The notes under the pieces are model-generated. The model was not told the DNA's origin. It searched no databases and saw only the letters and a program-made list of their open reading frames with translations. A program made the position numbers and the translations under genes. This document shows, one piece after another, positions 1 to 64,000 of a DNA stretch of 64,000 nucleotides (position 1 is the first letter of the stretch; each line of letters begins with the position of its first letter). This stretch comes from Mantamonas sphyraenae STR306 (Eukaryota > Protista > CRuMs): contig JAPMXV010000039.1 of the NCBI GenBank assembly GCA_026936335.1, forward strand, positions 168,530 through 232,529, given 5' to 3'.

Positions 1-1200
1 TTCAAGCCCGTGGATCTGCGTGTGCTGGGGCGGCCGTTGCACAAACGCTTCGACCGTTTGTTTTCACGCACGTTCTCACGCAAGAAGAACGCCGACTTTC
101 TGGCCAAGCTCGACAAGCGTTGGATGCGCAAGGAGTGGAGCAAGCTCATCAAGCTGTACCGGCAGTCGATCAAGATGGCCCTGGCTCGTCTGGGTGCCAC
201 GGCGGTGGCATCATCCAAGGAGGAGGAAGAGCAAACGGAGGGCGATGTGGAAGAGACGTTGCAACAGCAAGGCACACACGGCAACAAGGGCAAAAAGAGG
301 CGGCATGTGCAGGAGCAAGGAACAACACAGGGAGGTGACAGCAAACGGGCAAAAACTCAGGGTGCCCGCAAGAAGCACAGCAACGGCAACAAGAATGGGA
401 ATGCCCAAGCAGAGGACACGGCGGCTGTGGAGGAGTGGAGACAGTTTGCAGGTGCTGTGGAGGCGTTTGAGAGGCGGTACAAGCAGGTGAGCAACAACTT
501 TGCATTCCAGTTTGTGGAGGGCACGCTGACCAAGGCTGTGCGCAACGGTCACTGGCTGTTGCTGGATGAGATCAACCTGGCGAGCGCAGAGACGCTGGAG
601 TCTCTGAACGGCCTGCTGGAGAGCGAACACGGCAGCGTGCAACTGAGCGAACGAGGCGACGTGGAACCCGTGCCTCGCCATCCCAACTTTCGCATGTTTG
701 GCTGCATGAACCCGGCCAACGATGTGGGCAAGAAGGATCTCCCGCCCGGTCTGCGCAGTCGCTTCAGCGAGTTCTTTGTGGGCGAAATGCTGGACCCAAC
801 CGATTTGGCCATTGTCGTGCGTGCCTACCTGCGCGACATTGTCAACGACGAAACCGCCGAGCGCATTGTCCGCTTCTACCTGCGTGCACGCGAACTGGCG
901 GCCACCAAGCTGGTGGATGGCGTCAACGAGAAGCCACGCTACTCGCTGCGCACACTCACTCGCGCATTGGGCTACGTGCGCTCCATCATTGCTATGTACG
1001 GACACGACCAGGCACTGTACGAGGGATTGTGCATGAGTTTCCTGACCCAACTCAATCAAGAGTCCACCGACGTGCTGGAGCAAGAAATCCACAGTTTGGT
1101 GGTGCCACACGTCACACGCAAAGCCCTTCGACGCGCTCCTCGTCGACCCGGCGGAAGCGAAACAAAAGCAGGCGACAGCAGCAAGGATGCCAACAATGCT

Positions 1201-1231
<31 letters not shown>

Positions 1232-4200
1232 GTGGGGCTGGTGGTGGCAAAGGCAAGCAGATGATGGAAGAGGATGACGGCGAACATGAGGACTATGTGC
1301 TGTTCTCCAAGTTTTACATCGCCACGGGCTCGCTGAAGCCGCAAACGCCGGCCAATTACATTCTGACGCCGTCCATTGAGGGACACTTGCGTTCGTTGGC
1401 ACGGATTGTGGTGTCGCAACGCTACCCGATCCTGCTGCAGGGGCCAACGAGTGCGGGCAAGACGTCGATGGTGCAGTACCTGGCACAACGGACGGGTCAC
1501 CGGTTTGTGCGCATCAACAACCACGAGCATACGGACATCAGCGAGTACCTGGGCACGTATGTGTCCAACGCACAGGGCAAGCTGGAGTTCCAAGAAGGGA
1601 TCCTGGTCGAGGCGCTGCGCAACGGGTACTGGGTGGTGCTGGACGAACTCAATTTGGCACCGTCCGAGGTGCTTGAGGCGTTGAACAGGCTGCTGGACGA
1701 CAATCGCGAGTTGTTCATCGCAGAGACGCAGGAGACGGTGAAGCCGCACGCCCACTTTGCCCTGTTTGCAACCCAGAATCCTCCTGGGCTGTACGGAGGA
1801 CGAAAGCAGCTGTCGCGTGCGTTTCGCAACCGTTTCGTGGAACTGCACATTGAGGACATTCCCGAAGAGGAGCTGAAGACCATTCTGGAGAAGCGGTGCC
1901 TCATGCCAGCGTCCTTTGCAAGCAAGCTGATCAAAATCATGAAGGAGCTGCAACGCAAGCGGCAGGGCACACAAGTGTTTGCCGGCAAGCATGGGTACAT
2001 TACTCCGCGTGATTTGTTCCGCTGGGGTGATCGCAGGCCGCGGTCGAAGCAGGAATTGGCAGAGCATGGATTTATGATTCTGGGCGAGCGGCTGCGCAAG
2101 GAAGAGGAAAAGGAGGTTGTGAAGGAGGTGATCAGCAGGCACATCAAAGTGGACGTGGATTTGGAGGCGATGTATTCGGGCGAAAGCGAGTCATCGGAAG
2201 CGCTGGCGGCATCGCTTTCCGCCGGGGCCTCGAAACTGATGGAGGACGGCCGCATGAAACTGGGCGACTCATCCATCATCTGGACGCAATCCATGCGTCG
2301 TCTGTACAGTCTCGTGGGCCACTGTCTGGCCAACAAGGAGCCCGTGCTGCTCGTGGGTGAAACCGGCTGTGGCAAGACCACAGTGTGTCAGGTGCACAGC
2401 GAACACCTCGACAGGCCCCTTCACATCCTCAATTGCCACCAACACACCGAAACGGCAGATTTTCTCGGCGGACTGCGACCCGTGCGCAATCGGCATCACC
2501 TTGCCGAACGCATCCGGGATCTGGTGGCACAGGAGACGACGACGACGACGACGACGTCAAGCACGGTGGCAGCAGGCGAGGATGAGGACATCGAGAACGG
2601 GGAGGATGCCGGCATGGATGTGGAGGGAAGCCGTGGTGAGGACACATCGTCAGGGGCGACCTTGGTGGATGATGGTGATCGGCACGACGGAGAGGGACAG
2701 GCCCAATCGATCCATGCGCTGGTAAAGAGTGTGAAGCGACCCAGCGAGGCGTTGCGTGCGGCGTACCGTGAGTATCAGAGTTTGTTCACGTGGCAAGATG
2801 GGCCGCTGTTGCACGCCATGCGTGAGGGCCACGTGTTCCTGGTGGACGAGATCTCGTTGGCAGAGGATGCGGTGCTGGAACGACTCAACAGCGTGCTGGA
2901 GCCGTCACGCACGCTGGTGCTGGCGGAGAAAGGAGGCGTGGAAATCGAGGAGATTGTGGCACACGAAAACTTTCGCATCCTGGCCACGATGAATCCAGGG
3001 GGCGACTTTGGCAAGAAGGAGCTGTCGCCTGCGCTGCGCAACCGCTTCACGGAAATCTGGGTGCCCAGTCCCACCGTGGACGAAGACATGCGCCTGATTG
3101 TGCGCGAGCGACTTGGCGACGAGCTCGGCAGGCTCAGTCAGCTGGTGCTGGACTTTGTCAAGTGGTGGGACGCCCAATCGGATCGGCCCCAAACGGCAAT
3201 CAGTCTGCGTGACATCCTGTCCTGGGTGGACTTTGTGGTGAAAACCCATGCGCAGATCGGATTGTGGCGAGCGTACGTGCACGGCGCCTGCCTGGTGTTT
3301 CTCGACGCCATCCAGACGTACACACGGGACACGGGACTGCGACGTGCAGGCTTTGAGTTTGTGGTGGGCCAGTTGCGCGAGTGCGAGTGGTTGCATGAGT
3401 TCACCGGCGACGCAGGGGCCCAGGAGGAGGCATTGGCGCGTGAGTTTGACAAAGGGGGTTTGGAGCAAGCCAGCGACGACGGGTTTGGCCTGGTGGACGA
3501 TGATGGCAGCGAGGGTGGTCGTCGGCTGTTTGGTGCGTCGCCATTCTACATCGAGGTGGGTGGGAAAGCGGTGCAGGAGAGCCGATACTCGCTGAGTGCG
3601 GCGACGACAGCAAAGAACACAACGCGGATCCTGCGTGCGATGCAACTGCGCAAACCTATCCTGCTGGAAGGATCGCCTGGGGTGGGCAAGACGACATTGG
3701 TGCAGACGCTGGGCAAAATGGCAGGCCACCGAGTGGTTCGCATCAACCTGTCTGAACAAACAGACATGATGGATCTGCTGGGGTCGGATTTGCCCGTGGA
3801 GGGTGGTCAGGCAGGCGAGTTTGCCTGGCGCGACGGCGCGTTTTTGGATGCCATCAAGCGAGGCGATTGGGTGCTGCTTGACGAGTTGAATCTGGCGTCG
3901 CAGTCTGTGTTGGAAGGATTGAACGCGGTGCTGGACCATCGCGGGACAGTGTTCATCCCGGAGTTGGATCAGGAGTTTGAATGTCCTTCCTCGTTCCGAG
4001 TGTTTGGATGCCAGAACCCGACGCAGCAGGGTGGCGGACGCAAGGGCCTGCCCAAATCCTTCCTGAACCGCTTCACACAGGTGCACGTGACGGAATTTAC
4101 GCGCGAGGACCTGTTGCACATTGCCACACAACAGTACCCGGCGATTCCAGAGGAGGTGGTGGCACGCATGATCTCCCTGAACAGCGCCGTGCACGCCGAT

Positions 4201-7200
4201 GTCAGCGTGCGTCGTGCCTACGGTCGCCAGGGGGCGCCGTGGGAGTTTAACCTGCGCGATGTCTTTCGCTGGTGCGATTTGATGATGCGCTACCAAAGCG
4301 CCGAGAGCGGTTGGCACCCGGGTGAATTTGTGGACATGATTTACCTGCAACGCATGCGCACGCGCGAAGACCGGCTGCACTTGCGCAAGCGATTCCTGCA
4401 GGTGTTTGGTGGTGAGGAGACCGTGGAGGCGACGGACATGAGTCATCCGACGTGGCACTTGGGTGCGGAGCATGTGCGTGTGGGCAACGCGTGGCTGCGA
4501 CGACGAACCGATGGGGGCGTGGATGAGGTGGACATGGAGGGTGCACTGATGATGCTGACGGAACAGAGTGGGGCGCTGGAAAACCTGATGCGTGCCGTGG
4601 ACATGAACTGGATGAGCATCCTGACGGGACCGTCGGGCAGTGGCAAAACGTCGCTGGTTCGCCTGCTGGCACGTCTCACGGGCAATGTGCTCCACGAATT
4701 TGCCATGAACAGTGGCGTCGACACAATGGAGCTGCTGGGAGGCTTTGAGCAACTGGACATGCAACGACACCAGGAACGTGCGCGTTCCGAGGTTGCCCAG
4801 GCCGTCCGTCTCGTGTGCCGAACAGTGCTGGCGGTGATTGGCGAGGAAGGAGAGGGTGAACTGGACGCCGACAGCACAATCGATGCTGAAGGAGAGCAGA
4901 TGCACGAGGGCGACGACCACAGCAACAACAACACCAACAACGCGTCGTTGTCACGCGTCGAACGCGCACAGCTGCTCGTGTCGAGGCTGCATGCTGTGGA
5001 ACGTCGCAGCCAGCAACAACATGGTGGGATGGGGCAGGGGCCTCACCAGACCAGCGGCGGTGGCAGTAGCAGCAGCAGCAGTGGCGTACGCGCGGATGTG
5101 CTGATGCGTCTTGTGCGGCAGGCGGCCGAGACGGCCGAGGCGTTTGGGGTGGCTGAGGACGAGTCGGTGCTGGATGCGTTGGGTCGTTGTGAGGCGCTGT
5201 TGGACGAACTGGCAGCGTTGGAGGGCAACGCAAACGCAGCGGGTCGTTTCGAATGGATCGACGGCCTGCTGATCCGGGCGTTGGAAAAGGGCCACTGGGT
5301 GGTGATTGACAACGTGAACTTCTGCAACCCGACGGTGCTGGACAGGTTGAATCCGCTGATGGAACCGCACGGCGAGCTGCTTGTGAACGAACGCGGTCTG
5401 GTGGATGGCGAAATCAAGTGCATCCGCGCACATCCTGGTTTCCGCCTGTTCCTCGTCATGGATCCCGAACACGGGGAGATTTCGCGTGCAATGCGCAACC
5501 GCGGCGTGGAGATTGCCCTCGTGGCTCCCGATGTGTTGGGACAGGACATGCTGCGTGTGATGATGAGCCGCGGTGTGGCCGTGCCTGGGCTGTGTCGTGC
5601 CATGGCCCATTTCCACGCAAAAATGGACGCCGAGGCACGCTACGGCGAACGCTACGCCGTCAGCCACCTCGTGCAATGGTGTGCACTCACACGCGAACAG
5701 GTCCACCGCGGCCATTCCCTCATGCATGCCGCCGAGTCCAGCATGCAGGAGGTGTACGTGCGTCACCTGCTTGATGCGGATGCACGCGCACGTGCCATGG
5801 AACTGTATGCCCAGGAGGTGGCGCTGCACTACGATCCTCACCGCGACGCGGCATTGGCTGGCGTGTGGCCCATGCAATTGGACATGGTCCATGCACAGCA
5901 GAGCGGCGTCGAGGCGAGCGCCCTCTCCAATGCGCGCATCCTGCTGGAGCTGGGTTTGGAGTTGGCGCACCACGACGTGCAACAAGACAGTAGCGACAAC
6001 GATGCATTCGAGCAGCGCATGCAGGACCTGTGTGAACATCTGCGAGCCTACGTGGGCCATCCGTGCCCCGACGAAGAGGCAACAGCGCGCGAGGTGATTG
6101 CGCGGGAAATTGGCGCGGTTTTCGATGGCCATTCGAGTGTCTCGGCTGCGTTTGAGACGGCGCTGGGTGTGATGACGCGGTACAGGTCGCACCAGATGCG
6201 TGCGTACGTGGAGGATGCCGGTCAGCAGTTGTTTGAGGGCACGTACGCTGCGCGAGCTGGTTTTGCAAACGACAACGGGGGCGATTTGGAGGAGAATCAC
6301 GCGCTGTGGGCGGAAATCGTGCGTGGAGAGGAGGCGCGCGAGGGAACGGAGGCTGCCCAAGCCTTGCAGGAGGAACATGCGTGGGTGCAACGATGCAACT
6401 GGGCTCTTGTGCGTGTGTTGTGGGCGATGGAGGAGCGTGCTGTGTTTGCACAAGGTGTGAGGTCGTCACGTGCGTCGCGTCACAGCCGCAGTGCAATGGA
6501 GTGGAGTGTGGACCACGCGGAGGGACGGGTCAAGACACGTGCGCTGGAACACGCGTGCTTGGGCCATTTGCATGCTCTGGACACGCACACATTGGCGCTG
6601 TTGGATTCCTCATTGATGGGATTGTGCCAACGGGCAGACCTGCAAGGGGCACAGGGTGTGTTGGAGCTCGTGCTGTCGTGTGTGGCCGAGTCACAGGCGA
6701 TGTGGGAGGCAAGCACAACGGGTCCCTTCCGTCTGCACGCCATGCAACTTGTGTTGGCTTCGATGCTGGACAGCATTCAGCAGCTGCTGGCGGAGCTGGA
6801 GAAGAAGGGCGTTGATGCGGCCAATGGGAATGGGGAGGACACAGTTGCCGAGGCGTTGGGGGTGGTGGACGAGGCAGAGGCGGTTGCCACAGAGGTGGGA
6901 CAGATGCTGGAGGTGTTTGGCATGCGCATGGCTCGCGGAGGAGCCCATGAAAACAACACTCTGTGGATGAACGGCGGTCATCCGTGCGGCCATGGTACCG
7001 CCGAGTTGCACGCCATGCACGCACGCTGTGTGGCATTGGCGAAAGAGGTGCGGTACGAAGGTGACAGGGTCAGCAACAGCAGCAGCAACAGTCGCGGCAC
7101 GGGTGTTGCACACACGCCAGCCAATGCCAGGCAGCTGGTGGGATTGTACGATCGCACGTGGAAGCGGGAATTGGCACAGGTGGTGGCCAGTGTGGCGTAT

Positions 7201-10200
7201 GCCAACGAGCAATACGAACGACTGGCTGTGTCGAATGCCGCCCAGATGGACCTGTACGTGCGTCGCCTGGGCGTGCAGCTGGACGATCTGGAGCGGCGGT
7301 TGCGCGAGACGGAAGCCAAGGTTGCGGGTGAGTTTGCTCGTTCGCCCGAATGTCGCTTCCACGAGTACATTTGGGAGACCGCAGACGATCGCAACGAGGA
7401 GGACAAGGCCAGTGAGTTGGAGCGTTTGGGCAGCGAGTTTGCCGACAAGCAGCACCGCTTTGCCATTCAGATGTGGCCCATTCGGGAGCTGTCAGACGTG
7501 CAGCGGCAGCAAGGCTTGCTTGCTCGGCTGTGGGCATTGATGTTGGGTTGGGACGACGATGTGGATGCTCTGCGTGCGGAGCTGGCTGTGTATTTGGAGG
7601 ATGCGGTGCATCCATTGGCCAGTGGAAGTGGTGCGCAAGAGGGGGCGTGGACACAGTTGCAGTGGAAGCTGGCGGCAGTGGAGGAACAGGAGCAGGGTGA
7701 CGAGTTGGATCTGGCAGGCGTCCAGAGCATGCTGTACCACGAGGCACTGCAGCGCGTGTGGCGCAACACGTGCAACACAGCCATGCAGTGGACGTTGGAT
7801 GGACCGACGCGGTTGCAAATGAGCAGTCGTGCGCCACTGATGATGGAGGCGTTGAACAATTGGCACCGGTTGGCAATTGGCCAGCGGGTGGGCAAAGTGG
7901 AACAGCTGCGTGAAATCCAGCGTCGCATCGACAGGCCACAGGCGCCAGTGGACACCTGGGCCATGGCCGTGATGCAGTTTGCGCACATTTGCAGCTGCAT
8001 TGTCACGGATGTTGATGAGCATGTGGAGCAGGACCAGGACCAGGACCAGGAAACGGCCGGGAATCACACACCTGCGGTTTCCACGCAGCTGCAGCACGCG
8101 TATGTGCGCAGTGAGGCGTTTGACCCAGACGTGCTGTTGGATGCGTTGGCGGCGACAGAGCATTCGGTGTGGCGGTCCATTCTGGACACGCAGGTGCGCG
8201 CCTGTGTGGAGTGTCTTGAGCAAGGCGTAAAGGAGGCGCAGAGCGCAGATACGACCAACAAAAGGTCGGAGAAACTCACGGGACTGCTGTGGACGCGTGT
8301 GGGCCAGCTGCGTCTGGAGCTGATGCTGCCAGCGAGCATGGTGGACCCGCGGGCACAGGAGCAGCACAAGATGCAGTGCCTGATGTATCTGTTGGACGAG
8401 GTGGAGCGGCAGATGCGAGTGGGTGACACGGTGGACACATTGTTGTTCGGTCGGCGCGGACCGTCTGCACGCAGCAGACGCTTTGCGGGCCTGCAGAACA
8501 CGCTGCGTGAGGCCATGGCTGCGGTGAAGGCAGGACGTGTGTATCGGCCGGAGGACCAGCACTTTGGCGAATTGTACACGGACATGATGGCCATTGTGGA
8601 GTCGCTGATGAAGCCGCAGCGTGTGGAGAGTTTGCTCGAATCCGGGCAGCGACTTCAGGAACGGATGTGGCAGGAAACGTGCCAGCAGTCCATGGAACGG
8701 CTTATGAACAAGTACGACGGCTATCAAGACATTGTGGTGCCTTTCAACAACGCCCTGTGGGAGATCCGCAGCGGTGTGCGTATGGTGCATGGTGCGCAAG
8801 CCATGAGCGAAGCGGACGGCGTGGAACTGCTGCTGCCGGCAGTGATGCACTTTGGTGTGGGTGACGCACAGGTGGATTCTGTGGCACAGGTGGCCTTGAT
8901 TGCAGACGCGAGTGCCCACGAAACGATGGAACGGTTGGGTGTGAGCGAGAGCCGTGCTGTGCGTGCGTATGGGCGGCTGCTGCTGACGGCCATGCACCGG
9001 TCATGGGACATGTGGCGTCACGCGGCACACGGAGACCGAGATGCCATGCAGGTGTTGGATTATGTGTGGTCGCTGATTGGCAAGGCGTGGACGCGACAGC
9101 ATGCGGCAAAGCTGGCCAAGGAGGAAGCGGACGCGGCAGAGTATGCGTACAAGGAGAAGAAGACGCGGCTGGAAGGGGAGGATGAGGATGAGGACAAGGA
9201 TGTGCGTCGCATGTTCCCCACGTTCAGCTCAGCATACTCGGACCTGGTGGACCTGGAGGAGCTGGAGGGATTCGAGGTGGACGAAGAACACGACGAGGCG
9301 GCGCAGGAAGAGGCAGACACAAAGGCCGACCTTGTGGAGAGTGTGGGGCTGGGCGATTTGTTGAGTGACGACGAGGTGATCGAGGTATGTCGTGTGCATC
9401 TGGACGTGTTTGGCCAGCGGCAAGCGATGCCACGTTTGGACGTGGAGAAGCAACGTATGCGCAGCCTGGAGACGGGTCTGCACGCGGTGCGGCTGATGTT
9501 TGGACAACGCGACTGGTCTGTGCATGCAAGCGTGGAACCTCTGGTGATGCCGAGTCTGCTGATGCAGAGCGTGCTGATGTTCCGCGAGATGAATGTGAGC
9601 GAAGGCACAGCCGAGGGTGAGCCTGTGGACGTGTATCGCTCTGCGTGCATCCGTGAGGCAGTGCTTGTTGTTCCGCCTGTTGTGGACATGATGGGTCGTC
9701 TGCAGGAACTGCTGGCAGAGTGGCCCAACCACCCGATTCTGATCCAGCTGCTGAAGATCAGCGCACGGCTGCTCGAGTTTTCGTTCGACAGCCCCGTGAT
9801 GAAGATCATCACGGGCCTGGAGCTTCTGTTGACCAAGGCGCAGGAGTGGGAGGAGTATGCGGCAAAGCACGTGTCGCTGAAGGAGCAGCTCGCCAAACTG
9901 AGCGCCCTTGTCATCCGCTGGCGCAAGTTGGAAATCGACAATTGGGCGAGTGTGTTGGATTGGAAGACCAAAGGGTTTGAGGTGCGTGCCATGCATTGGT
10001 GGTTCCACCTGCAGGGGATGCTGGAAAACAACACCGGGGAGGACAAAATGGACGAGGACGAGAGCACGCACGGGTACTTTGCCTCGCTGGACCGGTTCAT
10101 CCGCACATCCAACATTGGCGAGATGGCCCACCGCATGGGCTTGTTGCGTGCGTTTGTGGGCCACGTCGAGGCACGGATGGAGGCGATGGCGGAAGACAAT

Positions 10201-13200
10201 GAGGGCGGTGCAAACGTGTCGTTTCTGCGTCGCATGCGCAACGTGATGGTGAACCTGTTGGGATACTACAGCCAGTACCGCGAGGCTGTGGAAGCGCAGG
10301 TGCGTGAAGGGACGCTGGGCATCCGCAAGGAGTTGAAGGATTACCAGAAACTGGCCAAGTGGGAGGATGCCAACTTTTACAGGCTCAAGGTGGCGTCTGA
10401 AAAGTCGCACCGGCGCTTGCTACGTCTGTCCCAGCGGTACGAACGTGCGTTGGGCTTCAGCTTCAGCCTGGTGTTGGCCAAGGCGATCGAGCAGGAGGAG
10501 CTTCTGAGCAAGGGGGTGGTGGAACGTGCCAAGGAAGGACGCCGAGGGCGTGCAAACGCATGGCCGTGGGTGCATATCACAGGTGTGCTGGGCCATTACT
10601 TTGAGCAGGCAGAGGCAAAGGAGGACGGGCGGCGTGTGGACGTGAGCGTGGACAAGTACTTCCGCAAGGCAAAGCGCTGGCACCACGAGACGGCGCTGAG
10701 CTGCGGGAAGCAAGCACGAAGGCACATCGAAAGTGTGGCGCAGATGAGCAGCGACGTGATTGGACGTGCGCTGCAGCTGCGTGAGGAAGAGGCAATGATG
10801 CAGTCGAAGCGACGCAGTTTCACACTGTTGCTGCACGAGTTGGAGCGCGCAGGGCTGAAGTACAGGCTGGGAAGGGATCACATGGACCAGGCACGATGGG
10901 AAAGCATGTTTGAGGAGGATGTGGTGGACATGAATTTCCTGGACGAGCATGCAGGGGCGCTTCCTGTGAGCGCAGGCGCAGTAGCTGGAGTGCAGAGCCA
11001 GTGGGCCAAGTGCGAACGGTACATGTACGAAGGCATGAGCAAGTTGCAACGGTTGCACCAAGCGTCACAACGTGCGCACGGCGAAATCCAAAAGTTGGAG
11101 GTGCTGAAGTGCACAGGCTTTTCGGAAGACGTGACGGATCTGATGCGTGGACAACGAGCACTCCTGGTGGCAAAACGTACGCAATACCAACGCATGATGG
11201 GCGTGGTGCGGCAGCTGGCGGCGCTGGCAGACGGGGGCGGATGGGTGGGAGAATGGTGTGGCGAGCGGCTGCGTGTGGCCCAGCAACTGGAGCTGCAGCT
11301 GTGGCAGGTGTTGCAGCTGCGCCACGTCAACACGGGTGTGCAACAGGGCGTGCAGGCGGGTGAGGAGGCGCTGCTGGAGGCGCTCAAGGCTTATGTGAGC
11401 GTGCTGCAGAGTGCTTCGCGGTACGGTGTGTTGAGTGCGACGCAACGGTTGGAACTGGATCAGGTGTGCGAGCGCCTGGAGCGATACAGCAACATGGCTG
11501 TGCAAGGGACGGCGATGGTGGACGAGCTGATGGCCAAGGCCAAGGCGGAGATTGCAGGGCAAGCGTGGCGGGTGCCGGAGAAGGAGTGGGACGAGGAGGT
11601 GGATGTGGACAAGGTGCAACGTGCGATCGACAGCGTGCTTTTGGCCATGCAGAACGTGCACAAGGTTGTGAGCGGCATGGAAGAGAGCGGCGTGGACGAG
11701 GAGATGAAAGACGGAGACGAGGCCGAGGATATGGAAGTGGACACCGAGGTGGAAGACAAGGTGTTTGTGCGGCTGCAACGTCTGTTTGAGACAGTGCACA
11801 AGGCGATGGACGGCGATGCGGTGGCGAGTGCGTTTGAGGAGGCGGTGAGCGAGTGCGATGGGACGCTGGCTGGACAGCTGTACCCGTTGGCGCTGCAGTA
11901 TGGGGTTGTGATGCAGCAGCACGTGTTTGACCTGGTGGAACACCACAAAGCGACATGCAAGCTGCAATGGGTGCTGCTGAACCTGTTCCTGGCGCTGTTC
12001 AAGGACGGATTCTGCAGGCCGCCCGAGTCTGGGGACGAAGATGACGCAGACGAGGGTGATGGGCCCATGGAAGACGCAGAAGGCACGGGTATTGGCGAGG
12101 GACAGGGCAAGGAGGACGTGAGCGACCAGATTGAAAACGAGGAACAGGTGTTGGGACTGCAGGACGACAAGCAAGAGGAAGGGGAGCAGCCACAGCCGCC
12201 ACCGGACGAGGAAAACGAAGGATTGGAGATGGAGAATGAGTTTGACGGGGAGACGTTTGAGCCCGGGCTGGAGGAAGACAAAGAGGACGGGGATGAGGAG
12301 GAAAACGAAGAAGAGGAGGAGGAGTTGGACGAGCAAATGGGAGAAACGAACGCAGAGCTGGACAACGTGGTGGATGAGAAGACGTGGGACGAGGAGGAGG
12401 ACCAGGACGAAGTGGAGGAGGAAGAGGACGGAATGAGAGACGGAGACGGTGTGGAGGACGGAGAAAAGGAAATGGTGGCAAAGGAAGAGAACGAAGACGG
12501 GGAAGAGGAGGAAAAGGAGGACAAGAAAGAGAAGGAGAAGGATGGAGAGGAGAAGGAAAAGGAAGATGCAGAAGAGAAGGAGCAAGAGATGGATTTTGAG
12601 CCGGAGCTGGGTGAAGAGGAAGCGCAGGAGGAGAAGGAAGGGGGAGAGGCAGGGATGGATGTGGAGACGAGAGATGAGCAGGACTTTGAGATTCCGGATG
12701 AACTGAACCTGGACGATGGGATGGAGGAGGAGGAGGAGGAGGATGGAGAACAAGAGAAGGAGGAGGAGGGAGAAGGAGAGGAAGGAGGGCAAGGAGGAGG
12801 AGGAGGAGGGGCAAGGAGAAGGAGAGGAGAAGGAGACGGAGGAGGAGGGAGAAGGAGGAGAGGAGAAAGAAGAAGAAGCGGCTGCGGAGGAGGACGAAGA
12901 GGCGGAGGGCAAGGAGAAGGAAACGGACGAGATGGATGTGGACAACGAAGAGGAAGAGAAGCAAGAGGAAGGGGGAGAGGAAGAAGACGAAGAGGATGGA
13001 GTGCAGCAGATGCGAGGACTTGGAGTGGGGCGGGACGAGGATGATGACAAAGAGGAAGACGGAGGAGACGAGATGCAGGCGGAAGCGATGGACTTGGAAG
13101 AAGGCCAAGATGAGGAAGAGGAGCGTGCAGGAGCAAGCATGAGCACGCAGATGCAGACGGGCGGACAGGAAGAAGGAGACCAGCAGCAGAAGCAGCAGCA

Positions 13201-14914
13201 GGCGCCGCAAGAGGGCGGGCAGGAAGAGAAGCAGCCGCAAGAGTCTGCACATGATCGGGAACCGAATCCGTACCGGTCGTTGGGCGATGCCATGCGACAG
13301 TGGAGGGAGAAGTTGAACATGAAGAAGGAGCGAGAGGACGAAGAGGGGGAGAAAAAGACGGAGGAGAAGGAGGAGGAGGCTGTGGAAGAGGATGCAAGTG
13401 CGCAGGAGCAAGCGCATGCGCAGGAGTACGAGTTTGTGCACCAGGACGAGGCAAAGAGAGAAGACGAAGAGCAGATGATGGCCGAGGCGAACAAGGATCA
13501 GCAAGAGTTTCTGAAGGAGCAGGAAATGGATGTGGAAGGGGAGGAAGAGACGGAAGGGGCTGAGGACGGTCAGGATGAAGATGCGATGGCAGTGGAGGAG
13601 GAGCGTAGGGATGATCGATTTGAGGAGAAGGAGCACGAGGACGGAGATGAAGAAGGCGACGGCAAGGAGCAGCGCAGCAAGACGAGGAAGGACGAAAAGA
13701 TTCGGGAAGGGGAAGATGATGATGATGAGGAGGAGGAGGAGGAGGATGCGATGGAAGAAGACGAAGAAGAGGTGGAAGAGGTACCTGTGGATGAAGAAGG
13801 AGATGCAGAGGAAGGAGAGGGCAAGGAGGATGAGGAGGAGAAGGAGGAGATCGAGCGCATCCACCTCGGCGAAGAGGACGAGGAGGAAGAAGTGTTTGGG
13901 ATGGAAGCAAGTGGAGTGGATGGGCAAGAGCATGTGGTGCGGGAGGTGCTGGATGAGAGCGAGGTACAGCGCATCCGGGAAGAGCTGGAGGAGCGTTGGC
14001 AAGAGGGAGACGATGGGTCGGGAAGGACGGCGGAGGAGGCAAAGGAGATGTGGAATGCGCTGGAAAGGATCACAGAAGACCTGAGCAGAGAGCTGTGCGA
14101 ACAGCTGCGGCTTATTCTGGAGCCATCGATGGCGACGAAGCTGAAGGGGGACTACAAGAGCGGCAAGCGGATCAACATGAAGATGGTGATTCCGTACATT
14201 GCGTCGCAGTTCAAGAAGGACAAGATCTGGATGCGTCGTACCAAGCCGAACAAGCGTGAGTACCAGGTGCTGCTTGTGATTGACGACTCGCAGTCGATGG
14301 CGGAGAACGGGAGCGGACAGATGGCGTGCGAGGCCGTGGCGCTGATGGCGAACGCGCTGAGTTCGTTGGAAGTGGGCCAGATTGGAGTGGCAAGCTTTGG
14401 AGACGAGGTGCGGCTGCACCATGCGTTTGACCAGCCGTTTGATAGCCGTGCAGGGATGCGGATGATGCGGGAGCTGACGTTTGCGCAGGGAAGCACAGAC
14501 ATGAGTACGATGCTGCAGTATGTGGTGTCGCTGCTAGGAGTGGCACGCACGCAAGGGAGTGGAGGTGGTGGTGGTGGTGGTGGAGGGGTGTCGTTGGAGC
14601 AGCTTGTGTTTGTGATCAGCGACGCCCGCTTCTTGTCGGACGTGCAGGGGATCATGGAGTGGAACCGACGGGCAAAGGAAAGCGGCCAGTTGATTGTGTT
14701 TGTTATCATTGACAAGCAGGAGGAAGGTGGAGTTGGCGGGACGTCGATTCTGGACCTCAAGGTGGTGGAGTACGTGGATGGCAAACCAAAGATGCGCGTG
14801 TTTCTGGAAGGATTCTCGTCGCTGTTGTACGTGGTGCTCGGAGACATTGTACAGCTGCCAGAGGTGGTGTCGGATGCACTGAGACAGTGGATTTCGTTGA
14901 CGGGCGGTGCGTGA
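1..14914 (+). CDS. MDN1: Midasin (Rea1) AAA-ATPase, 5' end outside window; apparent frameshift at ~12780 in the acidic tail
   Basis: Successive AAA modules (LQGPTSAGKT, VGETGCGKT, LEGSPGVGKT, LTGPSGSGKT, LLDEINLA/LDELNLA, LRNRF), long linker, D/E-rich tail, C-terminal MIDAS/vWA domain (LVIDDSQSM, IWMRRTKPNKREYQ) in ORF 12716..14914. Confidence 0.97.
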
Positions 14915-14951
14915 GGAGAGGCAGGGAAAAATACAGCGACGACACGACGAC

Positions 14952-15776
14952 ATGTCTGAGGAGGAAAGCAGCATCTTTGGGTCGACGGGTCGATTCCAGA
15001 GGGCAATGGCGCTGATCAATGGGATTGAAAGCAAGTTTGCACTGTTCTTGGGCAAGGTGTTGGAGGGGCTGCACAAGCCGAAGGAGCGGACGTTTTCAGA
15101 CGAGGAGGAGGAGCAGCTTGTGGGATTGCTGGGTCTGGACACGATTGGAGACCTGGACACGGTGGTGGACGCATGCAGTTTCATCTTTCAGCAGTCTGCG
15201 TTTCTGGGTCTGAAGCCGGCGAAGCTGGAGGCACACCTGAAGCTGACGGAGCTGGCAGGAGACAAGGTGGGTTCGGAAGGGTGATGTGAGACAAGCGGTG
15301 GAGGCGAAGTGTGCATTTGGACAGGGAGGGAGGGTGAGGAAGAGGCAAAAGTGGGCCAAAGATGCGGTTTGGGCGGGCGGGAGGGGGGAGGGAAATTGTG
15401 GAGAGGCGCTGACGCGGGGTTTTCACGGGTGCGCGGGCGTGTGGACGACGGGATGATGGTGTGGACACAGGTGGATGTGTTTGTACAGTTGTGGGCAGAG
15501 GAAGGGCCAGAGTATGTGAACAAACTGCGGGACAAGAGCCTGGGCGGGCTGCCGACGCTGGAGAGCGTGGATTGGCAGCTGAAGCTGGAAATGAGCCAGG
15601 ACACGCTGACGCGGATCAACGAGCCGAACGCGGTGTTCCAGTTTGGGACATCGCAGGAGACGGCCAACGGCGAGGTAGTGAAGGATAGTTTTGTGGTGGA
15701 GATGGACCACAAGGCGCTGAGCAAGCTGTTTGGGGATCTGGAACGCCTGCAGGACCAGCTGGATGCCATGGGATGA
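14952..15776 (+). CDS. COMMD10: COMM domain-containing protein 10; intron 15267-15470
   Basis: ALINGIESKF..KLH..TFSDEEEEQL N-terminus and COMM domain LESVDWQLKLEM...LERLQDQLD; GT..CAG intron joins the two ORFs in frame. Confidence 0.9.
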
Positions 15777-15836
15777 GGAGAGAGCCGGGATTGGCGTGTA
15801 ACAGGGAAAGGGACAATGGAATGGGGATCGAATGGT

Positions 15837-17858
15837 TCACTTGAGTTCGTCCATGTCTTCGTCGGCGAGCGAGGCATCGTCGGAATCGGTTTCAGCGTCC
15901 GAATCGGTCTCGGCATCGGCATCGGAGTCGGTTTCGGCGTCCGAGTCTGTTTCTGCGTCGGAATCGGTTTCTGCGTCGTCGTCGTCATCATCCGAGTCGG
16001 AGGCTGGGGTGGGTGCAGAAGGGGCCGGGGCAGGGGCAGGTGCAGGTGCGGTGGATGCACGTGAGGCCGAGGCAGCTGCAGCCGCTGCTTCACGTGCTTC
16101 CTCCTCGGCAATGGCCCGTTCGAGGTCTTCGAGATCGTCGACGTCGTCACGGTCGAGTTCGAGACGGGAGCCCGTGGTGGCAATGTCGTCGAGCTGGGAG
16201 GACATCTGATCGACAAACATCTGGCCCACGCGAGCTTCGCGGTCACCCTCAGCCCCCTGCGCTGCGCTGCGCATGCTAATTTCGGCAATGCGTTTGCCAC
16301 GCTGCTCCATTTCCGCACGTGCGTCGTCCACCTCGGCCTCCCAGCCACCCAGCATGTCGTTGTCCGAGGCGTCCTCCGACAGGGTGTGCTCAGGCCTGGT
16401 GTTGCCTGGTCCTGCCTTGGTGCTCTTCTTCTTCTTTCCACTGCGCTTCTTCTTGCCTTTACCGGCGTCCTTGGTATCCTTGGGTGCCTTTGTGGGCTCG
16501 TCCCACGCCTGCTTGCGTGCTGGTGCTTCGTCAAGCTGGACGACGGGTTGGATGCCCAGATCGTCGCCCTTTTCGGCAATCATCTCCTTGACGAGTTCGT
16601 CATACCTGTTCTGGCGATCGCGCATGGCCTTGTGGGCCGCCTTTTCACGTGCCAACCGTGTGCGTCGCTCCTCCTCCTCGCGTTCCACCTTGAGTGAGTT
16701 TGCCGTCTGGTAGGCGGCCGCTTGTTGTTGCCACGCCTGTTCGTGCTCCTTCATCTCGCGCATGCGTTGCTGTCGCTCCTCCCTGCGACGCTCCTCGTTC
16801 TCTTTGATCCGTTTCATGTGCTCCTGGTCGCTGAAATCCACCCGGTCTCGGTACAGCTTGCCTCGCTTGGCAAGTTTCTCTTCACGCGCTCGCTCCTCCG
16901 CCGCCTGCTGCTGTTTGTACTGCTCCTGCATCTTTAGGTACAGCGGCTTTTCGTTGCGCTGCCCTCGTTTCTTGCCCCCGCTGCCTACGCCGGCCTGCGC
17001 CTGCTTCCGCTGCTTGCTTTCAGCATCTTTGCGTCGTTCCTCCTCTCGCTTTCGCAACCATCGTCGTCGCTCCTCTTCGTGCTTCTTCTGCGAGCTCTTG
17101 CGTTGCTGCTCGAATCGATCCAGTTCAATCTTCATGGCATCCCACTTTTTCTTGCGTTCGTGCTGTGGGGAAGGAGCGGAGGCGGAACGGGGGGGGGGGA
17201 AAGGGGCGTGTCAGGAACCGTTACTTTCGCTCGAAATCGTCCTTTTCGCTTCACTCACCTCCAATCGCTGTTTGCGCTTGGCCTCGCGCGCCTTGATGGC
17301 TTTGAAGCGGTCGTTGTTCTCAATGGCACTCTGCAATTCGCTCTCGTCGCGAGTCATGCGTAGGAGCAGATCCATCTTGGAGAACGGGGAGCTGGGTTGT
17401 CCGCCTGCGGATTTGCCTTTGCGCTCGTCCCCGGCAGAGGAAGCAGCGGCGGCAGCGGCGGCGGCAGCAGCAGCGGCCTTTTTCTCACGCTTTGCTTTGC
17501 GCTTTTTGGCCTTGGCGAGGAGTGCAGCGTTGATTTGCTCGAGGGTGGAGTCAAACACGTCGCCGACGAGGAGGACGAGGAGATCGCGGGTCATTTTGTC
17601 CTTGTTGGCCTGGATAAAGGCAGCCTCGTCGGCGGCGTACTTTGCACGACGCTGCTCGGCCTGTTGCTGTGCAAGGGCCTCTTGTTGGGCGCGCAAGACC
17701 TCTGGGTCGACCTCGGGCTCGGGTTCCGGGGAAGGCGCAGGTTGCGGAAGCTCAGGTTGCGGCTCAGGCTGTGGTTTGCGAGCTGCTGCCCCACGGGACT
17801 TGACCCCCGGTGCCCGACGTGTGGCTGTACGTTTGCCAGCGGTGGAGGAGGATTTCAT
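15837..17858 (-). CDS. Uncharacterised charged coiled-coil protein with acidic DAETDS-repeat tail; intron 17163-17258
   Basis: GTGAGT..CACAG splice joins ...KQRLE to HERKKKWDAMKIE in frame; E/K/R-rich helical sequence; tail repeat varies at synonymous positions of this frame. Confidence 0.8.
15879..15978 (-). repeat. ~5 copies of an 18-nt coding tandem repeat (DAETDS)
   Basis: Units such as tcggaatcggtttcagcg / tccgaatcggtctcggca / tccgagtctgtttctgcg on the + strand. Confidence 0.85.
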
Positions 17859-17913
17859 TGGTGCCGGTGGCGGAGGCAAGGGAAGTGGGAGTGTGGTTTT
17901 GGGATTGCAAGAG

Positions 17914-18453
17914 ATGCAAGTGTTTCTCAAGGGTCTGGTGGGAAGGGGCATGACGGTGGACGTCAACGCAAACGACAACGTGGGGCAGTTGAAGAGGGAG
18001 ATCCAACGGGTGGAGGGCTTTCCTGCGTCGCGGCTGCGATTGATCTTTGCCGGGCAGGAATTGGCGGACGACGACGCGGTGTTGAGTGCGTTGGGGATTG
18101 TCAATGAGAGCACAGTGCATCTGGTTGTGCGAGGTGGGAAAGGGGACGAGCCGGCGGTGGTGTTTGAGCTTCCAGACGGAACGGAAGTGTGGCAACCCGG
18201 GGTGCAGACGATGAGTGCAGACGAGGTGCGTGCATGCGTGTTGCAACAGCACGGGTGGAAGGTGACGTCGTTTTCCAGTCGGGGCAACGAGTTGGATGAC
18301 GAGGCGTTGGAGAGGGCGCTGCAATGGTTCTCGTGGTCGGGAGGCAACGTGGGGGTCATTGTGTGCCAAGGGGAGGCTGTGGAGGGAAGGGGGGAAGGAG
18401 GAGAGGAGGAAGGGGACGGGGACGGGGATGGGGATGTGCAAGTGGAAGCATGA
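17914..18453 (+). CDS. Ubiquitin-like domain fusion protein 1 (Ubl + LPDG domain + acidic tail)
   Basis: MQVFLKGLVGRGMTVDV...GFPASRLRLIFAGQEL...ESTVHLVVRGG. Confidence 0.88.
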   Translation: MQVFLKGLVGRGMTVDVNANDNVGQLKREIQRVEGFPASRLRLIFAGQELADDDAVLSALGIVNESTVHLVVRGGKGDEPAVVFELPDGTEVWQPGVQTMSADEVRACVLQQHGWKVTSFSSRGNELDDEALERALQWFSWSGGNVGVIVCQGEAVEGRGEGGEEEGDGDGDGDVQVEA

Positions 18454-18513
18454 ATGTGAGTGTGTGTGTGCGCCGGGGGAAACAAACACAAACACGACAC
18501 ACAAACACAAACA

Positions 18514-19062
18514 ATGATCATCTACGTCAAAACACTTGGAGGCAAAACCATCACTCTCGATGTGGAACAGACCAACACAGTTTTGGATCTCAAGAGGATG
18601 GTGCTGGACAAGGAGGGCATCCCGTTGCAACACCAAGGTTTCGTCTTTCAAGGCAAGCTCATGGAAAATTCATCGCAGTTGTCCGAGTACAGCGGCTTGA
18701 CCAACCAGACGAGCCTCCATCTCATGTTGAGCATGGGCCACAACTTCCGTTGCCAGCTCCCCGACGGGAGCGTCGTGAAAGCTGGGGGATATGACATGGA
18801 TATCCTCAAGGATGCCCTGCGCAGACACGGCTGGGTTGTGACCAGCTTCGCCTACGAAGGGAACGTGCTGGAAGGCACCGATGAGGAGGTGATGACGCAG
18901 CTGATCGACATTCCGTTTCCAGACGACGGCGAGTGGCCGTTTGTCGTTGTGGACGGCGAACCCGCACCCAGCGAGGAGGTGAAGGAAACACCGGGCAATG
19001 GGGAGGCAGGAGAAGGGGGGAATGACGAGGAAGTGCATTCAGAGGTGACCGTGGAACAGTGA
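18514..19062 (+). CDS. Ubiquitin-like domain fusion protein 2
   Basis: MIIYVKTLGGKTITLDV...KEGIPLQHQGFVFQGKLME...SLHLML. Confidence 0.9.
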   Translation: MIIYVKTLGGKTITLDVEQTNTVLDLKRMVLDKEGIPLQHQGFVFQGKLMENSSQLSEYSGLTNQTSLHLMLSMGHNFRCQLPDGSVVKAGGYDMDILKDALRRHGWVVTSFAYEGNVLEGTDEEVMTQLIDIPFPDDGEWPFVVVDGEPAPSEEVKETPGNGEAGEGGNDEEVHSEVTVEQ

Positions 19063-19259
19063 GTCGGCGGGAGGGGGAGGGAAGAGGAAGTGGGAGTTGA
19101 AATGAAATGGAAACAACCAATCCACCGCAAACGCGTCCATGGGGACTCGTGGAAGATTCGAACATGGTCATGGAGAGATGGAAACGGGTTGTTGTGAATG
19201 AATCCACTGAGAGTGTGATTACAGTATGTGTTGCGAGATTGCGCAAACAGACGCAAATC

Positions 19260-19826
19260 ATGCAGGTGTTCATCCACAGCTACCTGGGGCACACAATCAC
19301 GTTGGAAGTGGACCATAATGACACCATCCTTGAGCTGAAGCGCATGGTGCAGGAGAAAGAGGGCATTCCACCTCAGTTCCAAGATTTCAAGTTCGGCGGA
19401 AGACCCATGGACAACAAGCGCACGGTGGCGGACTACGACTTGCACAACAACCCGAAGGAAATGTCGATTTTCCAGATTCTGCAGGTTGGGTCCAGGCTTG
19501 ACTTTCAGATGCCCGACGGGCAGGTGGTGACGGCAGGGGCAGCTTCGATGGAGTTGTTGCGGGAAAAGCTCGCTGAAGCAGGGTGGAAAGTGAACAGCTT
19601 CATGCACGAGGGACAGGTGCTGGAAGGGGATGATGAAGAGGTGATGGAGCAGCTGCGTGACATTCCTCTGCGTGAGGACGGCGAGTTTGTGTCGATTGTC
19701 TGCACAGGGGAGCCCGTGGAGATCGTGGATGGCAGTGTTCAGCACACAGACAAGCAGAGGAGAGGAGAGCAACAACAGAACATGGGTGAGGGGGGTGACG
19801 ATGCAGAGGTCACTGTGGAGGAGTGA
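19260..19826 (+). CDS. Ubiquitin-like domain fusion protein 3
   Basis: MQVFIHSYLGHTITLEV...KEGIPPQFQDFKFGGRPMDNKRTVADYDL. Confidence 0.9.
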   Translation: MQVFIHSYLGHTITLEVDHNDTILELKRMVQEKEGIPPQFQDFKFGGRPMDNKRTVADYDLHNNPKEMSIFQILQVGSRLDFQMPDGQVVTAGAASMELLREKLAEAGWKVNSFMHEGQVLEGDDEEVMEQLRDIPLREDGEFVSIVCTGEPVEIVDGSVQHTDKQRRGEQQQNMGEGGDDAEVTVEE

Positions 19827-19999
19827 CACCAAGCGGGGAAACACGTGCTGCCGGCACAGGCAAACGCTCATGCTTGCACACGCAAACAACCGATCCATGA
19901 TCTTGGAACCCGGGATGGGAACGAGTGAAAATGCTCTTTGTTGGCGTTTGGTGGTTGACGAAAGCAGATGTGTGCGACTGCGACTCGCAAGGCAGCACA

Positions 20000-20803
20000 A
20001 TGTACATTTTCGTCCGGGCAATCACTGGCAAAACAATTGAACTGGAAGTGGAGCCCGACACGGACATCCGCCGAGTGAAAGCGCACATTGAAGAGAAGGA
20101 GGGAATTCCAGCTGCCGAGCAGCGACTTGTGTTTGCTGGGAAGCAGCTGGAGAACTTTTACACGCTCGATTTTTACAACATCGGCAAGGAGGCCACGCTG
20201 AATTTGGTCCTGCGTCTGCGCAGTGGACCTCCGTTCCACTTCGTCCTCCCTAATGGCAACACCGGGTCGTTTCACCAATCTCCAAACTCTGCAGAGGAGG
20301 TTGTCGACCACCTGACGTACGTGGACGGCATCACACCCAGTGGCTACACGGTCGACGACAAGTCCTACACCTTGGACGAGATTATGGAGTTGTTGCCCTC
20401 GTTTGACTACGGCAACGAAGGCGTTTTTCACGTGCAGGGGGAACCGAGGGTGCCTCTCAGTGACTTTGTTGAAAAGTGCACCCCAGAGATGAATTGCCGG
20501 TGTGAATCAGACGCACCTGTGCAAATCTGGTTTCACAGTTCAGAGCAGGGCGAATTGGATGTCGATGCGTTGGCCAACGCCGGTGATGAACCCGTGCTGA
20601 CGGTGAGCGGTTGCAGCGGCACGGTCGTTGCCGGCGACGACTCCACACTGAGCTTTGTGCCAGACGAACCCATGGCACCCGGATGGCACATGGTCACTCT
20701 TCATTGCCGTCGTGTGGATGCTGTCACCTCCATCGACGTGTGCAAGGACTTGAAATGGGAGTTTCAAGTGAATCGGGAGGAATCCAGCAGCAACTCGTCG
20801 TAG
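20000..20803 (+). CDS. Ubiquitin/NEDD8-like fusion protein 4 with extra C-terminal Ig-like (Big_5-like) region
   Basis: [19 protein letters not shown]...[19 protein letters not shown]...[11 protein letters not shown]; C-terminal [19 protein letters not shown]...WEFQV. Confidence 0.88.
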
Positions 20804-21015
20804 GCATCCACACACGCAACGGAATGACAAAGATGGTGATCCAACACACCCAAGAGTGATGTGATGGTCGTCGTTGCGATGGTCAATCCAAAGGAAATCC
20901 CCCCCCCTCCCCTCTCCCCTCTCCCCCCTTCACTTCTCACCCACCACACGCTCCCTGCATGTTTCCGAGCCTCCAAGGATCCAGCCTACACACGGCTTCA
21001 CGTGGGTCCAAGGAG

Positions 21016-23749
21016 ATGGAACCCAGTGCGTCGGAGCTGCGCAAGCTCAACGCATCGGGGAGAGCACCGTCGCCAACCACCATCACCAACACCACCTCGT
21101 CTGCAGCCAAGCGACGCCGACGCCGCAAGCAGCAACAGCAACAGCAACAACAACAGAAGCAAAAGCAACAAACAGAGGACACAACAACGGCAAACACACG
21201 TGAGGAGAAGGAGGAGGAGGAGCAGACGACGACGACGACGACGACGACACCGGCTCGACGCGGACACAAGGAGCGCTTCACACACGTGCACACGTCTCGG
21301 GGAAGCAGCAACGCAACGGCCATCAGCAAGGAACACCTGCCACAAGCGAGTAGGACCAACACACACAAGCAGGGGACGCAGAGGCAACGTAGGGAACGGC
21401 ACGGATTCGAGGTGGCCAACAGTGTGTCTGTAAAACCACTGCGTGAGGCTGCAGACGTCAATGTCAGCGTGTGGCCTGCACGCACCTCACAGTACATGCA
21501 CAAACACAGTCCCAAGGACAGCCATTCGCCCGAGAAAGGCACAGGGGAATCCTCCACGGACGCCGGCGCCGGCACCGGCAGCACACCACGCATCACCGCA
21601 GACAAACAATACGCCGTCCCAGGCCTGCTCAACAAGTACGAACGCATGATTGCAGACGAGTTTGCTGCACAGGGACTCCATGCCGGCGATCCGCCCTCTG
21701 AGGAGCGCCTGCGTGTCTTTCAGAGTGTCTTTGGTACGTTTTTCGTCGTGCGTGTGTGCTGGGTGGCCGTTACACACAATCTCACACACCCCCCCTCCTT
21801 CCTCCTTCCCCCCCCACCCCCACAGAAACCTTTATCACCGACTTTATTACCTACCAACCGCTGCTGGCGGCCATCAAGACAGAGTACGAGCTGATGCTGG
21901 AGACGTTCCGGCGGCAAGCAGAGCTGCTGGAACCGCTGCAGCTGCGGCTGACGGCGCTGCAGCAGGAAACACAGCAAATGTTTGAATCCATGCAAAAGGA
22001 ACATTCGGACAAGGTGGCACCTGTGGTGCGGCAGCTGCAGGAGCTTCACATGGAAAACAATGCATTGAAGGAGCAAACGGGGGCCCTGGAAGCAGAAATC
22101 CTCGACCTCCGTTCGCAGCTGCAGTTGGCACAGAGCAACGAAGACGAACAGTTTGAGCTGCGCATGCAATTGCAAAACAAGTTGGATGCGGTGCGTGACT
22201 CGATGGGGGGGCATGAGAATGAGGTGATGCAACTGCGTTCGGAACGCAACCAGGCGGAGGAGGACCTCAAGTATGTGCAGAACGACCATGCAAAGGTGCT
22301 CATGCAAGTGTATGAACTGCAGCAGGCGGTCAAGGACATGGTACCCAAGCAGATGTACGAGGTGGCTGCGTTTGAGCTGAAACAGACGTCGAAACAGTTG
22401 AACGACCTCAAGCCCGAACACATGGCGCTGTTGGCGCAACACAACCAGCTCAAAACAGAGCATGAGATTATACAGAGCGAGTTGCACAAGTACAAGAGCG
22501 AGTGGGAGGTGCTGAAGCGCTCGGGTACGCCGCAACCAAAGTGGAGCGAAATCAATCAGGAACTGCCGCAACTCAAGCTGGACATCCACCACCGCACCTC
22601 CATCCAGCTGGCCAACGATCTGAAACTCAAGTATCAGGCGCTGCAGGATGAGCTGGAAGACTACAAGAGCAGCTGGGTGGACGAGCAGCGGGAACGTGCA
22701 GAGGCAGAGGCCAGGGAGGGCAATTCTCGCTTTTTTGACGGCCTCGGCACGGGCAACGACGTACCCCTGTTCCTCCGTGCCACAGGCAAGATTCGAAACA
22801 GGCACATGAAGAAGCACGAACTGGAGGCTCTGCTCAAGGAAATCTGGAAGGCCAAGGAGGCATCGGACGCCTCCCGCAGCTCGCGGCAAAAGATGAGCAA
22901 GTTCCTGTTTCAGTTCCTGAAAAAGAGACAGTCGTCCACGGAAGAGGCCACCGAGATGGCGTACAACATCATGGATGCGCTGGAGCGGTTCAAGTGGGAT
23001 GCGGACTGCGAGCTGTTCCTCAAGGTGCTGTCGGGTGACCTGCCGGAGATGATTTACTGGGAGCAAAGCACCATGCTGGACAACCTTAAAAAGGTGTTTG
23101 GCAAGTTGGACTTGCAGCAGAACAAAGGCAAGCAGACGGGCAAGGTGACCAAAAAGGCAGCCTTTGACGCCATCGAAGTGTACTTTGCTTCGAAAACCGA
23201 CGGCCGGATGCGGCAGTTGCGACAAGCGCTCAACTACGAGCAGCCGGGGACGGTTGTGCGGTACCGGGACCTGTTTGCGGAGACCAAAGAGGGCAACCAA
23301 GGCCCGTTTGTTGAAACCGTGCGCGACCACTACATCGAAGAGCGGGAGGAGCTGCAGAACGAACTCAAGGAAGCCATCGACAAGATCAAGGGCGATGTGA
23401 GTGTCAAGGACATGCGCAAGGTGTTTGCACATGTGGACAGATACAAACCCGACGACGAAGTGGACATGCTGCTCGCAGGCGCCTACGGTTGCACAGTCGA
23501 CGCCCTCGACGACGCGCAGGACTTGCCTGGCGACGAGTTGTTTGTGCGTCTCAAGGAGCAGCCTCTGGGACGCAGCAACAAGCCCGGGTCGAAGGACCCG
23601 CCCCCAGACGGAGCGGACGCTTCCAGGTGTGGAACGTCGCACGGGCTGCCGTCAGTCTCATGGCCTCGTCGCGGTCCAACAGCGTCAGCAGCAGCAGCAG
23701 CAGCAGCCGTGCAGCACGTGCGGGCCGAAGGCGCACCAGCCGAAGGTGA
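21016..23749 (+). CDS. TSNAXIP1: Translin-associated factor X-interacting protein 1; intron 21734-21825; probable homopolymer frameshift at ~23601 (uncorrected ORF ends 23900)
   Basis: RLRVFQSVF/ETFITDFITYQPLLAAIKTEYE, GTPQPKW, FFDGLGTGNDVPLFLRATGKIRNR, DADCELFLKVLSG motifs; start codon tentative. Confidence 0.85.
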
Positions 23750-23824
23750 GGCAATGAGGCATCATCGTGATCATGCGCTCGCACACAAAACACAAACACA
23801 CACACACACCACACACACACACAA

Positions 23825-25364
23825 ATGTACAGCCGTTGTGGATCACGCAAACGCACACATGGGCATGGGTTTGGAGTGTTGGTACCTCTGCTGCTTGTGA
23901 TGTGGTTGTCCGTGCGCAACTGCTCGGCCGCTGTCATTGACATCCGCTCCACAGGGGCAGTGGCTGGCGAAAACAGTGTGCAAGCGGCGCAACAGAATGC
24001 AAAAGCAATCTTGGCAGCGTTTGCCAGGGCGAACGCAGGTGACACTGTGCTCGTGCCCGCAGTAGGGGACAAAGACGTGGGCAACACCGCAAACTGGTTC
24101 TACGCGCAGGGAGGCATCTACGTGGACAACCTTGTCAATGTGACGTGTGAGTAGGGGGCAGAGGGAGGAATGGGGAACGGGTGTGGAGGAACCAGCAGCC
24201 AAAGGCACTGACACAGGATGTACCGGAAACTACTGATTACCCACGCGACGCGTAGTCGAACTTCAGGGCGTGTTGGCTATGGACGACCACTGGAAGGTGT
24301 GGCCTGTGCAGGAGAGTCTGAAACGGGTGTACAACTTTGTGCAGTTCAACAACTGCACGCAGCTGACGATCAATGGGGGTGGTGTGGTGCAGGGCCAGGG
24401 CAAGGTGTGGTGGGAGGAGGATATCCTCGGTCACCTGCCCTACAACAGGCCAAAGATGCTGTACGTGTTCCGAAGCACACACATTCAGATTCATGACCTG
24501 CTGCTCCACGATTCGCCGGCGTACCATGTGCGACTGGACGACGTGGACACCGCGGAGGTATGGAATGTGCACATCCGCGTGGACCGCAAGGCCAAGGAGT
24601 CTGCACGTGCGTTGCGCAAGGGGCGTGTGGGTGCCATCGAGTTGGAGGATTTGAACACGGACGGAATTGATCCCAGTGGGAAGAATGTGTATGTGCACGA
24701 CTGCACTATTGTGAACGACGACGACTCGATTGCAGTCAAGCCGTGCAGTGGCGATTGTGTCAACTCCAAGTGCAGTGAGAACATGGTGTTTGAACGTCTC
24801 ACCCTCCAGGGGGTGGGTGCATCCATTGGTTCGGTGCCTCCTGTGCCTGCAGTCAACTGCGTGCGCAACATCACCTTTCGGGACATCAACATGCCCAAGA
24901 CTGCAAAGGGCATCTACATCAAGAGCAACCCAACGTGTGACGGAAGCAACTCGGGCATCATCGAGAACATTGTGTACGAAAACGTGACGATTACGGAGCC
25001 ACGCTGGTGGGCCATCTGGATTGGGCCGCAGCAGCAGCATGAGCCGCACGAGGCATTGGGACGCAAGTGTGCCCTGGATTATCCCATTAGCAAGCATTGT
25101 CCCACGCAGGGCTGTGTGACGTTTGCCAACATTGTGCTCAAGGACGTGTTTGTGGACCGTCCGTGGCTGTCACCCGGTGTGATCAAGGGCAACTCCACAC
25201 ACCCGATGACCGGGGTGGTGTTTGACAACGTCGTGGTGCGTGAGGCTGGCGAGCTCCCCTTCCGTGGACAGTACGAGTGTGAGTATGCACAGTTGGAGGT
25301 GAAGGGTGAAACATACCCTGTGCCTCGTTGCAACAACGGCGGCAAGAACCGGATTGATTTCTGA
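23825..25364 (+). CDS. Secreted GH28 polygalacturonase-like glycosidase, copy 1; intron 24147-24255
   Basis: Hydrophobic signal peptide, NTDGID, DDSIAVK, ASIGS, IYIKS beta-helix motifs; spliced join NVT/FELQGVL. Confidence 0.9.
24642..25347 (+). repeat. Left arm of 706-bp inverted repeat (partner 33216-33921)
   Basis: Matches reverse complement of 33216-33921 with three substitutions counted by eye. Confidence 0.95.
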
Positions 25365-25414
25365 GGACCATCATCATCATTAAAGCTTCTCGGCAAGCTC
25401 TTTGAGTTCCCTGC

Positions 25415-27490
25415 TCACACATGCTCAATCACCTCCTCTCTCCACTCTGTCCACAACGCCACACACTGCTCCCGAATCTCCCTCACACCACGCATAGCAT
25501 CCACAACCGCATGCCTGGCAATCCAGTCCCCATTCTGTGCCCTTGTGACCAACACCTCCATCCCAAGCATCCACTGTTCCCGTAGCACCTCCACTGCCTC
25601 TTTCCGCTTTCGCAGCACTCCCTGAAGCGCCTGCATGTGCCCAAACTGCAATCCCACCTCCTGTACAAACACTTTGCTCAGTAGCACTCCCATACGAACC
25701 TGCTTTGCCGTCTCTGTGCCACTACTGCTGCTGCTGCTGCCACTGCTAGACACGGCAGCTTCCGCCATCGCGTACAGCCGCCACAGTGCTTGCGTCAATG
25801 CTACCCGTTGCCACACGGATTCACTGCGCACTTTCCACACTCCCATCTTGCCATGTGCGCTGTCCACAGCCTCGATTGTGTCGACGCCAAGCAGCGTTCG
25901 CATCAGCGACAGGTGCACTTTCGCCTGAGCATCCTCCAGCTCGCTACTCGCGTGCAGCAGACGATACATGAGGATGGGATCGTGCAACACCATCACACTC
26001 TCCAGTCCCATATCCTGCCGCGGTGTGGTGCTCCACACCAGGTGTTGCTGTGCACACTCTCGCACCAAAGGCTCCTTCTGCTCGCCAAGGAAGCACACAA
26101 ACACACGCAGGGTGCCATGGCATGCCGCTTGTGTCTCTGCACTCGCTTTCAGTCTGCATGCACCGTCGCGTAGCCTCACTTGCACGGCACACCGCTCTGC
26201 CCACACAACCAACACACGCCAGCGCGTATCGTCCGCCTCGCGCATCCGATCGCTGCACTGCCACCGGGTGTGCACCCACGCACGCCCACGGACAAACTCC
26301 ACCTCGCTTTGCACGTGCAGGTGTGCCCCAATGTGTTCAAACACCTCCAACGCCCCGTGCACAAGGTCCAACTCTGCATCCAACGCACGACTGCGTGCCA
26401 CCAGCCCCTTTCTCTCCTCAGAAAGCTCGCCTATCCTCGTCAGCAACACCCGTTGGTCCGTAGGTGCTCTCCGCCCAGACACTCGATCCCCTCGCAGCTG
26501 CAACGCCTCTTCATGCCACACATAAAGCCGTTCACGCATGACCACCGCTACCCGCCCTCCTTGCAGCGACACGCACACCCCCTGTACACCCGTCAAGTGG
26601 CACTTCTTCGCATGTGCCTCCCCCTGTCCCGATGCAACCCGATACAACGCACGCTGACGGCCACCAACCACAAACACAACCCCATTCCCAGCACTGACTC
26701 CTGTCACCAGCTCGCCACGTACGTTTAGCTCATTCAGCACCCCGTTCTGGATGCATGTGCCTCGTGTGGACAGCACCAGCGAGCCAAACAGGCCCAGCAA
26801 CCGATCCTCGCCGCCCAACACGCCGTATTCCTGCATCTTGCCATCGTCCAGACTCACTCTCATCACTCGTCCGTCGTCCAATGGCACCAAGCGCGCCTCT
26901 CCGTCGTCCACAAGCGACACGTGAGTGCACTGTGCGTCCCATTGACACCCCATCGGAGGTGCAACGCTCACCCCAGCATCGCTCACCTCCTCCCACGACG
27001 TATCGTATTCGGTGCTAAACCACTGACCCTGCACATCGATTCCCGACACACTCCATGTCTCTGTCGTCCCTCTGTACTCCATCCACCTTGCCCCTGGACA
27101 GCTCAGCACGGGGTTGGGAAACGCCACTGCCTTCCCAAACACCCTGGGGCCTTGATGTGCTTCTGTACGCTTGTGCACCCGAGTCACACGTGATCCTTCC
27201 TGTGCTTTATAATCGCCCTGGACGTCCAATACATACACACAACCTGTGACATCCAGCAGCACGGCGCGCAAGTCGTCGTCGGTGATCAGGATCCTTCGCA
27301 CGCGTTCCTTGCCCCGATACACGGCAACAACGCGCCCGGCGTCAACCACCTGCACTAATGCACCCAACGCCACCACGGTCAGCTCTTGCCGCTCTGCACA
27401 TGCCAGCAACACGCCTGGGCGGGACCCGGCCCCACGCACAAGCAGCCCCATGCCAATATCTTGGGTTGGGTGGTGCCCTCGCGTTGGCAT
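25415..27490 (-). CDS. FAAP100: FAAP100-like Fanconi anaemia core complex protein (beta-propeller, coiled coil, beta-sandwich)
   Basis: Colinear resemblance to vertebrate FAAP100 as recalled: LVPLDDGRV~LCGLPDGQL, LLTRIGELSEERKGL~LLSGIGNISERVSFL, VRSESVWQRVALTQAL~VESSSLADICRAHHAV; start could be 27451. Confidence 0.6.
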   Translation of the reverse strand: MPTRGHHPTQDIGMGLLVRGAGSRPGVLLACAERQELTVVALGALVQVVDAGRVVAVYRGKERVRRILITDDDLRAVLLDVTGCVYVLDVQGDYKAQEGSRVTRVHKRTEAHQGPRVFGKAVAFPNPVLSCPGARWMEYRGTTETWSVSGIDVQGQWFSTEYDTSWEEVSDAGVSVAPPMGCQWDAQCTHVSLVDDGEARLVPLDDGRVMRVSLDDGKMQEYGVLGGEDRLLGLFGSLVLSTRGTCIQNGVLNELNVRGELVTGVSAGNGVVFVVGGRQRALYRVASGQGEAHAKKCHLTGVQGVCVSLQGGRVAVVMRERLYVWHEEALQLRGDRVSGRRAPTDQRVLLTRIGELSEERKGLVARSRALDAELDLVHGALEVFEHIGAHLHVQSEVEFVRGRAWVHTRWQCSDRMREADDTRWRVLVVWAERCAVQVRLRDGACRLKASAETQAACHGTLRVFVCFLGEQKEPLVRECAQQHLVWSTTPRQDMGLESVMVLHDPILMYRLLHASSELEDAQAKVHLSLMRTLLGVDTIEAVDSAHGKMGVWKVRSESVWQRVALTQALWRLYAMAEAAVSSSGSSSSSSGTETAKQVRMGVLLSKVFVQEVGLQFGHMQALQGVLRKRKEAVEVLREQWMLGMEVLVTRAQNGDWIARHAVVDAMRGVREIREQCVALWTEWREEVIEHV

Positions 27491-27618
27491 CGTTCTCACC
27501 AATCACCCCACACACACACACACACACACACACAGAGGAATTGCGCAAGAACACCATCGCATCCCCACCCGTCCCCCGGATCCTCCCAACGCAACACTGC
27601 CACTTCTCATGGCTTCCG

Positions 27619-30600
27619 ATGTCATCCACAAACACGTCGTCGTCGTCATCGTCCACGTCGTCGTCCCGTACCAACAATGCTAACCCCAGTGTCGACGGGT
27701 GAGTCCACGCACACAGCAGACCTGCTGCCCGATTGATCGATTCCCGGGAACCCAATCTGACGCTGCCTTCCCCCCCCCAGGTTTCGCGTGGAAGAGGCGT
27801 CCAGCATGCGTGAGCAAGACCCGCGCGGGGGTTCGTTCAAGGGTTACATGGAGATGAAGATGAGCAAGCTGAAGGAACAGTTTGCACAGGACGCGGTTCA
27901 GTCGCGGCGAAAGGGGGTGGGAAGCACCATTTTCGCGGGTGTCAGCATCTACGTCAACGGGTACACAAACCCCACCGAGTTTGAACTTAAGAAGCTAGTG
28001 GCTGCGCACGGAGGACAGTTTGAAGACTGGTACCGCAAGCGCAAGGTGACGCATGTTGTGGCCACCAAGCTGCCATACGCCAAGCTGCGTGAGCTGCGCG
28101 GCGAAAAGGTTGTTTCGCCAAAGTGGATCACAGACAGCATCCAAGCAGGGCGTCTCCTCGACTGTGCCGATTACATGTTGTATGCAGAACACAGCACCGA
28201 GCTGGCAGGGCAGCAGCAGCTCAGCAAGTCGCTTGCCGTGCAGGCACCGCGTGCCACAGGCCATGAAATGGACCTGTACAACCAACCCGTGGACAAGCGT
28301 GCCAGTGACACCCTTTCCATGTCCATCCACAAGAATGGCAACGTGAAAGCAGCCGGGGTGCGCCGTCCCACCGCTCTGGACGCTGCTGGCGATCCCAAGG
28401 CCTTCCTGCAGCACTTTTACAGCTCCTCTCGCCTCCACCACCTCTCCACCTGGAAGGGAGAGTTCCAGGATTTGGTAAACGAGCAGCGCAAGGAAGCCAT
28501 GGCAGCGCACGAGGAGGCAGCACGGGAAAAGGAGGAACAGGAACAGGCACGACGGGAGGCAAACGAGCAGCAGAAGCAGCAGCAACAAACCAGGCGTAGG
28601 AAACCGGACAGCACGTCACGTGTGATCATGCACGTGGACATGGACGCCTTCTTTGTGTCTGTGTACCTTCGTGACCATCCTGAGTTGGCAGACGAGCCTG
28701 TGGTGGTGTCACACGCAGGGCAGAACGGCAAGAGTGGCGATGTGGCGTCGTGCAACTACAAGGCACGCGAGTATGGCATTCGCAACGGCATGTGGATGGG
28801 CAAGGCGAAGCAGCTGTGTCCCAAGCTGACGATTGTGCCGTACCTGTTTGACAAGTACGAAGAGGTGTCGCAGGAAATCTATGCTGTCTTTTTCCAGCAC
28901 ACACCCAAGGTACAGGCAGTCAGTTGCGACGAGGCCCTGCTGGACGTGTCTCATGTGGATGCCAACGATGCCGAAGCGTTGGCAGAGGAGATCCGAGCCA
29001 GCATTGTGGCGAAAACGGGCTGCACTGCATCCGTGGGCATTGCACACAACATCTTGCTGGCCAAACTCGCCACTCGGAGAGCCAAGCCGGACGGTGTGTA
29101 TCACATGAAACCCGAACGGGTGGGTGAGTTCCTGCAGGATTTGCCCGTGCGTGATCTGCCTGGGGTGGGATGGAGCATGGAACGCAAGCTTGCCGAATCA
29201 CACATCGAAACCTGTGGGCAGCTGTTGGCACCGTCGCTGGTGCAACTGCAAGCCCTGTGTGGTTCCTCCACGGGCAAGATGTTGTACCAGTACGCACGTG
29301 GCGTGGATGAACGCCCGCTGAAGCTGAGCACGGAGAAGAAGAGCGTGGGCACAGATGTGAACTGGGGTGTGCGTTTCCAGGTGCACGAAGAGGCGGAACG
29401 CTTCATTCTGGAACTGTGTCGCGAAGTGTGTGCCAAGTTGCACCGCATCGACGACAACCCAAAGGCACGCAACATTGCGTTGAAGCTGAAGATCAGGCAT
29501 CCCGATGCGCCCATCGATCCGCCCAAGTTTCTCGGCCATGGCATGTGCAACAATGTCAACAAGAGTACGAGCCTAAGCTTGGCCACCGATGATCCCTCGC
29601 TCGTCCACAAGGAGGCCATGCGGATGTTCAACAGCATCGACCCTGTGATCACCGACGTGCGCGGGTGGGCCTGCATCTCGCGGCCTTTGAGTACCCCAAG
29701 GGCGAGCAACAGGCACGTTTGGACGATCTGTTCAGCAACAGTGCGGCTGTGAACAAGCGCAAGCGACGCAGGGAGGAAATGCGGGCGTTGGAAGGGAAGC
29801 AGCAGCAGCCGGGGCGCAACGATGGCGAGGAGCAGGAGAGAGACACAGACACAGACGGCATCGAGAGGGGGCACAAGCGATCTCGAGTGGACGAGGACGA
29901 CGCACTGCCCAGTTTGTCCCAAGTGGACATGGGAGTGTATGCAGAGTTGCCGGTGTGGATGCAACGCGAACTGCAGCAGCAGTATCGCCACCAACTGGGA
30001 AAGACAACCCAAGGCCAGGAGCAAGGTACGTTGACGCAACAGTTTGCATCGTCGTCGTCGTCTGAGTCACCCACAAAGTCGTCGGCACGGAGCAGCAAGA
30101 AGAAGGCCTCTGGGCAGAGTGCTGCCAACAAGCGCAGGGCACAACGTGAGCGTGCACGTGAGCAGATGCACGAGAATATCGACAAGGAGGTGCTCAACTC
30201 CCTTCCACCGGAGCTGCGCAAGGAAATCCTTGCCAATCCACTCGGTTTTGGGGTGCCACGAGGGGATGCGGCCGCCGGTGTGAATGTGAGTGCGAGCAGC
30301 AGCAGCAGCAGCCGCACAGACGTGTTGGCATTGCGTGAAGAGGAGGCCAGCCGCAACATGCGCTTCCACATGCCCCAGCGTGTGTGGAACCCCGTGGGCC
30401 TACACCACACTCCGTTGCACGACATCAAATGTGCGGTTGGGACATGGATGCGTGGCGTGCAGGCTGAAGGAGAGTCTGTGGGAGTGTGCTGCGACGTCTT
30501 GACGCAGCTTGTTGACATGCTGCTGCAACAAGGGCAGGTCGTCAAGACACACCGCTTCCTGATGTGGATGCGAAGGCGTGTGTCGTCGACGGCGGAAGAA

Positions 30601-30888
30601 GGTCAACACGACGCACACACAGACTCACTGGTGTGGATGGGCATTTTCAATCATGTCCTAGCACACACCAGCCAACGAGTGCGTCTCAACATCAAGGGCT
30701 TCCCAGGCGTAGCAGTGGACGAAGAGGAGGTTGTGGAAGAGGAGGCGGCCGACATTTCAGGTGTCAATGACGACGACGATGACGATGATGATGATGATGA
30801 CGACGATGATGACGACGATGCCAATGAGATGCAGGTGGTGGTGGTGGGCGCGGGCAAGGGCAGCCAAAACCGCATCGTGGCAGGATGA
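27619..30888 (+). CDS. REV1: REV1 translesion deoxycytidyl transferase; intron 27699-27780; frameshift at ~29663
   Basis: BRCT (IFAGVSIYVNGYTNP..VSPKWITDS), SRLHHLSTWK, HVDMDAFF, SCNYKAR, SCDE, UBM motifs (ELPVWMQREL, SLPPELRKEI); DVRG/VGL restored by adding one G. Confidence 0.95.
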
Positions 30889-32354
30889 GCAGCACGCTGT
30901 ACGATGAACTCGATGCGGAGGGTGGAGAGGAGGAAATGGACGACACGGTGGGGGACTACACCTGGGAACAGGGACTAGTCAAATCGTGGGCGGATCTGAA
31001 GGAGGATGAGAGCGGTAACTTGGTGGTGGAACATGTGGCCCAGGTGGCCAAACGCAAGAAGAAGCAGGCGGGAGGGGGCGTGGGACCGTCGGTGCGTAAA
31101 GGCATGATTCGATACGTGTTGCTTGTGCTCGACCTGTCCGCAGCCATCAAGGAGCAGCGTGACGCCAACATGAAGCCCACGCGGGAGAAGGCCGTGTTGC
31201 GGAGTTTGGACACGTTCATCCGTGAGTTCTTTGACCAGAACCCACTGTCCCAGATGGGCATTGTTGTCACCGCACACGGCCGCGCGGAAAAGGTGAGCGA
31301 ACTGGGCGGCAACCCACGCCAGCAGATTCGCAAGCTCAAGGAGTACAAAGACACAGAGAATGCCATGGGAGGCGCTGCCTCGCTGCAGAATGCACTCGAC
31401 GTGTGTCGCCTGTCCCTGTGTCACATTCCCTCCCATGGCTCTCGAGAGGTGCTCGTGTTGTTTTCCGCCCTCTCGACAAACGATCCCGGGAACAGTAAGT
31501 GGACGCCGTACTCGTGCGAGAGCGCTGCACACACACACACGTGGCTCACACACATCGTACGTGCGCTTGCGCATGCGCTGCTCACGTGTGTGTACACACA
31601 CATAGTTCACGAGACGTTTGAGGAGCTTGCCAAGGAGAAGATCCGCTGCTCTGTGGTCTCGCTCTCGGCAGAGATGTACGTGCTGAAGCAGCTGACGTTG
31701 TGTACGGGTGGTTCGTTGTCTGTGGCGCTGAATCGCAGCCATTTGCAAGAGTTGATGATTGCCCATTGCAGCCCGCCGGCGACGACGACGCAGGTGATGC
31801 CCGAGGCAACGCTGATTCGCATGGGTTTTCCCAAACGCGTGGTCAACCACAAGGCCAAGGTTCTGTGTGCCTGTCACTCGGAGCTCCAGGCTGAAGGGTT
31901 CAATTGTCCCCGGTGCGGCTCCCTGTGTTGCGAGTTGCCCACCAGTTGTCCCACATGCAACCTCTCCCTGGTCTCCTCACCCCATCTCGCTCGCTCCTAT
32001 CGCCATCTGTTCCCTGTGCCCCCGTATGTCGAGTCCACGGGCCATGACACACGCGGTCAGTGCGCTGCGTGCACCTTTGCCCTCGGTCGCTTCGCCTTTC
32101 AGTGCCCCCGGTGTGCACTGCTTGTGTGTGACGAGTGCGACACATACATCCACGACGACCTCCACACCTGTCCCGGCTGCGAAAACATGAGCAGCTCACA
32201 GAAACTGGCAGCCCTTGCAGCCGAGGCCGACGACGACGACGACGACGACGAGCAAGACGAAGCAGAAGACGACGACGATGAGATCGTCATGGTGATCAAC
32301 AAGACCAACAATGGGGCACAACGCACCACACATGATGGAATGGATGTGGAGTAG
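30885..32354 (+). CDS. GTF2H2: TFIIH subunit p44 (Ssl1); in-frame intron 31495-31605
   Basis: vWA domain (GMIRY, EFFDQNPLSQMG, SLQNAL, SREVL, DPGN/IHET), CPRC zinc finger, LVSSPHLARSYRHLFP, C-terminal Cys-rich domain. Confidence 0.96.
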   Translation: MSSTLYDELDAEGGEEEMDDTVGDYTWEQGLVKSWADLKEDESGNLVVEHVAQVAKRKKKQAGGGVGPSVRKGMIRYVLLVLDLSAAIKEQRDANMKPTREKAVLRSLDTFIREFFDQNPLSQMGIVVTAHGRAEKVSELGGNPRQQIRKLKEYKDTENAMGGAASLQNALDVCRLSLCHIPSHGSREVLVLFSALSTNDPGNSKWTPYSCESAAHTHTWLTHIVRALAHALLTCVYTHIVHETFEELAKEKIRCSVVSLSAEMYVLKQLTLCTGGSLSVALNRSHLQELMIAHCSPPATTTQVMPEATLIRMGFPKRVVNHKAKVLCACHSELQAEGFNCPRCGSLCCELPTSCPTCNLSLVSSPHLARSYRHLFPVPPYVESTGHDTRGQCAACTFALGRFAFQCPRCALLVCDECDTYIHDDLHTCPGCENMSSSQKLAALAAEADDDDDDDEQDEAEDDDDEIVMVINKTNNGAQRTTHDGMDVE

Positions 32355-32384
32355 CCGTTTGTCCTGCTCTTTTCTCTTCGCGAA

Positions 32385-33152
32385 ATGGCCAGGGCAACCT
32401 ACAAAAACCTGGCCCCGCTGCGCGATCGCGGCCTACCATTCTTCCTGCACCCCATGTCGCAACTCTCCACCGCATCCAAAAATGTTGTTGTGGCAGGTGC
32501 CACCGGTGCGGTTGGAAGCCGTGTGGTCCACTTCCTGGCATTGGACGATCGTGTGGAGGAAGTTCGGGCTCTCAGTCGTCGCGACATTGACGAAGATGCT
32601 GCCTGCGAATTGTTTGAGCTCGAAAAAGAGCAGTTGGCAAAGGTGAAGTGCTACAAGGTGGACTACGAGCAAGAAACGTTTCCAGACGAAGCCTTCGAAG
32701 GGGCCGGCATTGGCATTTCGTGCCTGGGCATCTACACGCGCGATGCGAAGGACGAAGAGCACTTTCGCCAGGTGGAAATCACGCACAACCTCCACGTGGC
32801 GACACGTGTGGCTGCCCAGGCACCGGGGGAGGCACGATGGTCCTATCTCAGTGGCCAAGGAGCCAAAGAGGGGGGCTGGGCGATGTTTGCACGCGTCAAG
32901 TACGACGCGGAAGAGGCGTTTCGCAGCGTCGAGGGGATGGGGCTTGCCGTGACGGTGCGTCCCGGAGGAATCACAGGCAGGAAACAGTACCTTTATTGGG
33001 GAGACAAGGTTGCCGAGTGGTTGCCCAAATCATTGACCATCCACGCGGACGAGATCGCCAAGGGGATGATTGCCGCGGTCTTGCTGCCCAAGGACGAGGT
33101 GGAGCTCGTGTACGAGAACAAGGAACTCAAAGAGCTTGCAGAGAAGCTTTGA
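32385..33152 (+). CDS. NAD(P)-binding atypical SDR oxidoreductase, TIP30/HTATIP2-like
   Basis: VVVAGATGAVG Rossmann motif, ALSRR, ISCLG, YLSGQGA, FARVKYDAE, VRPG. Confidence 0.8.
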   Translation: MARATYKNLAPLRDRGLPFFLHPMSQLSTASKNVVVAGATGAVGSRVVHFLALDDRVEEVRALSRRDIDEDAACELFELEKEQLAKVKCYKVDYEQETFPDEAFEGAGIGISCLGIYTRDAKDEEHFRQVEITHNLHVATRVAAQAPGEARWSYLSGQGAKEGGWAMFARVKYDAEEAFRSVEGMGLAVTVRPGGITGRKQYLYWGDKVAEWLPKSLTIHADEIAKGMIAAVLLPKDEVELVYENKELKELAEKL

Positions 33153-33201
33153 TGAAGATGATGAAGATGATGGTGGTTCTTTATCGTTTGTCCCTCAAAA
33201 A

Positions 33202-34712
33202 TCAATCCTCATGGGTCTTGCCGCCGTTGTTGCAACGAGGCACAGGGTATGTCTCACCCTTCACCTCCAACTGTGCATACTCACACTCGTACTGTCCACG
33301 GAAGGGGAACTCGCCAGCCTCACGCACCACGACGTTGTCAAACACCACCCCGGTCATCGGGTGTGTGGAGTTGCCCTTGATCACACCGGGTGACAGCCAC
33401 GGACGGTCCACAAACACGTCCTTGAGCACAATGTTGGCAAACGTCACACAGCCCTGCGTGGGACAGTGCTTGCTAATGGGATAATCCAGGGCACACTTGC
33501 GTCCCAATGCCTCGTGCGGCTCATGCTGCTGCTGCGGCCCAATCCAGATGGCCCACCAGCGTGGCTCCGTAATCGTCACGTTTTCGTACACAATGTTCTC
33601 GATGATGCCCGAGTTGCTTCCGTCACACGTTGGGTTGCTCTTGATGTAGATGCCCTTTGCAGTCTTGGGCATGTTGATGTCCCGAAAGGTGATGTTGCGC
33701 ACGCAGTTGACTGCAGGCACAGGAGGCACCGAACCAATGGATGCACCCACCCCCTGGAGGGTGAGACGTTCAAACACCATGTTCTCACTGCACTTGGAGT
33801 TGACACAATCGCCACTGCACGGCTTGACTGCAATCGAGTCGTCGTCGTTCACAATAGTGCAGTCGTGCACATACACATTCTTCCCACTGGGATCAATTCC
33901 GTCCGTGTTCAAATCCTCCAATTCCAACCCACCCAGTTCATGCTTGGCACGTCCGATGGACTCGGCCTTGGACTTGCGATCCACCTGGATGTGCACATTC
34001 CACACCTCCGCGGTGTCCACGTCGCCCAACCACACATGGTAATAGCCGGCGTCGTGCAGGAGCAAATCGTGCATGTCCACGTTGACACACTGCACCAAAA
34101 AGAACATGATGGGTCGTCCGTGCTTGATCTTGCCAAACAGCATGGCATCCCACCAGCCCTTGCCCTGGCCCTGCACCACACCACCCCCATTGATGGTGAT
34201 GTCCTTGCACTCCATCATGGTGATGAAGTTCAACACGTGGTCTCCCTTGCTGTTCAACGGCCAATCTTCCCAGCTGGCATGGGCTGCCAACACACCTTCA
34301 ATCGACACTTAGACACACACCAGCACCCACCAACAACGTGTCAGCACACCACACACACCCTCTTCCAATCTGCAAAGCCACCCACCCACCCTTCCAACAT
34401 AGAAAGCACTCCTGTCGACAACTCACGTGTGATGTTCTGGGTGCCGTTCTGAGCACGGAACGGATGTGTGGTGAACCAGTTGGCTTCGTTGTTCACGTTC
34501 TTGTCCCCCACCGCAGGGATGACAATCACATCGCCCGGTTTGGCGCTGTCAAACGCCTTGTTGATGGCCACTGCATTGGCCTTGGCTGCCTCCAGGCTGT
34601 TGTCGCCTGCCTTGGCTCCCATGGAGCGTACGTCAATCACAGCTGCGTTGGCCACACTCACAAGCACACACGCCACCACAAACACCGTGCTCCATGCAAA
34701 CGTTGTTCTCAT
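33202..34712 (-). CDS. Secreted GH28 polygalacturonase-like glycosidase, copy 2; intron 34308-34426
   Basis: Signal peptide MRTTFAWSTVFVVACVLVSVANA; same motifs and same phase-1 intron position as copy 1. Confidence 0.9.
33216..33921 (-). repeat. Right arm of 706-bp inverted repeat (partner 24642-25347)
   Basis: Direct sequence comparison; antisense ORF translations are also identical over most of the tract. Confidence 0.95.
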
Positions 34713-35036
34713 GGCCTCTTTCTGTGTCCCCACCATTCCCTTGCATGTGTCAGTGCCCTTCCACAACTCCATCTGTGTCTCAAACGCCTGTGCACACGCG
34801 TAAAAACCCACAAAGCACTTCCGTTGCCGGAAATGCGCGTGGATGCCACAATTGCCAAAGTCTCCCCCTTTGTCAACCCAAACCACACACACCACACACA
34901 CACACATTCAATGTGAATCCCATCCCCTCCCACACGGCCCAATCCAACATGCACACAACACACACACATGGTCAACGCACAACAAACAAAAAAAAGATTG
35001 GCGGCCAGGACGCCAACCCAACCCAACCCCACCACA

Positions 35037-35576
35037 ATGTCCGACAAGCAGGGAGGACAGGCAGAGGAGGAGGCGAGTGAGCCAAAGCAAAGGCAGGCAA
35101 AGTCGGCGTCGCAGTTGGAAACCATCAGTGCTCACATGGAAGAGTTCAAGAACGCCTCCATGGAGGAGCACAAGAGCTGATTTAAAAAGACATTGAAGAA
35201 GCTGTTCAACATGGGTGCGGATGCCCTGCGTGCTGTGGGCAACAAGATCGATGATGCCCAACATGAGGATGGGGAGGAGGATGGCGAGACCGAGGAGGAT
35301 GGCGAGACCGAGGAAGAGGAGGACGTGGTTGATGCGGATGCTGCTCCTTCCGCTTCTTCACACACGGCTACGGCCGCCAGTGTGTACGAAGCGACGTGGT
35401 TTACACGTGCCACCTCCTCCTCCTCCTCCTCCTCCTCTCCACCCCTTCCCCGTGTGCATACGCATGTGGGCATGGCAGCAGCAGCTGTACACCTGCCAGC
35501 TGGTGTGCTGAACAGAAATTCCGCCGACCCAACTCTGCTCGCCCCGTACTTCTTTCTGGACGAGCAGTTGATGTAA
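35037..35576 (+). CDS. Small acidic protein with in-frame TGA at codon 48 (35178-35180); candidate selenoprotein
   Basis: ORFs 34968..35180 and 35193..35576 share a frame; helical EEFKNASMEEHKS*FKKTLKKLF pattern continues across the TGA; SECIS-like hairpin downstream. Confidence 0.6.
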
Positions 35577-35725
35577 ATTGGCCCACCCAATTGTTTGGCC
35601 TTAAGGCCACCACAAGACAAACGCCCCCAAATGTGGCATGATGATGATTCATCATTCCAAAATCACTCTCCTTCAATGTCGAAAACACCACCGCCAACCC
35701 AACTTCCCCCCACACAAAAAAATTA

Positions 35726-35790
35726 CGGCTCAGGACGTGCCTTGCGAGAAACCACACCGTCGATTGCGTGTGTTCCAAGGTGCCGAAGTC
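35726..35790 (+). promoter_or_regulatory. Putative type II SECIS element with non-canonical AGGA/GA core
   Basis: AGGAc-gtgccttg(c)gag-AAA-c-cacac[loop]gtgtg-ttc-caaggtgc-cGAa: tandem GA/GA, 11-bp helix II, unpaired AAA, apical mini-helix. Confidence 0.55.
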
Positions 35791-35923
35791 ACTCTACGAC
35801 CCACGGGGGGATTGGTTGTGGCACCAAAGAGATGAAACCCCCAGATTTCAACACACACACACACTCTCTCTCTCTCCGCCTGCTGCGCCATTGTGGCCCA
35901 CGTTGCTGTTTTGGTTGGCATCC

Positions 35924-36492
35924 TCAATTGCTGGCTGCCACTTCGTCCTCGTTGAGAAGCATGTTGGGCACACCGCCCTTGATGGGGTATTCCCTACCGC
36001 AGTTCTGGCACTGCATGGTTGCCTCCACCACCTCCAGGTTGTTCAACACATTGTGCAATGCCTCCAGAAGCTCTTTGTCCTCGTCGGCGTCCTCTGGAAG
36101 CTCTTCCGGCATGTCTTCCACCCCACACTGCTCAGTGGTCGCGTGTGTGTGTGTGTGTGCGTCAGCCTGAAGGGTCACTCAATCACTCACCTGCGGCCAG
36201 GATTACTTTCACCCCCCCCCACAGCCTCACCGTGGCCACGATATGACACAACGACAATGGCAGTGGATAGAAAGCAAGTGGGCAAGACTAAAGGGCAACG
36301 TACAGCAGCAGCAGCATCGACCAGCGTTGCGTATTCGAGGCGAGGAAGCATGCGACGCACATAGGCGGCGTTAAACTCGTGCTCCTCCTGCTCCACCTCG
36401 GTCACATCCGACAACGCCAACGGGTACCCTGCATCCTTTTTGACACAGTCGGGAATGGCACATGTGAGCATGTTGTGGATCAGAAGTTTCAT
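35924..36492 (-). CDS. TRM112: Methyltransferase activator Trm112; intron 36128-36303
   Basis: MKLLIHNMLTC...GYPL...MLPRLEY / LEALHNVL...MQCQNCGREYPIKGGVPNMLLNEDEV. Confidence 0.95.
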
Positions 36493-36630
36493 GTTTTCTT
36501 CTTCCCTTCCTCTGCTCCTTCCTTGTGGCTCCCCCCGCGCGTTCCCCGTTTCTGCCCACATTCGAATTCATTCTCCTTCCTCCCCCCCCCCTTCGTTCCT
36601 CGTTGTGGTGTCGCATGCAACGAAATCGTC

Positions 36631-38177
36631 TCAAACATCGTCACGCTCAATCATAGAGGTGCGTCCGGGACCGACGCCAATCCACTTGATGGGCACACCG
36701 AGGAGTTCCTCGACACGCTTGACGTAGGCCTGGGCCAGGTCGGGAAGGTCGTCAAAGGTTTGACACTCGCTGATGTCTGTCTTCCAGCCTTCAAACACTT
36801 CGTACTCGACCTCCACACCCTTGAGGGACTCCAGGGAGGCAGGGAACATGGTCACCTCCTTGCCATCCACAATGTACTTGACGCCCACCTTGATTTCATC
36901 AAAGGCACTCAGCACATCCAACTTGGTCAGGTTGATGTACGTGTACCTGTTGACGGCTTGCGAGTAGCGCATCTGCACCACATCCAGCCAGCCGCAACGA
37001 CGCGGACGACCCGTGGTCGTGCCCACCTCGTGGCCCTCCTGCGACAACTTGTCATGCAGATCACCCTCCAACTCGGTGGGGAAGGGTCCTTCGCCCACAC
37101 GCGTGGTGTATGCCTTCACCACGCCGTACAGCTCACTCATGAGCAGCGGCGAAATGCCCAGACCCGTGGCAAAGCCACCCGCCGTGCAGTTCGACGATGT
37201 CACAAAGGGATACGTGCCAAAGTCGATGTCCAGCATGGTGGCATTGGCTCCCTCCAACAGAAGCGTCTTGCCCTCGTCCAGCTGTTCGTTGAGGTAGGCC
37301 ACCGTGTCACAGGTGATCGGCTCCACACGCTGCCACAACTCCTTGTACTTGGCAATCTCCTCCTCCTCGTCCACATCGTCCAGCTGGCCAGGGAATGCCG
37401 CCTTCAGTCCATTCAACAGCTCACGCAGCTTGTCTCCAAACGACTCGTGCTTCAGGTCGCACAGACGCAACCCGTCACGGTTCATCTTGCTCGAGTACGT
37501 GGGTCCAATCCCTCGCTTTGTCGTCCCTGTGGTGGTGTATCAAGGGGTGTGTGGGGAAGAAGAAGGGCCACCGGATGCAAGGGCACACCATCGTCGATGC
37601 CACCGCAGATGGGTTCACACGTGTCAGTGTCAGCGTCGAATTCAACGCCAGCCGCGTTTGTGAGGCGCCTGCTCTTCTTCCAATTCCCGTTTTTCGTGTC
37701 TTTTTCCGACACAAACCACGGCCCCGGCCACGAGCACACCCCACACGCCGCACGCCACACACACATACCGATCGAATGGTCCTTGAGGGCCTGTTCGCGC
37801 AGACCGTCAACCTTCTTGTGAAAGTCAAAGACCAGGTGGGCGCGGTCGGAGATGAAAAGGCGACCCGCATAGTCGACTCCCTTCTCCTCCAGGTTGGCAA
37901 TCTCCTCCTCCATGGTGGGAAGATGTACCACCACACCGTTGCCCACCACACACACGCAACCCTTGTTCACAATGCCGCTGGGCATCAGATGGAACTTGTA
38001 CTTGACGCCGTCTGCCACAATCGTGTGTCCCGCGTTGGCGCCGCCCTGGGCACGTCCACACATGTCGTAACGTCCTGCAAGCAGATCCACCAGCTTGCCC
38101 TTGCCTTCATCACCCCACTGGGCACCGATCACTGCCACCACCTGCGGAACCTTGTCGCTAGAGGACGTAGAAGACAT
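36631..38177 (-). CDS. ADSS: Adenylosuccinate synthetase; intron 37527-37768
   Basis: [81 protein letters not shown]. Confidence 0.98.
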
Positions 38178-38415
38178 CTTCGAGTGAGTTTGCTCTAAAA
38201 GTTTTCAGGTGAGTGGAGTGGAGCAGGTCGGGATGCCACGTTCCTGACTGCCCACTGCACAGCGCCACCTCCAGCATCAACGCCGAGGCTGTACACACGC
38301 GACACAGCACATGGGGACTGCATGCATGCGCGACGGGAGATCCAAACAAACAGCCACCAGACAACCCACACACACCTTCCCCTGCCGCACAGCGAATCAC
38401 ATTCCAACAGCGCGC

Positions 38416-41400
38416 ATGAGTCGGTCACAGAGTGGAGAGGGCCAAACAGTGTCCTTCCTCGTGGTACCCACGCCTCTGGTGCGAGCGTTTGGTGAGGGCG
38501 ACGTGCAAGAGAACAAGCCGCGGCGTTCTCGATCCAGCTCCCGCTCGCCGTCACCGCTCCTGTCCAGCTCCAGTTCCCCGGGCACGTCGGGGGTGGGCTT
38601 GGTCAGTAGCCCCCAAGTCGTCAAGGAGAAGCCCAGCCAGTGGGAAGCATGCGAGAGACTGGCAGAGATTGACGAAGCCATGGGCAGGCTGCCAAACATC
38701 AAGTTCAGCTCAGCCATCCTCGGCAAACTCAAGCAGTAAGTCGACACCCCCGCCCCTATGGTGTGTGTCTGCATGAGTGTGTGTGCGCACGCGTGTGCGC
38801 GAGTGCGTGCGTGATGTGGACGGCACTGACTGTGGTACCAAACGGGAACACTCTGGGGTGCCGGTGTGGCGCGGCCATTTTTTCTGTGCACAGATTGACA
38901 AAAGGAAAGAACGCGTCCGAACGAATCAACATGGTCAAGCAACACCTTCCACTGCTGCAGGTGGATGCATTTGTATACAGCGACCGCAAGAGCCAGCGAC
39001 AATGCATGGAGGAACTGCTGATCATGTACGTGGAAGCGAAAAACGAGATGGGGGGGTGGGTTCGAATTTGGCTCTGCTTTCCCTCACACACTCACACACA
39101 CACACACACACGCACACATACACTGATGGACCAATTGACAGTTGGGACAAATTGTCGGTGGATATGGAGACACTGGGGTATGAGGAACGATACCTGGCCA
39201 TGCACGGGGTGTTTTACGTGGCACGACGGCGAGAGTTTGACGTGCGACTTTTGCTAACGAGCACGCCGTCGTCGGAGCATCAGGGGATGATGGAACTGGT
39301 TGTACGGTACCGTAGTCTGCTTGTGGAAACACTGCAGAGTTGCATGCGTCACATGACCCGTCCAGGAAGCTACACGGCGTTGCGACTCTTTTGCGCCCAG
39401 ATGCTTGCCCTGTGCTACTTTTTCATCCCACCTGTGCGCACCTGCATCATCGACCAGTTTGACACACAGCACCGACTCCACAGCACCAGTGGACTCTTTC
39501 GCACCCTGTCTGAGGATGGTTTCCATCTGCAGGGTGGCGACGACGCAGAGGACAGTGAAGGCGGAGACGACGGCGACAACGACAACGACAACGACACACG
39601 AGAACGCAGGAAACAAACGGAAGGTGTGGATGAAGAGGAGGAGGAGGAGGAGAGAGAAGAGGAGGAGCAGGGAGTGGAGGATGAGGAACTGTACATGCCT
39701 CCACGCGCGTCGTCGTTCAACCAAACCAAAATGATGGAACCGAAGCTGCGATCGATGCCTCGCACAGACTTGGCACGCAAGATCAGAGACAGTTTGGAGG
39801 GATGCGATGGTCTGTTTGAGCTGGTGGAGCCTGTGGAGGATGAGGAGACCCTTGCACAGAGGTTGAACCTGGACTATACCAATCGACACGGAGTGTCCTG
39901 GTTGGATCGACTCATGAGCCAGGAGGGGTTCTACTGGATGTTTGTGGGCCAGTTGCACAGTGTGGCTGTGTATTTGACCCATTTGGATGTGCCTGGTGTG
40001 CTTGCTCACGAGGATCTGTGGTCGAGTGTCCCTGGCTATCCCGAGGTGCTTGCTCATGCGTTGGCACGTGTGGATGCCCTGTACGCAAACCCAGAGGTGC
40101 CGTGCATGTTTTATTGGTCGTCGTCGCGTGAAAAGCAGCGTGTGTTGAGCGAGGAGTGGAAGCCGTACATGCCTGACGTGCAGCTGTTCTTTCGCCATCT
40201 GCTGTACAACCGCTTTCTGCTGGGCCCGCTGACAGACACGGTGTTGCAACACACCAACGCATACAACATGTACGCGGTGATAGACGCATTGGATGCCCTG
40301 AGTGCGTGGATTGCTCAGATGACAGCACGTGGACAATCGCTACCATTTGACGACGACTCGCCGCACTTTCAACAATTGTTGCAGGCCATCGACGTGTTGC
40401 TGCACACGGCACACTACGCTGTACTCATGCGCACCCTCAAGTTTGTGTACGACATTGCGTACGTGGTGGTGGGCAACAACCGTCTGGAGTTGGTCAACCT
40501 CATGCTTGCCAACCATCGCTTCTTTGACTTTTTCTGCCACTGGTTCCCGTGGGTGCGTCGGTTCTACCACATCCTTGTCATTTACGGCTTGTCCAGTGAC
40601 CAGGCCACCCTCAGTTGGGTGCGTCGTTGGTTGCCAGACCATCCCACAGAAACCTCCCTGAGCGTCCCCACTCTCACCTTGGACGCGTACGACCAGAAGG
40701 GGGGGGATGGTGGCAGCAACACCAATGAGGATGGTACCAAGAGCAGTGATGACGACGGAAGCAACGGGATGGACGAGGACGGGAACCAAGCAGAGGCACG
40801 GGAGCGTTCGAGGGGATCGCTTGGACGCAGACACACAGACACAGACACTGAAAACAATGGTGGTAATGGTACGAAACCACCACGATACATGCGAACGACA
40901 CGAAGCAGCAGCAGCAGCGGAGCGAGCTCGGGTTCATCGTCGTCCTCATCCTCCACGAGCCTGTTTGGACGCTTCCAACGCTCGCTGAGCAATCTGAGCC
41001 TGCGCGGATCGTCCAAAGACACAGAGGAGGGTGGTAACAGCGGCAATGGAGGAGTGGGTGGCATGCTGGATTCGTTGAGGGGAAGGAGTAGCACCAGCAC
41101 CAGCAGCGGCAGCAGAGGCAGCAAGCGACAACGTAGCAACAGCAGCAGCTTTGGTGGTGGTGGTCGGCGGCGGCGGAAGTGGACGAGACAGACGCAGCGA
41201 ACGAGTGCGTAGTCTGAGTTGGGACTACACGAGCAGAGAGCGAAGCAACAGCATGAGTTCGTGGTTGGAGACCTTCAATCGACATTTGGGGTGGGTGGTG
41301 CAAGCACCAACAACAACAACAACAGGCAACAACAACAGCAGCAGCAAGCAACAGCAACGACGACAACAGCGACGGGTGGAGTGTGGGAAGCAGCAGCGAA

Positions 41401-42165
41401 GAGGGCGGCAGTCATAGCCCACTGGATGGGGGAGGAGGGCAGCGTTCACCAACCATGGCACACGGGTATGGCCCTCTTGATGATGCCATCCAGGATGACG
41501 ATGTGCGTGCGGCGGCGGCGGAGAACAGCCGTGTGAGTGGAGTTAGCAGCAGTAGCATCGAGGCATGGCGACATGCGTCCCCGGTGTTGGATGGGCCCAT
41601 GTTTGGCGGGGTGGGTGAGGAGGAAGAGGTGATGATGGACGTGGTGGTGGCCAGCAAGGTGGCCATCTACTTGGAAATGGTACGTGAGCAGCAAACCCTC
41701 ATCACCCAAGAACAGGAGGCCTTGGCACAGGCGGCCGCACGTGCAGCAGCCGCCCAAGCTGCAGCTGCCAAAGACCAACGACAAGGAGGGCAGGCAAAAG
41801 GAACAGGAGGAGTAGGGACGAAGAAGAAGAAGAAGAAGAAACATCGGAAGGGGGCCCAGGAGGACGAGGAAGAGGAGGAGGAGATGATGATGGAGGAGGA
41901 GGAGGTGGTGGTGGGTATGGCAGATGGGGTCAATGGGGTGGGACCCGTGGGAGCCACCGCCAGTTTGTTGAAGGAGGACCATCAGCTGCAGGAGTTGGAG
42001 TTTCCTCCCCGCTTGCGTCCCTATGTCACCTCTGCCCTCAATGAGTTTGTACAGCGCCTGCGTGACTTTCGTGCCTGGCAATCCAGCAAGGCTGGCCTCG
42101 ACCATTTTGTGTTTCCCCAGCTCAAGTTTGACCCAGCCATTGTCTCGCTGCAGGACAGTGTGTGA
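38416..42165 (+). CDS. Large helical protein, DUF1765-like; introns 38736-38893 and 39026-39141; unresolved frame changes at 41150-41390
   Basis: Splice joins restore frame; HTNAYN, LMRTLKFVY, FFCHWFPWVRRFYHILV resemble DUF1765 as recalled; probable C-terminal block YVTSALNEF..FPQL. Confidence 0.55.
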
Positions 42166-42225
42166 GTGTGAGTGGAGACAGTGCTGTGATGAGGATGATG
42201 AGGAGGAGGATGAGGCGTGAGGGTG

Positions 42226-42258
<33 letters not shown>

Positions 42259-42312
42259 CACTCATCACCCATCCACCCAACACAAAACAAACCATCCTTC
42301 TCCCACCGTCCC

Positions 42313-45036
42313 ATGCAGGTGGAGACCACGGAGGAGGAGGCTACGGCATTGGCTCTGGTCGGTGTCTTTGTGTCCACCGTATGGCTGGGCTTTGGGGCCT
42401 TTGCCATCCTGCGGGACAACAGCGACCGGTTGGCACACGAGGCGTCGACGATCCAAGATGCGTACAAACGCAACAAGAGCCAGCTGCAGGCCAAATTGCG
42501 TGGTGAGGAACGGGCAGACGAGGATGTGATGGAAGAGGCACGACAGCGCAAGACAGCCAAGCAGCTGATGTTGCTGACCATTGCCTACGAGTTTGTGGCT
42601 CTGTCCAGTTTCTCCTTTGTGCCGGCGATCCCGTGGAGCTTGCCGCCCAACGTAAAAGCCCTGCTGGCCTTGTTTGTGGTCCCTCTCACCGACGAATTGT
42701 ACCTCGCTGTGTTTTGGCTCTTTATCATCTTCCAAACCGCCACTTATGTGTCGATGTGGCAGCGACGCAGCAGCTTTCTGGTGGAGCAAACCTTGTGGCA
42801 GTGGCTGACCCGTGCCCAGGCCAAGTACGTGGTGACCCCCCTCGAACTGGCCACCACAGAGAGCATGGCCGAACCCAGCCTCTCCAACGCCTCTGTTGCC
42901 ACGCTTGCCACTCGCTCCGACACACAGCGCTGGTCCACAGGGCGGTTGGACGAAGGAGGGGAGGACGAGGACGAGGAAGCGGCGGCGGCGGAGGAAAATC
43001 GGCGACGACCCAGCGGCGGCAGCAAACGCAACACGCTGGCAAAACGGCATGATGGCAAGCGAGGAGGCAAGAGAATGAGTGCAGGCGGGTCTGTGGCAAG
43101 CCCTGCGGCACGAAGAAAGGCATGGTTGATGGGTGCAAACAACAAACGTGGTGGCGCTGCTGGGATCGGCGGCAGCAGCAGCGGAGGAGGAGGAGGTTCC
43201 ATGATGATGATGATGGGACAGGGCAGCGGATCGGGATTGGGACTGGAAACCACAAGCGAGACGTTTGGGGAGACGGAAGAACAGAGCGTGGAAGAGGTGC
43301 TGGGAGGCGGTGCTCACCACCACCATCCTCATCAGGAACTTGCCCAGGACGCAAGACGAGCGTCAGGAGTGGAGGCGGGAGACGACCAGCAACAACAGGA
43401 AGCGATGGAAGAAGGCAGGGAAAGAAGCATGAGTGCCGCCCAGGCCAAGGTGCGGTTCATGGGCACGCTGTTGGTGCGCAAGCGGGCGCGACAGGAGGAG
43501 GAGGAGGCGTTGGGGGACGAGCACAACGAGGAGGAGGACGGTAGGGATACACGCGGACGACGGGGATTGGCCTATTGGTGGTGGCGATGGGTGGGAGTGG
43601 CGCCCATTGTGATGTCGGAGCTGTTCTTTCTGCCCACCACACGGGTGTACTTTGAGATGCTGTCATGCAACTACGGGGTCACGCCGCCCGCGGTGGATGT
43701 GGCCATTTTCATTCCGTGTTGGCAGCCCCCGCATGCAGTGTTTGTCTTTGCGGCGTCGGCCATGTTGATGGTCAACTACAGCGCGGCGTTGTTTCACGCC
43801 CTGACCAAGAACGACCAAGATCCTGACTACCGGTTTTTGCCGCGCTTTGAAATTGCCATTGTCATGTTCAACTTTCTGGTGGCCACCGTGAGCACAGTGT
43901 ATGGTCGCTTCACCCTGGTGGGTGCGTTGATCAGCGTGGTGGCCTTGCTGGCCCTGCTGACGGGAAACATGTGGCTGCAGCCCTGTCTGGGTTCCGGTGC
44001 CATGTTCAACCACCTGCGTTCTGCGTCCATGAGTGGTGCCACGTGGGCCTCTGTCATGGCCATTGGCGCCCTCTTGGTGGGCAGTGAGCAGGAATGGCCT
44101 TTGTTGAGTTGGCTGTTTGGCTTGGTGCCCCTCATGCTCCTGTTTCACTTTGTCAGTGCACGACGCTACCGTGCCATGGAACAAGCCACCTTTGCCGCCT
44201 TGGGTGCTGCCCAGACCGATGGCGTGGTCAAGAACGAAGCCGCCACGGCGGAGAACATTGCCAACTTGGCCCTCATGGAGGAAACCCAGCAAAAGGTGGT
44301 CGACAGTGGTGGTTTGCACACCCTGCGTCTTTTGCTGGCTTCTGAGCATGTCCATGCACGCAAACATGCCGCACGTGCTGTGGGCAACCTGGGCGTCAAC
44401 GAACACGTGCGCACTCTCCTCGCAGACGCCGGCATCATCGAACCCCTCGTCGAATGCCTGTGGGACGACGATCACGACGTCCTCTTTTACGCATGCCGTG
44501 CCGCTATCAACATTGGCTTCCACAAACCCAACAAGATTGCCCTGTTTGAACACAACGCATTGGGCGCCCTGCTCTTTCGCTGGCTTCCCGACCAGACCTT
44601 GGACGAGCCTGTCCTTCGCAAGGTTGTCGAACTGCTGCTTACCCTGTCTCTGGAGAAGCAAGTGAAGCAGTGCTTCATGGGGCTCAGCCGCGAACAGGCC
44701 ACGGCCGCTCGTTTGGGCAAGGGACGTGTGTACGCCACCAACCACAGCTATCCCATGGGTGCCATTGTGCGTCTGCTCAAGGCTGTCACCAGTCCCGCTG
44801 AGCAGGTGCTCCTCCTCAAGGTTCTGGCCAATCTCATGACGGTCAAGCGCAACAGGCGCATTGTGGCGGAGAGCGACGGCGTTCGCGTTGTCTGGCTGCT
44901 CTCCAAGGAACACAACAAAGACGGAGACGCGGCTGTGCACCGTGCTGCAGCCACAGTGTTGGAGCGCATGACCAGTGGTGACCTGGAGAACCGGTTGCGG
45001 CTGGGAGAGCTGAAACGCAACGGTGGAATCGAGTGA
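42313..45036 (+). CDS. Multi-pass membrane protein with large low-complexity loop and C-terminal armadillo repeats
   Basis: Many hydrophobic segments, IPCWQPPH loop, ARM-like repeats (ENIANLAL..VVDSGGL, AARAVGNL..LADAGIIEPLV); 5' end uncertain. Confidence 0.75.
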   Translation: MQVETTEEEATALALVGVFVSTVWLGFGAFAILRDNSDRLAHEASTIQDAYKRNKSQLQAKLRGEERADEDVMEEARQRKTAKQLMLLTIAYEFVALSSFSFVPAIPWSLPPNVKALLALFVVPLTDELYLAVFWLFIIFQTATYVSMWQRRSSFLVEQTLWQWLTRAQAKYVVTPLELATTESMAEPSLSNASVATLATRSDTQRWSTGRLDEGGEDEDEEAAAAEENRRRPSGGSKRNTLAKRHDGKRGGKRMSAGGSVASPAARRKAWLMGANNKRGGAAGIGGSSSGGGGGSMMMMMGQGSGSGLGLETTSETFGETEEQSVEEVLGGGAHHHHPHQELAQDARRASGVEAGDDQQQQEAMEEGRERSMSAAQAKVRFMGTLLVRKRARQEEEEALGDEHNEEEDGRDTRGRRGLAYWWWRWVGVAPIVMSELFFLPTTRVYFEMLSCNYGVTPPAVDVAIFIPCWQPPHAVFVFAASAMLMVNYSAALFHALTKNDQDPDYRFLPRFEIAIVMFNFLVATVSTVYGRFTLVGALISVVALLALLTGNMWLQPCLGSGAMFNHLRSASMSGATWASVMAIGALLVGSEQEWPLLSWLFGLVPLMLLFHFVSARRYRAMEQATFAALGAAQTDGVVKNEAATAENIANLALMEETQQKVVDSGGLHTLRLLLASEHVHARKHAARAVGNLGVNEHVRTLLADAGIIEPLVECLWDDDHDVLFYACRAAINIGFHKPNKIALFEHNALGALLFRWLPDQTLDEPVLRKVVELLLTLSLEKQVKQCFMGLSREQATAARLGKGRVYATNHSYPMGAIVRLLKAVTSPAEQVLLLKVLANLMTVKRNRRIVAESDGVRVVWLLSKEHNKDGDAAVHRAAATVLERMTSGDLENRLRLGELKRNGGIE

Positions 45037-45285
45037 GTGTGAAATTTGTAATGTATATTTTGATTCAGATTGTATTTTGTGCCGTGTGTTGGGTGGTGTG
45101 GATTTCGACTTGAATCAAAGTTTATACACTAGATTGTGGTGTGATTCGATCAATACCCGGCCTCGCTTGATCTGATGTTCCAACACTACGTGTACGCCAC
45201 AGGCATGTGCGATACACAAATGAAAGGCGGCAAAGAGTCACAAAAGGCATCCATTTGCGTCAAAATCGACGATTCATCTTCACCG

Positions 45286-48200
45286 TCACGCTTCGTTCTC
45301 CAGCATCGAGGCCAGCGCGGTCTTGCCTTCCTCAGACACATACTTGTCAATGATTTCGTCGGCGCGTGCACTGTCTGTAGTGAGCAGATCCTCGAGGATG
45401 GCCAGCATGCGCTCCTCGGTCTCCTTTGCCTCAACAAACGGGGTGTTGAGAGAAAGGGCAATCCACTCGAGGACGGCCCCGGCAACGGCGTCGTCACTGA
45501 GGGACACAGCAGGGTGGTTGTCCTCAATAAAGTCGAGCAGAGCCGGGTAGGCAATCTCTGCCTCCTGCTGGTCCTCGCGGAAGGGCATGTACTCGAGGCT
45601 CATCTGCAGGAGATCCTGCACGGGGACGAGTTCGGGGATGCTTTGGCAGAAGCGGATGAGAGAGCTGACGGCGTTGTCGCTACAGGAAGCATACTCATCC
45701 GAGGTGGCATCTTCGGCCTCCAGCATGTCGAGCATGATGTCCAGGGCCTCCGAGACGTTGTCTTGGAACTTGTCGGCGGCATGCCTGGCCATGATGCCCA
45801 TGCCAAAGCAGGCACTCTGGCGCACATTGGGACTGTCGTGGGTGAGGGCATTCTGCAGCTCCGGGTAGAAGCGAGAGTAGTACTGGATGGCCTTGGGGCC
45901 GCCGTGTTCGATGAGGTCGATGAACATGCAGAGGGGCAGACACAGCTCATAGTCCTGCAACTCCTGCCTGAGCATGCGTTCCATGGGTTCGAGCATGAAG
46001 CGATCAAACACAGGCACCATTTCCTCCTTGTACGTGCGGAACATTTCGCCCACACAATCGCCCAGCATGTCAAACAGACTCTCCTCGATTTGGTTCTCCT
46101 CCTGCAGCCTGTCCACCTCCTCATCGTCGACCACATCCAATTGGGCGTTGCCCTCCCTCTGGAGACGTCGTTGCAGACTCTTCTTGATCAGTTTCAGGCA
46201 GGTCACCGACAGGTGTTCCATCTGCTCCACCGTCATCACATCCGGAGCCGAATAGTGCACCAGATGCTTCAGGGCCTCCAATGCCACGTAGACCACGTCT
46301 TCGTCCGACTCATCCAACACACACTTGGTCATGGAAGCCAGACAGCTCTCAAACAGATCGTCCACCATCTCCCTGTTCAGGTTGCCCACACTCTCGGGCA
46401 ACTCCTCCGGTGGCAACTCCCACGCCAACTTGAGGCAATTGAACAGTTCGGGGAGGATGGAATAGGCGGCGGCACGCACATCCTCGTGCAGGTTGACAAT
46501 CTCCCCGGCACAAACTCCAGCAGGGGGGACACATACTCCACAAACTGCGCCTTAAACTCATGGGCAAACATAAACAGCATTTGGATGGCAGTGGCCTTTT
46601 CCTCCATGGCCGACGTGTGGATGGCCATCTTTTGGTTCTTGAGTGTGATCACCTCCCAGCCCTGGAAGGCATCCTCGTCCTCCTCGTCGTCCTCCGTGAT
46701 CTCCTTTGTGAAGTTTTCCAGCCGTGCCGAGGCCAGCATGATGGGCATGATGATGTCCATGTACGGGGCAAAGTCTTCCTTGCCCATGAGGTGACACATG
46801 CGAGCCCAACCTTGCAGCAGGTAGGTGCTGAATTCGGAGCCCACCTCCAGGTCGTCGCCCACCTCATCCAACACGTCACGCAGCATTTCCATCACCTCGA
46901 TGGCCTCGTCGACAAACTCTTCGGGACCCACCGAGAGACCAATGATACCAATGGCTTCGATGACACGTCCACGAAGACTGAGATACTCGGGTTCGACAGC
47001 CTCGGCCAGGACGTTCTTGAGAAAGGGCATAAAGTCGCGGTAGAGCTCGACAAAGGCAGTTTCGTTCTTCATGGCCAGGGCAGCGAGGGCAGAGACAGCC
47101 TCCTCCTGGACCATGCGTTGGTCGGTTTCCAACACCTTGGTGATGGTGTTTGCCATGAAATCACTCCACTCGTCCAACACCTTGTCGCTGATGTTTTGCA
47201 GGAAGTTGATCATACAACGCACGCCGTACACCTGCACACGCGGGGCACTGTCGTCCTGTGCCAACTCGGACAGTTTGGGCAACACATCCCCGGCATACTT
47301 GGCCTGCACAGCCCCCTTGGTGTTGAGACACAACTGTGCCACAGCGCTGATGGCATGGAATCGCACCACGGGACTCTCGTCGTCCAACATGGGCAACACA
47401 ATCCCCATCACGGCGTCCAATTGCTTGCGCAGTGCCTTGGCACACCCTTCGTTGATGCACACAAGTGCAAACATCGCCGCATGACGCTTCCTCCACTCGT
47501 TGCTCTCCACATACTCCGCAATGTGGTCAAAGTTTCGCTCCAGCACCGTCCCTGGTCCAAGGAACGCAGCCGTGCGTTGCAGCATCTCCGCTCCCAGATC
47601 GTAGAATGTAAACGAGAACACGGATTGTTTCTGCATGGGGGTGCGAGGGCGGAGGGGGAGGGCGGTTGGTGAGTTGGATGCCACCACGGGTACAGCAGAG
47701 AGGAGAAAAAAGGGAAACACAGGGGATAGCGGGAGCGAGAGAGAGAAAAAGACTGGGAAGGAATGGCATGGCAAAAACGCAGCACCACACACACTCTCTC
47801 TCCCTCTCAACATCATGAGAGAATGGGGAGGGGGGGAGGGGAGGGGAGGGGATTGTAACGCATGGCTTACAGGAGGTTCATGGGCCCACTGGTCAATATC
47901 ATCAATGTCGACGTCGAGAAGCCACTGGTAGCAGGCGTCGATGAGTTCGTGCACCCATCCTGGGTCCTGTCGAACCAACGAAGGGGCAGCCTCACACACA
48001 ATGATGACCAGTTCGCCAGCCAGGAATTGGGTTTCATCCTCCAGGCGATCGGACTCCAGGATGCCCATGCCCAGGCTGATGAGGTCGGGCATGGATTCGT
48101 AAAACACCTGCACGTTGGCTTCAATGAGGTCAATAAACACCTCAATCACCTCACGTGCAATCGGTTCCTCCTCTGCATCCAACACTGCATCCAACACATT

Positions 48201-49259
48201 GAGCATCTGTGGCACCAGGTGGCCAAACATCAGCGCGTCATCCACTTCCATGCGAGACAACAACGCCACCGCCGTCTTCAGCGTCTGCACCTGCACCTGT
48301 CCGTTGTCGTTCTCAAACCCAGACTCCAGGATGGTGTTGATTCGTTCGTAGCTGTCACGCAGCTTCTTGGCTGTGTGTGTGTGTGTGTGTGTGGTGCGGG
48401 TGTCAGCCACACAAGAGCGGACCACGCAGGAAAACCAACCCTTTCCCCCCCATTCCCCTTTCCTGCCCTGTGCACACCCCATCCATTGTTTTCTCATGGA
48501 CACACGTGTGGTATCATTGTGTTCTTCTGCTCTCCCTGTGTCTGTGTGTTCCGTGCACAACCTACTGATGCGTGCCGAGAGATTTTCCAGCAAGTACAAC
48601 CCGCATTCCAGGCTCAGGTCGTCCCTATCCTCACACATGCCCATCACCTCGTCCATGGCAGGTCCAAAGTCTGCAATGTGTGTGTGTGTGGCACGTGTGT
48701 GTGTGTGTGTGTGTGTGCATGTGTGTGTGTGCATGTGTGTGAGCCAATGCGAGATCATCTTTTTTTCGTTCCACTCGGAAAAGGGACCGGGGGGTGATGG
48801 AAACCAATGACCGAATGGAAGGAGAGAGAGAGAGGGGGGGTGGCCGAGGATGCAGGTCCAATGCATGCATAAAAGAGGAGCCAACGTACCGTCTGTGTCT
48901 GCGTCGTTGCCGTACCAGGAGACGACGACGTTCCACATGCTGTTGCGCAGCGAGGTGTCTTCCATGGCAGCGGCAGCGTCGAGGACGGTGTCTTTGATGA
49001 GCATCATGGTGTCGCCACTGATTTCCTTGACCACAGAGTCACGGTCTCCCTCGGTGACGTGGTGTCGCAACAGCACACACGCCATCTTTCGTGCCGCTGG
49101 GTCATACTCGCCGCTGCTGATCACGTCCAGAAAGCAGCTCACCAGCTGTTCCGGATCGTCCTCCTGCATCGCACTCAACTCCTTCGACGCAAACGTTCGA
49201 TCCTTTTCGCTGTTGCTCAGCACACACAGCAACAATTCCTCAAACTCGGCATTCGACAT
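45286..49259 (-). CDS. Importin-5/Kap121-like karyopherin beta; introns 48671-48889, 48371-48565, 47631-47870; frameshift at ~46503
   Basis: HEAT repeats, WRKRHAA, LRGRVIEAIGIIGLSVG, YLLQGWARMCHLMGKEDFAPYM, IHTSAMEEKATA, H/EDVRAAA, VRQSACFGMG, DNAVS. Confidence 0.9.
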
Positions 49260-49434
49260 GATCTCAAGGGGGGGGCCGGGGTTGGGGTGCCCTGCCCTTC
49301 GCGAGGGTGTTCATCATGGAAGTAAGCAAGTGTGTGTGTGTGTCTGACTATATGTATTGTGTGTGTGTGTGTGTGTGTGTGTGTCATGCCCCCTGGATGC
49401 ACACAACACCCCCCATCATCATCCCATCATCCCC

Positions 49435-50307
49435 TCATGTGCTGACTCCAAAGTTGGCAAACCCCTTCTCAACAATGCTGATGTTGATATGCACCACACC
49501 CATGGTCACTGTCCTGAGTTTGTACCTGCTCTCTGGTGACAACACCACCGTTTCTGCATACGACGACTTGAGCTGCGGCGTGCCCCCCAGAAAGTACGCC
49601 GTCAGCTCCTCCGTGAACGAGCCCTTGGGCCTCCACGTCACCACCTCCAGCTCATGCTGCCCTGCAGACGTTGGGATGTATGCAAACCCGTACCCATACA
49701 GTTCGTTGCGACCGTAGATGTCCTGGTGCCACACTTCCGCATACAGTTTTGGCCAGCCAGAGACCCCCTTGCAGGAATAATGTACATCGATCGGGTGGTC
49801 CCACACACACATCTCTCCATCCTGTGAGCGGGTGTGCCCATGAAACCAAACAAAAAGGCCGCAGGTGAGGTGTATGCATGTGTTGCCATTCCATCGTCGT
49901 GTCCATCATCATGGTGGTGCCCTCATTCAGTGTCAGCAGACCTCCAAACGGGAGTTGGCGCCAAAAACCGTTTCGCTCACCGGCTCGCTCACTCCCTTGT
50001 CCGCACAGAGCACCGCCACACTCGTGGTGGTGGGAGCAACAGCGGTGGTGGGTGGCACAGGTGGTACAGGTGGTGTGTGTGTGTGTGTGTGCGCGTGTGC
50101 AGGTGTGTGTGGGTGGGTGTGGGGGGAAGAAAGGAAACGTACGAGTGGTTCGTCAACCTGAGTCTGGCCTGAGGCATCGCCACTCAGGAGCTGCCAGTTG
50201 CTGTCATCCGCCACAAGCTTCCACTTGCAGGACAGAGTGTTGTCTGGGAACCCCGACGCACCGACGAGCTCGCCGATGATGTGGAGTTCGGCCTGCAGGG
50301 CGGACAT
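49435..50307 (-). CDS. B9D2: B9 domain-containing protein 2 (ciliary transition zone); intron 49822-50142
   Basis: [64 protein letters not shown]. Confidence 0.95.
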
Positions 50308-50366
50308 TTGGGTTTGGAAAAACTTGGTTTTGGGGGCGCCAGGGCAGCCAACATCCCGCACACCCA

Positions 50367-52355
50367 ATGTTCCAACGATGCATGCGCGGCCAGAAGGGTG
50401 GAGGAGGTAACATGGCAGTGGGAGGGGCCATGGGTGGCATTCGTAGGATGAGCAAGGTTGCAGGCGGAGAGAAAAAGGTGCATCCGTTGCTGGAGGGCCA
50501 GGAGGTGCCTCGGTTGCCGATTCCCGAGTTGGAAGAGACGCTGGAACGGTTCCGAGCACACGCATTGCCACTGTGTGGGGATGAAATGGAGGCACGAAGG
50601 ACAGAGGAGGCCATTGAGTGGATGCGTGACAGTGGAGTGGGTGAGACATTGCAGGCAAAGCTGAGGGAGTACGACGCAAGTCAGGAACACAGCTCGTACA
50701 TGGCTCAGTACTGGCGAGACATGTATCTGAGCCTGGAGGACCCACTGATGGTGAACATCAACCCGATTGGAGTGTTGGCAGACAGTGAGGAATTGCGAGC
50801 AAATGCAATGCGTGCGAACGAGAAGCTGTTGTGTGTGGTGGAAGCCACGTTGGACTTTCACGACGAGGTGCAGGCGGGCACACTGGCACGGGAACACAGT
50901 CGCATGGATGGAAAGACAGTGGGACAGGATATGACGCAGTACACACGTATGATGGGCAGTTGTAGGGTGCCCCTGCGTGATGCCAAGGGACGAGAGATGC
51001 TGGCACAACACCCGGACAGCAAACACATCGTCGTGATGGTGGAAGGAGGCATATACCCTGTGCAGGTGTATGACGAAAAGACAGGGGAACGGCTGTCCAG
51101 GCTGGAGGTGGGTGCACAGCTGCAGATTGCCCAGTTTTTTCTGCCACACTTGGAGAAGAGGTGGGCGGAGAAGGAGGGACACAGCCGCGTGTTGCCTGGA
51201 CTTGGGTACTTGACCAGCGAACGACGGTCTGAGTGGACCAAGGCGTATGCGGCCATATGTGAGGAGAGTGAGAAGGCACGTGATGTGTTGAAGTGTGTGG
51301 AAACGGCGTTGTTTGTGGTTGCGATAGACGAGCCCGATTCGGACGAGTGGGAACCCGGAAGAAAGTGGGACGAGGAGTGGAACCATTTGGCATTCAACAA
51401 GAGTGTGTTGTGGGGCAACCCTGGCAACCGATGGTATGACAAGAGTGTGGTCTGGGTGTGCAACCTGCGCACGAAACAGGTGGGCTTGAACTTTGAGCAC
51501 ACATGGGGCGATGGCATGAGTGCCTTCTACCTCATGGACTATGTGCACGCACGCATTGACGAGTGGGCACGTGACAACGCCCTTCCTCAACCACTCGACA
51601 TTGACGCGAGTGTGAACACCTATCCATTCGAGGCCAACACCCTGACCTACGATCTGGATCTCGGACCCCGTGGCACTGCTGCCTTGGAGGAGGCCAAACG
51701 TCACCATGAACGCTTTACAAGCAACATCGATCTGCGCACCCTCGTGTTTGACTCGTTTGGACGTGAGACGATCAAGGCACACGGAGCACGCCCCGATGCG
51801 TTTGTGCAAATGGCCTATCAACTGGCCGACCAGCGCCTGCACGGCTTCCGTGGTGCCTCTGTCTACGAGAGTGCCAATGTGCGCAGCTATCTCGAGGGAC
51901 GCACAGAGGTGGTGCGTTGTGTCACGGCGGCCTCGCGTGCGTTCTGTGAGGCCCCCAACAAGGAGAGGCTGCTGATGGCAATTGAGGCACACGCAGAGGC
52001 GGCACGACTGGCAAACAAGGGAGGGGGTGTGGACAGACACTTGACAGCACTCAAGTGGATGGGTGAGGAACATGGCATCGATGCAGCAGCCTTCTTTGCC
52101 CCGGATGCCAACCCAGGATGGGCCCTGTTGACACGAAGCCTGATCTCCACCTCGAACCTGACCCATCCGGGTGCCCAATGGTTCTCCTTTGGTCCCGTGG
52201 AACACGACGGCTACGGCTTTGGCTATCTGATCCGAGACCAGGACTTGCGCATCAGCATCAGCAGCTTTGCGGACTCCCAAGTCACGAGCAGTGCGTTGAT
52301 GGAAACGGTGTTGGAAGAGACGCTGGATGACATGTTGCTCATGCTCAAGCAATGA
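50367..52355 (+). CDS. Carnitine O-acyltransferase (CPT2/CrAT family), probably mitochondrial
   Basis: [18 protein letters not shown], catalytic [44 protein letters not shown]; Arg-containing, acid-free N-terminus. Confidence 0.93.
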
Positions 52356-52474
52356 AAGATGATGATGATGGGTGGGGTCCAGGATGCTGGGAGGAAGATG
52401 AGGACAACGACAACGACGACGATGATCATGAGGAGGTGGTGGTGTGGTTTGGGTGTTGCCATGTTACATTGGTG

Positions 52475-52804
52475 CTATGCAGTGAAGGAGGATGAGTCTT
52501 GGGCATAGCCACACAAGACGCAATCCATGGTGTACTCGTGGGTGGAGCGGGTGCTTTGGAATTCGTGCCAGTGTTCAGCCACGACGTGTTCACACTCGGC
52601 ACAGATGTGTGCAAACGTGGTGGTTTCCGTCTCGGTGCCCTCCTCTCCGTCCTCCTCCTCCTCCACGTTCTTGTCCACGTTGAGCAGGTCCGTCAGCTTC
52701 CCTTCGCATTGGTGGCACCCGGCAAAGTTTAGAAAGTACGCCCCAGAGTCCAGGCATGTGCGCCCTCTGTCCGGGCGCACCTTTTTCAAGCAGTGTTTGC
52801 ACAT
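52475..52804 (-). CDS. CHURC1: Churchill zinc-binding protein
   Basis: MCxxC...PDRGRTCLDSGAYFLNFAGCxxC...HICxxCxHVVAEH...EYTMDCVLCG matches the Churchill pattern. Confidence 0.9.
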   Translation of the reverse strand: MCKHCLKKVRPDRGRTCLDSGAYFLNFAGCHQCEGKLTDLLNVDKNVEEEEDGEEGTETETTTFAHICAECEHVVAEHWHEFQSTRSTHEYTMDCVLCGYAQDSSSFTA

Positions 52805-52938
52805 GGGCCACAGAGTGAGCAGCAGGGACCAGGGTGCAGGTCAGTGATGAGAGGCCACGCGTGCGGTTTTTGTTTGGGGGAAGGCGAGCGCAGGCGGCGC
52901 CGTTGGCGCAGCCAAGGAATTCCTGGCAGGCGAGCAGC

Positions 52939-53309
52939 ATGAGCAAGAGCGTGCAAGTGACAGGCAAAGGGTTCAAGATGAACGTCAAGGTGACGCCTGG
53001 CACAACAATGGGTCAGGTGTTGGAAACGGTGTGCACGAAGCAGGGGCTGAACGCCAAGGCTCACACGCTGAAGTGAGTTTGTGTGTGAGGGCAATGGTTC
53101 GGCTGAAGGGGCAAAGGCACGAATGTGGGGATGGATTGTGAGGGGGGAAAGGAGGCGAAAGAGGGGATAGAGGGAAGGACTTGAAGGAACGGAAGAGGGA
53201 ACAGTGGATGGTGGACGACCGTGTGCAGAGACCAGGGGACGGAAGAAGTGGGAAAGCCGGAAAACGGATGATGATGAACGGAAGTGACGAGATGAACTCA
53301 CCCATCCCG

Positions 53310-53363
<54 letters not shown>

Positions 53364-54347
53364 TAGGCACCAACGGGAAGAGATGGAAATGTCGCTGCCA
53401 TACCGACTGCTGGGCCTGAGCAACAATGCCAAGCTGGAACTGGTGACCAGTGCAAAACGGGAGGTTGTGGCAGAGGTGAACGTGGTGGTGAGCATGCCAG
53501 ACGGAACACGACACGAAGTGAATAGCATGAGCAACCATACACTGTGGGAAATGCTGGGAGAGTTGGAAGAGGGTGCAGGAGGGGAGGTGAACGTGCGTCA
53601 TGTGGTGCAGGAGAACAGCCAGGGTGAGGTGGTGTACATGTTGCCCACATTGAACTTTATGGGACGCATGGTCAAGGACAAGGCAGAGCTGCACAGCACC
53701 ACACTGGCAGATATGGGACTGACCGACGGCACGGGGATGTTGCGACTGGGATTTGAGGAAAGGGCCCCAGAGCAGGTGTCAGACTCGTATGGGGTGGATG
53801 GGATGGACACGGAGGAGGCAGGGAGCAGTGGAAGCAGTGGGGCGGCCAATGTGAAGGTGGTTTCTGAGAAGGATGATGGGATGGAGACGGAAGAGGTTGC
53901 GGAGAAGTCGACACCCCAGCAGCAGCAGACGATGAAGAAGGAGAAGGAAGAGAAGGAGGAAGTTGACAACAAGAAGGCAACAAGCAAGAGCAGCAAGAAG
54001 GGCAAAGCTGCGATGGATGTAGAGAGTGTGAGCAAGCGATTGGCGAGTGTGGCGTCGATGGATGTGTCTGTGGATGAGGGACAGGAGGGTGATGAAGCCA
54101 AACCAAGTGTGTCGTATGTGGAAGTACCCGTGGCATACAAAGCACTGGAGTACGACTTTCTGGCCCAGCCTGTGTTTGAGTTTCCAAGGTGGGGTCGAGC
54201 AGCCGCGTCCTCCTCCTCCGCCTCCAGCACGGGGGCGGACGCAGAGGTGGCCGATGGGGGGGTCAAACACAGCAAACCACGTCGTGAGGTGGCCAGTCGA
54301 CGTGTATCTGCACAGGAGAGTGGGTCACGAAAGGCAAGCAACAGCAC

Positions 54348-54381
<34 letters not shown>

Positions 54382-55119
54382 TCCTCTTTGGATCAATTGC
54401 AATCGGAAGGACGCAGTGAAGTGGACAGGGATCTGGCAGTGTTTGCAGCCAGTGCAGAGGAGTTTGATCCGAAACAGTACGAGGTGCCGGAAGAGTTTTA
54501 CCGGGTGACAACCAAGGATGCCAAAGAGATGATGAGCATCAAGATGGAACAGAAGCGAAAGGAGGATTCAGAGTACAAGTTTATGACGAAAAAGATGCGA
54601 GAGGAAAAGGCCATGCGAGAAAAGGCCAAGTACAAACGCACACGCATCCGTGTGCGCTTCCCAGACCAAACGTCGATCGAAGGGACGTTTGGCACACGAG
54701 AGGGCATCCGAGAACTCAAGGCAATGGTGCAGGAGTGTGTGTACACCTCTGAGCGCAACTTTTACTTTTTCATCACCCCACCCGTGCAGAAACTGACGGA
54801 CGAGAGTGCCACGTTTATGGATCTGGATCTGTTCCCGGTGGCCATGGTGCACTTCAAATGGAGCGATGGCAACAACGGACAGGATGGACAGTACCTGAGC
54901 GAGTCGTGTCTGGCACAGGTGCAATCGTCATCGTCGTCGTCGTCGTCCAACAAGAATGGCAAGGGCAAGGACGGCGCGGGAGGGGTGGTGGACATGGAAG
55001 GATTCCTCGAGGAACAACGGCAGGCATTGGCCAAGGATGCCAAAGGCAAGGACGATGACAATGGAGAGGATGGCAAGAAGAAGAAGAAGAAAGGAGTGCC
55101 AAAGTGGCTGAAACTGTGA
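52939..55119 (+). CDS. ASPSCR1: TUG/ASPL UBX-domain p97 adaptor; intron 53073-53366
   Basis: N-terminal UBL (VKVTPGTTMGQVLE..SLPYRLLGLSNNAKLEL), VPEEFYRVT, UBX (RIRVRFPDQ..FITPP..DLFP), terminal VPKWLKL. Confidence 0.88.
53313..53359 (+). repeat. (CA)n microsatellite next to an intron 3' splice site; one of many CA/TG tracts (also ~23795, 27510, 36145, 39090, 42230, 48372, 48680, 49360, 56080)
   Basis: Directly visible dinucleotide runs. Confidence 0.9.
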
Positions 55120-55164
55120 GCAGAAGCAGGGTTCAACATGAAACGGACGGTGTTCTCACTCTCT

Positions 55165-55962
55165 TCACGTGCTCTGTTGCTGCTGCTCTTGTGCTTGTTG
55201 CCTCATGTCACTGGCCACTTGGGTGAGCATGGCTTCGGCAGCCCAAGGTTGGTAGAACAGTGAACCAATGGGGGCGGCCAGGGCACCCGCAGAGGCCGTG
55301 TCGTTCAGCTGCGCCAGGTCCGTGCTTTGCGACACCAACAGCTGTTCCATACTCCTGTGTGGCTCCACACCAAACGCAAGGAAAAAGTCCCGTTTGCGTT
55401 TCTTGCGTTGCACCAGCTTGTCGACAATGGCCCCGTCCCGAGCATCCTTGGCGCGGGCTTGGTCCACGCTGGCCAGGATTTCCTTGAGTTTGTGTGTGTT
55501 GGGTTTGGATGAAGAGGAGGATGAAGAGGAGGAGGAGGAGGAGGAGGAGGAGGAGGTGGTGTGTGTGGTGTGTGTGGACGAAGCCTGGCGTAGGTGGGGT
55601 TGGAGGGCGAGGTGGAGTTGATCAAGACGGAAGGCCTCGACACCAAAAAGGGCCGCCATGTCTGTGTTGCATCGAATGCGAGTGGGATTGTGTTCCTCCT
55701 GCAATCCATGTTGTTTGATGTATGTCCACAGTGCTGCCATGATGTCGTTGGGTGGCAATCCCTGGCCCACGGGCAGCGAAAGGAGCGACGCAAGCGCATC
55801 GTCGGCGACAAAAACGGCTGTAGAAGACGATGACGATGACGATGATGACGATGACGATGATGATTGTTGCATGTGGGCAATCCGATGCGCATGCTCTGCC
55901 AATTGGCTGTGCATGGACTCGCAAGCGTCCGTGAGGTTGGCCAACCTTTGACGCTTGCTCAT
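55165..55962 (-). CDS. Short SWIB-domain protein related to BAF60/SMARCD
   Basis: IMAALWTYIKQHGLQ..IRCNTDMAALFG SWIB motif; BAF60-type tail KRDFFLAF..SQSTDL..FYQPWAAEA. Confidence 0.8.
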   Translation of the reverse strand: MSKRQRLANLTDACESMHSQLAEHAHRIAHMQQSSSSSSSSSSSSSSTAVFVADDALASLLSLPVGQGLPPNDIMAALWTYIKQHGLQEEHNPTRIRCNTDMAALFGVEAFRLDQLHLALQPHLRQASSTHTTHTTSSSSSSSSSSSSSSSSKPNTHKLKEILASVDQARAKDARDGAIVDKLVQRKKRKRDFFLAFGVEPHRSMEQLLVSQSTDLAQLNDTASAGALAAPIGSLFYQPWAAEAMLTQVASDMRQQAQEQQQQST

Positions 55963-56075
55963 TTTTCCTGGCCCTTCGCTCGCGGCCCCAAGCCAACTCA
56001 CACGTCGTCGTCTTTGTCGTCAGGAAGCAACACACGGTCCCTATAGAAAGAACAAGGCACTGTGAACCTGTGACC

Positions 56076-56112
<37 letters not shown>

Positions 56113-56114
56113 CC

Positions 56115-58374
56115 ATGTCGAGCAAGAGCAACAACCACGACAAAGAGGAGAGAAAGAAGAGCGGCGGCAGCAGCGGCGGAGGCAATCACAACAACGCCCT
56201 GACGGTGGAAGTGCATTCCAATGACTCTGCAGACGATGAACTGCGTGCCACCACAGAAGGAGATGGTGGTGATACCACCACCAGCAACACCACCACCACC
56301 ATGGCTGGCAAACACCATCATCGTGGCTCCAGGGACAACGACGATGGCGAAGGGGACGACGACTCGCAAGCATCTTCCTCCTCCTCGCCCGCCTCCACGC
56401 CGCTCAGCCCAAGTCCCTCGCCACTTCCAACCCTCAAAACAAGCGCCAAACGACTCCTACGCATTGGACACTATGTCCTACAGCAGACCCTGGGTGTGGG
56501 CAGCTTTGGCAAGGTCAAACGTAAGTGTCATGTGTCGTCCCTTCCCTTCCACGGCCCCGTTTTTGGTTGTTCGTCGCCTTGGGCGGGGGCGTTTTTTGCG
56601 GCTGCTCATTTTTTGCAGAAATGAGCTGCTGCTGCCAACATGGATGGGCAACGGAGTCCATGGGAGGTGGGAATGAGAGTGGTGTGTGACATGGGTGTCT
56701 GTGGGGGCTGTGACATGGCATGCAGATGTGGCCATGTGCGATGGGGAGGACAAAGAGAAACGGGAGGAAAGGAGGCAAGCGAGAGCTGACACCGCCGCGC
56801 CTCTGTCCCCTACCATGCATGCAACCACACACCAACAACAATCAGTGGCGGTGCATGAGCTGACAGGGCATCAGGTGGCAGTCAAGATTTTGAACAAGAA
56901 ACGAATCCAGATGCTGGACATGGACAAGAAGATCAACCGGGAGATCCAGATTCTGAAGCTGTTCCACCACCCTCACATCATCCGTCTGTACGAGGTGATT
57001 GACACGCCGACGGATATCTTTATGGTGATTGAGTACGTGAGTGGTGGCGAGCTGTTTGATTACATTGTGAACCACGGAAAACTGGGGGAGGAGGAATCAC
57101 GACGCTTCTTCCAGCAGATCATCTCCGGGGTGGCGTACTGCCACAACCACATGGTGGTCCATCGGGACTTGAAACCAGAGAACCTGTTGTTGGATGCCAA
57201 CAAGAACGTACGCATTGCCGACTTTGGTCTGAGCAACATGATGAAGGACGGTGACTTTATGCGCACCTCGTGTGGGTCACCCAACTATGCTGCCCCCGAG
57301 GTCATCAGTGGCAAGTTGTATGCTGGACCAGAGGTGGATGTGTGGAGTGCCGGTGTCATCCTCTATGCCTTTCTCTGTGGACGCTTGCCCTTTGACGACG
57401 AGTACATCCCGAATCTGTTCAAGAAGATCCGCGGCGGGGTGTTTACCATCCCATCGCATGTGTCGTCGCAGGCTGCGGATCTGATCCGATCCATGCTTGT
57501 GGTGGATCCACTGAAGCGCATTTCCATGGAGGAGATCCAGGAGCATCCCTGGTTCCAAACAGATCTGCCCGAGTACCTGGCACAGGTGGGAGAAGGGTCG
57601 GCAGGCAAGTCGATCAATGAGGAGGTGTTGGCCAAGGTGAGTCAGAAGATTGGAGTCAGCATGGACAAGGCACGGGAGGATGTGCAGGCAAGCAACATGA
57701 ACCAAACACTGGTGTGCTACAATCTGCTCATGGACAGCATCTGGAGGCAACAGGCCAAGATGGAAAAGAAGTCACGGGCAGCAAACTCGAGTGCAAACAC
57801 ACCGTTTGCCACAACGCCTCCTGTGTTGCAGAACGTGTCCACAGGCAGCAACAGCAGCAGTAGCTCGTCGTCGTCATCGAGCAGCAGCAGTGGCGGCGGC
57901 GGCGGCGGCGGGAAGGATGAAGGGACCAGTGAAGGGCCAGGAGGAAAGAAGAGAGGAGACGGAGGAGGGAGCGCAGGAGCCAAGCGAGGTCACATGCGAA
58001 CTGGAAGCAAGGTGGGCAAGGGGAAAACGACAGGCAACAACGAACGGCTGCCACCGGCGGAGAGTGACAAGGAAGGGTCGTACAAGAGGAGGAGATGGTA
58101 CCTGGGGATCAATTCGAACGACAATCTGGACAATGTGATGGACGAAATCTTTCGTGTGCTGAAACTGATGGACTTTGAGTGGAAGGTGCTGCACAACTAT
58201 GCCATGAAGTGCAGAAGCGTACACCAGGGCAATCAGGGTCTGGTGGTGGTTACCAAGTTGTACAAAGTGGACGACTACCGTGTCAGCCTGGACATCCAAA
58301 AGATCAAGGGCGGTTGTTTGCCGTTCTTTCATTTCTGCAGCGTGTTTGCGTCGCAGATGGAGGTTGTGGGATGA
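56115..58374 (+). CDS. SNF1: AMPK/SNF1 catalytic alpha subunit; intron 56521-56845
   Basis: TLGVGSFGKVK/LAVHELTGHQVAVKILN, HRDLKPEN, DFGLSNMM..RTSCGSPNYAAPEVISGKLYAGPEVD, C-terminal RWYLGI domain. Confidence 0.97.

Positions 58375-64000: not shown

What the first reader, a model, noticed from the sequence alone, without database searches (positions are those of the whole stretch)
35037..35576. Candidate unrecognised selenoprotein: in-frame UGA within a helical motif
Seen: one frame runs from ATG 35037 to TAA 35576, interrupted only by TGA at 35178 (MEEFKNASMEEHKS-U-FKKTLKKLFNMG). The amphipathic helix pattern continues across the stop, and no convincing splice pair removes it. TGA is a true stop in many neighbouring genes, so this is not a code reassignment. 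The gap to the convergent TRM112 gene (347 nt) is the longest convergent gap in the window (others 45-249 nt) and holds a SECIS-like hairpin. Inference: UGA encodes selenocysteine. The protein has no thioredoxin-type CxxU/UxxC motif and matches no selenoprotein family I recognise. I recall small plant/algal proteins with an EEHKxC[FL]KxT..K[ML]F motif that has Cys at this position, but this is unverified.
Basis: partly seen in the sequence, partly recalled or inferred. Interest (0 to 1): 0.85.

Follow-up and report, generated by a model that had tools for sequence, protein, structure and literature searches.

The report
New selenoprotein related to plant UPOX
A small gene of the deep-branching protist Mantamonas has a stop codon exactly where an unstudied plant stress-protein family always has cysteine, plus a downstream recoding signal, so it probably makes a new selenium-containing protein and points to that cysteine as the working residue in plants.

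Summary
Observation confirmed; interpretation supported. ATG 35037 to TAA 35576 is one frame broken only by TGA 35178-80. The TGA is seen in three DNA runs and in an unspliced RNA contig, and codon bias continues past it. The genome (Mantamonas sphyraenae by assembly size) has tRNA-Sec, SepSecS, eEFSec, SPS2, SBP2-like and PSTK-like genes and seven ordinary selenoprotein genes. Searched apart, the two pieces align to plant residues 25-55 and 57-68 of an unnamed ~93-aa land-plant family. Residue 56 is Cys in 160 of 161 members retrieved, and the ORF has no other Cys. One member is named 'marker for oxidative stress response protein', which I link from memory to Arabidopsis UPOX1. A type II SECIS lies at 35727-35790 with a non-canonical GGA/GA core, shared with a CxxU AhpD-like gene; Sec-MsrA probably has a related core. 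A model built from the AhpD SECIS alone ranks it first in the window. The scan had already noted this hairpin and similar cores elsewhere in this genome. Open points: RNA contigs do not join ORF and SECIS (134-nt hole), no second Sec-bearing homologue was found, and nothing was tested biochemically. About 85% a new, non-thioredoxin selenoprotein family.

The parts
35037..35177 (+). Coding piece 1 (47 codons): acidic N-terminus, then first half of the conserved helical core ending in HMEEFKNASMEEHKS
   Evidence: 26.8 bits to plant-only HMM; aligns to plant residues 25-55, 45% identical
35178..35180 (+). In-frame TGA, inferred selenocysteine 48; falls on the family's invariant Cys (HxxC becomes HxxU)
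35181..35576 (+). Coding piece 2 (131 codons + TAA): FKKTLKKLFNMG completes the core, then an acidic repeat and a low-complexity tail with weaker codon bias
   Evidence: aligns to plant residues 57-68; codon adaptation 0.68 for codons 49-100, 0.53 beyond
35032..35582 (+). Unspliced RNA-derived contig, depth 457; strand not shown by contigs
   Evidence: run X3 record 20
35583..35716 (.). Stretch with no RNA contig laid; unexplained. Right edge coincides with an allelic difference at 35716
35727..35790 (+). Type II SECIS-like element: helix I GGCU/AGUC, CA, core GGAC (35733-36) / CGA (35784-86), 11-bp helix II, AAA (35749-51), 5-bp mini-stem
35924..36492 (-). Convergent neighbour TRM112 (intron 36128-36303); its 3' UTR probably overlaps the SECIS on the other strand

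Best explanation
The gene encodes a 179-aa selenoprotein. The ribosome reads UGA 48 as selenocysteine, directed by the type II SECIS about 150 nt after the TAA, whose GGA/GA quartet replaces the usual UGA/GA. Shown: sequence, homology, machinery, SECIS shape, transcription of the ORF. Inferred: recoding itself, and SECIS and ORF on one mRNA. The protein is the Sec form of an unnamed land-plant family (probably UPOX1/At2g21640 and paralogues): a short amphipathic helical core (H33, E36, F37, A40, S41, E44, H45, U48) between disordered acidic arms. Most likely function (inferred, about 60% given Sec): a one-site thiol/selenol redox protein. Sec48 sits one turn from His45 at the edge of the hydrophobic face and reacts with peroxide or a partner's disulfide; it must be recycled by an outside thiol, because the protein has no Cys. 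In plants the same job would be done by the HxxC cysteine, perhaps resolved by the second invariant Cys of SCRKKKS, which Mantamonas lacks.
For: Two pieces searched apart leave a one-codon gap on Cys56 of P0027. Cys is in that column in 160 of 161 retrieved proteins. A plant-only HMM hits only this locus in the window, 37.6 bits, E 5e-13, against 4-12 bits for chance pattern hits. Codon bias stays high after UGA (0.71 before, 0.68 after, 0.26-0.39 in shifted frames). Single copy, no Cys paralogue. Machinery. A strict SECIS rule hits only sense-strand 3' regions of in-frame-UGA genes in 182 kb of scanned strands, 4 of 64 ORF ends, all Sec genes, and 2 of 3000 shuffles of the gap. The same AGGAC core follows a CxxU AhpD-like gene. 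A covariance model from that one element scores the candidate 23.2 bits, E about 6e-4, next best 14.4. GGA/GA has precedent in Toxoplasma and Neospora SelT (PMC2647825).
Against: No RNA contig covers 35583-35716, so the SECIS is not shown on this mRNA. The contig over the SECIS is joined to minus-strand TRM112. The core departs from the UGAN/KGAW consensus (PMC3753652). The SECIS rule was partly tuned after seeing the candidate, and the rule misses TrxR and MsrA elements. The hairpin is not unusually stable (z -0.52; controls likewise), and the genome-wide model search returned only its training element. No second species with UGA at this column was found. Homology rests on about 45 residues. 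The redox role is inference; the structure model is poor (pLDDT 60).
Confidence: 0.85

Rival explanations
1. UGA is a true stop. The gene is a recently truncated or decaying member of the family that yields a 47-aa peptide, and the hairpin is chance or a leftover.
For: TGA is 83% of stops here. TGC/TGT to TGA is one base change. The RNA contig ends 6 nt after the TAA.
Against: It is single copy and the most deeply covered RNA contig in the stretch. 131 open codons with normal codon bias follow, including the second half of the motif. The TGA is fixed in all four runs of a diploid. A SECIS-shaped element of the genome's own type lies behind it, and none follows 60 ordinary ORF ends.
Confidence: 0.07
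2. Selenoprotein gene with two 3' ends: most mRNA is cut just after the TAA and lacks the SECIS (giving the 47-aa product), and only a minor long form makes the selenoprotein. This is compatible with the best explanation but changes the regulation; its probability overlaps with it.
For: Zero RNA contig depth at 35583-35716, while intron pre-mRNA shows at depth 3.
Against: The next contig starts exactly one base after an allelic difference (35716), as an assembly bubble would, and the tool filters records. No poly(A) loose end is listed. TGTAA beside the stop is not enriched in 3' regions (5 vs 3.7 expected) and occurs between stop and SECIS in TrxR and GPx.
Confidence: 0.15
3. SECIS-independent readthrough puts Cys or Trp at the UGA by near-cognate decoding.
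For: Cys in homologues would fit Cys insertion; leaky UGA is common in eukaryotes (own knowledge).
Against: Context is UGA-UUUAAA, not the UGA-CUAG readthrough motif (motif from own knowledge). A SECIS and full machinery are present.
Confidence: 0.04
4. Sec is inserted, but it serves as a metal ligand with H33, E36, E44 and H45 (metal or Fe-S binding or sensing) rather than as a redox catalyst. About 25% given Sec.
For: Invariant residues are His, Glu, His, Cys on a helical core; there is no thioredoxin fold.
Against: In known Sec/Cys pairs the residue is nearly always redox-active (own knowledge). The plant family's only functional label is oxidative-stress marker.
Confidence: 0.2

Closest known systems
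Land-plant ~93-aa family SCRKKKS...HIDEF.[HN]AS.[DE]EHKxC[FL].KT..KMFG (no Pfam). P0030 is named 'marker for oxidative stress response protein'; probably Arabidopsis UPOX1/At2g21640, At4g39235 and At3g05570 (link from memory, no Arabidopsis sequence retrieved)
   Same: Core H..EF..AS..EHK.[C/U]F.KT..K.F in register without gaps; acidic, disordered N-terminus.
   Different: Sec instead of Cys; no SC of SCRKKKS; 179 aa with an acidic repeat and long tail; non-plant lineage (CRuMs).
Eukaryotic selenoproteins in general (GPx, TrxR, DIO, SelK, Rdx/SelW/H, MsrA, SPS2 in this genome)
   Same: In-frame UGA at a conserved Cys column, 3' UTR type II SECIS, same machinery.
   Different: No thioredoxin fold, no CxxU/UxxC, no C-terminal CU; HxxU in a helix; no resolving Cys.
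Toxoplasma/Neospora SelT SECIS with GGA/GA quartet (PMC2647825 footnote)
   Same: G replaces U at the first quartet position.
   Different: Here preceded by A (AGGAC), type II, and used by about 4 of 10 elements seen in one genome, in an unrelated lineage.
Ostreococcus hypothetical selenoproteins 1-3 and MSP (PMC2375036); algal PDI_e, AhpC_b, SymSEP (PMC7539508)
   Same: Lineage-restricted selenoproteins of unknown function.
   Different: Hypothetical 1-3 sequences are unrelated; the algal novelties are thioredoxin/AhpC-type.

Membership tests
Eukaryotic selenoprotein | In-frame UGA retained in the mature transcript | tested here: met
   unspliced RNA contig 35032-35582, no variant at the TGA
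Eukaryotic selenoprotein | Homologues with Cys (or Sec) at the UGA and conservation on both sides | tested here: met
Eukaryotic selenoprotein | Sec machinery in the genome | tested here: met
   tRNA-Sec 64.6 bits, anticodon TCA; SepSecS; eEFSec domain 4; SPS2; SBP2-like (91, 94, motif read by eye); PSTK-like below cut-off
Eukaryotic selenoprotein | SECIS downstream on the same strand | tested here: met
Eukaryotic selenoprotein | SECIS on the same mRNA molecule | tested here: inconclusive
   134-nt hole in RNA contigs; strand unknown
Eukaryotic selenoprotein | Selenium in the product | not testable with these tools
   needs 75Se or MS
Canonical eukaryotic SECIS (RF00031, UGAN/KGAW) | UGA/GA quartet | tested here: not met
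   core is GGAC/CGAA; RF00031 finds nothing here or anywhere in this genome
Type II SECIS, GGA/GA variant | Tandem GA/GA, helix II of 11-16 bp, apical As, helix III, helix I | tested here: met
   same register as DIO, SelK, SPS2 and AhpD elements
Thioredoxin-fold selenoproteins (CxxU/UxxC) | Trx fold and redox motif | tested here: not met
   no Pfam match; family model is all helix; no Cys in the ORF
Plant UPOX-like family | H..EF..AS..EHK.C.KT..K.F core | tested here: met
Plant UPOX-like family | N-terminal SCRKKKS motif with Cys | tested here: not met
   aligned stretch is basic but has no Cys: a homologue, not a typical member
Plant UPOX-like family | Family contains Arabidopsis At2g21640 | tested here: inconclusive
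   only the transferred name of P0030 and a mis-fused RADIALIS-like Myb neighbour in P0088; no paper names the paralogues together

The most novel reading that the evidence does not exclude
An undescribed, ancient eukaryotic selenoprotein family with a helical HxxU site, whose Cys form survives in land plants as the mitochondrial-stress marker UPOX1 and kin. It is recoded by an AGGA-core SECIS class that standard tools miss, which implies more hidden selenoprotein families in deep protists.
Probability: 0.6. Interest if true: 0.82.

Novelty: new variant of a known kind. Interest (0 to 1): 0.72.

Why it matters
New eukaryotic selenoprotein families are rare, and most have a thioredoxin-type site; this one does not. 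A Sec/Cys pair usually marks a catalytic redox residue, so it gives a direct hypothesis for a plant family that, if the UPOX1 link holds, is widely used as a mitochondrial stress marker (PMC3529323, PMC12903413) with no known biochemistry: mutate the HxxC cysteine. It extends a family so far seen only in plants to a lineage at the base of Amorphea. The genome's frequent GGA/GA SECIS cores, invisible to RF00031, suggest that protist selenoproteomes are undercounted.

Tried and rejected
Direct searches with the pieces found nothing: piece 1 in the 5.8-billion set and the Atlas; first 60 aa of piece 2 in the 1.84-billion set; Pfam gave only composition hits. The plant family was reached by a degenerate DNA pattern in metagenomes. 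The profile search listed only the top 120 of 813 hits, all plants where named, so algal and protist members remain unseen. No relatives in GTDB, IMG/VR or PDB; four pattern hits there are chance. Fold search in the Atlas was blank. Rejected SECIS candidates: the AUGAUGAUGA hairpin near 35638, a hairpin inside the ORF near 35465, and a rule hit at minus 49105 inside a coding region. Upstream in-frame ATG 34968 rejected as main start: the RNA contig begins at 35032 and run X2 has a 1-nt insertion at 34987. MAFFT alignments of SECIS elements were unusable for a multi-sequence model. The primary GGGA-SECIS paper was not held.

Full report
Observation. The frame runs from ATG 35037 to TAA 35574-35576 with one TGA at 35178-35180, codon 48. 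The ORF has no Cys codon. Four public runs were laid on 33000-38200. X1, X2 and X4 look like DNA. X3 behaves as RNA: it has CT..AC joints at the introns of three minus-strand neighbours and no depth in the divergent promoter gap. X3 holds one contig over 35032-35582, without gaps, at depth 457, the highest single contig listed. No run lists another letter at the TGA. So it is neither an assembly error nor spliced out of the main transcript. TGA is the ordinary stop in this genome (53 of 64 codon-biased ORF ends). Codon adaptation is 0.71 before the TGA, 0.68 for codons 49-100 and 0.53 in the tail; shifted frames give 0.26-0.39 over codons 1-100.

Organism and machinery. The assembly has 25,061,354 bases in 78 contigs, mean 321,299.41, the figure given for Mantamonas sphyraenae (CRuMs; biallelic SNPs) in PMC10492846. 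It holds tRNA-Sec (64.6 bits, anticodon TCA), SepSecS, eEFSec domain 4, SPS2 with its own UGA, an SBP2-like L7Ae protein (motif judged by eye) and a PSTK-like match below cut-off. Ordinary selenoprotein genes with in-frame UGA are GPx, an Rdx-family CxxU protein, deiodinase, MsrA, TrxR and SPS2, plus SelK, judged from its family match and SECIS. An AhpD-like CxxU gene is also present.

Homologues. Direct searches with the pieces were blank. A degenerate DNA pattern for EEHKx[C/U][FL]KKT found six metagenome contigs. Five are one moss gene, which also matches upstream of the pattern (H.DEF..ASM against H.EEF..ASM). Its first exon retrieved a land-plant family of about 93 aa with no Pfam model. 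An HMM from 55 plant proteins alone hits the six-frame window only at this locus, across the stop: 37.6 bits, E 5e-13. Chance hits selected by similar patterns score 4-12 bits. Searched apart, piece 1 aligns to residues 25-55 of P0027 and piece 2 to residues 57-68; residue 56 is Cys. That Cys is present in 160 of 161 retrieved proteins; the exception is a truncated prediction. The gene is single copy here. One member is named 'marker for oxidative stress response protein'. From memory that is the annotation of Arabidopsis At2g21640, UPOX1, a mitochondrial marker of organellar stress (PMC3529323; PMC12903413). I could not align At2g21640 itself, so this link is likely, not shown.

SECIS. Rfam RF00031 finds nothing anywhere in this genome, so I derived the local pattern from control genes. 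GPx, TrxR, DIO, SelK, Rdx and SPS2 have AUGAC cores, a 10-12 bp helix, AAA and a YGA 3' arm. At 35727-35790 the candidate has the same register as DIO, SelK and SPS2 (helix I, CA, core, and helix I resuming straight after CGA), but the core is GGAC. The same AGGAC core follows the CxxU AhpD-like gene and a second in-frame-UGA ORF. Sec-MsrA has a probable GGGAA core, read by eye. A strict rule hit only sense-strand 3' regions of UGA genes in 182 kb of scanned strands, 4 of 64 ORF ends (all Sec genes), 4 times in 1.92 Mb of shuffled window and in 2 of 3000 shuffles of the gap. The rule was partly shaped with the candidate in view, but AhpD and SPS2 were found after the scan was written. A covariance model from the AhpD element alone ranks the candidate first in 64 kb (23.2 bits, E about 6e-4; next 14.4); it did not report it genome-wide. 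GGA/GA quartets are known from Toxoplasma and Neospora SelT (PMC2647825).

The weak point. X3 has no contig at 35583-35716. The contig over the SECIS starts at 35717 and is joined to minus-strand TRM112. It starts one base after an allelic difference, as an unresolved assembly bubble would, and the tool filters records. A real 3' end before the SECIS is not excluded. The TGTAA at the stop is not enriched in 3' regions and sits between stop and SECIS in TrxR and GPx, so it is no sufficient cleavage signal.

Mechanism. Shown: sequence, transcription of the ORF, homology, machinery, SECIS shape. Inferred: UGA 48 is read as Sec, giving a 179-aa protein with a helical core (residues 27-60; family model helical but low confidence) between acidic disordered arms. 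Sec48 lies one turn from His45 at the edge of the hydrophobic face. I put Sec insertion at 0.85. Given Sec, I put a one-site redox role recycled by an outside thiol at about 0.6 and a metal-ligand role at about 0.25. Plain stop (0.07) and near-cognate readthrough (0.04) fit the SECIS and codon evidence poorly.

Comparison and novelty. It works like a eukaryotic selenoprotein and meets every testable defining feature except mRNA continuity. It is not a thioredoxin-fold or CxxU member. It is unrelated to the Ostreococcus hypothetical selenoproteins, and nothing like it appeared in the passages read from an algal survey. It is a homologue of the plant family but lacks its first invariant Cys. No second Sec-bearing member was found, as expected for genes cut at 47 aa by annotation; the profile search showed only its top 120 of 813 hits. 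Verdict: probably a new selenoprotein family with a variant SECIS; interest 0.72.

Noticed in passing
L024 (G000:C22:15308-15863, minus): AhpD/CMD-like gene with CxxU and an AGGAC-core type II SECIS right after its stop; AhpD-like selenoproteins are known to me mainly from prokaryotes.
   Followed up: partly
L023:1329-1715 minus (G000:C61:173442): About 129-aa hydrophobic ORF with in-frame UGA, ending in TAA, followed by an AGGAC...AAA...UGAA hairpin; no Pfam match in either piece. A second candidate new selenoprotein.
   Followed up: partly
L015:2226-2275: Sec-MsrA has a probable GGGAA/GGAC core; about 4 of 10 SECIS elements seen in this genome have GGA instead of UGA. The candidate and L023 pair it with a 3' GAA.
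   Followed up: partly
L007:1908-3125; L013; L034: GPx SECIS lies about 1.17 kb after its stop; the Rdx and SPS2 elements have unusually long apices.
   Followed up: partly
L009, L033, L006, L014: Sep15/SelF-like and SelU-like genes, one GPx and one MsrA match without in-frame UGA and have no strict SECIS hit.
   Followed up: partly
window 35340-35576: The C-terminal 80 codons have weaker codon bias, a CCT run and intron-like GTGT stretches, yet stay in the RNA contig; possibly a recent extension of the frame.
   Followed up: partly
window 34968-35036: In-frame upstream ATG would add 23 basic residues; run X2 has a 1-nt insertion at 34987 and the RNA contig starts at 35032.
   Followed up: partly
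window 35717-38200: One RNA contig runs through TRM112 and adenylosuccinate synthetase without a break, so UTRs overlap or abut.
   Followed up: no
window 33163-33216: Allelic replacement of 52 nt by 21 nt in a 49-nt convergent gap, seen in DNA and RNA runs.
   Followed up: no
L002 (G000:C54:305427-305508): Second tRNA-Sec model match, 42.6 bits, below the cut-off; probably another long-arm tRNA.
   Followed up: no
L040-L043 (G000:C10): An L7Ae-family gene appears twice with identical scores about 43 kb apart: a duplication or an assembly repeat.
   Followed up: no
P0088: A Nyssa family member is annotated fused to a RADIALIS-like Myb domain, probably a neighbouring gene.
   Followed up: partly
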